Shown here piece by piece: positions 1-64,000 of a stretch of DNA of 64,000 nt; the stretch's first letter is position 1; each line of letters starts with the position of its first letter. A model generated the notes under the pieces. It was not told the DNA's origin. It ran no database searches and was given only the letters and a program-made list of their open reading frames with translations. Origin of the DNA: an uncultured Gemmatimonadales bacterium (lineage in GTDB: Bacteria; Gemmatimonadota; Gemmatimonadetes; Gemmatimonadales; GWC2-71-9); assembly GCA_963821525.1 (NCBI GenBank), contig CAWGED010000008.1, positions 32,001 through 96,000 of the forward strand, read 5' to 3'. The translations under genes were made by a program, and so were the position numbers.

Positions 1-199
1 CGGCGGCGGGATCGCGCCCGAGGACCAGGCGCGTGATCTTCGAGAAGTTCGGCCGGGTTCACGGCCCCGATGCGAAGCCGGGCACGGGGCTCGGCCTCTT
101 CATCGCGCGCGTCGATCGCGGAGGCGCACGGCGGGACGCTCGAGGTCTCGTCGCGTCCCGGGGCGGACGACCTTCACGCTGACGCTGCCGGCCGCGTAG
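1..199 (+). CDS. Sensor histidine kinase, C-terminal HATPase_c fragment (cut by window edge, frameshifted)
   Basis: Joined frames read GGGIAPEDQ..IFEKFGRVHG..GTGLGLFIARSIAEAHGGTLEV..TFTLTLP (F and G2 boxes); TAG at 197-199. Confidence 0.85.
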   Translation, partial: GGGIAPEDQARDLREVRPGSRPRCEAGHGARPLHRARRSRRRTAGRSRSRRVPGRTTFTLTLPAA

Positions 200-215
200 C
201 CGGCGCGCGATCGGG

Positions 216-2241
216 CTACGCCGGGTTCTTCGCCGGCGCGCGGCGGAACAGGCGCTCGAGCTCGCGCGCGCGGTCTGCCACGCGGGCGCGCAGCTCGGGC
301 GGCGCGAGCACGACGGCCTCGCCGCGGAACGAGAGCACCTCGCCGATCAGCCATTCGGGGCTTCCGACCGGCCGCTCGGACAGCGCGGAGCCGTCGTCGA
401 GCGGCGTCGCGCCCTTCTCGACCTCCCAGCGCGCGACCGCCGGCGAGTACCAGATGCGCGCGGTCGTCGCGTCGTGGAGCTCCGAGCGGTCGAACCCGAT
501 CCGGGGCGTGAAGCCCTTCCGCAGCTGCTTCGCGTTCTTCATCCGGTCGAGGCGGTAGCTCCGCGGCTGGTCGCGGTCGAGATCCCAGGTGTGGACGTAC
601 CAGTGCGGCAGCCGGCGCTCGATCGAGTACGGCTCGACCGTCCGCGTGCTCGACCTCGGTCGATTCCGGCTTGAGGTACTCGAGCTCGACGACGCGGTGC
701 CCGTCGATCGCCCGCGTGAGCGTCGCGACGAGGTCCTCCTCGGCGCCGCCCTGCGGCTCGGGCGTCTGCGTCAGGTCGAACGCGCCGAAGGTCTCCTCGA
801 GCTTCGCCCGGACGCGGTCGAGCGGCGAGTCGCGTGCCGGCGGCGATCATCGGGCCGACGAACTCGAGCGCGAGGCGGATCGCGCGAGCCTCGAGCGGCG
901 TCAGGCGCGGCGCACGGCGGAACGTGTCGCCGAAGAGCTCCTTGTCGACGTGCACCTCGTCGCCGCGCAGCTCGGCGTAGACGGCGTAGCAGCCGCCGCC
1001 GAAGTTGACCAGGTTGAGCAGCGACAGGTGCTCCTCGAGCGCCTCGGGCGGGATCGAGAACCCCTCGATCAGGTCGCGCGCCGGGATCACGGCCTCGCGC
1101 TCCTCGCCGCACGCGGTCAGGAGGTAGGCGAGCAGCGACTGGAGGACGCCGAAGCGCTCCGGCGCGACCGGCCCGGACGGTCGCTCGCTCGGTGATCTCG
1201 TGCTCGCGCTCGCGGGCGGGCGCCGCCGGCACCGGCGCGGCGCCGTCGTGCACGTTGCGCGCGTCGCGCGCGCCCTCGACGACGAGCCGGCGCAGCGCCG
1301 ACGGCTCGAGCGGCACCGCACGGCCGTCCTGGCGGAGGATCCAGCGCGCGAGCAGCGGCAGCGAGGCGTACTCGGTGACGAACACGTCGCCCTCGATGCG
1401 GTTCCGGCGGTCCGTCGTACACGCGCTCGAGCCACCAGGCGGTGTCCGGCGCCACCTCGACCCGCGCCTCGCCGGCGACCTTGCCGAACTGCCAGTCGGC
1501 CCGGCCGCGGTACTCCTCGATGTCGAAGTTCTCGGGCATCCGGAAGTCGCGCTCGCGCCGCGACGCGTAGCGGATGTCGGAGCGGATCCGCGAGACGCGG
1601 AAGTTCTTGACGACCTCGTCCTCCTGATCCTCGCCGATCACGTACCAGGTGCCGTTCTCGGGCAGCAGCGCGTACGGGTTGAGCTCCGCTCGCGCTAGGT
1701 CGTCGCGGGCGATCGACCAGTAGCGGAACCGCACCGTGCGCTGCTTCGAGATCGCGCCCTCGAGCTTGCCGAGGCGGCCCTGGAGCTCCGGCGTGTAGTC
1801 GGGATCGCGGACCTCGACCCGGACCGCGGTCGGCGGTCGGCGCGCGTCGAGCGCGCCCGACGAGCGGCCGAGAGCGAGGTTCTGGAGCGCGAGCCGCAGC
1901 GGCTCGGCGTACGCGAAGCGTCCCTCCAGCAGGTAGAGGCAGGTTTGCAGCGCGGCGAGCTCGTCGTCGTCGAGCTCGAGCGGCGGCAGGAAGTAGCGCT
2001 CGGAGCGGAGCGTGTACAGCTCCTCGCCGGTGTACTCGTCGCGCTGCGAGTCGAGCGGCACGCCGAGCCCGACGAGCTCGGCGCGGTCGGAGTAGAAGCG
2101 GCGCGCGAACGCCTCGTCGCTCATCTCCTGGTAGCCCTCGACGTTCGACTTGATGTCGCGCGCCGTCAGCGGCCGGCGCTCCGCCATCAGAAACGCAACA
2201 AGCGAGAGCTGGCGGATCAGCTTGTCGGTGTCGTGGCTCAT
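216..2241 (-). CDS. Fused PafB-PafC-like WYL-domain transcriptional regulator (two HTH-WYL-WCX modules; frameshifted)
   Basis: N-terminus LIRQLSLVAFL..FARRFYSDRAELVGLGVP (PafB-like HTH), WYL motif PYALLPENGTWYVIG..NFRVSRI; second module ERFGVLQSLLAYL..RRAPRLTPLEARAIRLAL..WYVHTWD..RSYRLDRM (PafC-like). No stop/start pair between modules. Confidence 0.85.
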
Positions 2242-2344
2242 CCGGGTCCGAGCTTACAGCCCGGACCCGGATCGGCTCTCGATCAAGCGCGACGCGCCGA
2301 TCGCCCAGGCCGCGCTGTCAGGCTGCGACGTTCAGGCTGCGACG

Positions 2345-2806
2345 TTAGGCTGCGAGCTTGGAACGCTCGAGGTGGTGGTGTGACGGGCAGTAGTCGCGCT
2401 CGGGCAGCGGCGTGCGCTGGCACGGCTTGCCCTTGCGCGTCGTCGCGTGGCAGCGCGCGACGCCGCCCTCGAACGTGCCGGCTTCGATCTGCTCCTCGAT
2501 GAACTCGACCGCGGCGCCGACGCCTCGGTGACCGTCCAGGCGATCTGAGCCTGGACCGTGATCGGGAAGTAGCGGCGGATGTCCTGGAAAAGCGCACGGT
2601 CCGGCTTGGCGAAGTAGTGCGGATCGGAGGCGAGCCGCTCCATCGTCCCCTCGCACGCGGCCAGCACCTCGCGCCGGTATTCGAGGCTGCGTGGGCGCGT
2701 CCGCGTACGGGTCGACGAGGTCCTTGATCGAGCGGTAGATCGCTCGAGAGTACTGGTACATGCAGTGCTGAATTTGCAGCATGCGTTCGTCCATTTGGGT
2801 GCTCAA
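2345..2806 (-). CDS. Hypothetical protein with C-terminal C-x9-C-x10-C-x2-H zinc-finger-like motif (DUF5763-like); frameshifted
   Basis: TTG start at 2806 with GGAGGAG RBS just upstream; joined ORFs 2345..2896 and 2332..2667; C-terminus RCHATTRKGKPCQRTPLPERDYCPSH. Confidence 0.7.
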   Translation of the reverse strand: MSTQMDERMLQIQHCMYQYSRAIYRSIKDLVDPYADAPTQPRIPARGAGRVRGDDGAARLRSALLRQAGPCAFPGHPPLLPDHGPGSDRLDGHRGVGAAVEFIEEQIEAGTFEGGVARCHATTRKGKPCQRTPLPERDYCPSHHHLERSKLAA

Positions 2807-3006
2807 GCTCCTCCCACGTGCCTCGGAAACTCGTGTCAACAACGGCGTTTGGCGCTCCCCGACCCCATCCGCTGCGGGAGAGATTACACCGTCCACAAGT
2901 CTGTTACAAGTGTTTTCTTCCTGGCTAACGGATTGGAGCCGCTTCCGGCCGTTCCGGAGGCGCCCGATTCGGCCGTGTCGTCCGCACGCCGGCCTACGGT
3001 TTCGCC

Positions 3007-3204
3007 ATGGCGATGTGCCAGGTCTGCCGCCGGAACCTGCTCGCGGGCGAACGCTTTCGCCGCTGGCGGTACGCCGGCCGCGACTCGACCGTGTGCGTCG
3101 TCTGCGAGCCGGACGCCCGCAAGTCGGGCTGGGTGCCGCTGGCGGAGCATGACGAGCGCCAGAGCGTGAACGGCCTCAGCGGGACGGTTCGGCGGGTGGC
3201 GTGA
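3007..3204 (+). CDS. Small 65-aa CxxC...CxxC putative zinc-binding protein
   Basis: Intact ORF with CQVC and CVVC; TACGGT -10-like hexamer 6 nt before the ATG. Confidence 0.65.
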   Translation: MAMCQVCRRNLLAGERFRRWRYAGRDSTVCVVCEPDARKSGWVPLAEHDERQSVNGLSGTVRRVA

Positions 3205-4408
3205 GCCGATCCGCCGCATCCGCACGCCGAGCCGGCGGGCGGCGAGCGGCACCGTCGAGCCCTGCACGACGACCGACGCCAGCACGACGACGAAGACGAT
3301 CTCGTAGAGCTGCGCCGGCGTCGTGGAACGCCGCGCTCGAGCGCCGAGCGAGGCGAGCAGGATCGGGACCGCGCCCTTCAGCCCGCCCCAGACGACGAAC
3401 GCCTCTCGCCGCGGCCGGAGCCGTGACCGGCAGGAGCAGCGGCCCGACGACGAGCGGGCGGATCACGAGCGCGAGCACCGCCGCGAGCACGAGCCCCTCG
3501 ACCCAGCGGTCGCCGCCGAGCGACGTGATCGAGATCGTCAGCCCGAGCGCGACGAAGACGACGATCTCGGCGAGCGACGAGAGCGCATCGTAGAAGATCT
3601 CGGTCTCGCGCCTTGAACGGGGCGCGGACGTCGCCGACGAGCAGGCCGGCGACGAAGACGGCGAGGAAGCCCGAGCCGTGCGCGACCGCGGCGACGCCGT
3701 AGACGAGGCCCGGCGCCGGCGAGCGTGCGCAGCGTGTAGAGCCCGCGGTCGGCAGCGAGAGCCGGCGCATCACCGCGCCGAGCGCGAGCCCGCCGGCGAT
3801 CCCGACCGCGAGCCCGATCGACATCTGGAGCGCGAACTCGCGCACGACGATCCAGAAGCGTCGCGTCCGCATGCGTCGCGAGCTCGATCATCCCGATCAT
3901 CAGCGCGATCCCGACCGGGTCGTTCGCGCCCGACTCGCCGAGCAGGATCGTCCCGGTGCGGCCGCCGATCTCGCGGTCGCCGAGCACCGAGAACATCACC
4001 GCCGGGTCGGTCGGCGCGACCGCGGCGCCGAGCAGGCCGCCGACGATCCAGCGAAGCCCGAGCGCCCAGTGCGCGACGAGCGCGATCCCGCCCGCGGTCG
4101 CGAACGTGCCGAGGAGCCCGAGCGACGACGATCGGCACGCGCGGCGGCGCGGAAGCGGCGCCAGCCGATCGAGAGGCCGCCGTCGAAGAGGATCACGATC
4201 AGCGCGACCGTGGCGACCCGCTCGACGGTCTCGCGTCGAGACGCTCGAGCGACGGGAAGACGTCGGACGCGAAGGCGGCCGGCGACGAGGAACGGTGCGG
4301 CCGACGGGGATCGAGACGCGCTCGCTCAGCTTCGTGCGTCAGGAGCGCGCACGAGAGCGCGCCGGCGACGATCAGGATCGCCGTGCCGAAGGTCGTGACG
4401 TCGTGCAT
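3176..4408 (-). CDS. CPA1-family cation:proton antiporter (NhaP2/CvrA-like); frameshifted, 3' end approximate
   Basis: Motifs ILFDGGL, APTDPAVMFSVLG, GESGANDPVGIAL, HGSGFLAVFVAGL, WGGLKGAVPILLA, SVVVQG across joined frames. Confidence 0.85.
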
Positions 4409-4511
4409 CGCGGCCGACGCTAACCCGCCCGGCCGGAAGCCGCCGCGGGTGCTGCGAGAATTCCTTACTTTTTTGTCATGCACGGCATACTTCGGACGAC
4501 GATACTCTTCC

Positions 4512-5044
4512 ATGCCGATGCGGCGTATTGCTCCTCATCCTGCTCGTCGTGCCTGCTCGCTCGCGGCTGCCCGCGGCGCTCGCCGGCGGCACGGCGAGCG
4601 GCGAGCGGCTCGCTCGTCGTCTCCAACGCGAACGCGTCGACGATCATCGTGCAGGGAAGCGGCGTGATCTTCGGGCACATCGACTCAGGGCACGCTGACG
4701 ATCGTCGACTACGACGCCCGACGAGACGCAGAACGCCGCAGGTCAGCGGCGCGACGAGGAGGGTCGCGCCGGCAAGCGCGATCCGGCTACTCCGGCAGCG
4801 ACATCCGCTTCCTCTTCCCGAACGGGCGCTACACGCTCGAGCTCGAGGGCGTCGGGATCGACGTCTCCGCCGTCGGCAAGGGCATCGTCAGCGCCACCGG
4901 CGCTCGGCACGAACGACGACGGGACCGTCGCGACGAACGGCGGCAAGGCGCTGCAGGTGGGCTCAGGGCTCCGCGATCGCTCGTGTTCGGCGCGAAGCAA
5001 GGCCGCGAACGCGGCGACGCGCCGGCAGGCAAGGCGCGTCCTAG
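4512..5044 (+). CDS. Hypothetical secreted beta-rich protein (frameshifted)
   Basis: MPMRR plus hydrophobic signal-like stretch; mature part [52 protein letters not shown]; stop abuts the response regulator start. Confidence 0.6.
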
Positions 5045-5046
5045 GC

Positions 5047-5770
5047 GTGTCGCGCGGCCGCGCCGACCATCCTGGTCGTCGAGGACGAGAGCTCGATCGC
5101 CTCGTTCGTCGCGCTCGTACCTCAAGAACGCCGGCTACGCGGTCAAGACCGCGGCGACCGGCGGCGACGCGCTCGCGCAGGTCGCGCTCGAGCGAGCCGG
5201 CGCTGATCGTGCTCGACCTGATGCTCCCGGACATCGACGGGATCGAGGTCTGCAAGCGCATCCGCCAGACCTCCGACGTGCCGATCCTGATGCTGACCGC
5301 GCGCGACGAGGACGTGGACAAGATCATCGGCCTCGAGGTCGGCGCCGACGACTACCTGACGAAGCCGTTCAACCCGCGCGAGCTCGTCGCGCGGATCAAG
5401 TCGGTCCTCCGGCGCTCGACGCCCGAGCGGCCGCGAGCGCGAGACCGAGGTGATCCAGCACGGCGACCTGCGCGTCGACGCCGGCCGCCACGAGGTGCAC
5501 GTCGGCGACGAGGAGATCCAGCTCGCGCCGAAGGAGTTCGACCTGCTCTGGGAGCTGCTCGACCACCGCGGGCTCGTGCTGACGCGCGACCAGCTGCTCG
5601 AGCGGGTGTGGGGCTACACGTTCGCCGGCGACACGCGCACGGTCGACGTCCACGTGCGCCAGCTCCGCCGCAAGCTCGGCGACGCGTCGCCGATCGTCAC
5701 CGTCTGGGGCGTGGGCTACAAGGTCTCGCCCGGCGCGAGACGCGCAGAAGGACGCCGCGCCGGCGTCTAG
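5047..5770 (+). CDS. OmpR/PhoB-family response regulator (frameshifted)
   Basis: [38 protein letters not shown], winged helix [23 protein letters not shown]. Confidence 0.95.
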
Positions 5771-5781
5771 CGAGGCCGGCC

Positions 5782-7188
5782 GTGTTCTCGTCGCTCCGCG
5801 TCCGGCTGCCGCTGATCTTCCTCGGCGGGATCGTCGTCGCGCGCTCTCGTCACGACCGCGATCGCGGTCCAGCTCTTCCGCTCGTTCGCCCACGACCAGA
5901 CGGTCAGCCGAGCTGCGGCGGGAGGCGAACGGGATCGCGCAGCTCTACTCGAACGCGATCAACGGCGACTTCGACACGTCGGACAGGCGCGACTCGCGCC
6001 GGGCGCCGACGTTCGCCCGCGCGAGCCTCGAGCGCGCGACGGGCGACCGGATCTACTTCGCCGGGCGTGACGCCGTTCCCGGGCGAGAAGTCGGGCCTGC
6101 CGGCCGCTCAACCTCGAAGTCGATCGACTGGACCTCGGGCGGAGCGCTGACGTTCGAGTTCACGCCGCCGGGCCTGCAGCCACACCTACTCGCCGTCGCG
6201 CATCCGGTCAACCTCGGGCAAGACGCCGATCGGCGCGATCATCGTCGCGAAGCAGAAGACCGACGTGCAGCAACAGCGTGCTGGCGCTCGTCGAGCGGCT
6301 CGCGCTCGCGGGCGTCGTTCGGCCTCGCTCGTCGCCGGCGCTGCTCGGCGTGGTACCTCTCGTGGCGCGTCGTCACGCCGGTGCTCGCGCTCTCGCGCGC
6401 CGCCGACCAGGTCGCCGGGCGGCGACTACGACGTCGAGCTGCCGGTCAGCGCGGTCGGCGAGATCGGGCACCTCACCGAGCGGTTCGGCGAGATGGCCGA
6501 GAGGCTCGCCGAGTCCGAGGCGCTCGAGCGCAACTTCCTCATGTCGGTCTCGCACGAGCTGCGCACGCCGCTGACCGCGATCCGCGGCCACGTCTCGGCG
6601 CTGCGCGAGGGCCTGGTCGAGGACCCCGAGCTGCGCGAGCACTCGCTCGAGATCGTCGAGGCGGAGGCGCACCGGCTCGAGCGGCTCGTCGGCGACATCC
6701 TCGACCTCGCGAAGCTCGACGCGCACCGCTTCACGGTCATGCAGCGAGGAGGTCGACATGGAGCAGCTCGTCGAGCCGCGCGTACGAGACGTTCAGCGAC
6801 GAGGCGCGGCGCGCGGTCGATCGACTACCGCGTCGAGGTCGAGCGCGCGGCCGGTGATCGTCTCCGACGGCGACCGCGTGCTCCAGATCGTCGGCAACCT
6901 GCTCTCGAACGCGTTCCGGGCGACGCCCGACGGCGGCGCGGATCCAGCTCGGGCTCGGCCAGCAGAACGGGACGATCAGCGTCGTCGGTCGAGGACACGG
7001 GGCCCGGGATCCCGCCCGAGCAGCGCGAGCGGCTCTTCCGGCCGTTCGTCTCAGGCGACGCGGCGGCACGGGGCTCGGGCTCGCGATCGCGAAGGAGCTC
7101 TCCGGCGCGCTCGGCGGGCGGATCGACCTCGACTCGGAGCGTCGGCCGCGGCTCGCGCTTCGAGCTGCGTGCTGCCCGCGCGGGGTAG
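5782..7188 (+). CDS. HAMP-domain sensor histidine kinase (frameshifted)
   Basis: [22 protein letters not shown]-box [15 protein letters not shown]-box [11 protein letters not shown]1 EDTGPGIP; G2 GTGLGLAIA. Confidence 0.92.
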
Positions 7189-7216
7189 ACCGGCGTTCCT
7201 GCCGGAGCGCGCCGGG

Positions 7217-7615
7217 CTAACCGGCGTCGGCCGGGCGCAGCTCGACGACCGCGCCGCGCGGCGGCGAGCGGCGCGCTCGATCCGGTCGAGGCGCTCGTTC
7301 AGCGCCGCGCCACTGGCCGGTGATCAGCTCGACGAGGAGCGCGAGGTCGTCGACGCGCGCGTGCCGCTCGGCCAGCAGGTCGGTCTCGAGCCGCTCGAGG
7401 CGGCGGATCGTCTGGTTCGCGAGCCCCTTCACCTCGGCGAGCCGGCGCGAGATCGGCGCCGCCTCCTCGCGCAGGCCGTCGCGGAGCGCGCTCCCGACCG
7501 CGTCGGGGAGGACGACCTGGAGCTCGTCGGCGGTCAGCGCGAGCGCCTCGACCTGCAGCCGCGCGCGCTCGAGCGCGGCGGCGACCTCGGGCGGGAGCGA
7601 GTAGCGATCGTCCAT
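7217..7615 (-). CDS. Hypothetical coiled-coil protein
   Basis: ORF with host-like codon use and heptad pattern (IRRLERLETDLLAERHARVDDLALLVELI); TACCGT 7 nt before ATG. Confidence 0.65.
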   Translation of the reverse strand: MDDRYSLPPEVAAALERARLQVEALALTADELQVVLPDAVGSALRDGLREEAAPISRRLAEVKGLANQTIRRLERLETDLLAERHARVDDLALLVELITGQWRGAERAPRPDRARRSPPRGAVVELRPADAG

Positions 7616-7700
7616 CGACTCGACGGTAACGCGCGCCGGACGGAATCAAGCGTCCGCGCGCTGCGAGCACGTTGCGAGACGCGGCGCGAGAATGGACGGC

Positions 7701-8639
7701 GTGCGCACCGACGAGCTCGACTACGACCTGCCGCCCGAGCTGATCGCCCAGCAGCCGGCCGAGCGGCGCGACGAGTCGCGGCTGCTCGTCTACTCGCGGG
7801 CGACCGGCGAGGTGCGCCACGCGCGCTTCCGCGAGCTGCCGGACGAGCTCCCGCGCGGGACGCTCACGGTCGTGAACGACACGCGCGTCGTGCCGGCGCG
7901 GATCCCGATCGAGCGGCCGCGCGGCGAGGTGCTGCTGCTCGAGCGGCTCGGGGGCGACGAGTGGGAGGGGCTCGCGCGGCCGACGCGCCGCCTGCGCGCG
8001 GGCGGGCGCTACGGGCCGGTCGAGCTCGCTCGAGCACCTCGGCGAGGGCCGCTGGCGGCTGCGGCTCACGGGCGAGCCGGCCGGCGAGGCGCCGCTGCCG
8101 CCGTACATCACCGAGCCGCTCGCCGACCCGGAGCGGTACCAGACGGTGTACGCGCGCGGTCGAGGGCTCGGCCGCCGCGCCGACGGCGGGCCTGCACTTC
8201 ACGCCGGAGGTGCTCGCGCGGCTCGACGTCGAGCGCGTCACCCTCCACGTCGGCCTCGACACGTTCCGGCCGATCGCGGCGGACGACGGTGGAGGAGCAC
8301 GAGATCCACGGCGAGCGCTACGAGGTGCGCGCCGGACGCGTGGGAGCGGATCCGCGGCGCCGAGCGCGTGCTCGCGGTCGGCACGACGACGGTGCGCGTG
8401 CTCGAGACGCTGGCGCGCGGGCGCTCCGCTCGCCGGCCGCACCGAGCTCTTCGTCACGCCGGGCTTCGAGTTCCGCCGCGTCGACCGCCTGCTGACGAAC
8501 TTCCACCTGCCGCGGTCGACGCTGCTCGCGCTCGTGATGGCCTTCGCGGGCGTGGAGGAGACCCGCCGCCTCTACCGCCTCGCCGATCGAGGAGCGGTAC
8601 CGCTTCTACTCCTTCGGCGACGCGATGCTGATCCTGTGA
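7701..8639 (+). CDS. queA: S-adenosylmethionine:tRNA ribosyltransferase-isomerase (frameshifted)
   Basis: LDYDLPPELIAQQP, VNDTRVVPAR, PLPPYI, RYQTVYA, GSAAAPTAGLHFT, VTLHVG, AVGTTTVR, TNFHLPRSTLL, YRFYSFGDAMLI. Confidence 0.97.
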
Positions 8640-8831
8640 GCCATGCCTGCCGGGACAATGGCGGAGTCTGACCCCTGGCTGTCCGAACGGACATGCGACC
8701 GGACATGGCCGAAGCGATCCGGCGATCGCGGCTCGCAGCCTCGACCTCCGAGACATGTCGCATTCGGCGTCACGCTCGCAGGTGCATGCCCCGGGCATGG
8801 CCGAAAGCGACGATGGGCTAGGCTCGCGCCG

Positions 8832-10229
<1,398 letters not shown>

Positions 10230-10273
10230 AACGCCGAGACTCCGACCGGAGTCCCGGCTAACCTGCTTCTGGC

Positions 10274-13083
10274 TTGGCCTCCCGCCGCTCTCATCTGATC
10301 CTCCTCGGCCTCGCTGCTCGCGGCGCTCGCCGGCGTCGTCCTGCTCGCTGTCCCGGGCTCGCCGATCCACAAGCAGCTGCGCAAGGGCCTCGACCTGCAG
10401 GGCGGCCTCGAGGTCGTGCTCGCAGGCGCAGCCGCCGAAGGGCCACACGCTCACGGCCGACGACATCAACCGCTCGGTCGAGATCATGCGCGAACCGCGT
10501 CGACAAGCTCGGCGTCTCCGAGCCCGAGATCCGCAAGCAGGGCGCGAACCAGATCGTGATCCAGCTCGCCGGCGGTGCACGACCCGAACCAGGCGCGCGC
10601 AGATCATCGGCAAGACCGCCGCAGCTCGAGCTCTACGACCTGACGCCGTCGCTGCTTCCGCCTCCATCGACGCGTCGCAGAACCCGGTCGCCTTCACGGG
10701 CCTGTACGAGCTCCTGTCAGCGCGTGCAGACGGGTCAGAAGGGCCCGCCGAGCGCGTACTACCTCTTCAACCCGAAGGACGAAGAGGGTCATCAGCCGGG
10801 CCCGTCGACAACCGCGCCGAGCTGCCTGAAGCGGCAATCGCGGCAAGGTGCCGAAGGGCATGGAGGTGCTCGACCGTCCCGAGCAGGGCGGTCGTCATCA
10901 CCTGCGACGCGCAGATCGCGGTCGTCTGCCCGGGCCTGACGGCGGCGTCCAGCCGACGCCCGGCGTGACCTACTACTACCTCTTCAAGCACGGCAGTCTA
11001 CGCGAGCGACGCGGCGAGCCCGTACCCGCAGATGACGGGCAACGAGCTGAAGCTGAGCGGGACGCGGCAGGACTTCGACCCGCAGAGCGGCCAGCCGATC
11101 GTGACGATGCAGTTCACGGGCACGGGCAACAAGGTCTTCCACGAGATCACGCGGCGCCGAGGCGGTGCGCGGCGCGACGCTCGGGCTCGACCAGAGCTTC
11201 GCGATCGTGCTCGACAACCAGCTCTGCTCGTACCCGTCGATCGACTACAAGCAGTACCCGAGCGGGATCGACCCGACCGCAACGGCGGCGCGCAGATCAC
11301 CGGGCATCGCCTCGGCCGGCGGAGGCGAAGAACCTCGCGCTCGTGCTCCAGACCGGCGCCCTGCCGGTCAAGTTCGACACGGTCGCGCGCACGCGACGTC
11401 TCCGCGACGCTCGGCAAGGACTCGCTGAAGCAGGCGCGGAACGCGGCGATCGGCGGCCTGATCGCGGTCGTGCTCTTCCTGCTCATCCTGTACCGCTTCC
11501 TCGGCCTCGTCGCGGTGCTCGGGCTCGCGCATCTACGCGCGCCTTCATGTACGCGGCGATCCTGATCTTCGGCGTCACGCTGACGCTGCCGGGCTTCGCC
11601 GGCCTGATCCTGACGATCGGCGTCGCGGCCGACGCGAACGTCGTCATCTTCGAACGCATCAAGGAAGAGGTGCGCGTCCGGGAAGAGCGTGCGCGCCGCG
11701 ATCGCGGCCGGCTACGCGAAGGGCTTCCACACGATCGTCGACGCGAACGTCGTCGACGTGCATCACCGCGCTCGTCCTGTTCGGGTTCGCGACCGCAGGG
11801 GTGAAGGGCTTCGCGCTCATGCTGCTGATCGGCACGGTGATCTCGCTGATCACGGCGGTCGCCGCGACGCGCGCGATGCTCGGCCTGCTCGGCCGGGTTC
11901 GCGCTGGTTCAACGAACCCGCGGTTCATGGGCGCGACGGCGACCGAGATCCCGACGCTGGCAGCGGATCGACGTCACCGGCCGGCGGCGGCTCTGGTTCA
12001 TCATCTCGATGGTCGCGATCGTCGGTCAGCATCGTGCGCGCTCGATCGTCCAGGGCCTGAACCTCGGCATCGACTTCAAGGGCGGCGTCCAGATCGACGC
12101 TTCACGACGCCGACCCCGACGTCGCTCGTCGACGGTCCGGAACCGAGATGACGGAGAAGGGCGCGGTCGTCCAGGGCGCGGCAAGTCGACCGGCGGCGAG
12201 TCGTACAAGAGCTTCCAGATCCGCCTGAAGAAGCTGTCCGCGGCCGACCAGGCGAGGCTGACGAACCGTCTCAGCGACAAGGTCAATGCGGAAGTCCAGG
12301 GCGTCAAGAACGTCTCGGCGAGCTTCAGCCGCCAGATCCTCAAGGGCGCGATCTGGGCGATCTTCGGCTCGTTCCTCCTGATCGCGCTGTACGTGTCCTT
12401 CCGCTACCAGTGGCGGTTCGCCATCCCGATCCTGCGGACGCTGATCAACGACATCCCGATCACGCTCGGCGTCTACGCGATCTCGGGCCGCGAGGTGACG
12501 GCGTCGACCGTCGCCGCCCTGCTCACCATCCTCGGGTACTCGGTCTACGACACGATCATCGTCTTCGACCGGGTGCGCGAGAACATCAGGCTGATGCCGC
12601 GCGCCAGCATCGCGACGATCGCGAACGTGTCGGTGTGGGAGGTGCTGCGCCGGTCGATCGTGACGTCGGTGATCACGCTGCATCCCGATCGTGGCGCTGT
12701 TCATCTTCGGCGGCGCGACGCTGAAGGACTTCGCGTTCGCGATCATGGTCGGGATCAGCGTCGGCGCCGTCTCGACGATCTTCATCGCGACGCCGCTGCT
12801 CACGGGGCTGCTCGAGCGCGACCCGCAGTACGCGGCCCGCAAGGACGTGCCGATGGACGACGAGGTCCGCAGGCGCGTGCTCCGCGACGCCGAGGTCGCC
12901 GCCTCCGCGGAGCCCGTTCCGGCGACGCCGATCGACGAGCTCGAGCACGTGATCGAGGGCTCGGTCGAGGGCGGCGACGGGGACGTCGACGTGGACGGCG
13001 AGGACGAGCTGGCCGCGTCGCAGGACGCGAAGCGCGAGCGCCGGCGGCAGCGGCGCCGTGCGAGGCCGCATGGACGGCGCTGA
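10274..13083 (+). CDS. secDF: Fused protein translocase subunit SecDF (many frameshifts)
   Basis: SecD motifs [59 protein letters not shown] continue via [19 protein letters not shown] into SecF motifs [39 protein letters not shown]. Confidence 0.93.
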
Positions 13084-13387
13084 CGGCGCGTCCGAGCGCG
13101 ACCCGGTCCTCGAGCGTCTCCTCTCCCTGATCGGCCCCCGCGTGGACGACGCCCGCTCGCTCGTCGAGGAGGCCGCCTCGCGCTGGCGGGGCGACGCGCT
13201 TCGCGTCAGCGAGGGCACGCGGCACCGGCTCCGCGACCTCTTCCACGAGCTCGGCCTCGTCACGCGCGAGGACTGGGACGAGCTCGAGCTCCGAGTGGCG
13301 CAGCTCGAGCACCGGCTGCGCCTGCTCGAGGACCGCGCGGACGCCGCGCCCGGGCCGCCCGAGTGGCCCTCGCGAACCCAGGGATAG
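13070..13387 (+). CDS. Small coiled-coil protein, phasin/UbiK(BMFP)-like C-terminus
   Basis: LFHELGLVTREDWDELELRVAQLEHRLRLLE resembles the LxLVTREEF..LE..L..LE tail; overlaps secDF stop. Confidence 0.65.
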   Translation: MDGADGASERDPVLERLLSLIGPRVDDARSLVEEAASRWRGDALRVSEGTRHRLRDLFHELGLVTREDWDELELRVAQLEHRLRLLEDRADAAPGPPEWPSRTQG

Positions 13388-13405
13388 AGCCGCTTCCGGG
13401 CCCCG

Positions 13406-13503
13406 TGCTACCGTAAGCGGCACGGAGGGCAATCCGGCCTTCCAGTGGGGTCGCGTTTCCTTCGTCGGTAACGGGATCTCGGCCGACAGAAGGAGCGAAC
13501 CAC
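13406..13503 (+). promoter_or_regulatory. Extended -10 promoter and 5'UTR hairpin occluding the helicase SD
   Basis: TGcTACCGT at 13406-13414; GTGG/CCAC, TCGC/GCGA, TCCTTC/GAAGGA, GTCGGT/GCCGAC pairings span 13445-13503. Confidence 0.55.
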
Positions 13504-13506
13504 AAC

Positions 13507-14674
13507 ATGACCGATTTCCGCGCGCTCGGCGCCTCGGATGCCGTGTGCAACGTGCTCTTGGAGCGGGGCATCGATGCACCCGTTCCCGATCCAGTCCCTC
13601 GTGATCCCGGAGGCGCTCCGAGGCGGCGACGTCCTCGCGAAGAGCCCGACCGGGTCCGGCAAGACGATCGCGTTCGCGATCCCGATCATCGAGTGCCTCG
13701 ACCTCGACGCGACCAAGCCGTCGGCGCTCGTGCTCGTGCCGACGCGCGAGCTCGCCGCCCAGGTGACGGAGGAGATCGAGATCGTCGGCGCTCCGCGCGG
13801 CGTCCGCGCCGCGGCGGTGTACGGCGGCGTGCCGCTGAAGCGGCAGGCCGACGAGGCGCGGCGGGCGCACGTCGTCGTCGCCACGCCCGGGCGGCTGCAG
13901 GACCTCGTCGACCGGCGGATGCTCTCGATCGACCACGTCGGCGTGCTCGTCCTCGACGAGGCCGACCGGATGCTCGACATGGGCTTCAAGCCGCAGGTCG
14001 ACCGGCTCGTCCGCCGGCTGCCGGAGAACCGGCAGACGATGTTCTTCTCGGCCACGCTCGACGGCGAGGTGGGCGAGCTCGCGCGCCGGTACACACGCAA
14101 TCCGTCCCGGTTCGAGGGCGAGCTGCCGGAGGAGCGCCGCAGCGGCGAGGTCGACCATCGCTTCATCCCGGTCACGGCCGACAACAAGGTGCAGACGCTC
14201 GTCGAGCTCCTGCCCGGCGACGACGGCCTCGCGCTCGTCTTCGTGCGCACGAAGGCCGGTGCCGACCGGCTCGTGCAGAAGCTCCGCCGCCACGACGTCG
14301 ACGCCGTCGCGATCCACGGCGACAAGGCGCAGGCGCAGCGCGAGCGCGCGCTCGAGCGGTTCGACCAGGGCAAGGTGCGGACGCTCGTCGCCACCGACCT
14401 CGCCGCGCGCGGGCTCGACGTCGAGCGGATCACGCACGTGATCAACTTCGACCCGCCCGACGAGCCGGACGCGTACACGCACCGCGTCGGCCGCACGGGA
14501 CGAGCCGGCCGCGGCGGCATCGGGATCACGCTCGTCCTCCCCGAGCAGCAGGCCGAGGTCAGCCGCGTCGCGCGGTTCCAGGGCCACACCGAGCAGTACC
14601 AGGCCGCCGGCCTGACGCTCGCCCGGCCGAGGCTCGTCTACACGTCGCGGCGGGGCCGGAGGTCGAAGTGGTAG
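13507..14674 (+). CDS. DEAD-box RNA helicase (one frameshift near 13575)
   Basis: Q motif FRALG..PFPIQ, SPTGSGKT, PTRELA, TPGRL, DEAD, FSAT, ARGLD, HRVGRTGRAG. Confidence 0.97.
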
Positions 14675-15114
14675 ACGAGCGCCTGACCGCGAGCCAGGCC
14701 GAGACGCTCAGGGCCGAGCTCGAGGAGCTCGAGGGCCCGCGCCGCACCGAGGTGGTCGCGGCGATCAAGAAGGCACGCGAGTTCGGCGACCTCTCGGAGA
14801 ACTTCGAGTATCACGCCGCGAAGAACGAGCAGGGCCTGCTCGAGGCGCGCATCCGCACGCTGCGGGCGCGGCTCGACCACGCCGAGATCGTCCCGGAGGC
14901 GACCGGCGAGGAGGTCGGGATCGGCTCGGTCGTCGAGATCGAGGACGAGAGCGGCGAGACGATCACGGTCGAGGTCAGCGCCGTCGGCGGGTCGGGCACG
15001 GTCTCGCCGACCTCGCCGCTCGGCTCGGCCGTCCTCGGGCACAAGGTCGGCGAGACGGTCGAGGTCTCCGCGCCGCGCGGTGCGTGGCACGCCACGATCC
15101 GCGCGATCCGCTGA
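14668..15114 (+). CDS. greA: Transcription elongation factor GreA
   Basis: AREFGDLSENFEYHAAKNEQGLLEARI; VSPTSPLGSAVLGHKVGE; GGAGG RBS at 14658-14662. Confidence 0.95.
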   Translation: MVDERLTASQAETLRAELEELEGPRRTEVVAAIKKAREFGDLSENFEYHAAKNEQGLLEARIRTLRARLDHAEIVPEATGEEVGIGSVVEIEDESGETITVEVSAVGGSGTVSPTSPLGSAVLGHKVGETVEVSAPRGAWHATIRAIR

Positions 15115-15927
15115 ATGCGTACGACGGCTGGAGACTGCTCACGCGGATGACCTGCTCGCTGCGTCGGTCCTGGATCGTTGCCGGACTACATCGGCGCGGT
15201 TTCGTGATATTCGAGAGAGGGGCGTTGGAGAGCGGGCTGACCGGAGCGAACTGGTCTGGTTGCTCACCGCGCTCCCCGGCAAGGCGCCTCTGGCCGGAAC
15301 CAGCCCTCACGGCCGAATTCACGGCCGCCAAGGCCCGTGTCCGGATCGGCCGGCTGCAATCGCTACTCCGGCAAGGTCAGGACGATCGGCGGCACGATTC
15401 GGATCTCGTCGCTCGCGTCGACGGAGATGGCCTGCCAGCCCAAGATCATGACGCAGGAAAGCGCGTATCTGAAGGTTCTCTGCGTCGGCACGCCGCTACA
15501 GCGTCAACGGGGGAACGCTGACGCTCGAGGACGCTCGGCGGGCGGGTGCTCGGGACGTTCAAGGCGCAGTCCCAGCAGCTCGCGGGACTCTCCTGGACCG
15601 TCGTCTCCTACAACAATGGCAAGGAGGCCGTCGAGAGCGTGCTCGCCGCGACGAAGCTCACCGCCGTCTTCGGCGAAGGACGGCAACCTGACCGGGTTTG
15701 CCGGTTGCAACAACTACGCCGCGACCTACGCCGGCACCCCGCCGAAGCTCACGATCACGCAGGTGTCTTCGACGAGGAAGTACTGCGCGACGCCCACCGG
15801 AGCGATGGATCAGGAGGCCCGGTACCTCGCGGCGCTGGCCACGGCGGCGACCTACCGGATCGAGGGAAGCACGCTCGAGCTCCGCACGGCCTCCGGCGCC
15901 ACCGCCGCCGAGCTCCGGCGCAAGTAG
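15115..15927 (+). CDS. Tandem META (HslJ-like) domain protein; 5' end uncertain, frameshifted
   Basis: Two copies of the META signature: SGSAGCNRYSG..LASTEMAC..QESAYL and TGFAGCNNYAA..VSSTRKYC..QEARYL. Confidence 0.85.
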
Positions 15928-16038
15928 CCGCGCCTCACGCGGTCAGCTCGTCGCGCAGGGTTTCACGGCCGTGCTCACCTGGTCTCTCCTGCACAGTGGC
16001 AGGTCTACCATGGGCACCCAGAGCAGGCCCCGCCTCGG

Positions 16039-16408
16039 ATGGCGAGCGCTCACCCCAGGGTGAAGCACTTCATCTACGTGAGCGTGGCTCAGCCGGCACC
16101 GGCCATGAAAGCGTACGTCGCTGCACGGGTTCGCGGGGAGCAGCTGATTCGGGACAGCGGGCTCAGCGCCACGTTCCTTCGCCCCTGGTACGTGCTGGGT
16201 CCAGGGCACTGGTGGCCTGCCCTGCTGTTGCCCGGCTACTGGCTGGCGGAGCTGACTCCTTCTCTCCGGCAAACGGCGAGGCGCCTGGGCCTCGTCTCCC
16301 GTCCTCAGATGGTGCGAGCCTTGGTGCACGCCGTTGAGCAGCCGGTCAGTGGAGTTCGCGTCATTGATGTCGCCAATATTCGCAAGGTCACACTGACCGG
16401 AGGAGCTG
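16039..16408 (+). pseudogene. C-terminal fragment of an atypical SDR / NAD(P)H-binding protein; 3' end approximate
   Basis: VKHFIYVSVAQPAPAMKAYVAARVRGEQLIRDSGLSATFLRPWYVLGPG; no upstream GxxGxxG Rossmann half; probably cut by the assembly junction. Confidence 0.7.
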
Positions 16409-16447
16409 ACACGCTTCGTCTGTCGGTCGGGTTCATTGGTTTGATGG

Positions 16448-18072
16448 TTGGTCTCCGCAGGTGGCGAAATCCTGAGTTACGACACCATCCTCCGCCACGG
16501 TACCGTCTATGACGGGACCGGCGCTGCCCCGGTCACCGCCGACGTCGCGATCAAAGGCGATACCGTCGCCGCGATTGGAGATCTCTCGAAGGCTCGCGGC
16601 AAGGTCGAGCTCGACGTCACCGGCCTGGCGGTGGCGCCCGGCTTCATCAACATGCTGAGCTGGGCCACCGAATCGCTGATCGAAGACGGGAAGTCGCAGG
16701 GCGAGATCCGCCAGGGCGTGACCCTGGAGATCATGGGCGAAGGGGAATCCATGGGTCCCTGGTCCGACTCGCTCAAGGCGAAACAAGGCCAACCAGGGCG
16801 ATATCAAGTACGACATTCAATGGACCACGCTGGGCGAGTACCTGGATTTCCTGGAGCGCAAAGGCATTGCCACAACGTGGCGTCGTTCGTCGGGGCGACG
16901 ACGATCCGGAAAAACGTGATCGGCTACGCGACCGGCCGCCGACCGCAGCCGAGCTGAACCCATGCGCGCGCTGGTGAAGCAGGCGATGGAGGAGGGCGCC
17001 TTCGGCATCGGCTCGGCGCTCATCTATGCCCCGGCCTTCTACGCCAGCACCGACGAGCTGGTCGAGCTTTGCAAGGTCGCGGCGCCCTACGGAGGGATGT
17101 ACATCAGCCACATGCGGAGCGAAGGCAACCGTCTGCTCGAAGCGGTGGACGAGCTGATCCGGATCTCGCGCGGGCCGGGATACCCGCCGAGATCTATCAT
17201 CTCAAGGCAGCAGGGAACGCGAACTGGCCGAAGATGGACGAGGTAATCCAGAAAGTGGATGCAGCCCGCGCAGCCGGACATCGAATCACCGCCGACATGT
17301 ACACCTATCCGGCCGGCGCGACCGGGCTCGACGCGTCGATGCCGCCCTGGGTGCAGGAGGGGGGACTGCGGGAGTGGATCAAGCGGCTCAAGGATCCGCG
17401 ATCCGCGCGAAGGTCGTGCGCGAGATGAAAACCCCGACCGACAAATGGGAGAGCCTCTATCTCGCCGCGGGGTCCCCCGATCGGATATTGCTCGTCGCCT
17501 TCAAGGAAGACTCTCTGAAGCCCCTCACCGGAAAAACCCTTGCCGAAGTCGCAAGGATGCGAGGCAAGTCGCCGGAGGAGACGGCGATGGATCTCGTGAT
17601 CCAGGATGGCAGCCGGGTGGGCACGGTGTATTTCCTGATGTCCGAGGACAACATCAGGAAAGAGGTACCCCTGCCATGGGTGAGCTTTGGCTCCGACGCC
17701 GAGTCGGAGGCGCCGGAAGGAGTGTTCCTCAAGTCGAACCCCCATCCAAGGGCCTACGGGAATTTTGCGCGGGTCCTCGCCAAGTACACGCGTGACGAAA
17801 AGCTGATGCCGATGGCCGAGGCGATCCGCAAACTTTCAGGTTTGCCCGCCGCGAATCTAGGGCTCAAGCATCGGGGCAACCTGAAGGCGGGTTACTTCGC
17901 CGACATCGCCGTCTTCGATCCCGGGAAAATCCAGGATCACGCGACCTTCGATAAGCCGCACCAATACGCGACGGGAATGGTGCACGTGTTTGTGAATGGC
18001 ACCCAGGTGCTCAAGGATGGGGAGCACACGGGGGCGCTGCCGGGACGGGTGGTGGTGAGAGGGAGGGATTAA
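16448..18072 (+). CDS. N-acyl-D-amino-acid deacylase (D-aminoacylase) family amidohydrolase (frameshifted)
   Basis: GTVYDGTG..ADVAIKGD..VAPGFINM, YISHMRSEG, IYHLKAAG, ADMYTY, FGSDA, HPRAYGNFARVL, GYFADIAVFDP. Confidence 0.92.
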
Positions 18073-18075
18073 AAG

Positions 18076-18138
18076 AGATTGAAGATTGAGGGATTGAGGA
18101 TTGAAATTAGAAAATTGCAAATTGAAAATTTCAAATTG
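18076..18138. repeat. Degenerate period-7 AT-rich array (AGATTGA/AAATTGA)
   Basis: About 9 units between convergent stop codons. Confidence 0.8.
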
Positions 18139-20195
18139 GGCTGTCAGGTGTGATCGGAGCTCCGGGATGAGGTGAGTAGAGCCTTGGCAGCGGCGATGGC
18201 ATCTGGCTGCCCGTGAGGGCGACCAGGTCGCCCGCCTGGAGCCGTTCTCCGGCGTCGGGGAACGGGATGCGGCGGTCGCCGCGGAGCAGCCCGAGTATGG
18301 TGGCCCCGGTCCGGCCACGGAGATTCAGCTCGGTCAGGGTGCGGTCATCCGCCTCACTTCCTTCGCCTACGTGTGCTGCCGTGAAGTCACCGAGGCCCGG
18401 CAGCAGGCGACGGGCAAGATCAACGCTGGAGTCCGCCGCCGATTGCTTCGCGAGGGCGGCAACAACCACCTCCGCCCCAGCCTTGAGATGACCCTGTAGT
18501 TCACTCGCGCTGCGATAGAACCCGATTCCGAGCAGCGCCAGCACTCCCGCCAGGACCAGAATCCCCCCGAAGGGCGGCAGAAACGGCTGAGTGATCGCGA
18601 CGAGTGGCGCTCCCACCAGGAGCACCACCGCGATCTGCATCGTCAGCCCCATGAGCCGCCGTGGGGCGAACGCGTTATCCACTTTCCCGCGGCCCGGCGG
18701 TGGCAGCGCGGCCGCGGCGAGTCCGAGGCCGAGCCGCCGCGCCACGGCGACAATACCAAACACGAACGGCGCCAACAGGGCGAGCGTGACGAGAACGAGC
18801 AGACAGGCGCCCCACGCCGGCTGAGAGACCAACCTGCGTGCCGATCAGGTCTATGAGGCGACGATGCACGATGGGGTAACCAAGCACGATGGCCAGGACG
18901 GCGAGGGCGTCCAGCAACAGCAGCCAGAGCAATCGGCCCACAGCGGGAAGGGAACCTCGGGCAGGGCTGCGGCGCAACGCTTCGACCCATGTCCCATACA
19001 GTGAGGCAAAGGACTGAAGCGGGTGGGGCAGCTTGCGGTCCACGTATCCCGCGAGCGCCGGAGCGTACCGCACGGTCCAGGGCGTAGTGAAGGCGGTAAT
19101 AGCCGAAACGGTGATGGCCACCGCGTAGAGCTCGGACGGTACCGCACCCAGTTGCAAGCCTACGGCCGCGATGATGAACGAGAACTCTCCGATCTGCGCC
19201 ATACTCATGCCGGTCCGCACCGCGGTGCGGACTCCGCGTCCCGCCAGAAAAGAGCCCACCGATACCGAGGCCAGTTTGCCCATTGTGACGATGAGCAGAA
19301 AGAGGAGCACCAGCGGCCAGTGCTCTCGAAGTCCCCCGAAATCGAATTGCATCCCCACCGCCACGAAGAAAATCGCCGCAAACATGTCGCGAACCGGCCG
19401 GATTTCCCGCTCGATCTGGCGCCCGGCGCCAGACTCGGCGACCAGACAGCCGGCGAGGAAGGCGCCGAGAGCGACCGAGTAGCCGAAGGCCCGAGCTACG
19501 GCAGCCATGCCAAAGCAGAAACCCACACCAACCAGCACCATTGTCTCCGGCCGCCAATGCTGGGCCGCAGCGCGCACCGCGCGGGGAACGACCAGCATGC
19601 CCGCCGCCAGCATGACGAGCAACGCCAACGCGAGACCGGCGAGACCACGGCCAACCAGAGAAATCGTCAGGGCACCGGTAGAGGCCACCGAGGTGAGAAT
19701 CGTGAGCAGCAGGACCGCCGCGAGGTCCTCGAAGATCAGCACCCCGAAGAGGAAGTCCTTGAACTCCCGCGCCGGCGGCTCTTCTTCGAACGTCTTCACG
19801 ATGATCATCGTACTGGAAATCGCTACGACTCCAGCCGCGAAGAGACTGGCGAGCGAGGTCCACCCGAGGAGATGGCCGACGGCATAGCCCAGCACCAGCA
19901 TGCCGCTGACTTCGACGGCCGCGGCGAGCCCGGCGGTTGGGGCGAGCGCGACTACCTGTTGCACGCGGAACTCCAGCCCGATGCTGAACATCAGCAAGAC
20001 GATGCCCAGCTCCGACAGAGTCTGGATCGATGCTTCGTCGGCGATGAGGCGGGGAGGAGTTCGGGGACCGACCAGGAAGCCGGCCAGCAGGTAGCCAAGG
20101 ACAACCGGCAGCTTGAGCCGCTGGCAGGTGAGCGCCGTGATCGCGGCGGTCACCAGAACAATGGCAAGGTCGCGAAGAAAATTGTGGACTGGCAT
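18131..20195 (-). CDS. CPA2-family cation:proton antiporter with C-terminal TrkA-C (RCK_C) domain (frameshifted; 3' end approximate)
   Basis: FLRDLAIVL..PVVLGYLLAG, ELGIVLLMFSIGLEF, AISSTMII, LIFEDL, ALGAFLAG, FFVAVG, QIGEFSFII; tail TLTELNLRGRTGATILGLLRG..LQAGDLVALTG. Confidence 0.92.
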
Positions 20196-20202
20196 CGAAA
20201 GT

Positions 20203-20351
20203 ACGTGAGACGTAAGAAGTGAGACGTGAGACGTGAGACGTGAGACGGAACGTGGACCGATAGACCCTGCGTGCAAGTCGCCAGCCATCCGAGTCTGGCT
20301 AACGTCCCAGTCTTATCTCTTACGCCTCACCTCTCACGTCCCACGTCTTAC
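20203..20351. repeat. Inverted pair of period-7 arrays (ACGTGAG)n ... (TCTCACG-like)n
   Basis: Near-perfect GTGAGAC units at 20203-20247; degenerate reverse-complement units at 20302-20351. Confidence 0.8.
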
Positions 20352-20794
20352 CTCCTCCGACCCAGAAGGCGAAGGGCTCTGACGACCCGCTGCTGCGCAG
20401 CCGAGTGCTTCACCGCCAGGAAGATCGTGTCGTCGCCGGCGAGGGTTCCGACCACATCGGCCCAGGCCAGGCGGTCGATGCGGCACCGACCCGGTTGGCC
20501 TCGCCGGGCGGGGTGTGCAGCACGATCAGCGCGTCGCCCGCAGGCTCCAGCGTGAGCACGCCCTCTGCGATCCGGCGCTCGTCGGGATGTCGGTGTCGAC
20601 AACGCGGGCGGGCCGCCGATAGGCGCCGTCCACCTTCACCAGGCGCAGCGCAGCGATATCGCGGCTGACCGACGACTGGGTCACCTCCCAGCCTTCGGCC
20701 GCCAGCGCCTCCGCCAGCTCCTCCTGGGTCCGGATCGCCCGGGTGCTGATCAGCTCCAGGATCTTGAGATGGCGCTTCCGCGGTCGGCGGTCAT
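20348..20794 (-). CDS. argR: Arginine repressor (frameshifted)
   Basis: [35 protein letters not shown]-terminal [16 protein letters not shown] overlap with argH. Confidence 0.95.
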
Positions 20795-22193
20795 TCGGCT
20801 CGCCGTCTGGTTCCCGGGCCGCGCAGCCGGCCGAGGGCCCCGTCGAAGCGCCGGCGCTGCCGGTTGGCCCAGCTGCGGCCCGCCGGAGCCTCGCCCGTGC
20901 CGGCCAGACCGAGGTTGCCGAGCCCTCCGGTGGACCGGCGGCGGGCGATGATCTCGGCGGTGGCGGGCTCACGCCAGAAGTCGCCCTCGCGGATAGCGGC
21001 AGCCACCTCGCGATAGGCGGAGCGGAAGGCCCGCCCCGCCTCGACCCGCCGCATCACCTCGTCGGTGGCGAGCGCGCCGCCCGAGAGGATCGGCGCCGCA
21101 CCGCCGGATCCACCGAGAGTCGCGGCACCGCGATGGCCATCATCGAGAGCATCCCTTCCGGCCGGTCGAGCCCGCGCATCAGCGGCTCCTTGAGCAGCTG
21201 GAAGTCGCGGTGATAGCCGCCGGTGAGCTTCGCCTTGATCTGCAGCACCGTCGCCAGGTCGCCCTCGAGCGCGGCGGCGCGGCTCCGGGTCAGCTCGAAG
21301 AGATCGGGATTCCGCTTGTGCGGCATGATGCTCGACCCGGTAGCGAGCTCGGCCGGCAGGACCAGATAGCCGAACTCCTCGGCGCTGAAGAGGATCACGT
21401 CGCTGGAGAGCTTGGCGAGGTCGTGGCCCAGCTGGGTGCACCAGAAGAGCACCGCGGCCTCGAGCTTGCCGCGGCCCTCTGCACCGAGGCCACATTGTGC
21501 TCGAGCCCGGCGAAGCCGAGCGCGCGCGCCGCCGCTTCGCGCTTGAGCGGGAGCGGCACGCCGTATCCCGCCGCGCTGCCGAGCGGCGAGCGATCCACCC
21601 GGGGCCAGAGCGCCGGGAGCGCTTCGACCGTGTCGAGCAGGCCCTCGGCGAAGGCCGCCGCCCACAAGCCCGGCGGAGGACGGCATGGCGCGCCGCTGGT
21701 GGGTGTATCCCGGCCAGAGACCGTGCTGGTGTCGGGCGAACGAGAGCAGGCCGTCCACCAGGTCCAGCGCCTCGTCCTGCAGGTGAAGCAGACGGTCCTT
21801 GAGAAAGAGCCGGAGGTCGCAGGCGACCTGGTCGTTCCGCGAGCGGCCGGTGTGCAGCCGCTCGCCGGCAGGCCCGAGTCGCCGGGTGAGCCAGTCCTCG
21901 ACCGCGGTGTGCACGTCTTCGTGCCGGGCCGACGCGAAGGGTTCCTGCATCGACCGCCGCCAAGGCGGCGCGCAGCCCGGCGCGGATGCGGCGGTATTCC
22001 GCCGGAGTGAGCAGGCCCGACGCGCGGAGACCCTCGACGTGGCCCAGGCTGCCGAGCACGTCCCAGGCGAGCAGCCGGGCGTCCCACAGCCGGTCCTCGC
22101 CCGCGGTGTAATCGAGCATCAGCCGGTCCAGGGCGGCCGGCGGGACCACAGCGTAGTTGGCGGGCGGGCGGTGCCCCGGGCGCGCTTAGTCAT
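20791..22193 (-). CDS. argH: Argininosuccinate lyase (frameshifted)
   Basis: [58 protein letters not shown]. Confidence 0.96.
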
Positions 22194-23253
22194 GCGAGAT
22201 ACGTCTCGGCGAGGTGTCGTAGAACAGGCGGGCCGCGGTCACCTCGGGCAGACTCACGCACTCATCAGGCGTGTGCGAGCGCCGGCTGGTGCCGGGGCCG
22301 CACTTGACCGCGTCGTGGTCGCGGAGGAAAACCCAGTCGGAGCAGGTGGGACTGCCGAACCGGCGAGCCTCGGGCCGGAACCCCGCCAGCGCGAGCAGGC
22401 GGGAGGCCGGCGGTGTCTCGCAGGGCACCAGCCGGTCGCGAGGTGACCACGACTTCGACATGCAGCGCGCGGCGCAGCACGTCGGCCACCTCGTCGTGGG
22501 TCCAGTCGGGCGTGCTGCGGACGTCGAGGATGGCCCGGGCCACCGGCGGCGTCACGTTCCGGCTGACGCCGGCCTCCAGCATGGTCGGCGTCGCGGTCGT
22601 GTGCCCGAGCACCGGATGGGCCGGTCGCCGAAGAGGCCGTCGAGCCGCACGAGGTCCTGGCGAGCGCGACCACGGCGTTGGTAACTCGCCGTCATCCGCG
22701 GCGTAGCCCGCGTGGCGCTGTCTCCCTGGGCGACCAGGTCCACCATCATCAGTCCGCGCTGCGCGATGGCGAACTCGAGATTGGTCGGCTCGCCCACGAC
22801 GGCGGCGTCGATGGGCCCGGCCCGCTCCACCGCCGCGGCATCGTGGTGTTCCTGGTCTCCTCGCCGTAGCCGAGGATGACCAGGAGGCGACCGCGCCGGA
22901 GCCGCGCCTGGCGGCCAGGTCCCGCGCGGCGCACAGCATCGCGGCCACCGACGCCTTGGCGTCGCCCGAGCCGCGGCCGTAGAGCCGGTTGCCTTCGATG
23001 GTCGGGGTGAACGGCTCGCGGGTCCAGCCCTCCCGGCGGGACACGATCGAGATGGGAGACCAGCGCGAGCGTGGGCCCGGGCCGCGCACCCGGATCCGAC
23101 CGGGACCGAGGCATCGTCCCGGCGAACGTCCAGGCCCCAGCCCGCGGACCTGCTCCTCGACACCGCGCGAGCGCCTCCTCCGTCGCCGCTGACCGAGGGG
23201 ATCGCCACCAGGTCCCGGAGCAGCGCGATCTCAGTCGGCAAGGTCGACGCCAA
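22186..23253 (-). CDS. argE: M20-family N-acylornithine/N-acylcitrulline deacylase (frameshifted)
   Basis: LRDLVAIPSVSG, SHLD, LYGRGSGDAKASVAAM, GEET, VVGEPT, GPG..RSHTPDE; inside arg operon. Confidence 0.88.
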
Positions 23254-24167
23254 GGTAGGTCGCCTTCTCCTTCCGGCCGACGATCATGGTGCCGCATCCG
23301 GCACCGGTGAACACCTCGAGCAGCAGGGCGTCGGGCGCGCGGCCGTCGATGATGTGGGTCCGCTCCACCCCGCCGGTGGCGGCCCGGATGCAGGCCTCGA
23401 CCTTGGGGCGCATGCCGCCGGAGAGCGCGCCGCTGGCCATGAGCCCCGCCAGGTCGTCGGGATCGGCGAAGGTGACCAGGCTCGCGGGGTCGTTGCGGTC
23501 GCGCAGCACGCCCGGCGCGCCGGTGAGGAAGATCAGCTTCTGCGCCTTGAGCGCCACGGCCAGCGACTCCGCCACGGTGTCGGCGTTGACGTTGAACACG
23601 TCGCCGTCGTCGTCGCCGGCGAGGCTCGCCACCACCGGCACGAAGCGCGCCTCCAGCAGCGTGATGAGCACGCGCGGATCGACCCGGTCGATGTCGCCGA
23701 CGTGGCCGAAGTCCACTTCGCGAGCGGTGCCGGCGTCGTCCACCACCTGACCGGCGGGCGGCGGTGGGCGGTGATCAGGTCGGCGTCCACGCCGCTCAGC
23801 CCGACCGCCTGCACCCCGTGCGCGCGGAGCGCGGCCAGCAGGTCGACGTTGAGCTGGCCCGCGTAGACCATCTTGGCCACCTCGAGCGCGCCGTCGTCGG
23901 TGACCCGCCGGCCGGCCACCATGCGCGGCTCCTGCGCCGAGCCGGCGGCTCAGGGCGGTCGCCTGCGGGCCGCCGCCGTGCACCACGACGAGGCGGATGC
24001 TGAGCGACGAGAGCAGCGCGAGCTGCGCGGCGACCTGGTCGAGCGCCTCCGGGTCGCGCGAGCACGTCGCCGCCGAGCTTGACGACGAAGACCTGGTCGC
24101 GGTAGGCGCGGACGTAGCGCAGCGCGCCTTTGAGGCCGGCGATGCCTTTGGTGGTGTCGATGGTCAC
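23231..24167 (-). CDS. argB: N-acylglutamate kinase (no C-terminal GNAT domain; frameshifted)
   Basis: FVVKLGG, VHGGGPQ, GRRVTD, FGHVGDI, FNVNADTVA, LSGGMRPKVEAC, HIIDGR..LLLEVFTGAGCGT. Confidence 0.95.
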
Positions 24168-24172
24168 GTTGC

Positions 24173-24232
24173 GTCGAGGTCTATGGTCGCTGATCGTTGG
24201 TCCAAGGCCATCGGTCATGAGTCGTAGGTCAT
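24173..24232. repeat. Degenerate period-7 array (GGTCNNN)
   Basis: GTC-like triplet recurs about every 7 nt in the argF'-argB spacer. Confidence 0.55.
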
Positions 24233-25243
24233 GTTCCACCGAGCATCTTCAGCAGCAGCGCCCGCTGCGCATGCAGCCGGTTCTCCGCCTCGTCCACCAC
24301 CACCGAGTTGGGCCCGTCGAGCACCGCGTCGTCGATCTCGACGTTGCGGCGCACCGGCAGGCAGTGCATCACGACGCCTTGCCCCTCGCGGGTGGACTTG
24401 AGCCGCTGCGGGGTGAGCCGCCAGTCGCGCAGCGTCGCGCGGAAGGCCGCTCCTCCTCCGGCTGGCCGTACAGCTTGACCGAGCCCCACGACTTCACGTA
24501 GACCGCGTCGGCCCCGACGACGGCGTCGTCGGGATCGTCGATGATGTGCACGAACTCGCCGCCCTGTGCTGCGCGAGCGTGCCGGATCAGCGCAGTGTCC
24601 TCGGGATCGAGCTCGTAGCCCGGCGGGCGGGCGATGACGATCTCCATCCCCAGCTGCGCGGCCGCGAGCGCCGCGCTCGCCGGCACGGCGGTCGGCAGCG
24701 CCTTGGGGTGCCACGCCCAGGTCAGCACGAAGCGCTTCCCGCGGGTCTCCCCGAGCTTCTCCCGGAGCGTCATCGCGTCGGCCAGCTGCCTGGCAGGGGT
24801 GCCGCCGCGCGGACTCGAGGTTGATGACCGGCTTCTCGCAGTACCTGGCGAAGTTGCGCAGGATGCCGTCCTCCCGCGCGACGGCCCAGTCGCTGCCGCG
24901 GGGAAAGGACCGCACACCGACCGCGTCGGCGTAGCGGCCGAGGACCCGCGCGGCCTCGATGATGTGCTCGACGGTGTCCCGTCCATGACGGCGCCGTGCT
25001 CGGTCTCGAGCGACCAGCTGCCCTTGCCCGGCTCGAGCACCACGCCGTGGCCGCCGTGCAGGAACATCGCGGTCTCGAAGCTGGTGCGGGTGCGGAGGCT
25101 CGGATCCAGGAAGACCATCGCCAGCACCTTCCGCTCCAGCCCGCCGGACACCTCGCCCCGCTTGACCCGCGCGGCGAGCGCGAGCAGCGCGTCGATCTCC
25201 TCCGGCTCCAGTCCTCCACGGCCAGGAAGTCCCGCTTGGTCAT
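24229..25243 (-). CDS. argF: N-acylornithine carbamoyltransferase (ArgF'-type, AOTCase/SOTCase; frameshifted)
   Basis: [46 protein letters not shown]: motifs of the AOTCase/SOTCase clade, not canonical OTCase. Confidence 0.93.
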
Positions 25244-26397
25244 GCGAGCACCTCCTGCAGGCCGCCGAGCAGGATATCGGCCTCGCTGCGGGAAAAGCAG
25301 AGCGGCGGCAGGAGCCGGAGGACCGCCGGATCCGCTGGCGGTGCCGGTCAGGATCCGCCGGGCGAAGAGCGCCCGCTGCACCTCCGCCGCGGGCCGCGGC
25401 ATGCGGAGGCCGAGCAGGAGGCCCCGCCCCTGCACCGTACCGACGCCGAGCGCTGGGCGCCCGCGGCTCAGGTGGGCGCCGACCTCGCCGGCGTTGGCGA
25501 TCAAGCCCCTCCCGCTCGATGACGTCGAGAGTGGCGAGCGCCGCGGCGCAGGGCACCGGCCCGCCGCCGAACGTGCTGCCCAGATCGCCCTGCGCGATGG
25601 TGGCGCTCATCGGTCGGAGCGACCACCGCGCCGATCGGCAGCCCGCCGCCGAGGCCCTTGGCCATGCGTCAGGATGTCGGGCGTGACGCCGAACGACTCC
25701 GCGGCGGTGAACGCGCCGCTGCGGCCGACGCCGCACTGCACCTCGTCGAAGAGCAGCACCGCACCGGCCCGGTCGCAGATCCGGCGCGCGGCCTCGAGGA
25801 ACTCGGGCGCGCAGTCGCGCGCGCCGGCCATCCCCTGCACCGGCTCGACCATCACCGCCGCGACGGTGTCGTCCACCGCCGCCTCCAGCGCCGCGACGTC
25901 GTTGAACGGCACTTGCGGGAGAGCGGCATGCCGGCGCGGCGCGGCTCCGGCTCGTATGCGCGCCGTCGGTAACGGCGAGCGTGGCGACGGTCCGGCCATG
26001 CCAGCCGCCCGCTAACGAGCACGACGAGTTGGCGGCCGGTGGGCTTGCGGGCCAGGAGGAGCGCGTTCTCGTTGGCTTCCGCGCCCGAGTTGCAGAAGAA
26101 GACCCGCCCGAGCGGGTCGGGGCACAGCTCGGCGAGCCGCTCGGCGAGCCCTCGCGGAGCGGATGCGGCACGGCGGTGGAGTAGAAGAGCAGCCGCTGCG
26201 CCTGCTCGGCGATGGCCCGCACGACGTCCGGATGGCTGTGGCCGGTGGCGGCCACCGCGTGCCCGCCGTAGGCGTCGAGCCACTCGGCGCCCGTCCTCAT
26301 CCACCAGCCAGGAGCCGCGGCCGCGGACGGGCCGGACGGGAACTGGGCGTAGACCGGGAGCAGGGCGGCTGGCGTCGCTCCTCGGCGTCTTCAACAC
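25240..26397 (-). CDS. argD: N-acylornithine aminotransferase, class III PLP enzyme (frameshifted)
   Basis: LDAYGGHAVAATGHSHP, FFCNSGAEANENA, WHGRT, VMVEPVQG, LLFDEVQCGVGRSG, GSTFGGGP. Confidence 0.95.
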
Positions 26398-27423
26398 GGA
26401 AACATCCCCCGCCCCGAAGCCCGGCGCTCTCGCAGACCGAGCGCCAGGTTCATCGCCTGCATCGCCTGGCCCCCGGCGCCCTTGACCAGGTTGTCGATCG
26501 CGCCATCACCTGCACCTCTCGACCGTCGCTCGACTCGGCGGCATGGATCAGCGCCAAGTTGGTGCCGACCGCGTGGGTCAGCTCCGGCGGTGCGTCGGGC
26601 ACCCGGACGAACGGCCGGCCCGCGTAGGCCGTCGCGATACCAGCGCCGCTCATGACCTCCCCGCCTCTTGATCCGCGACCCAGCTGGACATGAGTGGTGA
26701 GATGGATGCCGCGCACGAACGGCCCCGAGTGGGTCATCAGCCGGGCACCTGCGTCGGGGCGCCGGTCCACGCCCGCCAGCGCTGCGACCTCCGCCTCGTG
26801 CCGGTGCCCCAGGACCGAGTAGGCGAAGAGGTTGTGCGCCCGCCGGATGGTGCGTCGTCGGCTCGGGCTGCACACCGGCGCCGCTCGAGCCGGTCACCGC
26901 GAAGAGCGCCGGGGCGCCGACGAGACCGGCGCGGGCCAGCGGGATAGAGCGCGAGCTGCGCGGCGGTGGCGAAACAGCCGGGCGCGGCGATGGCTCGCGC
27001 CCCGGAGCGACGGTCCCCAGCACGTCGGCCAGGCCGTAGGTGAAGCGGGGCACGAGCTCGGGAGCCGGGTGCGCGCCGTAGTAGCGGTCGTAGAGCTGGA
27101 GGTCCCGGACCCGGAAGTCGGCGGCCAGATCCACCACGAGGCCCGGCGCCCGCGATCGAACACCTCGGCCGCCAGCTGCGACGATTCGCCGTGCTCGAGG
27201 GCCAGGAACACCACGTCCCGCCGCGCGCAGCTCGGCGGGACGTCGCCGGAGAAGCGGGCGTCGGTGAGCGCGGCGAGCGCCGGATGCACCTCGGCGACCG
27301 GCTTCCCCGCCTGGCTCCGGCTGGTGGCGATGCAATCGGTGACCTCGGGGTGCTGAGAGAGGAGCCGGAGCAGCTCGCCGCCGACGTAGCCGGCGGCGCC
27401 GATGACCGCGACCTACGCCCCAT
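26391..27423 (-). CDS. argC: N-acyl-gamma-glutamyl-phosphate reductase (frameshifted)
   Basis: VIGAAGYVGGELLRLL..HP, VVDLAADFR, IAAPGCFATA, VTGSSGAG, HRHEAE, IDNLVKGAGGQAMQAMNL. Confidence 0.96.
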
Positions 27424-27442
27424 CAGGTTTATCCGCTGGCAG

Positions 27443-28536
27443 TCAGGCGCTCATGGCGGCCAGCTGGCCACCGACGGAAGACGCCTGACGAGTCTCGATG
27501 GCGCTCCGCACGATGCCGACCAGCTTCGCCGCGTCGCGCAGCGCGTTGTGCGCCGGCAGGCCGAGCGGCGCGTGATGTAGTCACGACCCACCTCGTTGTC
27601 GGTGGCGGGGCCGGTGAGAACGGTGACTCGAGGCCGAAGAGATCCCCGCATCAGGGCGACGGCGCCCCAGCAGCCGACCGGATCGGGCGCCGCCATGACG
27701 TAGGCCACCCCGACGCGCATCAGCTCGGCGTCACGCAGGATGTCCTGCACGCCGTACTCGCCCAGGATGCCATCGCCCAGCTCGGCGACGATCACGTCGG
27801 GCTTGGAGCCGGCGAGACGGTTGAAGATCCCCTTCGCCGCCGGCACCGTCATGCCGGCGTGCGTGCTCGCGATCCCGGCGTCGTTGAAGGTGAGCGCGGC
27901 GACGGCGCCGGCGTCCTGCATGGAGAGCGCGTCGCGCATGAGCGAGACGCCGGTGAGCTTGGCGGCGGCGACCCGGAGCCGCTCCGCGTGAGGCCGCGCA
28001 CCAGCTCCGTCGCGGCGACGGTCTTGCCGGCGTTCATGCAGGTGCCCGCGACGTACACCACCGGGACCTGGGACTCCAGCGGTCCGCCGGAGGCACCGCG
28101 TGATCCCGGATGTGCGCGGGACGGCCGATCCGGTCGCCCAGCTCGGGGAAGGCGAGCACGGCGCCGAGCACCTCGGCCCGGAACGGCGGGCCGATGTCGG
28201 GATTGGCCGAGGTGCAGCGGCCGAGGATTCCGCCGAGGTTGAGCACCTCGATCGTGTCGCCCACCGCGATCCGTGCAGGCACCTCGCCGGCGTAGCCGCG
28301 GAGCGCCCGCCGGGCGCCGAGGTGCCGGCCAGCACGTCGCCCGCCCGGAGCGACACCATCCGGCCGGTCACGTCCTCGACCGTGTTGTAGGTGGACTTGT
28401 CGGCCAGGATGCGGACCGCGAGCACGTAGCCTTCGGCGGCGACGATCTCGTCGCCGACGATGACCTCGGGCGCGAGGTGCGCGTTCCGGGTGGAGGAGGC
28501 GATGCGGTCGAGCCGGAGCCGTGTGGTGATTACCAT
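27443..28536 (-). CDS. DUF1611-like P-loop protein embedded in the arg operon (frameshifted; 3' end approximate)
   Basis: Joined frames: ..GARRALRGYAG..LNLGGILG..VVYVAGTCMNAGKT..VAAAKLTG..RDALSMQDAGA..FNDAGIAST..DVIVAELGDGI; co-oriented between argG and argC. Family call is from motif recall. Confidence 0.75.
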
Positions 28537-28555
28537 TGGATCTCTGTTGAGTAAT

Positions 28556-28649
28556 GTCTAGAGTCGACAGTCGATGGTCGTGGTCAGTGCCTTGAGTCCT
28601 GGCGAGCCTGACCCTCGACCCATGACCATCGACTATCGACCGTCGACCC
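28556..28649. repeat. Inverted pair of period-7 arrays (GTCGANN ... NNTCGAC)
   Basis: gtctaga gtcgaca gtcgatg gtc.. mirrored by ..ccatcga ctatcga ccgtcga c; right arm overlaps the argG 3' end. Confidence 0.7.
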
Positions 28650-29831
28650 GTTCCCTTCCCAGCCACCCGCGCCGCCAGCAGCTCCGGAATCGCCGCGACC
28701 CGGGCGAAGGCCCGGGCCTCGTCGCCCGTCCAGAGCCGGTTCTCCTCGCCGTAGGTGGCGACACGCGGTCCATCATCGAGTGAGGGCTGCGGGCGCCGAC
28801 GACCTGGAAGCGGCCGGGCGCGAGCCGCACGCGGGTCTCGCCGTCGACCCGCTGCTGCGAGCTGGTGATCAGCGCCTCGATGTCGCGCAGGGCCGGGTCG
28901 AAGTAGTGCCCTTCGTGCAGCCGGTCGCCGTAGAAGCGGGCCAGCTGGTCCTTCCAGAAGGTCTGCCACTTGGTGAGCACCAGCTTCTCGAGCTCGCGGT
29001 GCGCCGCGATGAGCAGCAGCGCGGCGCCGGCCTCGAAGCCGATCCGGCCCTTGATGCCGAGCGCGGTCTCGCCGACGTGGATGTTGCGGCCGAAGCCGTA
29101 GGCGAGGCCCAGGTCGCCGAGCCGACGAATCAGCTCCGGGCCGTCCAGCGCCTCGCCATCGAGCGCGACCGGGAGCCCGCCGGCCCAGCCGAGCACGATC
29201 TCGCTCGGAGCCGGCGCGTCCGCGGGCGGCTCGAGCAGCTCGGCCGGCGGGCCGGCCCAGGTGTCGTGGGTCCATCCGCCGCCCCAGGTCGTGCCCCACA
29301 GTCCGCGGTTGATGGAGTAGGCGCCGGCCTTGGGAGGCACCGGCAGCCCGCGCTGCTGGAGGTAGGCGATGGCTGCGTCCCGCGAGAGCCCCTCGTCGCG
29401 GATGGGCGTGACGATCTCGAGGTCGGGCGCCAGGACCCGGAAGGCGACGTCGAACCGGACCTGGTCGTTCCCGGCGCCGGTCGAGCCGTGGGCCACGGCC
29501 CTGGCGCCGATGCTCCGCGCCACCTCGATGACCGAGATCGCCTGCTGGGTCCGCTCGGCCGCGACGCTCAGCGGGTAGACCTCGCCCCGCAGCACGTTGC
29601 CCTGGATCAGGAAGCGGACGAAGCGATCGAAGACCTGCTCCCGGGCGTCCACCTCGTGGTGCTCAACGGCCCCGACCGCCTCGGCCTGGCGCCGGATGGC
29701 GTCGCGTTCCTCGGCGGTGGCGCCGCCGGTGTTGACGTAGACGGTATGGACCCGCGCCCCGGCTCGGCCAGCCGGGGGACGCAGTACGAGGTATCGAGCC
29801 CGCCGGAGAAGGCCAGGGCGACAGTTTGCAT
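28633..29831 (-). CDS. argG: Argininosuccinate synthase (frameshifted)
   Basis: VALAFSGGLDTSYC, YPLSV.AER, AHGSTGAGNDQVRFD, YSINRGLWG, GIKGRIGFEA, AHRELEK. Confidence 0.97.
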
Positions 29832-29848
29832 AGTAGATATTTATGCAA
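29826..29848. promoter_or_regulatory. Putative ArgR operator overlapping the argG start
   Basis: AT-rich TTGCATA-N9-TATGCAA inverted repeat; minus strand TGCATAAATAT resembles TG(A/C)AT-type ARG boxes. Confidence 0.55.
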
Positions 29849-29975
29849 TCATGCCGTCTCTCGCAACCCCGTCCCCTGACTCAAGACTGTGTCCCTCATC
29901 ACCGGGGACAAATTGCGCGGTTGCTCCCCCCACGCCTCTCACCTACGCTTGAGGGGCCTTCTGCAAGGACCAAAC

Positions 29976-30212
29976 ATGGTTCCCTCTGATCCAGACTTTT
30001 CCGATGTCCAAGGCGGCGCCTCCTCGACTGCCCCAAGTGGACAGGGCGCCCAGACCTACACGGTGGCCAAGGGCGATACCCTCTCCAAGATCGCCAAGCA
30101 GTTCTATGGCGACGCCAAGCAGTGGAAGAAGATTTTCGAGGCCAACAGCGACAGCATCAAGAATCCTGACCTGATCCATCCGGGCCAGGTGCTCAAGATC
30201 CCCGCTGCATGA
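29976..30212 (+). CDS. Small LysM-domain protein (YgaU/Kbp-like LysM)
   Basis: YTVAKGDTLSKIAKQFYGDAKQWKKIFEAN..IKNPDLIHPGQVLKIP; AAGGA RBS. Confidence 0.92.
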   Translation: MVPSDPDFSDVQGGASSTAPSGQGAQTYTVAKGDTLSKIAKQFYGDAKQWKKIFEANSDSIKNPDLIHPGQVLKIPAA

Positions 30213-30688
30213 ACCGACAGGATGCCATCATGAGAGCCCAACGATTCAACCGAGGCGCCCGGCTGCTGTTGCTCGGCGCCCTGATTGTTTTGGGGTGCAA
30301 GAAACCGGCGCCACCGCCCGCTCAGGAGACCGCGGCCCCGGCCGCCCCGACCGGCGTCACCGTCGCCTCGATCCAGCTCGGCAGCCAGATCGGGGCCGAC
30401 AAATCGGTCACGGCGCCGAAGAGCACCTTTGCCCCGCGCGATACCATCTACGCCGTTATCAGCACGACCGGTGTCGCGACCGACGCGTCGCTGGAAGCGA
30501 TATGGACGTATGTGGGAAGCAAGGAGAAGCAGATCAACCAGGCCTCACAGTCGATCTCACCCACCGGCCCGGCGCAGAGCGAATTTCATATCGCCAAGGC
30601 AACAGCGTGGCCGGAGGGGAAATACCGCGTTGCCATTCTACTGAACGGAGCCACGGCCGGGACAAAGGACTTCGAGGTGAAGAAGTAG
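30209..30688 (+). CDS. Hypothetical lipoprotein with Ig-like beta-sandwich
   Basis: Lipobox-like IVLGC, Pro/Ala linker, WPEGKYRVAILLNG..KDFEV. Confidence 0.8.
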   Translation: MNRQDAIMRAQRFNRGARLLLLGALIVLGCKKPAPPPAQETAAPAAPTGVTVASIQLGSQIGADKSVTAPKSTFAPRDTIYAVISTTGVATDASLEAIWTYVGSKEKQINQASQSISPTGPAQSEFHIAKATAWPEGKYRVAILLNGATAGTKDFEVKK

Positions 30689-30697
30689 AGGAGGCGG

Positions 30698-32740
30698 TTA
30701 CCACCGCTCGGCAAGCGCACGCACGAGAGCACCGAGATTGGCCACGTCGCGGAGGTCAATCACTTCGGCGGGCGAGTGCGAGTAGCGCAGGGGCCACCCG
30801 ATGGCGACGTCGGGGACGCCCCACGCCGAGAAGGTGGACCCATCGTTCCCGCCATTGGTCGTGCCTACCTGGAGCGGGATGGCGGATCCGCGAGCCAGCG
30901 TGACCAGCGAATCCAGATAAGCCGGGGGAGTCACCGAGCTGTTATCGAGAGCCCGGGCCACCGGCCCTTTGCCCAGTGGGGCGAGTCCGAAGCTCTTCGG
31001 CTCGAGTGGGCTATCCGCTGAGACGAAGGTGTCGATCGCGTGAACCCGTGAGGTCGAAACGCCCAGCGAATTGGCCACCGCCTGGGCCCCTTGCAGGCCA
31101 ATTTCTTCCCTCACACTCCAGACGAAAATCACCCGGTGCTTGAGGCGGTCAGGATCAAGTCGCCGCACGGCTAGAAGGAGAGCGGTACAGCCGACCCGGT
31201 CGTCGAATGACCGGCCGGTAGACCGGTTGCCGGCGAGGCGCACGTACTGCTTCGGCATGGTGAGCGTACTCCCCACCACGATCCCGAGAGCTTCCGCCTT
31301 CTCTCTGCTGTCGACCCCAGGATCCGCGCGGATCGCCGAGGGCGAACGGCGCGGTGCCGAATCGACCTTTTCTCTCGGGAGAAAGATCGCAGGCACCGGT
31401 CCGCCCGCTGTGTGAACCAACGCAGGCTGCGCCTCGAACAACGATGGGAAGAATCCGCCCAGCGCGGTGAGATCGAGTGTGCCGTCATCGCGGATGGCGG
31501 AGACCCGGAATCCGATCTCGTCGAGATGCGCGACAATGACGGTCACCGGGTCGCCTTTGCCCAAGTCGAGCCAGAGGTTGCCTGCGGTGTCCACCGTGGG
31601 ACGAGCCCACGAGGGCAACAGTCGCTTGACTGTCTCGCGTACCGAGTCCTCCGCACCGGAAGCCCCGTAGCTCTCGACCAGCGTACCCAGCACGCTGTCG
31701 GCAGAGGCAAGAGAGGGCGGGAGCGTCGTGCGGCTGATTGGCGCTGTTCTCGAAGCACTTGTCGTGATCAGGTCGCCTGGAGATGCAGTCCCACCGATCC
31801 ATTGCGCGACCCGCTGCTGGATCTGGACCACGTCCGCGAGAGATACCGTTTCGACCGGCGTATCGGCGAATCGCGCAGGGAGACTCAGCTGCATCACCTC
31901 CCGCATGCTGGCGGACGGCGGGAGCCGGGAAGGCTGCGGCTCGAGATTGCGGCCGAGTGAATCGGGCTGCCCGTCAACCAGTAGCACTTGATCGAACGGG
32001 CCAAGAATTCGAGACGCCGCGATCAACCCGGTGGCGCCCAGCCGCTGTTCTGCGACTAACGCGACGACTAGCGTACCCTCGCCAGGGCTCGTGGCCGCCA
32101 CGGCTGTGAGCATCGCGGCGCAGGCAGCCCTGCGCCCGACGGCCGGTCCCGATACCAAATCGTCGCCATACCAGCGCACACGCTTGGTCAGGGTCACCGG
32201 GGAGAGCACCTGAACCCCGAGCCGCTCCACTTCCACACGGCTGGCCGCGCCGACATCTACCAGCGCGTCGTCCACCGTGAAGGGGTTTTCGCCGGTGTTC
32301 CGTCCCCTGGTCAGGTGAACCGATCGCACCGCCACCACAGCCGGTACCTCTCCTCGGCGCCCGTTGATCGTCACTCGCTGGCCCTCCAGCTGCTGATCGA
32401 ACAGCGGCCCGGGAGCGGAGCCAACCCGCCGGAGCGTCACGTAGCCATCATCCCGAATCCCTCCGACCACGTATCCCGGCTCGTCCATCGGACAGGCGAG
32501 GAGGCGCTTCGGTGATCCGCTGCCCTGGGTCAGAATGACGTTGTCACTCCGGTCAATCACCGATCCCTTCAGCATCGCCCGCAATGACTGAGCGAATCCC
32601 TGCTCGTAACCGGTGACGGCAGTCGCCTGGCCGAACTGGGTGATCAGATCTCGCAGCTTTGCGGATCCGGCATCCTGCGCCACGGAAGTGATGGGCAGTG
32701 AAAATCCAAGGACAATCGACAAGAGCGCTGAGCGACGCAT
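30698..32740 (-). CDS. Secreted M42-family aminopeptidase with two tandem M42 modules
   Basis: Signal peptide; C-module AHLDEIG, SFDDRVG, REEIG, AIDT, YSHSPAE; N-module homologous but degenerate. Confidence 0.88.
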   Translation of the reverse strand: MRRSALLSIVLGFSLPITSVAQDAGSAKLRDLITQFGQATAVTGYEQGFAQSLRAMLKGSVIDRSDNVILTQGSGSPKRLLACPMDEPGYVVGGIRDDGYVTLRRVGSAPGPLFDQQLEGQRVTINGRRGEVPAVVAVRSVHLTRGRNTGENPFTVDDALVDVGAASRVEVERLGVQVLSPVTLTKRVRWYGDDLVSGPAVGRRAACAAMLTAVAATSPGEGTLVVALVAEQRLGATGLIAASRILGPFDQVLLVDGQPDSLGRNLEPQPSRLPPSASMREVMQLSLPARFADTPVETVSLADVVQIQQRVAQWIGGTASPGDLITTSASRTAPISRTTLPPSLASADSVLGTLVESYGASGAEDSVRETVKRLLPSWARPTVDTAGNLWLDLGKGDPVTVIVAHLDEIGFRVSAIRDDGTLDLTALGGFFPSLFEAQPALVHTAGGPVPAIFLPREKVDSAPRRSPSAIRADPGVDSREKAEALGIVVGSTLTMPKQYVRLAGNRSTGRSFDDRVGCTALLLAVRRLDPDRLKHRVIFVWSVREEIGLQGAQAVANSLGVSTSRVHAIDTFVSADSPLEPKSFGLAPLGKGPVARALDNSSVTPPAYLDSLVTLARGSAIPLQVGTTNGGNDGSTFSAWGVPDVAIGWPLRYSHSPAEVIDLRDVANLGALVRALAERW

Positions 32741-32898
32741 GGAAAATCCCGGAGAGCGAAGGTGGCACAATCTGTTTCTGACCACGTCCCGGCGCCAGCG
32801 ATCAGCGCGTAACCGTGCGACGTCTCGCGTCGCAACGATGGGGCACTTCAGCACTGGACGCCTATTCTCGGCGAAGTGACTCGACCCGGAAGGAAATT

Positions 32899-33519
32899 GT
32901 GGGACTTGCCGTCTATTACAAACTCGGGCTCTCCGGCTTCAACACCCGCGCCTTCGCGACGCAGCGGCTGGAGGATCTTCGAAGGGGAATCGAAGGCCTC
33001 GGCGTGCTCGAGCTGACCAGAGTCTTGTCCTACGCGGGGCCCGACTGTGGTCCCGATGGAAGCGGCGCCTGGAGCAACCCGGGCGAGTTCCTCAAGACCT
33101 GTGCGTGGGGCCACCTCGACGATCCGGGAGCACCTCACCAGCTCATCTCTATCGATCCACTGGAGCTGATGGGATTTGTGGCGTGGATCGGGAGCCGGGT
33201 CGAGCCCCTGACGCTCGGCTTGGCTCGCTATCCCGAAGAGGTCCGCTGCGGCGGCCGCACCCTCCCGACCGGCCTCTCCGGCTGGCATTGGCACGCCAGC
33301 TGTAAGACTCACTATGCGAGGCTGCTGGGCTCGGAGCGATTTCTCGAGTCCCACCGCACCGTCATTTCCGCGCTCGATCTCGCCGAGGAGGTGGGTCTGA
33401 CTGTCGCGGTGCGGGACGAATCGGGATACGCCGACCACCGGGACGCCTCGCGGCTCCTCGCAGTTGCCGAAAGTGCGCTTCGTTATGGGCGACCCGGACC
33501 GGACCCGGCCCGGGTCTGA
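32899..33519 (+). CDS. Hypothetical protein
   Basis: GTG start after AAGGA; globular composition; GWHWHASCKTHYA..H..VISALD..VRDESGY. Confidence 0.65.
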   Translation: MGLAVYYKLGLSGFNTRAFATQRLEDLRRGIEGLGVLELTRVLSYAGPDCGPDGSGAWSNPGEFLKTCAWGHLDDPGAPHQLISIDPLELMGFVAWIGSRVEPLTLGLARYPEEVRCGGRTLPTGLSGWHWHASCKTHYARLLGSERFLESHRTVISALDLAEEVGLTVAVRDESGYADHRDASRLLAVAESALRYGRPGPDPARV

Positions 33520-34487
33520 CGGATGGCTCCGGCAATGTCGTCGAGGTCCTGAGCGGTGAGCGTGGTTGTGGCGGCGGCGATCCAGCCGTCCACCTGTGTT
33601 GCCGAGCGTGCGCCGACGATCGCTCCGGTTACACCCGGCCAGCAGATGGTCCAGGCAACGGCAGCCGCGGCGATCGTGATTCCGTGCCGCTCCGCAATCG
33701 GTTTCAATGCGTCCCGCAGAGCCAGGTTCCGCTCCAGTCGCGGGGGCTGGAACTCCTCGGCTCGTCTCCGCCAGTCATCGGTGGCGAGCGCGGCCATACG
33801 CTCCGCCGAGAACCGGTCGGTCAGAAGCCCTGCCTGCATCGGGCTGTAACAGATCACCCCGGTCCGGTGGGATTTCGCCCACGGAATCACATCGGCAGCC
33901 GCTTCGCGGCGTATCATCGAAAAAGGAGGCTGCAGGGAAACCACATGGCGCATCCGCTCGCACCGGTCGAGCAGTTCCACGTCGAAATTGGACACCCCGG
34001 CGTGTCGCACCTTTCCTTCATCCACGAGCCGGCCCATCTCCGCCCACGAATCCTCGACCGGAGTACCGGCCTGGTCCGGCCAGTGGAATTGATAGAGATC
34101 GATGCGCTCGACGCCGAGGCGTCGGAGCGAGGCCTCACACTCCTTGCGGATCGACGCTGGACGTAACACCGACTGCGCGGGAGTCATCGGATGCTGGTCG
34201 TCCCACACCAGTCCACATTTGGTGAAGACGAGCGGCCGGTCCGCGGGAAGCAGCTCCTTGAGCAGTCGTCCGACGACGCGTTCGGAGTGTCCGTGACCGT
34301 ACACCGCCGCCGTATCGATCCAGTTCACACCAAGCTCGACCGCGTGTCGCATCGCGCTGAGCGATTCAGCGTCGTCCTGCTCACCCCAGCCGAAAGACCA
34401 TCCGCCGCCGCCAACGGCCCAGGCCCCGAAGCCGACAGTGCTGATCAACAGGTTGGTGTTGCCGAGAGGACGGGTAGGGAGGGGCAT
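33483..34487 (-). CDS. Aldo/keto reductase
   Basis: GFGAWAVGG, WIDTAAVYGHGHSE, FTKCG, SLRRLGVERIDLYQFHWP, GVSNF, YSPMQAGLLT. Confidence 0.95.
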   Translation of the reverse strand: MPLPTRPLGNTNLLISTVGFGAWAVGGGGWSFGWGEQDDAESLSAMRHAVELGVNWIDTAAVYGHGHSERVVGRLLKELLPADRPLVFTKCGLVWDDQHPMTPAQSVLRPASIRKECEASLRRLGVERIDLYQFHWPDQAGTPVEDSWAEMGRLVDEGKVRHAGVSNFDVELLDRCERMRHVVSLQPPFSMIRREAAADVIPWAKSHRTGVICYSPMQAGLLTDRFSAERMAALATDDWRRRAEEFQPPRLERNLALRDALKPIAERHGITIAAAAVAWTICWPGVTGAIVGARSATQVDGWIAAATTTLTAQDLDDIAGAIRQTRAGSGPGRP

Positions 34488-34584
34488 TGAGAATTGGTAA
34501 TTGAGAATTGGTAATTGATAATTGAAGATTGAAGATTGAAGATTGAAGATTTGCAATTACAAATTACAAATTCCCAATACAAAT
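34486..34584. repeat. Inverted pair of AT-rich period-7 arrays (AATTGAN / CAAATTN)
   Basis: gaattgg taattga .. (aagattg)x4 followed by caattac aaattac aaattcc caatac aaat. Confidence 0.85.
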
Positions 34585-34589
34585 CCCCT

Positions 34590-36930
34590 TCACTCTACAA
34601 TAACCTCCACCTCATCGCTCGCGCGTCCAGCCTCCGCCCGGAACCGGTGGTGGCCCGACACTAGCTCCCAACGTTCCTTTGTCGCGAGCTTGCCGTCAAT
34701 GAACCAGGTCACCCGCGCAAGGGGAGGCGCTCCAGTAGCCCTGAGGGCAATGGTGGCGTACCGCGATTCAACGCCCGGCGGCAGCCGGTAGCGATCCCCG
34801 TTCTGGGGCGAGACGATCTGGAAGGGCGGCTCGACGGCTTGGCGGCTAGTCGGCTCGGCATGAGTGGCATGCTCACCGAAGTCAGCCCAAGAGCCGAGCC
34901 GTCGAGCGGCCGAGCCGCCGGGCCGACTTGCCGCCGAGCCGCCGAGCCGTTCACTCTCCGTTCCCTCCCAATCGGCATACTCCGCAGGCAAGACCAGCAG
35001 ACCATCCCGATGCCAGTCGCACCGCTCTTGAGGCACTACATCGGGCATGAACCACTCGACCATGCCGGGACAATCCTTGGTCGCCAGCATGCCGGAGACC
35101 TTACAGATGCGCACCGCAACCGCTCCGGCATCGGCGGGATGCGCCAATTCGCCTGGCGGGTAACGACGTGCCACCAGCAGGAGTGCGCGATGGAGCAGCG
35201 GTCCCGCACCAGTGACACCGCTCACTCCTTCCATCGGCCGGCCGCTGAAGTTTCCCGCCCAGACCGCGACCGTGAAGTTGGCGGTTGTGCCGACCGCCCA
35301 GTTGTCCGTGAAATGCCGGCTGGTCCCACTCTTCGCGGCGACGCGGAACGGCAAATCGAAAGGTGTGTTGAGTCCGAAGGCCGGTACCCGTGCGACCGGG
35401 TCGCTCAGGATATCGAGCACCAGAGCAGGCCGCCCCCGCGGAAACGAAGCGCCGCTCGGGGCCGCCAAGGTTCGCCGAAGATGTGGGGACGGCACGCCAG
35501 GTATAGGGTCGCCAGACACCACCGTTAGCCAATCCCCGATAGCCATTGGCCAGTTCGAGCAATGTGACATCTCCATTCCCCAACGCGAGTCCCAGTCCGT
35601 AGAAGTCCGCGCTGCGCGACAAGGAACCGAAGCCCGCCTCCTGCAATCCATGCAGCAAGGTTCCGAATCCGATCCGATCCGCAACCTCCACCGCCGGGAC
35701 ATTGTAGGAGCTGCCGAGTGCCTCGCGCACCCGCACCGGGCCGTGATAGATGCGATCGTAGTTCCGGGGATGATATGGCCCGCCCGAGGTCTGATAGGTG
35801 CGGGATATGTCGGCAAGAACAGAAGCCGGGGTGAGTCCGCGATCGAATCCCAGCGCATAGAGAAACGGCTTGAGCGCGGATCCGGGCTGGCGGACATTGA
35901 CCACCATATCTACCTGGCCCGCGGTATCGGCCCAGAAATCAGGAGACCCGACCCAGGCGAGGATCTCTCCGGTCCGGTTGTCCACCACCACCGTGGCCGC
36001 GTGCTTCACGCCGCGGTCTGCGAGCTGCTGCACCGTGTGACGGACTTCGGCTTCCAACTCCGCCTGCAGATCGAGATCGAGTGAAGTCCGCCACTTCCCG
36101 CTGAAGGCGACGCCATCACGCTCGGCCCATTGCAGAACCCGACTCGTAAAGTGCGGCGCCAGGAACCGGTTGGCCGGATCTTCACCGAGCAGGGGCTCGG
36201 CTTCGGCACGAGACGTCTCTTCGACAGTCGCGTAACCTGTAGCCGCAAGCTGCTGCAGGCCGAGTGCGCGGCGCTCGGCTGCTTTCGATGGGGATACCAG
36301 CGGATTCTGTCCCGATGGTGCTCTGGCGAGTGCTGCCAGCAGCGCCGCCTGGCCCAGGCTCACCTGAGAGGCGGAGGCGCCGAAGTAGAGCGCGCTCGCC
36401 GCACTCACTCCGATCGTGCCTTCGCCCAGAGGAACCCGATTCAGATACTGCTCGAGGATCTGTTGCTTGGAGAGGTGGTGCTCGAGCCGCAGCGCCCAGA
36501 TCGCCTGACGAAGCTTCCCGCCCCAGCCGCGATCGATCGGGAGAAGGAGCCGCGCCAGCTGCATCGTGATGGTCGAGGCGCCCGACACCACCCGGCGACG
36601 CCGGAGGTTGTCGCGAAACGCTCGGCCAATCGACCGGGGATCAACCCCCTGGTGTTGATAGAACCGGCGATCCTCGATCGCGATGAACGCACGGAGCAGA
36701 TCGGGATCCATCTGATCCAGCGGCATCCATTGGGTCAGGCTGCCGTCGCCGGCGCGAGTCGAGCGCAGCACTAAATCGTGCCGGTCGGTGATGGTAAGAC
36801 TCTGATGACCGGTGGCGGTCAACAATTGATCGGCCAGCGGCAGTGCGACCCAGAACCCGAGTCCCCCAATCAGGAGCAGCGTCAGTGCCGCGGTCGCAAT
36901 GCACGCGCGACGCACCGCTCTACCGCTCAC
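34590..36930 (-). CDS. pbpC: Penicillin-binding protein 1C (one frameshift near 35435)
   Basis: Transglycosylase EDRRFYQH.GVD, GASTITMQLAR; transpeptidase PGSALKPF, SYN, KSGT; C-terminal IVSPQNG..WFIDG..GHH; directly behind alpha-2-macroglobulin. Confidence 0.95.
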
Positions 36931-39900
36931 TTTCTTTCCACAGTGAACACTCCACCGTCGCTGCGACCGTACACCGCCGGGTTATACATCTCTTCGGCAT
37001 GAGCCGGAGGACGGACGAAGACGCCAGGTGTCGTTGCTCTCGCAACGTAGCTCGCGGTGTAGGTCCCTTTCCACAGCACGGTCGCGAAGTAGACCACCCG
37101 CTCGTCCCGCATTTCCCGGTGGTCGAACGGCGACCACCACCCGCTGTCCCAACTCCCGTAGTACCAGTAGTAGTCACCCTCTCCCTCCGGCGTACCCTCA
37201 CTCCCTTCGTCGTACTCCGTCCCCTCCTGGTCTACCGCGTTGGCTCCCACATAGTCGACCTGTTGTCCGACCCCTGGCCCAGGTATTCCTCCGGCAGTGC
37301 GCAGGCTGAGATCCACCGCCTCGAGTCCCGCTGGCAAGGCATCGTCCAGTACCACGAATTGGCGGTCGCTCGGCACCTTGAGCCGCAGACGCACCCGTAC
37401 CAGGTCGCCTTCCTTGACACTCGTCACCGGCTTGCCGCCATCCAGAGTCTCATACCAGCGCTCGACCTGAATTCCCTCATCCTCCGGATTGACCGGCCGC
37501 TCGCGGGGAACCTCGTGAACGGTGAGGTAGTAGTACAGCGGCGCGCCTTTGCCGGTCGCGGCCAGTGAGAGCGGAACTCTCAGCTTGCCGTCGGAGGTGG
37601 AACGGTCGAGATCGGAGAGTGAAACGCTGGAGTCCCTCACCAGTGCGCCACCGGCCTTGTATCCGAGCACGGTGCGGTTCGCGCTGGTGACCCTGATCTC
37701 CCGCGAAGCTCCGGCGCGGACGTGGCGATCGAAGGCCACGAGCCCGCTGACGACCGCGGCATAGTCCTGAGTGTTCCAGTCATCGAGCAGACCGGCCTTC
37801 CCCTGTTGGACCAGCGTTTCCACCAGAGGACCGATGAGAGCATTGCTTGAATCCACAGCCAGTGTTGCGGTGAGCAGGCGCGCGGTAGGACGGACTCGAC
37901 TGTAGAAGTAGTGGAAGCGCGGCAGGGCCTCATCCGGCATTACCGCGCGGCGTCCTTCAATCCGAACCGTGCGCCAGGTCGGTTCCAGAAGACTGCGCGC
38001 CGCTTTTACCGCCTTGCGGCGAGCCAGAACCTCGGCGAGCCGAGCGCGATCTTCCCATCCGAGCTGCGGTGCATTCCGGAGCAGCTCGTTTTCCGACGCT
38101 ACGTCCGGTTTGCCGAGCCGGCTCAGGTAATCCACCGCCGCGACCTGGTCACTGAGTCTGGCCTGGACCGCCTGGTACCAACCGACCACCGGTGCGCGAA
38201 TCGGCTGGGGATTCTTGAGGTTGTTTCGCAGATACTCGCCAAGCCGTGCGAGCACCGAATCGTCCACTTCCACTCCGGCAGCTCTGGCGTCAAGCAGCGT
38301 GAGACCGGCATAAGCGCTGAGCCAGGGCGTGGTCCAGTTGGTGGCGTTCCAGAAGCCGATTCCACCGTCGGAACGCTGACGCCGCGACAGAATCGCAACC
38401 GCGGTCTCGATCTCCCCCTTCGGATTTCCCTTCAGCAGCTTGAGGCCCGCCTGCTTCTCGGCGCGATAGAGCGCGATGATCGGCTGGGCCGAGCTGGATA
38501 CCTGCTCGCTGCATCCATAGGGATAGACCCGGAGCGCCCACTCGATGCCCTTGATCACTGCGAGTGGGGAGGAGCCCAGGTTCAGTTCCAGGCGAGAGCG
38601 TGCAGGATCGATCTCATCGGGGAGCAGGAACTCGACCTCGGCACTGTCTACCAGCACACCGGTTACGGTCCAGGCACGCGGTCTGAACGAAGGCTTGACC
38701 GGCAGGCGTTGCTGGACCGCATCCGCATCACCGGCCCCGGTGACTTGGAATCGGAAAGTCGAGCTGTCGGCGCCGAGTGGATCAGTGCCGGGCTGGCGGA
38801 AGTCGAAGCGAACTTCGCGTCCGCGACCCGCTTCCAATTTCGCCTGCTGGGAGGCCTTGGATCCGAGCGTGCTTCCTTCTGCCTCCGCCTGAACCGTAAC
38901 TAACGGAGTGCCGCCGGCTCGCTGGTTGACGACGACCCCTGCGGAGAATTGGTCGCCCTCTCGGAGGAAGCGAGGCAAGGCTGGGCGTGCCAGCAGGGGG
39001 CGGGTGACCAGCAGCGGCGATTCGCCGTGACCATAGCGGTCGCCGGCGGTTACCGCGACGGCCATGACACGGAAAGTCGTGAGATTGTCAGGGAGCTTGG
39101 CCTTCGCAACGGCATTTCCGCTGCTGTCGGTCACGACGCTCCCAAGGAAGAATGCCGTGCTCTTGAATCGGGAGCGGAGGATGTCACTCTCGCCCAGACC
39201 GCCGCCGCCACCGGGCGAGCGGCCACCCTTCTCACCCTCGGGGACCTGGGGAGCGACGGTGGTGATGTTGCTCGCGAGCCGAAGCCCGAGTCCCCGCGGT
39301 GAATAGAGAAGATCAATTGGGTCGGGCGTCTGGTACCGCGTCAGGGCCAGCACGCCCTGGTCCACGGCCCACAGCGTCACCTCGGCGCGCTGCCCCCCAG
39401 CCTCCTGGTCCGCGACCTTGAGCCGGACCCGCGCCGTGTCTCCGGGGCGATACTCAGCATGCTCCGGACTCACTTCGAGTCGAAGCCGCTTCACCTCCGG
39501 CGTGACCCGCAGCTCGGCATAGCCGACCCGAATCGTCGGACGGCCCGGATCATCGAGCGGCCCCGGGGGCGCGCTCCGCCCGCGGGCGACCAGCACCGAA
39601 ACGAAGGCGTTGGGAGGATACTTCTCGGTGATCGGGAACTTGAGAGTGGTGGAACCCGCGGTGAGCTTGAGGCGGCGCTGCTCGATGAGCCCTTCCCGCT
39701 CCACGGTCACCCACGCCTCGGCGTCGGTGAACGGGGAGGCAAAGAGCACAGTCGCCGTGTCTCCTACGCTGTAGCGGCTGCGATCGGGAACCAGATCCAT
39801 CTTGAACTGGCTCTCGTCGTTCCACGGTACCCAGTCCTTCCCAGTGGCCCAGCGATAGAAATTGGTGGAGACCGCGCGCCCGCGACTGTCGGTCGCCGTC

Positions 39901-42692
39901 AGGTTCACGATGTAGGTCCCGCCCGCTGAAGGCGTGAAGTCGCAGTTGACCGATTCGGTCGCTGTTGTCACTGCGCAGCGTCCCACCGTGTCTGACACCC
40001 ACTCGCCGTAGACCTCGCTGTATCCACCTCGCTCGCGATGCACTCGATGCCATTCACGCCGGGTGAGCACCGCATCCACTTTCACGCGTGGCACGGGGCG
40101 GCCGTCCGGTCGCACGGCTCGCACGGCGACCTGTTCCCTGGTGCCCGCGCTCCAGAAATAAGCATCGCCCAGCGGTTTCGCAGCGAGGTAGAAGTCGGCG
40201 GGGTGAACGATCACGCTGGTTACAGCCGAGCTGGTTTGCCGATTGACATCGGTGACGGTGGCTTCGAGGGCCGCGCGCGCGGCTCGACCCTTGGGAGGAG
40301 TCTCGAGCGGAATCCGTACTACTGCGCGGCCGGAGGGATCCAGAGTGTCGGTCCCCTGTGCCGTGACTTGAACCGTGCTGCGGGGTTCATAGTCCTCGTA
40401 CCACCAACCGTTGTCGCCGACGAAGTAGCCTTCGGTTCCGGGAATGTTCAGTTCCCACGATTCGAGCGAGGTCTGACGCGCGATCCAGGAGAGTGCGGCG
40501 CGACCCATCGGCGCCCCGAACAGGTATCGGGCTTCGATCTTCGCCGTGAGCGTGTCGCCGGGGAGACGGGGCGCACTGTCGGCGTTCACATCCACCAGGA
40601 ATTCGGGAGGTCGATACTCCGCGACCCGATACGCCGTGCGAGCCAGGTCCGACCACTGCCCCCCTCGGCGAATCTGGACTCGAACCTCGTACGAGCCGAG
40701 GGCCAGGCCGGCGGGGAGCGTCAGAGTCTGATCGCTGGTCCCGAAGGGAGAAAGCGAGACGGTTTTTTCCTTGAGGCTACCACCTTCGCGATCGGCAAAG
40801 ATCCACTTGAGGCTGTCGCCTCGCGCTGGTACGGCTAGTTGGCCCAGCGGCCCGGTGCGAACGATTGCCTTGGCGTAGAGCGGCTCACCGGGCCGGTAGA
40901 TCCCTCGCTCGGTGAAGACGGCTGCAGCCGCGGGGAGACGGTCCTGCCCCCAGGCGCTCCCGACATTGAATCGCCAGGGACTCAGGTCCGGATCATACTG
41001 GCTGATGCTGGTGATCGCGCGATCGGTGCCGAGGGTCGCGACCACGTAGCCCTCGAAGCTGGTGTATCCCTCGGTCGTGCTGTCGGGCTTGAACGCCGGG
41101 AAGGTGGCAACGCCGTCGGGGCCGGATCGCACGGTCGCCTTACGCACCCCCTTTGCGTCATACAAGGCGACGGTTGCCCCGGCCTTCGGCTTCCCGTCCG
41201 CGATTCCCGTCACCCACGCGACCCCACCGGTGAGCCCGATGCGGGCGTGAAGGCCAAGGTCAGTCACCTGCACGATCGCAATCGGCATGTTGGCGCGATA
41301 GGTGCTGTCGAGTCGCTGGCTGGTCACCCGCAAGACCTGTAGCGTTGTCGCGCCGGCGCGCCCCGCGCTCGCGGGCTGCAGCTTCACGCCAAAGATCCTG
41401 ACCTTATCCCTCTCCCCCGTCACGGGCACCTTGCGCTTCACCGCACGCGCCATGACTCGCGCCATGGTACTGTCGTCCCGATCCCAGCGGTTGTACTGGA
41501 GAACCTTCGATTCGAGCGTAATTGGAACGGCGGCGGTCTCGACGACGAGCGTGTCCACATTCACGTACTTGACTGCCAGGGTGCGAAAACCATTTCGCTC
41601 CACTGTAAGGCGACCGTACTCATACTCGACAAGCGGAGCGAAGCCCGTCGTCTGCAACCCCGAGGCCGGGTTGCCAGTGAGTCGCTGGCCGAATATGTCA
41701 CGCATCGCCGTGTCCGCGACAACGGCGTATCCGGTGTTCGGCGTGAGGGTGGTCTCCAGGTACCAGGTGGGAGACTCGTCCGTGGTGTCGGGAATTGTGA
41801 ACGGCACCGCGGGCAGGAGTTGAATGCGACGCTGAACTTCGCTGCCCCTGACCGGGGTGGTGAAGTTCACCCGGACGCCGCCGGTGGGGCAGAACGGGCC
41901 GCCGCTGCACAGCGCCGAATCCATTCTGAAGGGGCCGTAGGTGTAGAATCGCCAACGGAGAAACGGCTTGGTCGCCTCGGGATCCACTACCGACGGCACC
42001 ACCAACTCGCCGGCGCAGTTATAAGGCAGCGCGCTTTCGGGCGTGAAGGTCACCACCCGTCGCAGAGGATCCGTCGCGCGGTTCCGGTCCCATGCTCCGG
42101 CCTCTCGATACTGCCAGGGATCCTTGTCGTTGATTGTCCGCTGCCCGGTGATCTTGAGCCGGACGACTCCTGCCGTCTGACAAGCCTTGTCGAACTCCAG
42201 GTAGGCGAGGTCTCGCGGGTTCGATACCTCGAGCTCGGAGCTGAAGACGACGTCGAACGTAGCTTGGGGGCCGAGGAACCGCGGGTGCTCCTCCGCGCTC
42301 ACCGGCAGCCCGCCGATCGCGGCAGGCCCGCTCACCTCGAAACTGAACTGGAACGGCTGGGCCAACCGGCTTCCATCCATCGCCTCGAAGCGATCGGCAA
42401 CTGTCACCTTGTAGCTGCTGCCCGGCTTGAGAGGCTTGGCCGGTACGAGGCGGAGTGTGACAGGATCCCGCCACTCCAACTTCCCTTCAATGGTCGGTTC
42501 AGTCCGGAAGATCGAAGCGGCATCCACCGTGCGGTCGAGCGATCCAGCCACCGGACGATCGAACGTCACCGTGATTTGCGCGGTTGGCGTCGCCTCTCCC
42601 ATCGGCGAGTAGCGCAGGACCTGGAGGTTCGAGGGTGGAGCAACAGCCACCGCGGCCAGGACCACCACGGAGAGCAGTCGGGGTGACAGCAT
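36927..42692 (-). CDS. Bacterial alpha-2-macroglobulin, 1921 aa
   Basis: FTERGIYRPGE, AEYRPPEF, AVDQGVL, LPDNLTTFRVMA, thioester YPYGCSEQ, DALPAGLE, AEEMYNP. Confidence 0.96.
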   Translation of the reverse strand: MLSPRLLSVVVLAAVAVAPPSNLQVLRYSPMGEATPTAQITVTFDRPVAGSLDRTVDAASIFRTEPTIEGKLEWRDPVTLRLVPAKPLKPGSSYKVTVADRFEAMDGSRLAQPFQFSFEVSGPAAIGGLPVSAEEHPRFLGPQATFDVVFSSELEVSNPRDLAYLEFDKACQTAGVVRLKITGQRTINDKDPWQYREAGAWDRNRATDPLRRVVTFTPESALPYNCAGELVVPSVVDPEATKPFLRWRFYTYGPFRMDSALCSGGPFCPTGGVRVNFTTPVRGSEVQRRIQLLPAVPFTIPDTTDESPTWYLETTLTPNTGYAVVADTAMRDIFGQRLTGNPASGLQTTGFAPLVEYEYGRLTVERNGFRTLAVKYVNVDTLVVETAAVPITLESKVLQYNRWDRDDSTMARVMARAVKRKVPVTGERDKVRIFGVKLQPASAGRAGATTLQVLRVTSQRLDSTYRANMPIAIVQVTDLGLHARIGLTGGVAWVTGIADGKPKAGATVALYDAKGVRKATVRSGPDGVATFPAFKPDSTTEGYTSFEGYVVATLGTDRAITSISQYDPDLSPWRFNVGSAWGQDRLPAAAAVFTERGIYRPGEPLYAKAIVRTGPLGQLAVPARGDSLKWIFADREGGSLKEKTVSLSPFGTSDQTLTLPAGLALGSYEVRVQIRRGGQWSDLARTAYRVAEYRPPEFLVDVNADSAPRLPGDTLTAKIEARYLFGAPMGRAALSWIARQTSLESWELNIPGTEGYFVGDNGWWYEDYEPRSTVQVTAQGTDTLDPSGRAVVRIPLETPPKGRAARAALEATVTDVNRQTSSAVTSVIVHPADFYLAAKPLGDAYFWSAGTREQVAVRAVRPDGRPVPRVKVDAVLTRREWHRVHRERGGYSEVYGEWVSDTVGRCAVTTATESVNCDFTPSAGGTYIVNLTATDSRGRAVSTNFYRWATGKDWVPWNDESQFKMDLVPDRSRYSVGDTATVLFASPFTDAEAWVTVEREGLIEQRRLKLTAGSTTLKFPITEKYPPNAFVSVLVARGRSAPPGPLDDPGRPTIRVGYAELRVTPEVKRLRLEVSPEHAEYRPGDTARVRLKVADQEAGGQRAEVTLWAVDQGVLALTRYQTPDPIDLLYSPRGLGLRLASNITTVAPQVPEGEKGGRSPGGGGGLGESDILRSRFKSTAFFLGSVVTDSSGNAVAKAKLPDNLTTFRVMAVAVTAGDRYGHGESPLLVTRPLLARPALPRFLREGDQFSAGVVVNQRAGGTPLVTVQAEAEGSTLGSKASQQAKLEAGRGREVRFDFRQPGTDPLGADSSTFRFQVTGAGDADAVQQRLPVKPSFRPRAWTVTGVLVDSAEVEFLLPDEIDPARSRLELNLGSSPLAVIKGIEWALRVYPYGCSEQVSSSAQPIIALYRAEKQAGLKLLKGNPKGEIETAVAILSRRQRSDGGIGFWNATNWTTPWLSAYAGLTLLDARAAGVEVDDSVLARLGEYLRNNLKNPQPIRAPVVGWYQAVQARLSDQVAAVDYLSRLGKPDVASENELLRNAPQLGWEDRARLAEVLARRKAVKAARSLLEPTWRTVRIEGRRAVMPDEALPRFHYFYSRVRPTARLLTATLAVDSSNALIGPLVETLVQQGKAGLLDDWNTQDYAAVVSGLVAFDRHVRAGASREIRVTSANRTVLGYKAGGALVRDSSVSLSDLDRSTSDGKLRVPLSLAATGKGAPLYYYLTVHEVPRERPVNPEDEGIQVERWYETLDGGKPVTSVKEGDLVRVRLRLKVPSDRQFVVLDDALPAGLEAVDLSLRTAGGIPGPGVGQQVDYVGANAVDQEGTEYDEGSEGTPEGEGDYYWYYGSWDSGWWSPFDHREMRDERVVYFATVLWKGTYTASYVARATTPGVFVRPPAHAEEMYNPAVYGRSDGGVFTVERK

Positions 42693-42786
42693 GGGGGAGA
42701 GCCTTTTCCGGCGAGGATGTTCGCCGGAAGATTGCTCTCCCTTCTCGAAGGGTCAATGAGGGTTCTGCGCAGTGTAGGAGGGGCGC

Positions 42787-43350
42787 CTACCAGATCTCCA
42801 CGACCCACCCGTAGTCCTCAACCTGCTGCTTTTCCGGGCGCTGGCCGCCGGCAGGGAGCACAAGCTCGATGCTATGAGTGGCTGTCACGTAGAGCTTCCG
42901 CAACGCCTCCCCAAAATCCTGAGGGCAATCCCCGCTCAATGAGGCCACTGTGGTCGAGTCGGGGGACCACCGTAGCTCCACCAGGTTTCCGTCCCTCCTG
43001 TCAGACGGGCCCAGCACGGTTCCTTCAGCCATCACCGTACCGGATCCGGTAAGTGTGGCCGAGCAGGCGTCGGCAACCGAGCCGTGCGCGCCACAAAACC
43101 GAATGATGGTCTGGCGGTTAAGCTCGCCACGGTAGCGTCCGGAGCTCACCCAGTGCAGGCTGCCGCTCAGGGCCTCCTCCCCGCCGTTGACACACTCAGG
43201 TGAAAGGCGCAGTTCGGGCCAGGCACTCGTCAGCCGCAGATGATAGAGCGTCTCGACCGGCGCATCGGCCCGGGCGAGAAGTGCTCCCTGAGCTGGTAGG
43301 GGAGAAGTGACGATAGCGGAAGCGAGCAGGAACAGCAGACGGACACGCAT
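42787..43350 (-). CDS. Hypothetical secreted protein with four Cys
   Basis: GGAG RBS; signal peptide MRVRLLFLLASAIVTSPLPAQ; intact ORF. Confidence 0.75.
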   Translation of the reverse strand: MRVRLLFLLASAIVTSPLPAQGALLARADAPVETLYHLRLTSAWPELRLSPECVNGGEEALSGSLHWVSSGRYRGELNRQTIIRFCGAHGSVADACSATLTGSGTVMAEGTVLGPSDRRDGNLVELRWSPDSTTVASLSGDCPQDFGEALRKLYVTATHSIELVLPAGGQRPEKQQVEDYGWVVEIW

Positions 43351-43380
43351 ACGATCTCCAGTGATGACGCCAACTGGTAA

Positions 43381-43396
43381 GTCAGATCCCGTGCCC
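43381..43396 (-). promoter_or_regulatory. Putative sigma54 -24/-12 promoter
   Basis: GGGCACGGGATCTGAC versus TGGCACGNNNNTTGC; GG-N10-GA instead of GG-N10-GC; about 30 nt before the ATG at 43350. Confidence 0.5.
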
Positions 43397-43498
43397 GGGG
43401 CGACAGGTCCCATTCGCCGCAGCATTCAAGTAGAGATGGATCAGGGGTTTGAGAGGCCAGACCGAAGATCTGGCCATTGCCGCCAGACATCAGGGAAG

Positions 43499-43545
43499 CC
43501 GACAATTATGTCGGGTCTACGCCGGTGAGGCGACAATTTCGTCAG
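43499..43545. promoter_or_regulatory. Tandem palindromic enhancer-like sites
   Basis: CCGACAATTATGTCGG (43499-43514) and GCGACAATTTCGTCAG (43530-43545), 31 bp apart. Confidence 0.6.
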
Positions 43546-45098
43546 GTGGGGGGAACCGAGGCGATGCCCAGCCGGCGCATCTTGTAGCGGAGAATCCGGT
43601 CGGTGGTCTGGAGCAGCCTGGCCGCCTGGGCCTGATTCCCCCGGGCGGTCTTTAGTGCGTCCTGAATAAGATCGCGCTCCAGCGCCGCCACCGCACCCGC
43701 CAGCGTGCCGTCCGCCGCGGTGCCGGAAGCCTCGGCAGTCTGAAGGGTCGGCGGAAGGTGTCGCCCGTGAATGGCCTGCGCGTCGCACACCACCACGGCC
43801 CGCTCGATGATGTTCTCCAGCTCCCGAACATTGCCGGGCCAATGGTAGCCCATGAGCATGTCGATGGCCGCGGTGGTGATCCGCCGGACCGACTTATGGT
43901 GCAGACGGGCGAACTTGGTCACGAAGTGGTCCGCCAGCAGCAGGATGTCCGGTTTCCGTTCCCGCAGCGGCGGTATGAAGATCGGAAAGACGTTCAGCCG
44001 GTAATAGAGGTCCTCCCGAAACACCCGATCGGCAATCGCCTTCTCCAGATCACGATTGGTCGCGGTGACTACCCGCACGTCCACCGCCAACGTGGTCGTG
44101 CCGCCGAGTCGCTCGAACTCCCGCTCCTGCAGGACCCGGAGCAGCTTGACCTGAGTCGACGGTGGCAGCTCTCCGATCTCGTCCAGGAACAGGGTTCCTC
44201 CATGGGCCAGCTCAAAGCGACCCTTTCTTCGGCTCAACGCGCCGGTAAACGCCCCCCGTTCGTGCCCGAAAAGCTCCGATTCAATCAGCGTCTCTGGTAG
44301 CGCGGCGCAGTTGACCTTGATGAAGGGCCCACTCGCCCGTGAGGAGTTGTAGTGAATCGCGTGGGCGATCAGCTCCTTACCAGTGCCCGATTCACCTCGC
44401 AGGAGTACCGTTGTGGTCGCCGGGGCAACCAGGGTGATCTGCGCGCACACGTCACGCATCTCGGCACTGGTCCCGATCAGTCCCGAGAAATCGTAGCGTT
44501 CCTTCAGCTCCTGACGGAGGTGGAGATTCTCCTCACGAAGCGCGACCCGCTCCTGGTCGGCCGGTCTCGTCGTTTTGAGCGCCAGGGCGATGAGCGAGCT
44601 CACTACGTGGAGATACTTGAGCACCCGGTCCAGGTCCCGCCCCGACGCGGAGGGAACGTCCACCGAAAGCGCGCCCACTGGCCGGTGATCGAGCAGAATG
44701 GGGACGCAGATGAACGCGGTGGCCGGATCGTTCTGCCGTCGCGCCGCCCGGTGCAGGAACCGCGGCTCCCGGTTCACGTCGGGCACCACGATCGCCTTCC
44801 CGCTGGCGGCGACCCGCCCCGTGATTCCCTCTCCCAACCGATAGCGGGTCTGCTGACCGGTCGCGTCGAGGCCGAAGGAGGCTTCGATGTACAACTCGTC
44901 GGAGCCTTCGTCGACCAGGGTGACCGAACTGCGGGGAACCCCATGGTAGTGCGCCAGAATCCGCAGCCCGGCGGACAATGCTTCACCCAGGCTGCGGGAG
45001 CCCGACAAGGCCTGGCTGACGTCGAACAACGTCGCCAGCTCCAGCCCTTCGCTTGGAGGTGAACTTTGCCTTTCCGGAATTGTCGGCGACAGAACCAT
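43542..45098 (-). CDS. NifA-like sigma54-dependent activator (GAF-AAA+-Fis HTH)
   Basis: [80 protein letters not shown]. Confidence 0.95.
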
Positions 45099-45114
45099 TT
45101 GTAATGCTCCCCAG

Positions 45115-45149
45115 CAAAAGAAACGGCCCGCTCATTGGGAGCGGGCCGT
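45115..45149 (-). terminator. Intrinsic terminator (attenuator 3:4 stem)
   Basis: ACGGCCCGCTC-CCAAT-GAGCGGGCCGT then TTCTTTT on the minus strand, 17 nt before the activator ATG. Confidence 0.85.
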
Positions 45150-45171
45150 CGGATTTCGGATCACGACAGAC

Positions 45172-45240
45172 TCACCCGCCCGTGTTAATCACGTGCGCGT
45201 TGTGATTGGAATTGGTCCGGCAGGTGAGTGAAATCGTCAT
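45172..45240 (-). CDS. Putative attenuator leader peptide MTISLTCRTNSNHNAHVINTGG (22 aa)
   Basis: ATG 45240 to TGA 45172, read by hand (below the ORF-track cutoff); overlaps alternative RNA stems and precedes a terminator. Confidence 0.65.
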   Translation of the reverse strand: MTISLTCRTNSNHNAHVINTGG

Positions 45241-45247
45241 GCAACGC

Positions 45248-45275
45248 AAGGTAACCGGCTCCTCAAGGACGTCAA
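45248..45275 (-). promoter_or_regulatory. Sigma70-type promoter of the leader peptide (leaderless)
   Basis: TTGACG-N16-TACCTT-N7-ATG. Confidence 0.6.
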
Positions 45276-45300
45276 ATCACAAGGGCGTAACAGAGACGGA

Positions 45301-46281
45301 TCAGTCGCTTGCCGTTGCCCGTGGCGCGACACCGCTCCCGGCGGTCACCGCCTTGGCCGACGCACGAGCTCGGCTCGCCACGAGTTCCTTGCCGGTAATG
45401 ATCAGAATGACCGCGGCCACAATGACCATCGAGGCCACCAGCGTACGACCGTTCAATTGTTCTCCTGCGATAGCCCAGCCGAGGAACACTGCCACGACCG
45501 GATTGACGTAGCCGGCGGTGGACACCTTGGAAGGCGTCGTGATTCGCAGTAGCCAGGCAAAAGCGGTGAAGGCCACCAGCGACCCGAACAGGGTCAGATA
45601 GCCGAAGGCGATCCATGACTTGGCGGTTATGGCACTCAGGTTGAGCTGCGCCCAGTCTCCGTTAACGACGCTCGCAAGGAACAGCCAGGCTCCCCCGGCC
45701 AGCATCTGGATGCCAGATGCGAGTGCCACACTCTCCGGCAGCTTCGCGTCGCGGCTCAGCACCGAGCCGCTGGCCCAGGTGAGAGTCGAAAACAAGAGAA
45801 GCCCGATGGCCGCCGCATTCACTGGCCCCGAAGCCTGCCCGGGCAGCACCAGCAGGGCGACGCCGCCGAATCCCAGTGCGATGCCGGCCAACACGACAGG
45901 GCTGGGCCTCGTGCCACCCGGACGGAGCCATTCGAGAAGTGCCGTCCACACCGACACCATCGCCACGATGAGGGCTGCCAGCCCCGAGGGCATTCCCTTG
46001 TCCTCGACCCAGGCGACAGCACCGTTTCCGACCAGGAAGAACAACGCTCCGAGCAAGACTGCCCATTTCCAGTGAGTGGCGGTCGGCCGCGGGCTCCCTG
46101 TGAGGCGGGCATAGATGTAGAGCGCTGCACCCGCCAGGACGAACCGGGAGCCGGCCATGATGAACGGCGGCATGCTCTGGATCGCCAGGGCGATACCGAG
46201 GTAGGTCGAGCCCCAGATCAGGTAGATGGCCGCGAAGGCCGCGATCATCTGCCAGCGCGGAGCCGAGGCGTGGTCGGTCAC
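45301..46281 (-). CDS. EamA/DMT-family transporter (YedA-like)
   Basis: FAAIYLIWGSTYLGI, PPFIMAGSRF, PSGLAALIVA, YLTLFGSLVAF, YVNPVVAVFLGW..GE; GTGA overlap with the Lrp gene. Confidence 0.93.
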   Translation of the reverse strand: MTDHASAPRWQMIAAFAAIYLIWGSTYLGIALAIQSMPPFIMAGSRFVLAGAALYIYARLTGSPRPTATHWKWAVLLGALFFLVGNGAVAWVEDKGMPSGLAALIVAMVSVWTALLEWLRPGGTRPSPVVLAGIALGFGGVALLVLPGQASGPVNAAAIGLLLFSTLTWASGSVLSRDAKLPESVALASGIQMLAGGAWLFLASVVNGDWAQLNLSAITAKSWIAFGYLTLFGSLVAFTAFAWLLRITTPSKVSTAGYVNPVVAVFLGWAIAGEQLNGRTLVASMVIVAAVILIITGKELVASRARASAKAVTAGSGVAPRATASD

Positions 46282-46751
46282 GCGCCGGCTCCATTGGTGT
46301 GATTCAGCGGAATTCGCGAGCTGTCCTTCACCGTCGAGAGGACGATGGTCGTCCGGGTGTTGCGAACCGCCTTGAGCCGGCCGAATCGCTCGCGGAGCAA
46401 CTCTCCCAGCGCGTCGGTGTCCGGGACTCGGACCTTCACGAGGTAGCAATCCTCGCCGGCGACGTGGTGCACTTCCTGTACTTCGGGGAACTTGGCGATG
46501 GACTGCCCTACGCTGGCCGAGCCGACTCGCTCCTCGGTTCTGACCAGGATGAAGGCGGTGAGCCCGAAGCCGACGGCGTGGGCATCCAGCCGGGCTTCGT
46601 ACCCGGTGATGACATTGCGCGCTTCGAGCTTCCGGATGCGGTCCAGGATGGCGGAGGGGGCCATGTCCAGCTCCCGGGCGATGTCCGCGTTGGAGATACG
46701 GGCGTTGCCCTGGAGCAGGTCGAGAATGCGGATATCAGTCGTGTCGAGCAT
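46278..46751 (-). CDS. Lrp/AsnC-family transcriptional regulator
   Basis: LDTTDIRILDLLQGNARISNADIAREL..RIRKLE..VITGY; EVHHVAGEDCYLVKV..TRTTIVL. Confidence 0.95.
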   Translation of the reverse strand: MLDTTDIRILDLLQGNARISNADIARELDMAPSAILDRIRKLEARNVITGYEARLDAHAVGFGLTAFILVRTEERVGSASVGQSIAKFPEVQEVHHVAGEDCYLVKVRVPDTDALGELLRERFGRLKAVRNTRTTIVLSTVKDSSRIPLNHTNGAGA

Positions 46752-46835
46752 GGTCTTGGACTCCCATCCAAATCCAACATAATTCTTCCAATCATACCGG
46801 TCAATAACGAATCGTCGGTGAAATGGCATGTTTTC

Positions 46836-46848
46836 CGAATATTATTCG
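46836..46848. promoter_or_regulatory. Putative Lrp-type operator
   Basis: CGAATATTATTCG near-palindrome in the AT-rich divergent spacer; resembles GAAT-W5-ATTC Lrp-family sites. Confidence 0.45.
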
Positions 46849-46896
46849 TCCCAACCCGCAACTGGCACCTCTCCTTCCCTTCGCCCTCCGGCCACC

Positions 46897-46973
46897 CCGT
46901 CCCAACTTCCCAAGGTCTCACGCCCAGGTCCCACGTCCGACACCCCACTTCCCACTTCCCATTTCCCACCCCA
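46897..46973. repeat. Period-7 array (TCCCACN)
   Basis: gtcccaa cttccca aggtctc acgccca ggtccca .. cttccca cttccca tttccca. Confidence 0.75.
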
Positions 46974-46983
46974 CCTTGGCCCC

Positions 46984-48339
46984 GTGACTTCTCCCACCGG
47001 CTACCGCCGTTCCCTCGGCCTCTTCTCCGGCACCATGGCCGTGGTCGGCGGCATCATCGGCTCCGGCATCTTCATGAACTCCGCGATCGTGGCCCAGCGG
47101 GTGGGCACCGCCGACGTTGACGTTGGCGGTCTGGATCCTGGGCGGGGTCGATCGCCCTGATCGGTGCGTTCTGCTTCGGCGAGCTGGCTCAGCGGAATCC
47201 CCAGGCCGGAGGGCGGCTACGTCTATCTCCGCGATGCCTTCGGTCCGCTGCCGGCGTTCCTCTATGCCTGGAGTCTTCTGCTGGTCATGGCGACCGGTGC
47301 CGATCGCCGCCGTCGCGGTCACCTTCGCCAACTACTGCTCCGCGCTCCTCGGCCTTGGCAATAACATGGTGATGCCGATCGCGGCCGGGCGCGATCGCGC
47401 TGCTGTCGGCGGTCAACTATGTCGGTGTCGAGCCGGGGGCGATCACTAACAATCTTTTCTCCATCCTCAAGCTCACCGCCCTCGCGAGGTACTGATCGTC
47501 GCGGGGTTGATCGGCGACGCCGGCAGCAGTGTCACCTCCGCCGGTCAACCCTTCCGGCCCGATCTTTCGGCGCTCGCGGCCACCGCGCTGGTTCCGGTGC
47601 TGTTCGCATATGGAGGCTGGCAGCAGACCAACTTCATCGCCGAAGAGATCGTTGAACCGGAGAAGAATCTTCCTCGCGCACTCGTGCTCGGGGTGATCGT
47701 CGTGGTCGTCGTGTACGTGCTCGCCAACCTGACCTACATGCGCGCCCTCGGGGTGACGGAGGATTGGCCGCGAGCACGGCTCCCGCAGCGGACGCGATGC
47801 GGGTCGCGGTGGGGCCCGTCGGCTCGACGTTCATCTCGGCCGGAATCGCGGCCTCCACCTTCGGATTCCTGAACCTGGTGATTCTGGTATCACCCCGGGT
47901 CTACCGTACGATGGCAGCCGACGGGCTCTTCTTCCCGCAGCTGGCGACTCTCCACCCGAAATTCCGCACGCCGACTACGGCGATCGTAGTGCAGGGCCTT
48001 TGGGCGATCCTGCTGCTTTTCTCGGGGTCCTACGGACAGCTTCTCGACTACGTGGTGTTCTGCGATTGGATCTTCTTCGGCGGTGCGGTCGCCGCCCTCT
48101 TCGTCTATCGCCGCCGAGACCGGGAGGCGGGTCGGGAACCCGCCCCGGCAGGCAGTTTTCGGGTCCCTGGGTATCCTCTGACGCCTTTGCTCTTCGTGGC
48201 CGCGGCGGTCTACGTAGTGGCGGGCTCGATCTCGTCGAATCCAGGGAACGCGCTTCGCGGCTCGGTAATTCTGGCCGCTGGCGTGCCGGTGTTCTGGTTC
48301 TGGAGCAGAAAGGGAAAAGGACTGAGAAAGAGCAATTGA
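46984..48339 (+). CDS. APC-family amino acid permease (frameshifted)
   Basis: RSLGLFSGTMAVVGGIIGSGIF, GGYVYLRDAFG, FAYGGW..AEEIVEPEKNLPRA, PRVYRTMAADGLFF, FRVPGYP. Confidence 0.93.
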
Positions 48340-48395
48340 GTAATTGAAAATTGAACAGCCTGCGGCTGACGGCTGACGGCTAATAGCTAACAGCT
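48334..48395. repeat. Two adjacent period-7 arrays (AATTGAN x3; GCTGACG/GCTAAYA x4-5)
   Basis: Between convergent stop codons of the permease and the kinase. Confidence 0.75.
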
Positions 48396-49245
48396 ACTCG
48401 ACGATCGCCCCCACCATCTCTCCCGCCCCACTCCACCGTTCTTCCCGCTTCTTGGCCAGGGCGCGAGTGATCATGTGAACCAGATCCTCCGGCGCGTCTT
48501 CCCGAAAGATCTTCAGATCGGGAATCGGGTCCAGTCGGTGCATTTGGAGCACCACGTTTTCGTTCTTGTGTATGTAAGGCGGGCGTGAGGCCAGGCATTC
48601 GAAGAGCAGGCAGCCCATGGCATAGAGATCGGTGCGGTGATCGATGTCGTCCACCGCGGAAATCTGTTCGGGACTCATGTAGGCCGAAGTGCCCACCGCG
48701 ATCCCCGAGCGAGTGACCCGATCGGAGCTCGAGAGCTGCACGGCCCGGGCGATGCCGAAATCCACCAGGACTGCCCCGTCAGGACCAAGCACGATGTTAT
48801 CCGGCTTCACGTCGCGGTGGACGATGCCCGCCTTGTGCGCGTGGCCGAGTGCGCCCAACAGCTCACGGGCGAGCCGGCGGGTGGCCTGAGGATCGAGCAG
48901 ACGGTCTCGGGCCAGCAATTGCTTCAGTGTTGGCCCCTCGATGTACGGCATGACGTAATACACCAGCCAGTCCCGGTCGCCCGAATCAAGCAATCTGCCG
49001 ATGTGGGGATGGTCGAGCTGCCGCACCAGCGCGATCTCCCGGAGAAACCGGTCCGCCGCGACGCTGACCAGAAGCTCGGGGTGCAGAACCTTCAGGGCGA
49101 CCGGGTGTCCCGAAGGATCGGTCGCGTAGAAGACGCGCGCCGCGCCGCCGCGGCCGATCTCCCGATCGACCTCGTAGGTGCCCTCGAGGGCCTTGCGCAC
49201 CAGCGCCAGAATTTCGCGCGGAATTGGGCTCCCTCTCCCTTTCAC
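48394..49245 (-). CDS. Hanks-type Ser/Thr protein kinase, catalytic domain only
   Basis: IGRGGAARVF, VALKVL, HRDVKPDN, DFGIA, GTSAYMSPEQ, DLYAMG. Confidence 0.95.
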   Translation of the reverse strand: MKGRGSPIPREILALVRKALEGTYEVDREIGRGGAARVFYATDPSGHPVALKVLHPELLVSVAADRFLREIALVRQLDHPHIGRLLDSGDRDWLVYYVMPYIEGPTLKQLLARDRLLDPQATRRLARELLGALGHAHKAGIVHRDVKPDNIVLGPDGAVLVDFGIARAVQLSSSDRVTRSGIAVGTSAYMSPEQISAVDDIDHRTDLYAMGCLLFECLASRPPYIHKNENVVLQMHRLDPIPDLKIFREDAPEDLVHMITRALAKKREERWSGAGEMVGAIVE

Positions 49246-49340
49246 CGGGTGACGTGATTACGTGATTGAATATGGGAGCCGACGGGTGCGCCTGAAAGAG
49301 TCGTTATGCGGGGAGACGGTCGTGAAGAGTACCGGCAGGT

Positions 49341-51980
49341 TCAGCCTATCCCCAGCCAGTAGGTAATCTTCAGGGCGAGGAAGTTGTCCCCCTCCGTGCC
49401 GAAGGAATCCCACATGTCGTCGAGGGTGACCCGGTGGCTGGATGTCACCTCCGAACCGCGGTTCTGCTGCCAGACCAGAAACAGTGTGCTCCCCGGTCGC
49501 CACTCCCAGCGCAACACCAGATTGCTCCGGAAGCTGAGCACGTTGAAGTCGGGATCACTCAGGGTCAGGGAGTCGGTTCCGCCGTTGTCGGTGATCACGA
49601 TCGAATCGGGAGCGAATCGTTCGATTGTGGTCCCGTCGGTGCCATAGCGCCGGAGCGTGGTGCTCTGTGGTTCCGGCAGTTCGCCGAGTCTGGTGTAGGC
49701 GCCACTCGATGCGAATGGCTCCAGGTACCCTTCGATGCTCAGGTTGGGCGTGATGATGTAGTTGAGGCGCAGCTGGGCCGAGATTGTCGTCTGATCCAGC
49801 GCGGCGAAGATGTAGCGCTGGCCGAAGGTGGCCGTGGAACCGCCCGGTTGGGTGTCGAGGTATTGCCGCTCATCCCTGGTGCGTTCGTAGCGCGGGTCGA
49901 GTGACAGGAACCACTGGGGCGCGGGACGCAGCGAGACGCCGCCGCCGATCTCCAGATGGTTCCCGTCAAATTCGTCGCCCTGCAGGTTCCCGTTCAGCCG
50001 CCACTGAAAATTCCCCGCCTCCCCGCTGAAGAACTCGAGGTCGGTGCCCCACGCCGTGGGCGAGCCCATGAGCGGGCCACCCCGGGTAAGCTCGTCGCTG
50101 GAGTAGCGGGGCAGCAGGTAGGCGCCGATAAAGGTCTGCTGGAATCGCTTCCAGGTCTGACTGCTGCTGACCGCGAAGCGGGTGAACTGGCGCTCCCCTC
50201 CGTAATTCCAGTTGACGTGTCCGAATACTCCGACATTGTAGCGGTGAAACAGTTTGCCGGGCTGGATCTCGCGGTAGCGGAGACTCCAGTCCACATCGAG
50301 GTCGTCGGCGGCGCTCAGCTGGCCCGCGTCGTTCAGCTCAAACTCCGGTGATTCGGCGCTACCGAAGAGATCGTAGACCCAGTGCTTGCCACCCAGCTTG
50401 CTGAAACCGAGGCCCGCGGTGTAACCGGTCAATGAGGTGCGCGAGGGGTCGAACTTCACGTGTGTCGCATCGGGCCGTTGAAAGTATCGCGCGCTGGCCT
50501 GCTGCACGTCGGCGATCCGGGTCGAATCGCCGGCCACATAGCTGAAGCCGCCGTAGCCCGAGAGCTCGTAGGTCCCGCCCTGAAAGCGCAGGTTCCAGTC
50601 CACCCCGCCGCTATACGCTCGCCGGCTGAGCACTGAATCCAGGATGTCCTCTCCCAGATCCCGCTCGACTCCCGTCAGGGTAACTCCGACGGTCGACGCC
50701 GAAGCTCCGAACTCCTGCTGCACTCGCGCTACGCCGAAGCTCGTGAGAGGCTCCACCCGGCTGTGGCCTTTGACCGTCCCGACCGTGTCGAAGGTATCGG
50801 CGTATTCATTGGCGGTGAACGCGAAAAGGCTTCCGACCGAGAGACCTTTCGCTGTTCGCCCCGTAATCTTCGCCGCGCCGATGATCGTCGTGTTGTCGGG
50901 AGTATTGATGAAGTCGCCTCCGGGATCTCCGTGGGGCGGCGCCCCGATGCGACGAGAGTAGTAGTACCCCGGACCGTTGCCCCTCAGCAGGTTGTTCCCT
51001 TCGGTGAAGAACGGCCGCCGCTCGGGGAAAAAGATCTCGTAGGCGGTCAGGTTGACCACCGCGGGATCGGCGTCCACCTGCCCGAAATCCGGATTGACGG
51101 TGCCATCGAGCGTCAGGTTCGGTCCCAGACCCATCTTGACGTCGGCGCCGGCCCGGCCTACGTAATCACTCCCATCGTTGAAAGGGTCCGCGGGATCGGT
51201 GTTGCTGGTATAGCGCGCATCGCCGGCCACGTAGGGGAGAATCTCCAGACGACGCGAGGGCCGGATTCCTTCGATTCCCACCAGCTGTCCGATACGCGAG
51301 AAGTAGCCGCTTTCCTGCTTGGGGATCATTACCCAGTAGATGTCCTGATTGGACCCCGGCATCCAACGGTTGATGTTGAGTCCCCACACCTGTTCCTGCC
51401 GGCTGTTAAAGCGCAACTGGGAGAACGGAATCCGCATTTCCGCGGTCCAGCCGATTGAGTCGAGGGTAACTCTCGCCTCCCAGACCGGATCGAATCCGTA
51501 GTCGCGATAATCTTCGGCATCCCCCGGATGGTAGTAGTCGCTCCGCACTCCTCCCGAGCTGATGCAGAAGGTGAAACCCGTCCGGTGGTCGTGATAGGTA
51601 TCCAGCGAGATGATCAGTTGCTCGGCGTTACTGAACTGATCGCGCCGGGTAACGGGATGGGGCAACTCGCCGGTCGGGCTGCGCCACATACGCGCGCCGA
51701 CATAGAGCGCGTCGGCGTCATAGAGAAACCCTACCTCGGTTCGTTCCTGGGGGTCACCCCCTTCCACCGGCTCTTTTTGAACGAAGTCGCTGAACCACGG
51801 GGCAGTCTTCCAGACGTCATCGTCCAGCGAGCCGTCCACCGTCGGAGCCTGGGTAGTGAGGCGGCGGGCCTGAGCTTGCTTGGTTGACGCATAGGAGGAA
51901 GTCTGGCTGGCAGCTACCGAGAACCGGGCGCCCATGAGACCGATGAGCAACATGCAGGACGACCAGCGGGATGTTCGCAT
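49341..51980 (-). CDS. CBM9-like/DUF5916-type exported, probably outer-membrane, protein
   Basis: PTVDGSLDDDVW, YDADALYVGA, WTAEMRIPFSQLRF, TVNPDFGQVDADPAVVNL..FFPERRPFFTEG, RSNLVLRWEWRPGSTLFLVW, terminal KITYW. Confidence 0.85.
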   Translation of the reverse strand: MRTSRWSSCMLLIGLMGARFSVAASQTSSYASTKQAQARRLTTQAPTVDGSLDDDVWKTAPWFSDFVQKEPVEGGDPQERTEVGFLYDADALYVGARMWRSPTGELPHPVTRRDQFSNAEQLIISLDTYHDHRTGFTFCISSGGVRSDYYHPGDAEDYRDYGFDPVWEARVTLDSIGWTAEMRIPFSQLRFNSRQEQVWGLNINRWMPGSNQDIYWVMIPKQESGYFSRIGQLVGIEGIRPSRRLEILPYVAGDARYTSNTDPADPFNDGSDYVGRAGADVKMGLGPNLTLDGTVNPDFGQVDADPAVVNLTAYEIFFPERRPFFTEGNNLLRGNGPGYYYSRRIGAPPHGDPGGDFINTPDNTTIIGAAKITGRTAKGLSVGSLFAFTANEYADTFDTVGTVKGHSRVEPLTSFGVARVQQEFGASASTVGVTLTGVERDLGEDILDSVLSRRAYSGGVDWNLRFQGGTYELSGYGGFSYVAGDSTRIADVQQASARYFQRPDATHVKFDPSRTSLTGYTAGLGFSKLGGKHWVYDLFGSAESPEFELNDAGQLSAADDLDVDWSLRYREIQPGKLFHRYNVGVFGHVNWNYGGERQFTRFAVSSSQTWKRFQQTFIGAYLLPRYSSDELTRGGPLMGSPTAWGTDLEFFSGEAGNFQWRLNGNLQGDEFDGNHLEIGGGVSLRPAPQWFLSLDPRYERTRDERQYLDTQPGGSTATFGQRYIFAALDQTTISAQLRLNYIITPNLSIEGYLEPFASSGAYTRLGELPEPQSTTLRRYGTDGTTIERFAPDSIVITDNGGTDSLTLSDPDFNVLSFRSNLVLRWEWRPGSTLFLVWQQNRGSEVTSSHRVTLDDMWDSFGTEGDNFLALKITYWLGIG

Positions 51981-52004
51981 CGGGCTCGAGTTGTCGGGTC
52001 TGGA

Positions 52005-52050
52005 ACAAAATGAAGGCGGGCGGCACCCGGAAGATCCGATGCCGCCCGCC
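52005..52050 (-). terminator. Probable intrinsic terminator after the DUF4097 genes
   Basis: GGCGGGCGGCA/TGCCGCCCGCC 11-bp stem (52015-52050) then TTCATTTT on the minus strand. Confidence 0.65.
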
Positions 52051-52079
52051 AACTAAACGTTTATGAATGCCCCCCGGTT

Positions 52080-52856
52080 TCAAGCCCGCTTCCGGAGACG
52101 AATGCTCCCGTTGACGGTTTCGATACTGAGGTCTCTTCCTCCCTGCCCTACCCGCCCCCGGAGGTTCTGGGGCGTCACCTTGCCGCTGATAGTGATGGGG
52201 AAATCGCTGTCGATGCTCCCATTCACGGTCTTCACATCCAGTTCGGTGTTGAGGTCCCCGGGGAAAGTGAGCGTCACGGAGCCGTTCACGGTGTTGAATT
52301 CGAGCTCGTTGGCCCAGTCACTGCGGCCCATGGTCGCCACGATCGAGCCGTTGACTGTTGACGCTTCCACTACACCGCTCGCCGTTACCCGCACGTCCCC
52401 ATTCACCGTGTATCCCTCGGCGTCCGCCGCGATCGATTCGGCATTGACCGAGCCGTTGACCGAACGGCCCACGAACCGAACGCCCTTCGGTACCGTGACA
52501 TCGAAGTCCACTTCGGTGTCGTTGTTGTCGTTGTCATTGTGACCATGAGACCCCTGTGTGCAGTCGTTCGCCGGTTTGTTCTTCCGGGATGGGTAGACCG
52601 CACAGATCGTGACGCCGTCTTCGTGCTCCACCACCCGGATCTCCACCTCGTCCGGATTGCTCTTGCGCGCGCTCTTTCGCGCCGTCACCGTCACGTCGCT
52701 TCCGGACCCCCCGGAGGCATGGACGTCACCATTGATGTTCTTGATCTCGATGGTTTTCCCCGCCGCGAGCTTGCCCTGCCACTTGAATGGCTCCTGGGCA
52801 TGGAGCGCGGGGACCAAGCCCGCTACCAATAGCGCGGCGACTGTGATGCGGGTCAT
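52080..52856 (-). CDS. Secreted DUF4097-family beta-strand repeat protein
   Basis: Signal peptide; repeated TVNGS/D motifs; ends LSIETVNGSIRLRK. Confidence 0.88.
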   Translation of the reverse strand: MTRITVAALLVAGLVPALHAQEPFKWQGKLAAGKTIEIKNINGDVHASGGSGSDVTVTARKSARKSNPDEVEIRVVEHEDGVTICAVYPSRKNKPANDCTQGSHGHNDNDNNDTEVDFDVTVPKGVRFVGRSVNGSVNAESIAADAEGYTVNGDVRVTASGVVEASTVNGSIVATMGRSDWANELEFNTVNGSVTLTFPGDLNTELDVKTVNGSIDSDFPITISGKVTPQNLRGRVGQGGRDLSIETVNGSIRLRKRA

Positions 52857-52901
52857 GATGCACTCCAGAGTTGTGGATTTGTCATCGGTCGCAACTGCTC
52901 C

Positions 52902-53753
52902 TCAGCGGACCGTCCCGCCCTTTCGGAGACTCACGGTGCCATCGAACGACTCGATCTCGAGGCGCGCGCTGCCGTTCCCCATGGTGAAGTTCATGCGCTT
53001 CCCGGGTGTGATACCACTCAGGGTGATCGGGAAGTCTGATTCCATGTTCCCACTGTAGGTCGACACCGAAACGCTTGCGTTGATCACCGGTGTCGTCACG
53101 GTGACGTCACCGTCGTGCGAGACCAGGCGATACCGTCCCCCATCCTTAATAGGACCGCGGAAGCTGATCTCGCCGTCCACCGATTGGGCCTCCACCGACG
53201 GGGAGTCCACCCCGTCCATGGTGATGGTGCCGTCCACTGCCTGGGCCCGGATCTCCCCGGCCACGTTGGTCATCCGGATCTCGCCGTCGACCGAGTTGAG
53301 CTCCATCCTGCCGCGCGCTCCGCTCAGCGTGATTGAGCCGTCCACCGACCGGAGGGAGATGAGTCCGCCTCCTCCGCTGACGCGGATCTCGCCTTCGACT
53401 GTTTCAACTGTGATCTCTCCCTTGGTCCCGTCAATCGTGACGTCACCGCTCTGGCCGCTGATCGAAAGGTTGATATCGGCGGGCACGGTCAGATGATAGT
53501 CCACGGTCTCGGGGCCGTACCGTCCGGAGCTGCGGATCGAGACACTGCTACCGGACACATCGATGTCCACGTCTCCCTCGTCGTCTTCGGGATCGGCCTG
53601 GACCCGTACCGCACTCTTGGCCCAGACGCCGATCGTCACCGACCCCTCGAAGTTGTTGAGATCGAGTCGGGAGCCCGGTCGCACCGTGACGGTGGTGTCG
53701 ATCTGCTGGACGGCAGTCGCCACGATGAGAGCGGACGCGAGAAATGCGAACAT
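52902..53753 (-). CDS. Secreted DUF4097-family beta-strand repeat protein
   Basis: Repeated SVDG/TVEG motifs; ends GNGSARLEIESFDGTVSLRK. Confidence 0.88.
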   Translation of the reverse strand: MFAFLASALIVATAVQQIDTTVTVRPGSRLDLNNFEGSVTIGVWAKSAVRVQADPEDDEGDVDIDVSGSSVSIRSSGRYGPETVDYHLTVPADINLSISGQSGDVTIDGTKGEITVETVEGEIRVSGGGGLISLRSVDGSITLSGARGRMELNSVDGEIRMTNVAGEIRAQAVDGTITMDGVDSPSVEAQSVDGEISFRGPIKDGGRYRLVSHDGDVTVTTPVINASVSVSTYSGNMESDFPITLSGITPGKRMNFTMGNGSARLEIESFDGTVSLRKGGTVR

Positions 53754-53773
53754 GGATACGAGTCCTTTCGAGA

Positions 53774-54418
53774 TCAGCTCTTTCGCGCAGCCAGGAGGGC
53801 GGCGCGCTGGAGCAATTCCACTTTTTGCAGCTGGGTTTCCGCCAGATGGCCGTGCAGGTACGGATTCTTGGGGTCGGCGGCCAGCGCCTGCTGCGCTTCG
53901 CCGATCGCCTTGTCGATCAGTGCGAGTTTCGACTCCAGCACCCGCACGGTGGTCGAGTCGAGTTTGCCACGGTTCTCGGCCAGGACCTGCTGCAGCTCGG
54001 TCACCGCGGCGTCGTAGCCTTTCCGGGTCACATGCGCCGCGGGAATTACTGTCGGACTAGCGCCTTGTGACGGTTCAGCGGCGTGGCCGTGCATGAACCA
54101 GGCAACTCCGCCCGCCGACAGGAGCATCAGGGCGATCGCCGCGGCGAGGAGCTGGGGAACCGTGAAGACGACACGCCGGGCCCGCTTGATCGGACGCACC
54201 ACCTCGCCCTCACCGATGAAGGCGGCGATGCCTGGCCAGAGGTCGCCCGCGGGGGGCCGGTCGTTCAGCGCCTGGACCCGGGCCACCACGCCGCGCAGAT
54301 CAGCCAGCGTGTTGGCGCACTCCTCACAGTCGGCGAGGTGACGTTCGACCTCTTCCCGCTCCGAGGGAGACAGACTGCCGTCGATGTAGTCCGACAGCCG
54401 TTCAGTGAGATGGGTCAT
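53774..54418 (-). CDS. zf-HC2 zinc-binding transmembrane anti-sigma factor
   Basis: HLTERLSDYIDGSL..VERHLADCEEC; single TM helix; helical C-domain. Confidence 0.92.
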   Translation of the reverse strand: MTHLTERLSDYIDGSLSPSEREEVERHLADCEECANTLADLRGVVARVQALNDRPPAGDLWPGIAAFIGEGEVVRPIKRARRVVFTVPQLLAAAIALMLLSAGGVAWFMHGHAAEPSQGASPTVIPAAHVTRKGYDAAVTELQQVLAENRGKLDSTTVRVLESKLALIDKAIGEAQQALAADPKNPYLHGHLAETQLQKVELLQRAALLAARKS

Positions 54419-55011
54419 GGGTTCTCTCTCCCGCCCGGGCCGTGCCCGAGCATGTGACGCAGCGCCATACGCGCGTGGTGCAACTGGGACTTCGACGTTC
54501 CGCTCGTGATGTTCAGCATCCCGGCGATTTCCTCGTGCCGGTATCCTTCGATGTCGTGAAGCACCAGGACCTTCCTGGCTCCTTCAGGGAGTCGCTGGAT
54601 GGCGCCTTCGACATCGAGTGTGAAGCCGGCCGGCAGATTTCGGCCGGGCATCCGCTCCAGCGACTCCGGATCATCGGTGTGACGTTGCCGTTTGATCCCC
54701 AGTGCCTCGCGCCGGGTCAGGATCAGGTTCAGAGCGAGGCGGTGCAGCCAGGTGCCGAAAGCCGAATCACCGCGAAACGTGCCGAGCTTCTGCCAGGTCC
54801 TGATGAAGATCTCCTGCGTCACATCCTCCGCATCGTCGCCGATCATCCGCCGCACGAGGGAGTGAATCCGTCCCAGATGGCGGCGGTACAACCGCTCGAA
54901 GGCATGAGAGTCTCCAGCCGCGGCCAAAGTGGCATCCACGGCATCTCCGTCAATCGCGTCGCTCTGAGTCGTGGAGCGCAGAGGCACAGTTCCGGATTGG
55001 GTGACTTGCAT
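54415..55011 (-). CDS. ECF sigma-70 factor
   Basis: [66 protein letters not shown]. Confidence 0.95.
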   Translation of the reverse strand: MQVTQSGTVPLRSTTQSDAIDGDAVDATLAAAGDSHAFERLYRRHLGRIHSLVRRMIGDDAEDVTQEIFIRTWQKLGTFRGDSAFGTWLHRLALNLILTRREALGIKRQRHTDDPESLERMPGRNLPAGFTLDVEGAIQRLPEGARKVLVLHDIEGYRHEEIAGMLNITSGTSKSQLHHARMALRHMLGHGPGGRENP

Positions 55012-55020
55012 GCGGGGATT

Positions 55021-55048
55021 TGGACAGGCAACCCGCGTCAATGGTTGG
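55021..55048 (-). promoter_or_regulatory. Putative ECF promoter of the left sigma operon
   Basis: CCAACC-N15-CTGTCCA (AAC / GTC ECF pattern), 9 nt before the ATG. Confidence 0.5.
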
Positions 55049-55130
55049 AAAAGTGTCTCCAAATCCCTCTGGTGGCGAGATCTACACCTGTCGGACTCAA
55101 CCCGGTGCGCTAGTTTGGGGCAGTCATTCG

Positions 55131-55159
55131 TAAACCTCCCGTCCTCCACCGGCATCTCA
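55131..55159 (+). promoter_or_regulatory. Putative ECF promoter of the right sigma operon
   Basis: TAAACC-N15-GCATCTCA; same boxes and spacing at 57280-57308. Confidence 0.65.
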
Positions 55160-55166
55160 ACCAACG

Positions 55167-55709
55167 ATGATGACCCTACGCCGTTCGAGGCCGTGAATCA
55201 GACGGTCCGCCGAGCCCAGGAGGGAGATGCCGACGCGTTCCGGATGTTGTATGAGGAACACGGTGGTCGTGTCTTCGCCCTCTGTCTCAGGCTGTCCGGT
55301 GATCGCGCCGAGGCGGAGGAATTGACCCAGGATGTTTTCGTGCGGGTGTGGGAGCGGCTGGAGACATTCCGCGGCGACAGCGCCTTCTCCACCTGGTTGC
55401 ACCGGCTGGCGATCAACGAAGTGCTGGGGGAGAAACGGAAGGCATCCCGGCGATCCCGCCGGGTGGTTTCCACCGACCAGCCCGAATTGCTGGAGCGGCC
55501 TCGCGGGGACTCAGGGTGAGACGGAAAACTGGGATCTCTCGAACGCGATCGCGCGGCTGCCGCAGGGGGCCCGGGTTGTTTTCGTGCTGCACGATATCGA
55601 AGGATATCAGCACGAGGAGATCGCATCTATGACAGGGATTGCGGAAGGCACCTCGAAGGCTCAGCTGCACCGGGCACGCAGACTCTTGCGGGAGAAACTG
55701 AAACCATGA
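55167..55709 (+). CDS. ECF sigma-70 factor, paralog of 54415..55011 (frameshift near 55510; start uncertain)
   Basis: [70 protein letters not shown]. Confidence 0.93.
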
Positions 55710-56329
55710 CATGCGACGAAGCAGTCGCCCTGCTGGATGACTACGCGGACGGGCTGCTTACGCCGGAACGGACGGCGGCGCTGGAAGCGCACCTGGAAAG
55801 ATGCCCACGACTGCCGGGCCGAACTCGAGAGTCTCCAGGCGTTGCTGGCAGACGCGAAGGCCTCCCCAGGTCCATCACGCCGCCGCCGGGGACCTGGGCC
55901 GCAATCCAGCAAGGCATCGAGAGCAGGACACGACCGGACGTCGTCCCGCTTGCGGCGCACCGGTCGCGGATACGCATAGCCTGGCTCGTGGCGGCCGCGG
56001 TCGTCCTGATGGTTCTCTCTTCGGCAGTCACCTCATTGTGGATCAAGCGAGGTGGCGAGGGACAGGGCTTCGCGGCATCTCAAGCCGAGTATGCTCAGGC
56101 GACCGCGGAGCTTGCCCAGAAGATCGAGAAGAACCCCGCCGGCCTTTCTCCCCGAACTCTCGCCATCCTGGATCGCAATCTGGCGATCATGGATGCGGCG
56201 ATTCGAGAAGCCGAGCAAGCACTCAAAACCGACCCTGGCGACTCAACCCTGGAGGAGATGCTGCTGGCGCGGTATCAGCAGCGCCTCGAGCTGTTGCAGC
56301 GTGCTGCTCGAGCGGGGCAGGAAAGCTGA
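55706..56329 (+). CDS. zf-HC2 transmembrane anti-sigma factor (compensating frameshifts near 55800-55860)
   Basis: [28 protein letters not shown]-domain [20 protein letters not shown] paralogous to KLALIDKAIGEAQQALAADP. Confidence 0.9.
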
Positions 56330-56330
56330 A

Positions 56331-57206
56331 ATGAGACACCACGCGAGCGGTCTGGTACTGCTTCTCCCGATGCTCCTGTCCGGGAGTCCCGCGGCCGCCC
56401 AAGGAGACATCGCGGCGCGACGCCCGGCCCGGCCCGATGTGGCGCTGAGGATCTATTGCCCGAGCGGCACGCTTCGGGTCACCGGATGGACCAAGGACTC
56501 GGTGGCGGTGAGCGGGTACCTGGATCCCTCGCTCGGCCGCTTCTTCATCGGCGGAACCGGAGAGGGAATGAAGCTCGGCATCGAAACACCGGAGACCGAT
56601 GCCACGGGTACCGCCGTCCTGGACGTCAGCGTTCCGCGAGGGGCCCGGATCTGGATAAAGACTGCCAATGCTGATGTGGAAGTGAACGCCGTCGCGGGAA
56701 CGGTGGACGTGTTCACGGTGAGCGGTCATACCCGGGTCGCCGGGTCGCCTTCGGTCGTGACGGCAGAATCGCTGGACGGGAATATCGAGCTGGCGGTCGA
56801 ATCTCCCAGCGCCAGAGCCCGCACCGGAAGCGGGGTGATCGTCTTTCGGGGAGTCATCAGCGAGGCGAGTGCGTCGAGCGTCAGTGGCCCCCTGTTCATC
56901 GGCATGGAGGGCAAGATCTCGCGTGCCCGCTTCGAGACCGTCTCCGGAGAAATCGCCTTCAAGGGCGACTTGGATCCAGATGGCACACTCGAGGCGGAAA
57001 GCCACAGTGGAAACATCGAGTTGCGCCTCCCCGAGAAACTGGGCGCCACCTACTCCCTCGCCGGTTATGCCGGCCAACTCAGCACCGAGTTCCCGGGCAT
57101 TCCTCCCGCGCCGGCCAAGGGAGAATGGCGCTTCACCGTCGGCTCGGGGCAGGCGTCCGTAACGGTGCGGACGTTTAAGGGGAAGGTGGAGCTGAAAAAG
57201 AAGTAG
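56331..57206 (+). CDS. Secreted DUF4097-family beta-strand repeat protein
   Basis: Signal peptide; TVSG/SLDG/SVSG repeats; ends GSGQASVTVRTFKGKVELKK. Confidence 0.85.
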   Translation: MRHHASGLVLLLPMLLSGSPAAAQGDIAARRPARPDVALRIYCPSGTLRVTGWTKDSVAVSGYLDPSLGRFFIGGTGEGMKLGIETPETDATGTAVLDVSVPRGARIWIKTANADVEVNAVAGTVDVFTVSGHTRVAGSPSVVTAESLDGNIELAVESPSARARTGSGVIVFRGVISEASASSVSGPLFIGMEGKISRARFETVSGEIAFKGDLDPDGTLEAESHSGNIELRLPEKLGATYSLAGYAGQLSTEFPGIPPAPAKGEWRFTVGSGQASVTVRTFKGKVELKKK

Positions 57207-57208
57207 GG

Positions 57209-57273
57209 AGTACCTAGTATCGAGTACCGAGTACCGAGTACCGAGTAACCGAGTACCGAGTACCGAGTACCGA
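57209..57273. repeat. Period-7 tandem array (GAGTACC)x~9
   Basis: Near-perfect units with one 8-nt variant. Confidence 0.92.
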
Positions 57274-57279
57274 GAGGTT

Positions 57280-57308
57280 TAAACCCGAACGAGATGGCAA
57301 GCATCTCA
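57280..57308 (+). promoter_or_regulatory. Putative ECF target promoter
   Basis: TAAACC-N15-GCATCTCA, matching 55131-55159. Confidence 0.65.
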
Positions 57309-57367
57309 CTCCATGGAAGCGGAGATCCCTTTCTCCGGCACCCGTCCCGTTCCCGTTGGAGGTTCCT

Positions 57368-57946
57368 ATGTTCCGCCCTCTCTTTGCTGCCGCTGCACTT
57401 ACGATCTGTGCCGCCACTCCCGCCTTTGCCGGACCACCGTGGATTTCACTGGAGACTCCGGCCAATCCCTACAACGAGACCACCCGCGGGGCCTTTGCCC
57501 TGGTACGGGTCTACCATCATGGTGATGCGGCCTACTTTCCCGTGAGCGGGACAGCAGAAGGCTTGGTCAATGGAGTCCGGCAATCGGTGGATCTCCAGCT
57601 GGCCTCGACCTCGATTCCCGGGGTGTTCGCGCTCCGCTACGAGCCGAAGAAGGAAGGTGCCTGGCTTCTGGTGATCAGGACCGGCCAGAAGAACAGTGGT
57701 GAGATGGGGCAGGCCACGATGGTAGTGTCGGTCCGGAATGGCGAGCTGAGTTCAGCGCAGGTACCTACCAAGCAGAGTAACGGGTACCTGGTTCCTGATG
57801 CAGTCACCCCCGCCCAGGTTGATGCGATGCTGCGGCAGCAGCTGGCCGCGGAAGATTCGCAGCACGGTTCACCGGCTTCACCGTTTGCCCTCGCCGGACT
57901 TGCGCTGTTTCCTCTCGGGCTGCTGGTGACGATGCGGCGCCGTTGA
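57368..57946 (+). CDS. Hypothetical exported protein with C-terminal TM anchor and basic tail
   Basis: GGAGG RBS; signal peptide ..ATPAFA; ends FALAGLALFPLGLLVTMRRR. Confidence 0.8.
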   Translation: MFRPLFAAAALTICAATPAFAGPPWISLETPANPYNETTRGAFALVRVYHHGDAAYFPVSGTAEGLVNGVRQSVDLQLASTSIPGVFALRYEPKKEGAWLLVIRTGQKNSGEMGQATMVVSVRNGELSSAQVPTKQSNGYLVPDAVTPAQVDAMLRQQLAAEDSQHGSPASPFALAGLALFPLGLLVTMRRR

Positions 57947-57960
57947 GGCCGGACCACAGC

Positions 57961-57982
57961 AGGGGCGCTCGCGCCCCTTCTT
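57961..57982 (+). terminator. Possible intrinsic terminator
   Basis: AGGGGCG-CTCG-CGCCCCT followed by TCTT. Confidence 0.45.
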
Positions 57983-58035
57983 GACATCCTTTCATTTGAT
58001 GTACCAATTGGGGCCACGAATTCCCTGGCCCCAAT

Positions 58036-61000
58036 TTGATTCCTTCGAAGGACGCCCTACGCTGGCGGTGGAACTGCTACTTGCCCGGCCCAGCGCTTCG
58101 CTTGGCCGGGATTCTGGGGCTGGTCCTCGCGGGCATTACCTGCAACGAGAACGTCACTGCACCGAACCGGCCCGGCCCCGGCATCCTGCGAGCCGTGGGA
58201 GTCTTGCCGGCAAACACCGCGGCTGCCGGGCTGGTGTTTGACAACGTACATCTGGTCGTCGTCAGGCCATCGCGACCCAGCCCCGCGGTGCTGGACAAGA
58301 CGTACAACTTCCCTGCCGACAGCTCTCAGCTCAACATCAGCGAACAACTGCTCCTCCAGGCCACCAGCGAAGATTTCGACGTAACGCTGGAGTATCGCAG
58401 CGGGAACGTCGTGCTGTTCAGCGGGACCAGCCGGGTGACGGTGCATCAGGGGCCGCCCGGCTCCGATCCGCCCGCCGTGATCAACGTGACACTGCAGGTG
58501 GGCACCAACGTCGCGGCCATCACCGTGGCACCCAAGACCTCAAGTGTGCCCTTCGGTGGGATCGTGACGTTGTCGGCCACGGCGCAGGACGCCCAGGGCG
58601 CTCCGGTCACTCAGTTCTACGTCGGATGGTCCAGCAGTGACCCGCAGCAGCCGGTGGATGCTGCTGGCGTGTTCACGGCGGGGAATCAGCGCGATACTGT
58701 CACCATCACCGCCAAGGCGTTGACCGCGACCGGGTCCGTCACGGACCAGGCCACCATCGTTGTCATACCGGCCCCAGCGGCGGTGATGGTGACCAACGGA
58801 AACGGCCAATCGGCGCCCGCCGGCATCAGACTGCCTCGACCTCTCGAAGTAGAGGTTCGCGGCAGCGACAACCTGCCAATCCCCGGCGTCACCGTGACCT
58901 TCGCCGTGACGAGCGGCGGCGGAACTCTGGACAGCACCACGACAACCACCGACGCGCAGGGCCGGGCCCGCACCGGTGCCACCCTCGGTGCATCGGTCAG
59001 CCAACAGACCTTCACCGCCACCGTCGCCGGAATCACGCCGGCCACCTTCACCGAGACGGCTACGGGAATCGTGCCGGTGCCGGTGTTGCTGTCGGTGGGT
59101 GGGGATCACAGCTGCGAAATCCGGGGCGGGGGAAGTGCCTTCTGCTGGGGGTCGAATGGCTCGGGCGAGCTGGGCGACGGGACCACGATCGATCGCGCCG
59201 TTGCGACTCCTGTGGTGACGGGTCAGTCGTTCACCTCCCTCGCCCTGGGCGACAGCCACAGCTGCGCCCTCACTGGAAGCGGCCAGGCGTTCTGCTGGGG
59301 CGATAACAGCAGCGGCGCGCTGGGAGACGGAACCACCACGAATCGCTCCGCGCCAACCGCCGTCGCGGGAGGACGCACCTTCATCGTTCTGACCGCAGGG
59401 GATCGATTCACCTGCGGCCTGACAGCGGCGGGGCAGGCCTTCTGTTGGGGCAGGAACAACCTGGGCCAATTGGGGGATGGCACCGTTACTCAACGCAGCG
59501 CGCCTACCGCCGTATCGGGTGGATTGATCTTTTCCGCTATCGGAGCCGGCGGCAGTCACGCCTGCGCTCTTACGGCAGCCGGCGCGGCTCATTGCTGGGG
59601 ACTCAACCTCAATGGCCAGCTGGGTGACGGCACGACCACGGACCGTCAGGTGCCGACCGCCGTTCTGGGAGGGATCACTTTCGGCGCAGTTGCTCCCGCC
59701 GACCGCAGCACCTGCGCACTCGATTCCAGCGGGGCGGGATACTGCTGGGGATTCAACTTCGGCGCCAGCATCACCACGCCGCAGCCAACCAACGACGGCA
59801 GGACCTACGTCTCCGCGGATATGGGCGGAGATCACGTGTGCGCCCTGCTCGCCTCAGGCGCCGCCTTCTGCGGCGGGCGCAACGCCAACGGCCAGCTGGG
59901 TGACGGCACCACCACCGACCAGCCGATTTCCGTGGCGGTCCTCGGCGGTAACACCTACACGGCGATCGCCGGCGGCACAGCTCACACCTGCGGTCTGACC
60001 GCGACGGGTCCTCTGTGCTGGGGCGCTAACAACGCCGGCCAGTTGGGCGATGGAACGACGGCCCAGCGACTCACTCCGGCACCGGTACTCGGACCGCCGG
60101 CGAGCGTCACCGTAAGCGGGGGAGACAATCAGACCGCCGGGCCCGACAGTCCGGTCGCCATCCCGCCCTCGGTGCTGGTCCTCGATGGGCAGAGTAATCC
60201 GCTGCCCGGAGTGCAGGTGGACTTCACTGTTACGAGTGGCGGCGGCGGTGTGTCGGGCGGATCGACCTTCACTGACGCGGCGGGGATCGCGACGGCGGGA
60301 AGCTGGTTCATGGGACCCGGCCAAGGCCCAAACACGCTGCTCGCGACGGTGGGAGCCTCCGGAGTAACCGGGAATCCCATCACCTTCCACGCCACGGCCT
60401 CGACCGGCGCACCGGCGACCACGTGGACCGGTGTCACCAGCACCAACTGGTCAACGGCCACGAACTGGACTCCGGCCCAGGTTCCGACGACTGCGGAAGA
60501 CGTCGTGATTCCGGCGGGCACCCCCAACAGCCCGCAGCTCACCGCGAGTGGCTCGGCCAAGTCGCTGACGGTGAACAGCGGTGCCACGCTCGACCTGAAC
60601 GGGATCAATTTTCAGGCAGCGGGCAACGTCTTCGCGGACGGTTCAATCATCGGAACCAGCGCAGTCGCGATCGCTACCGCGGCGCAGATCCGCGGAAACC
60701 TCCCCAGCCTGATCCTGAGCGGGCCGGTCGTAGCAGCGGGAGTCATCAGCGCGAGCGGCAGCCTCACCGTAACGGGGCCAGTCGGCAACTTCGACGTGAA
60801 CGGCCAGACGGTGCTCATCGCCGGCAACCTGACCATTCAGGCCAGCGCGCTACTCACGATGACCAACCCGGCCGATCTGGTTCAGGTGACCGGCAACGGG
60901 GCCTTTGGCGGTGGAGATGAGGCCGGGCTGCTCACAGCCGGTGTGCTGCAGGTTCTGGGGGACTTCTCCCAGACCTCGGGTAGCGATCCGACCAGCTTCC

Positions 61001-63915
61001 TCGCCTCCGGAACCCATCGCACGGTGCTTGGCTCGGGCGCGATCGGAGTGGTGACCTTCGCATCCCCTGCCAGCAACAACAGCGGTAGCCATTTCCAGGA
61101 TCTAGACGTCTCATCGACCTCGAACCAGCTGACCCTCAACAGCGACGTGTTCGTGGCCGGTACGCTGATCGGACAGCCACCGGCCGGCGCAAATCTCCTC
61201 AGCGGTTCGGCGACCCGGACGCTGGATGTGGGCGGCATCGCGGTCCGCAGCATGACGTTGAACAACGTCCTGCTGGTCGTAAGCGGCGGGACACTCGCTC
61301 AGATCGACAACGTCACTTTCGCGGCGACCCCAGCCACGTCGATGGCGCTCACCATCAATCACCCCGGCCTGCCTGCAGCGTTCACGCTGAACAACGTGGT
61401 GTTCCAGACCACCCCCACCAGCGGGTTGTACCTGAGCGCCAACGACACGGACGGGCCGAGTCCGAACGCGCTGACCCTGAACATGGCCAATCCGAGTCCG
61501 GCTTCGCCGGGCGGGTTCGTGCAAGTCACCAACGGGGCCGTCGTGACCTGGCCGTCTACGCTGCCGGTCGTTGTGTGGACCGGTGCCGTCAGCAACGCAT
61601 GGGACACGGCGGGCAATTGGAATCCGGCTATTGTCCCGGCGACGACCGACAACGTGTTGATCCCCTCAGGCACTCCGAACGATCCGCAGACCAGCACCGG
61701 CCAGACGGTCAACGATCTCACGGTCCAGGCTGGCGCCGCGCTGACCCTGACCGGTCCCGTCACCGTGGCGGTTGACGGGAACCTCGACGTTCAGGGTGTG
61801 GTCTCGAATACGGCAGGCGGTCTCCTGCAGCTCAACGGCACGGGCAAGACGGTGCGCGGCAACATTCAGGGCGCTGCCATCTTCGGGGCCTACACCCAGA
61901 ACGGCCCGCTGGTGGTTGCCAGCGACTTCGTCATTCACGGCGAGCTGACGGTCAGCGGTCAGACCCTCAGCATCAGCAATAACCTGAACCTGCTCTCGGC
62001 CGGCCGCCTCTTTATGACCAATCCGGCCGATCAGGTCATTGTGAGTGGCGACGCCAACTTCAGAGGCGGGAGCACGGCCGGAACGCTGACCGATGGCAAT
62101 CTGTTCATCGCGGGCAACCTGGCACAGGACAACAGCGGAACCGGCCTGCCGGCGACCAGCTTCAGTCCTTCGGGGAATCACACAACCTGGTTGACCGGGG
62201 GTGGGGCGCAGCAGGTCGACATCTTCAACACCGGAACCGGGGCCGGGTTCTCCCACTTCGCGAACCTCAATCTGAGCACGGCCACTGGCAGCGTGACTCT
62301 GATCCGATTCAACACGGTATTCGTAGACGGAATCCTGACGTCGCATCCGGTTTCAACCCAGCCGGTACTCACTACGAGCAATGCGGCGAAGCTGCAGGTC
62401 GAGGGAGTGGATGTTGATGGCCTGGTCCTCGACAACCTGCCGCTTCTGATCTCAGGCGGCCCGCTGACCAAGTTCAATCGGATCACCCTGCAGAATTACT
62501 CGCCGTCGGCGGTGCAGCTGACGGTGAGTCACCCCGGTGCGGCGGCGCCCTTCACCTTCGATCAGCTCGTCTTCAGCACGACGCCGACCACAGGCGGCGC
62601 TTACCTGCAGGCGGACGACGTCGCTCCGACTGATGGAGTGGTGCTGACTCTTGATCTGACCAACCCGAATCCCTCGACGCCGGGGGGCTTCGTCGTGACC
62701 GCCGGAGGGGCAGTAATCAACTGGCCCGCCGCCGGGGGAGGCGCATTGACCTGGGCCGGAACGGTTTCGAGCGACTGGAACAACGCAGGCAACTGGAGTC
62801 TCGCACGAGTGCCTGGCACTACAGACGATGTGGTTATCCCGGCGGCGACTCCCAACGCGCCCCAGCTCACCAGCGTCGTCTCTGCTCGCGATCTGACCGT
62901 ACTGGCCTCCCAGTCGCTGGACCTCGCGGGGTTCAACCTGCAGGTCCTGGGCAGCATCAGCATCCCGGGCCAGATCATCAGCACGGGCGGCGATGTCCTG
63001 CTCAATGGAGTGGGGAAGACCGCAAGCGGCACCATCAACACGGGCGTCGTCGTGTCCGGCAGCTACACGCTAAACGGTACTCTCGGCGTGGCTGGCGTGA
63101 GCCTGAGCTTGTCGGGGAGCACGGCCAGTCTCAATCTCGGCGGCTTCAACGCGACAGTGAGCGGCGACTTCCAGACGACCGGCGGAGCGTTGCTCATCAT
63201 GCAGAACCCAGCCGATGTTCTGATCGTCACGGGGAACGCGATCTTCGACGGCGGGGACGAGACCGGCCTGCTCACGGGTGGAAACGTCCGGGTCCAGGGT
63301 GATTTCATTCAGCAGGCAACCGTCTCGGCTACCAGTTACGCGGCCAGCGGAACGCACACGACCACTTTCAATCGGAACGGGTCGAATGTCAGCTTCGCGA
63401 CCTTCGCCTCGCACTTCCAGGACCTCGAATTGCTCGGCGCCATCACCACTTCGCTCGGCTCCGATATTGGAGTCGCCGGGAAGTTCACAGCATCCCAGAC
63501 TGCGACGACCCTGAAAGGCAACGGCTTCAAAGTCGTCGTCACGGCTGTCGCCGTTCAGGCATTGACGGTGGACAACGCGACGATCGTAGTGGATGAGAAC
63601 GGTACCGGTCAGGCACAGCAATTCGACAACGTTACCTTCCAGAACTACCCCACCACCGGCGTATCGATGCTGCAGTTCATCGGGCCGGGTGGAGCCGCGG
63701 CTCCGCGCAACCTGACCTTCAACAATGTGAGCTTCCAGTCGCTTCCGGTCGGCGCTGGCAATCTCTATGTGACTCTGGTATCCAGTAACGGATTCGGGCT
63801 GAACCTGACCATGCAGGGCTCCAACCAGGGCCGGCAGGGGGGTGGAAACGGCCTGACGCTGAGCAGCCCACCGAACGAGACCACCGTAGGCGGTGCCACG
63901 ATTTTCTGGCCGTAG
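58036..63915 (+). CDS. Giant surface protein: Ig-like domains, RCC1-repeat propeller and three ~385-aa beta-rich repeats (start codon uncertain)
   Basis: Lipobox-like LAGITC; Ig-like GVTVTFAVTSGGG..TDAQGRA; about six H(S/T)C..CWG.N..GQLGDGT repeats at ~59085-60090; modules starting W(T/A)G at 60424, 61576, 62752. Confidence 0.9.
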   Translation: MIPSKDALRWRWNCYLPGPALRLAGILGLVLAGITCNENVTAPNRPGPGILRAVGVLPANTAAAGLVFDNVHLVVVRPSRPSPAVLDKTYNFPADSSQLNISEQLLLQATSEDFDVTLEYRSGNVVLFSGTSRVTVHQGPPGSDPPAVINVTLQVGTNVAAITVAPKTSSVPFGGIVTLSATAQDAQGAPVTQFYVGWSSSDPQQPVDAAGVFTAGNQRDTVTITAKALTATGSVTDQATIVVIPAPAAVMVTNGNGQSAPAGIRLPRPLEVEVRGSDNLPIPGVTVTFAVTSGGGTLDSTTTTTDAQGRARTGATLGASVSQQTFTATVAGITPATFTETATGIVPVPVLLSVGGDHSCEIRGGGSAFCWGSNGSGELGDGTTIDRAVATPVVTGQSFTSLALGDSHSCALTGSGQAFCWGDNSSGALGDGTTTNRSAPTAVAGGRTFIVLTAGDRFTCGLTAAGQAFCWGRNNLGQLGDGTVTQRSAPTAVSGGLIFSAIGAGGSHACALTAAGAAHCWGLNLNGQLGDGTTTDRQVPTAVLGGITFGAVAPADRSTCALDSSGAGYCWGFNFGASITTPQPTNDGRTYVSADMGGDHVCALLASGAAFCGGRNANGQLGDGTTTDQPISVAVLGGNTYTAIAGGTAHTCGLTATGPLCWGANNAGQLGDGTTAQRLTPAPVLGPPASVTVSGGDNQTAGPDSPVAIPPSVLVLDGQSNPLPGVQVDFTVTSGGGGVSGGSTFTDAAGIATAGSWFMGPGQGPNTLLATVGASGVTGNPITFHATASTGAPATTWTGVTSTNWSTATNWTPAQVPTTAEDVVIPAGTPNSPQLTASGSAKSLTVNSGATLDLNGINFQAAGNVFADGSIIGTSAVAIATAAQIRGNLPSLILSGPVVAAGVISASGSLTVTGPVGNFDVNGQTVLIAGNLTIQASALLTMTNPADLVQVTGNGAFGGGDEAGLLTAGVLQVLGDFSQTSGSDPTSFLASGTHRTVLGSGAIGVVTFASPASNNSGSHFQDLDVSSTSNQLTLNSDVFVAGTLIGQPPAGANLLSGSATRTLDVGGIAVRSMTLNNVLLVVSGGTLAQIDNVTFAATPATSMALTINHPGLPAAFTLNNVVFQTTPTSGLYLSANDTDGPSPNALTLNMANPSPASPGGFVQVTNGAVVTWPSTLPVVVWTGAVSNAWDTAGNWNPAIVPATTDNVLIPSGTPNDPQTSTGQTVNDLTVQAGAALTLTGPVTVAVDGNLDVQGVVSNTAGGLLQLNGTGKTVRGNIQGAAIFGAYTQNGPLVVASDFVIHGELTVSGQTLSISNNLNLLSAGRLFMTNPADQVIVSGDANFRGGSTAGTLTDGNLFIAGNLAQDNSGTGLPATSFSPSGNHTTWLTGGGAQQVDIFNTGTGAGFSHFANLNLSTATGSVTLIRFNTVFVDGILTSHPVSTQPVLTTSNAAKLQVEGVDVDGLVLDNLPLLISGGPLTKFNRITLQNYSPSAVQLTVSHPGAAAPFTFDQLVFSTTPTTGGAYLQADDVAPTDGVVLTLDLTNPNPSTPGGFVVTAGGAVINWPAAGGGALTWAGTVSSDWNNAGNWSLARVPGTTDDVVIPAATPNAPQLTSVVSARDLTVLASQSLDLAGFNLQVLGSISIPGQIISTGGDVLLNGVGKTASGTINTGVVVSGSYTLNGTLGVAGVSLSLSGSTASLNLGGFNATVSGDFQTTGGALLIMQNPADVLIVTGNAIFDGGDETGLLTGGNVRVQGDFIQQATVSATSYAASGTHTTTFNRNGSNVSFATFASHFQDLELLGAITTSLGSDIGVAGKFTASQTATTLKGNGFKVVVTAVAVQALTVDNATIVVDENGTGQAQQFDNVTFQNYPTTGVSMLQFIGPGGAAAPRNLTFNNVSFQSLPVGAGNLYVTLVSSNGFGLNLTMQGSNQGRQGGGNGLTLSSPPNETTVGGATIFWP

Positions 63916-64000
63916 CACCCGTGAAACATTGAGGCATCTCCGCACGGCTTGACACAGAGGGCCCGCCTACCCCAATTCCATCAGCTTTCTTCTCCCCAAC

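Follow-up and report, generated by a model that had tools for sequence, protein, structure and literature searches.

A predicted leaderless leader-peptide attenuator rich in asparagine codons ahead of a sigma54 activator gene in Gemmatimonadota

To our knowledge, leader-peptide attenuation, a textbook mechanism, is known almost only from Proteobacteria, where it controls amino-acid operons, and from related cases in Actinobacteria. In trpL, the control codons lie 3-4 codons before the stop codon of the leader ORF. The Salmonella leaders of mgtA (mgtL) and mgtCBR (mgtP and mgtM) instead use Pro codons within Shine-Dalgarno-led ORFs and are partly Rho-dependent; we know of none among these three that gates an enhancer-binding protein. 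TnaC and SpeFL combine a conserved peptide with a small-molecule ligand and act via Rho. In mycobacteria, leaderless short ORFs coding for polycysteine form the first cistron, and it has been proposed that a stall at this one amino acid remodels the RNA and switches on the next gene (Canestrari et al., bioRxiv 10.1101/834739). The element described below lies in a 64,000-nucleotide stretch of DNA (the window) and, judged from its sequence organization, is very probably a ribosome-mediated transcription attenuator. The original prediction of this element noted that an Asn-sensing attenuator gating an enhancer-binding protein had no familiar precedent, and our survey of the literature likewise found neither an Asn leader peptide nor a leader-gated enhancer-binding protein.

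All features of the element and its neighbors are on the minus strand. It opens with a -35 box, TTGACG (45275-45270), recognized by direct reading, of which TTGAC, separated by 16-17 nt from the -10 box, is invariant in every aligned leader. After a 16-nt spacer follows the -10 box TACCTT (45253-45248), located 7 nt before the ATG of a short upstream ORF (uORF). This uORF (45240-45172) has 22 codons and a TGA, with the ATG at 45240 and the stop codon at 45174-45172, and encodes the peptide MTISLTCRTNSNHNAHVINTGG. A sigma70 promoter scan of the leader returned no sites because TACCTT fails the -10 rule of the scan; the promoter call therefore depends on conservation. In 26 of 26 leader variants a TAnnnT hexamer is found 5-7 nt before the start codon, and on account of this constant spacing we predict that the uORF mRNA is leaderless, with the transcript starting at or near the AUG. 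Asn is specified by codons 10, 12 and 14 (AAT, AAT and AAC) and by codon 19 (AAC); for four Asn in 21 codons, a binomial estimate against a 2.1% background gives p ~1e-3.

Downstream of the start codon the leader RNA can adopt mutually exclusive pairings. Segment 1, ACTCACCTGCC (RNA ACUCACCUGCC; 45229-45219), covers codons 4-8 and is the 5' arm of a protector stem seen both in the minimum-energy fold and in duplex energies. Its partner is segment 2 (RNA GGGCGGGUGAGU; 45181-45170), which runs across the uORF stop codon and can pair with either segment 1 or segment 3; it spans 45180-45170 (GGCGGGTGAGT) in the 1:2 pairing and 45181-45174 (GGGCGGGT) in the 2:3 pairing. The loop of the 1:2 stem holds an inner hairpin, AAUCAC/GUGAUU (45207-45202 and 45192-45187), in the minimum-energy fold. 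Between segments 2 and 3 lies a predicted spacer hairpin (45169-45146), which shares part of its 3' arm with the terminator base. Segment 3, GCCCGCTC (45146-45139), is part of the terminator 5' arm and can pair with 45181-45174 by complementarity that includes two G-U pairs. The intrinsic terminator itself (45150-45116), found by a terminator scan, is composed of the stem GACGGCCCGCUC/GAGCGGGCCGUU, the loop CCAAU and a U tract. The promoter, 22-codon ORF, pairings and terminator first proposed for this locus could each be found again on the minus strand where they had been placed, including a U tract that ends (45116) 17 nt before the activator ATG (45098), with the scan counting 12 stem pairs, nine of them G-C, at 45150-45122. 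Folding the 202-nt leader gives a structure of -75.3 kcal/mol (z-score -2.88; equally stable in 2 of 200 shuffles) that contains the 1:2 stem, inner hairpin and terminator. Taken singly, the 1:2 duplex reaches -23.3 kcal/mol (4 of 200 shuffles do as well) and the 2:3 duplex -18.6 kcal/mol (2 of 200). An Rfam scan of the window leader at permissive thresholds gave as its best hit a chance-level match to Thr_leader (RF00506; 17.4 bits, E = 5, gathering score 55), and no other Rfam leader family was matched.

The gene after the terminator (43542..45098) encodes a 518-aa enhancer-binding protein with GAF, Sigma54_activat, AAA_lid_14 and HTH_8 domains in a domain scan. Its Shine-Dalgarno-like GGGGAG (45112-45107), read directly 8 nt before the ATG, falls outside the stems of the leader. 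The protein had been described as a NifA-like sigma54 activator, and the sigma54-AAA+ architecture bears this out; it falls short of the NifA equivalog TIGR01817, with a score of 514.5 bits against a cut-off of 528.85, and nifH was found above cut-off in none of the five genomes searched, the window's own among them. rpoN was found in all five. Upstream of the leader lies a gene for an EamA-family transporter, identified by domain scan, with its longest ORF at 45301..46449 and a true start that is probably later.

The comparative set comprises 26 leader variants, six from the window's own genus and 20 from other Gemmatimonadota lineages, and because these variants are related to one another, counts across them overstate their independence. 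Activator orthologs in other genera of the phylum are 62-69% identical and have the same leader layout; an ortholog is present in 28 of 401 phylum genomes. Promoter, uORF and terminator occur together in all 12 genomes of genus g13, in two of 10 g33 genomes and at two loci of the own genome, and a terminator of the same type is seen at 11 of the 74 metagenome loci examined and at three of 79 species-genome loci. The uORF, the antiterminator at its stop codon and the terminator, whose persistence in orthologs had been proposed as a check on the element, are kept in the 26 variants, with stems that differ in sequence yet remain complementary. The uORF is 17-28 codons long throughout and all 26 variants keep the terminator. 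Among the 16 leader-bearing loci tabulated, the distance from terminator to activator start is 26-31 nt, which leaves no space for a separate activator promoter. The terminator stem core GCCCGCTC/GAGCGGGC is kept in nearly all variants and occurs in the own genome at two loci only, C8 and C7.

An all-lineage MAFFT alignment failed to bring the uORFs and segment 2 into register, and in place of a single consensus structure per-sequence duplex energies with shuffles were used. By this measure the 2:3 duplex lies between -15 and -24 kcal/mol in 24 of the 26 variants, values usually matched by <=7% of shuffles, and is weak (-8.6) in both g33 leaders. It starts at -8, 0 or +3 to +6 nt relative to the stop codon, depending on the lineage. 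Segment 2 is invariant in sequence across the six own-genus variants (L141 and L142 included). Between lineages, segments 1 and 2 can be wholly different and still keep their complementarity, as in ACUCACCUGCC/GGCGGGUGAGU of the window leader and GUGCCUCGCUCCA/UGGAGCGAGGCAC of G016. In L148, segments 2, 3 and 4 are altered together (GAGUGGGC/GCCCACUC/GAGUGGGC), amounting to a three-way compensation. The 1:2 protector is strong in the window leader and in G016, G144, G375, G413 and G206. For roughly half of the variants, shuffled sequences pair just as well, and in the g13 type its part may be played by a local hairpin involving the last codons. The EamA gene also lies upstream in the g13 genomes and at two metagenome loci, L147 and L151. 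G143, a g33 genome, retains the leader with a different upstream neighbor: the nearest recognizable gene there runs divergently and does not encode EamA; hence, the leader travels with the activator. At g44 loci, which have no such leader, a different promoter and a 15-codon overlapping uORF are present instead.

Asn makes up 50 of the 340 residues (14.7%) in 16 representative uORFs, against 2.1% genome-wide, a 6.9-fold enrichment, and it is the sole residue enriched in every lineage. In the same uORFs, 50 of 51 AAY triplets are in frame (AAT 38/38, AAC 12/13), and after the uORF stop codons AAY occurs only five times in 601 nt. AAT, the rarer codon, accounts for 76% of Asn codons in the uORFs as against 32% genome-wide. 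All 26 peptides contain Asn and 24 contain at least two; in the g13 type, a single Asn or two adjacent Asn precede the stop codon by 3-4 codons. Asn codons are nevertheless scarce (3-4) and non-consecutive, with only one in the g33 leaders and an Asp at codon 12 of the C7 copy. They also fall in loops left unpaired, a setting in which A/U-rich sequence would be expected regardless. An RNA hairpin sequestering segment 2 can account for the C-terminus NCRGNRFR conserved in the g13 peptides, so the apparent codon conservation is partly at the RNA level. Cys (8x), Trp (2.5x), Arg (1.8x) and His (1.8x) are enriched as well. Thr/Ile or His, offered earlier as alternative signals, were set aside: Thr (1.5x), His (1.8x) and Ile (0.4x) behave inconsistently across lineages. 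Asn-tRNA supply appears to be the likeliest signal, an assignment based on codon usage for which we see an even chance.

Several other meanings of the Asn-rich peptide were considered and rejected. Asparaginyl-tRNA synthetase (AsnRS) is found above cut-off in five of five genomes, which also contain AsnB, and this argues against Asn-tRNA formation by Gln-dependent transamidation, under which the Asn codons would serve as a nitrogen gauge. Judged from the sequence, a RiPP precursor was set aside as no recognizable modification enzyme occurs among the scanned neighbors, and N-glycosylation as the peptide has no N-x-S/T sequon.

In the window leader, equilibrium folding with ribosome masks favors the terminator at all ribosome positions (P about 1.0); antitermination must therefore be kinetic. 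The equilibrium model was accordingly set aside, attenuation being a kinetic process, and replaced by a model in which the RNA is truncated before segment 4. With the ribosome footprint at A-site codons 2-12, the pairing probability of segment 3 in this model is 0.6-0.9, and it is 0.2 with the ribosome at the stop codon or absent; the model also allows segments 1 and 2 to pair around the ribosome, a situation of doubtful physical realism for codons 13-16. By estimates using standard footprint sizes together with the truncated-RNA model, Asn10 and Asn12 of the window uORF and Asn18/19 of the g13 type fit the stall geometry, while a ribosome stalled at Asn19 of the window uORF is estimated to cover segment 2 instead of freeing it. 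Of the stall at codons 10-14 that was originally thought to mask segment 1, codon 10 stands and codon 12 does so in part, but a ribosome at codon 14 would leave segment 1 exposed.

The conserved layout, compensated stems and in-frame Asn codons support the attenuator interpretation first advanced for this locus, which on such grounds would work as follows. RNA polymerase would initiate at or beside the uORF AUG, and a 70S ribosome would load onto the leaderless 5' end. When Asn-tRNA is ample, the ribosome would come to the stop codon and cover segment 2, allowing the 3:4 terminator to form and transcription to stop after about 125 nt. An untranslated leader would be terminated too, with segment 2 sequestered in the 1:2 stem. 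A stall at Asn10 or Asn12 would cover segment 1 and leave segment 2 free to pair with segment 3 before segment 4 is made, so that the terminator would be pre-empted. Read-through would then yield the activator mRNA, to be translated from its own GGGGAG ribosome-binding site. Whether the leader gates the sigma54 activator specifically through ribosome speed at the Asn codons of a leaderless uORF is, in our judgment from the sequence comparisons, evenly balanced.

The final step of this scheme would have the activator act on a sigma54-type promoter just past its own gene and thereby on the genes for a secreted protein, alpha-2-macroglobulin and PbpC (pbpC). A palindrome, CCGACATAATTGTCGG (ACA-N4-TGT; 43499..43514), located just past the activator stop codon is predicted from motif conservation to be the activator binding site. 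The ACA-N4-TGT motif is also found past the activator stop codon in C7, G120 and G075, and Acidobacteriota orthologs have the same motif type ahead of adjacent sigma54 promoters. It is followed in the window by GGGCACGGGATCTGAC (43381..43396), which we infer to be a -24/-12 element of sigma54-like type whose -12 part is non-canonical; GGCACGGGA-N2-TG is kept in C7, G075 and G144. A strict sigma54 promoter pattern gave 19 matches over the whole window against 19.3 expected, none of them informative, and GGGCACGGGATCTGAC is not among them. A distance of 30 nt separates the sigma54-like element from the downstream ATG (43350) of a gene for a secreted protein whose family was not recognized; an ESM Atlas search with this protein returned only unnamed clusters with scores <0.9. 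This gene precedes one for alpha-2-macroglobulin, and the PbpC gene is also downstream. None of these genes, from the activator to PbpC, makes or charges Asn, and no Asn link to the likely targets is evident. That Gemmatimonadota tie the aminoacyl-tRNA(Asn) status to a sigma54 regulon, by way of a leaderless Asn uORF sensor, a GAF activator and an envelope-defence operon for the secreted protein, alpha-2-macroglobulin and PbpC, is offered as a tentative and somewhat doubtful extension.

Elsewhere in the own genome, the only other match to the combination of promoter, leaderless uORF and terminator encodes a Phe-rich peptide, MIGHLAFFGFTG..., and precedes genes for prephenate dehydratase (pheA) and DAHP synthase. 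The organism therefore appears to use the leaderless design in the classical way. At the activator locus, contigs from four RNA runs cover EamA, the leader and the start of the activator and bridge the junction between the 3' end of EamA and the leader, suggesting possible read-in from EamA. The 21 sequencing runs listed are all represented by assembled contigs with small shares; such RNA-run contigs show no starts, ends, strand or level, may include DNA carry-over, and are uninformative where they do not cover.

The same attenuator hardware could also respond to a general slowing of ribosomes, whether caused by ribosome-targeting antibiotics, by global starvation or by a scarcity of several rare amino acids (Asn, Cys and Trp), any stall before about codon 15-19 being one that frees segment 2. 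We regard this as unlikely, even if, in the truncated-RNA model, 2:3 pairing is favored for most placements of the A site over the initial two thirds of the uORF, and not just at Asn codons, and even if alpha-2-macroglobulin and PbpC, as likely targets, suggest envelope defence and not Asn metabolism. The enriched Cys and Trp codons, mostly in frame in the representative uORFs (TGC 21/25, TGG 11/15), point the same way, but the Cys excess is attributable to UGC in paired stems (CCUGCC in the window, UGC-GG in the g13 hairpin). General slowing also does not explain why Asn is enriched 7-fold, why the rare AAU is preferred or why the g13-type Asn precedes the stop by 3-4 codons, and the Phe-rich leader before pheA argues for amino-acid specificity. 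A different use of the peptide would be as a regulatory nascent chain of the TnaC/SpeFL kind, in which a peptide sharing the motif C-[RW]-x-N would arrest the ribosome on sensing a small molecule, and this arrest, instead of tRNA charging, would set the RNA fold. This motif is present in the own-genus leaders (Cys7-Arg/Trp8-x-Asn10) and the g13-type leaders (Cys16-Arg/Trp17-x-Asn19), and the g13-type changes at Gly18, Asn19 and Arg22 are synonymous. However, the conservation in g13 fits the RNA hairpin equally well, with the variable bases in bulges and loops; the six own-genus variants show non-synonymous changes at codons 5, 8, 9, 12, 13, 15, 17, 18 and 19; and G206 and the g33 leaders lack C-[RW]-x-N altogether. 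An arrest peptide is thus quite improbable.

Two further explanations take regulation by the uORF out of the center, and both strike us as highly improbable. The hairpin could be a plain terminator of EamA, with the uORF, promoter boxes and pairings incidental and the activator expressed by leaky read-through. The element does lie in the EamA 3' region, EamA precedes the leader in g13, L147 and L151 too, and the RNA-library contigs join the two. A terminator for EamA, 150 nt past its stop codon, nevertheless needs neither a promoter, nor a fixed spacing from -10 box to AUG, nor in-frame Asn codons, nor a compensated antiterminator; moreover, G143 (g33) has the leader without EamA, and g44, without the leader, has the substitute promoter and 15-codon overlapping uORF. 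Alternatively, the terminated RNA of about 125 nt or the 22-aa peptide might be the functional product, as a trans-acting small RNA or a micropeptide, with the position before the activator secondary. A self-contained unit with promoter and terminator would suit such a role, and terminated attenuator RNAs can act in trans, as reported for rnTrpL of Sinorhizobium (PMC7968998). Against it, the peptide sequence differs between lineages and the gap of only 26-31 nt at the 16 loci has no space for a separate activator promoter; a product acting in trans would also be compatible with attenuation and is no replacement for it.

Should attenuation through the leader peptide be the correct reading, it would extend this mechanism, in a leaderless form, to the little-studied soil phylum Gemmatimonadota and add asparagine to the amino acids that are sensed. 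It would also place a ribosome-based sensor above a transcription factor, such that one tRNA-charging signal is amplified via sigma54 into a whole regulon. If the wiring from Asn to sigma54 is true, it would provide the first case of a leader peptide responding to Asn and the first of an enhancer-binding protein gated by a leader peptide, and with the Phe leader of pheA it would belong to a set of leaderless attenuators spanning the phylum. The 26 natural variants with compensated stems, together with the Phe leader as an internal control, are a ready comparative data set.

Set beside the described systems, the element would be a known mechanism, leader-peptide attenuation, in a new form. With the proteobacterial trpL, hisL, thrL, pheL, leuL and ilv leaders it shares the short ORF, the exclusive 1:2 (strong in only some lineages), 2:3 and 3:4 pairings, a stop codon at or beside segment 2 and a terminator just before the regulated gene, and the g13-type leaders further resemble trpL in having the enriched codons 3-4 codons before the stop. 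It differs from these classical leaders in that the uORF is predicted to be leaderless, without a Shine-Dalgarno sequence, in the enrichment of Asn as scattered codons and not as a run, in lying outside any Rfam family, and in gating a transcription activator instead of a biosynthetic operon. TnaC and SpeFL are similar in that ribosome occupancy near the end of a short uORF controls downstream transcription; the window-type peptide, unlike theirs, varies between lineages, and its leader has an intrinsic terminator where theirs act through Rho. The mycobacterial polycysteine attenuators too have a leaderless short ORF and proposed stalling at a single amino acid, but theirs is a run of codons for that amino acid and unmasks the ribosome-binding site belonging to the next gene, whereas the window leader has a terminator and antiterminator, Asn codons without a run, a sigma54 activator as its target and a home in another phylum. 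Finally, mgtL, mgtP and mgtM offer the parallel of translation speed at certain codons deciding the transcription of genes without a role in synthesizing the amino acid concerned; those leaders control transport or virulence genes, whereas the window leader precedes the gene for an enhancer-binding protein.

On the minus strand of the window, the stretch directly upstream of the activator gene very probably serves it as a ribosome-mediated transcription attenuator. A -35 box TTGACG (45275-45270) and, after a 16-nt spacer, a -10 box TACCTT (45253-45248) are followed 7 nt on by the ATG (45240) of a 22-codon upstream ORF (uORF), MTISLTCRTNSNHNAHVINTGG, whose TGA lies at 45174-45172. Segment 1 of the leader RNA (45229-45219) is complementary over 11 bp to segment 2 (45180-45170), and this 1:2 protector encloses an AAUCAC/GUGAUU hairpin; the alternative pairing, the 2:3 antiterminator, joins GGGCGGGU (45181-45174) to GCCCGCUC (45146-45139). 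A terminator scan places the 3:4 stem, with 12 pairs of which 9 are G-C, at 45150-45122, and 17 nt separate the end of its T tract from the activator ATG (45098). Folding the 202-nt leader (-75.3 kcal/mol, z-score -2.88) gives the terminator together with the 1:2 stem and its inner hairpin. Sequence, scan and fold bear out the original prediction's promoter, uORF, three pairings, terminator and coordinates in every detail. Within this genome, the terminator sequence recurs only at a 97%-identical copy on contig C7.

The downstream gene encodes a 518-aa protein with GAF, Sigma54_activat, AAA_lid_14 and HTH_8 domains. It scores 514.5 bits against the NifA equivalog model, just below the cut-off of 528.85; nifH exceeds its cut-off in none of five genomes searched, including that of the window's organism, and rpoN is present in all five. 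Therefore, the earlier description of the activator as NifA-like holds for its architecture and not for NifA identity.

A search of 401 genomes of the phylum with the N-terminal GAF part of the activator recovered orthologs in 28: 12/15 in genus g13, 10/24 in g33, 2/4 in g44 and 3/70 in family f7. Directly upstream, the promoter-uORF-terminator unit accompanies each of the 12 g13 orthologs, the two copies in the window's genome and two g33 orthologs, and no such terminator lies upstream in g44, f7 and six g33 loci (one of the six is cut by its contig end). Two other g33 loci (L129 in genome G190 and L130 in G158) carry the same terminator (GGCCCGCUC/GAGCGGGCC) farther upstream, 144-248 nt ahead of the activator's conserved part; here, a longer and different upstream ORF may have a Shine-Dalgarno sequence, and the activator frame reaches further at its N-terminal end. 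The 80 closest relatives in species genomes and the 80 closest in metagenome contigs yielded 79 and 74 examined loci, of which 3 and 11 have a GCCCGCTC-type terminator; these are the loci most similar to the query. The orthologs from Acidobacteriota and Myxococcota, with about 60-65% identity, lack it.

The phylum-sample, species-genome and metagenome loci, together with two same-genus genomes, furnished 26 leader variants; as these are related, counts across them overstate independence. All 26 have TTGAC, a 16-17-nt spacer, TAnnnT and a start codon 5-7 nt on (ATG in 25, GTG in one), and their uORFs span 17-28 codons (21-22 in 20 of them). Standard promoter geometry would thus start the transcript at or next to the AUG, leaving no space for a Shine-Dalgarno sequence, and the uORF is predicted to be leaderless. 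The terminator core GCCCGCUC/GAGCGGGC hardly varies. At the 16 leader-bearing loci for which the distance was tabulated, 26-31 nt separate the terminator from the activator start, which leaves no space for a separate activator promoter.

An EamA transporter gene lies upstream of the leader here, in g13 genomes and at metagenome loci L147 and L151, and the order Lrp, EamA, leader, activator is maintained in g13 genomes. In the window, the Lrp/AsnC-family regulator gene (46278-46829, minus strand) overlaps the longest EamA ORF (45301-46449, minus strand). Four RNA libraries, from four studies, supply contigs for the region, some of which span the EamA 3' end and the leader (45176-45388 and 45093-45441) or the terminator and activator start (45059-45209); such contigs are blind to ends, strand and level and may include DNA carry-over. 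Read-in from EamA into the leader is hence possible. The g33 genome G143 keeps the leader with an FAD amine oxidase gene, in divergent orientation, as its nearest recognisable neighbour upstream, and g44, in which the leader is absent, has in its place a different promoter and a 15-codon uORF overlapping the activator start; therefore, the leader belongs to the activator gene. The two g44 loci (L116, L118) have TTGACA, a 17-nt spacer and TAGGCT, no terminator, and a uORF reading MASRSPPAIPHRGDP or MAPRSLPATPARGDA whose stop codon shares bases with the activator start (ATGA or GTGA), suggesting that translational coupling replaces attenuation.

As regards the conservation of uORF and stems among orthologs, which the original prediction had named as one check, the uORF and terminator are present in all 26 variants and the 2:3 pairing in 24, and the 1:2 pairing is strong only in some. 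For each variant, the strongest duplex that the terminator 5' arm can form with the region around the stop codon was compared with shuffles: it reaches -15 to -24 kcal/mol in those 24 and is usually matched by 0-7% of shuffles (12% in genome G120), with the two g33 leaders being weak (-8.6 kcal/mol). Relative to the stop codon, it starts at -8 nt in the window's genus, at 0 nt in L151 and g33, and at +3 to +6 nt in g13-type leaders and loci L147 and L148; hence, a terminating ribosome would always cover the duplex region. In g13-type leaders, GGAGCG-N-GGCC pairs with GGCC-CGCUCC, the bulged N being U, C or A, and L148 displays a three-way compensated change, with a GCCCACUC/GAGUGGGC terminator and GAGUGGGC as segment 2. 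The protector sequence is wholly lineage-specific: it is ACUCACCUGCC/GGCGGGUGAGU in the window, G016 has a stem of 14-16 bp, and G144, G375 and G413 have yet another. It attains -23 to -36 kcal/mol in these genomes and the window's lineage, and shuffles do as well in about half of the 26 variants. For the 14 g13-type leaders, RNAalifold instead gives a local hairpin that joins the 5' part of segment 2 to UGC-GG and to the final codons of the uORF (GUUCCG).

By standard values, the first A-site base has about 15 nt of ribosome cover behind it and 12-13 nt in front. With this footprint, a ribosome stalled at Asn10 would cover nearly all of segment 1 (transcript nt 12-22) while segment 2 (nt 60-71) stays free; at Asn12 it would cover segment 1 in part, and at Asn14 it would leave segment 1 exposed; segment 2 would be covered by a ribosome at the stop codon or stalled at Asn19. 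On these figures, the proposal that stalling at codons 10-14 masks segment 1 would hold for Asn10 and partly for Asn12, and not for Asn14. Across six own-genus variants, Asn10 and Asn14 are invariant, Asn12 occurs in five and Asn19 is Lys in two, a pattern consistent with this geometry. In g13-type leaders, Asn or Asn-Asn is placed about 18 nt ahead of segment 2, with the stop 3-4 codons further on, the same arrangement as in Escherichia coli trpL, where Trp-Trp is followed by three codons and the stop. In a model with the RNA cut before segment 4, segment 3 pairs with a probability of 0.6-0.9 when the A site is at codons 2-12, and 0.2 with no ribosome or one at the stop. In the full RNA of the window's leader, the terminator always wins at equilibrium; therefore, antitermination would have to be kinetic, as in classical attenuators.

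Turning to the signal, Asn-tRNA supply is the likeliest, at roughly even chances. In 16 representative uORFs (340 residues), 38/38 AAT and 12/13 AAC triplets are in frame, and the 601 nt from stop codons to terminators contain only 5 AAY triplets. Asn makes up 50 of the 340 residues (14.7%) versus 2.1% in the genome's long ORFs, AAT accounts for 76% of Asn codons in leaders and 32% genome-wide, and at least one Asn occurs in each of 26 leader peptides (two or more in 24). Since Asn positions vary by lineage, several independent gains must have been in frame. Against this, the Asn codons sit in unpaired regions, where A/U-rich sequence is expected, and the RNA hairpin accounts equally well for the conserved end NCRGNRFR of g13-type peptides. 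The main rival signals are general ribosome stalling, which is unlikely, and a nascent-peptide sensor, which is more improbable still. Other residues above background are Cys (8x), Trp (2.5x), Arg (1.8x), His (1.8x) and Thr (1.5x); the Cys excess may reflect UGC in paired stems, here and in the g13 type, and the enrichment of Thr and His, the alternative signals initially offered, is inconsistent across lineages.

The Asn-tRNA reading gains support, by analogy, from an assembly-wide scan (4.3 Mb) for -35/-10 pairs that are followed by a start 5-8 nt on, an 8-40-codon ORF and then a strong terminator. The three matches are the two copies of the Asn leader and a candidate second leaderless leader-peptide attenuator outside the window, on contig C19 (1064461-1064613; locus L232:162-314). 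This has TTGACA, a 17-nt spacer, TAGACT, 5 nt and the ATG of MIGHLAFFGFTGTGAARVAFGGVSAR, a peptide containing four Phe; next come the terminator GCCCCGCCGG-CAAT-CCGGCGGGGC with its T tract and then the genes for prephenate dehydratase (PDT, ACT domains) and DAHP synthase. Classical logic predicts just such a Phe-rich leaderless leader ahead of genes of the Phe pathway.

In the interval 43381-43544 (minus strand), just past the activator stop codon, are one imperfect and one perfect ACA-N4-TGT palindrome, a palindrome of this type being CCGACATAATTGTCGG (43514-43499, minus strand). About 100 nt beyond them, GGGCACGGGATCTGAC (43396-43381, minus strand) lies 30 nt before the ATG (43350) of a gene whose secreted product matches no family; next come alpha-2-macroglobulin (1921 aa, 36927-42692) and pbpC. 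The first palindrome is conserved after the activator stop codon in C7, G120 and G075, and a GGCACGGGA-N2-TG element in C7, G075 and G144; Acidobacteriota orthologs are followed by like palindromes and by sigma54 promoters of canonical form, which in L066 precede glutamine synthetase and in L042 an MFS transporter. By inference, the secreted protein, alpha-2-macroglobulin and pbpC are likely activator targets. No asparagine connection of these predicted targets is apparent; AsnRS and several AsnB-type synthetases are present in the genomes. The pbpC gene (34590-36930, minus strand) appears split into a 609-aa ORF (PBP_1c positions 9-459) and an overlapping 435-aa ORF (461-693), suggesting a frameshift or assembly error. 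C7:1-25982, about 26 kb including the second leader and activator copy, is collinear, inverted and 89-97% identical with positions 48060-82241 of the window's contig C8 (window 16060-50241), and lacks an 8.2-kb segment (window 34524-42787) carrying alpha-2-macroglobulin and most of pbpC; either a second strain was binned into the assembly or C7 represents a segmental duplication.

In a literature search whose coverage leaves out most subscription journals, so that a prior description is possible, we found no Asn-codon leader peptide or Asn-responsive attenuator, no leader peptide before a sigma54 enhancer-binding protein and no such element in work on leaderless genes in Gemmatimonadetes. A table in PMC10783764 sets the figure 22 against Gemmatimonadetes, presumably a low proportion of genes led by a Shine-Dalgarno sequence. 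Of the published systems that the search brought up, the nearest is the polycysteine leaderless short-ORF attenuators of mycobacteria (10.1101/834739), which are reported to act on the following gene's ribosome-binding site. The mechanism itself is already known; the present element differs from the attenuators of biosynthetic operons in being predicted leaderless, Asn-coded and placed to gate a regulator instead of a biosynthetic operon.
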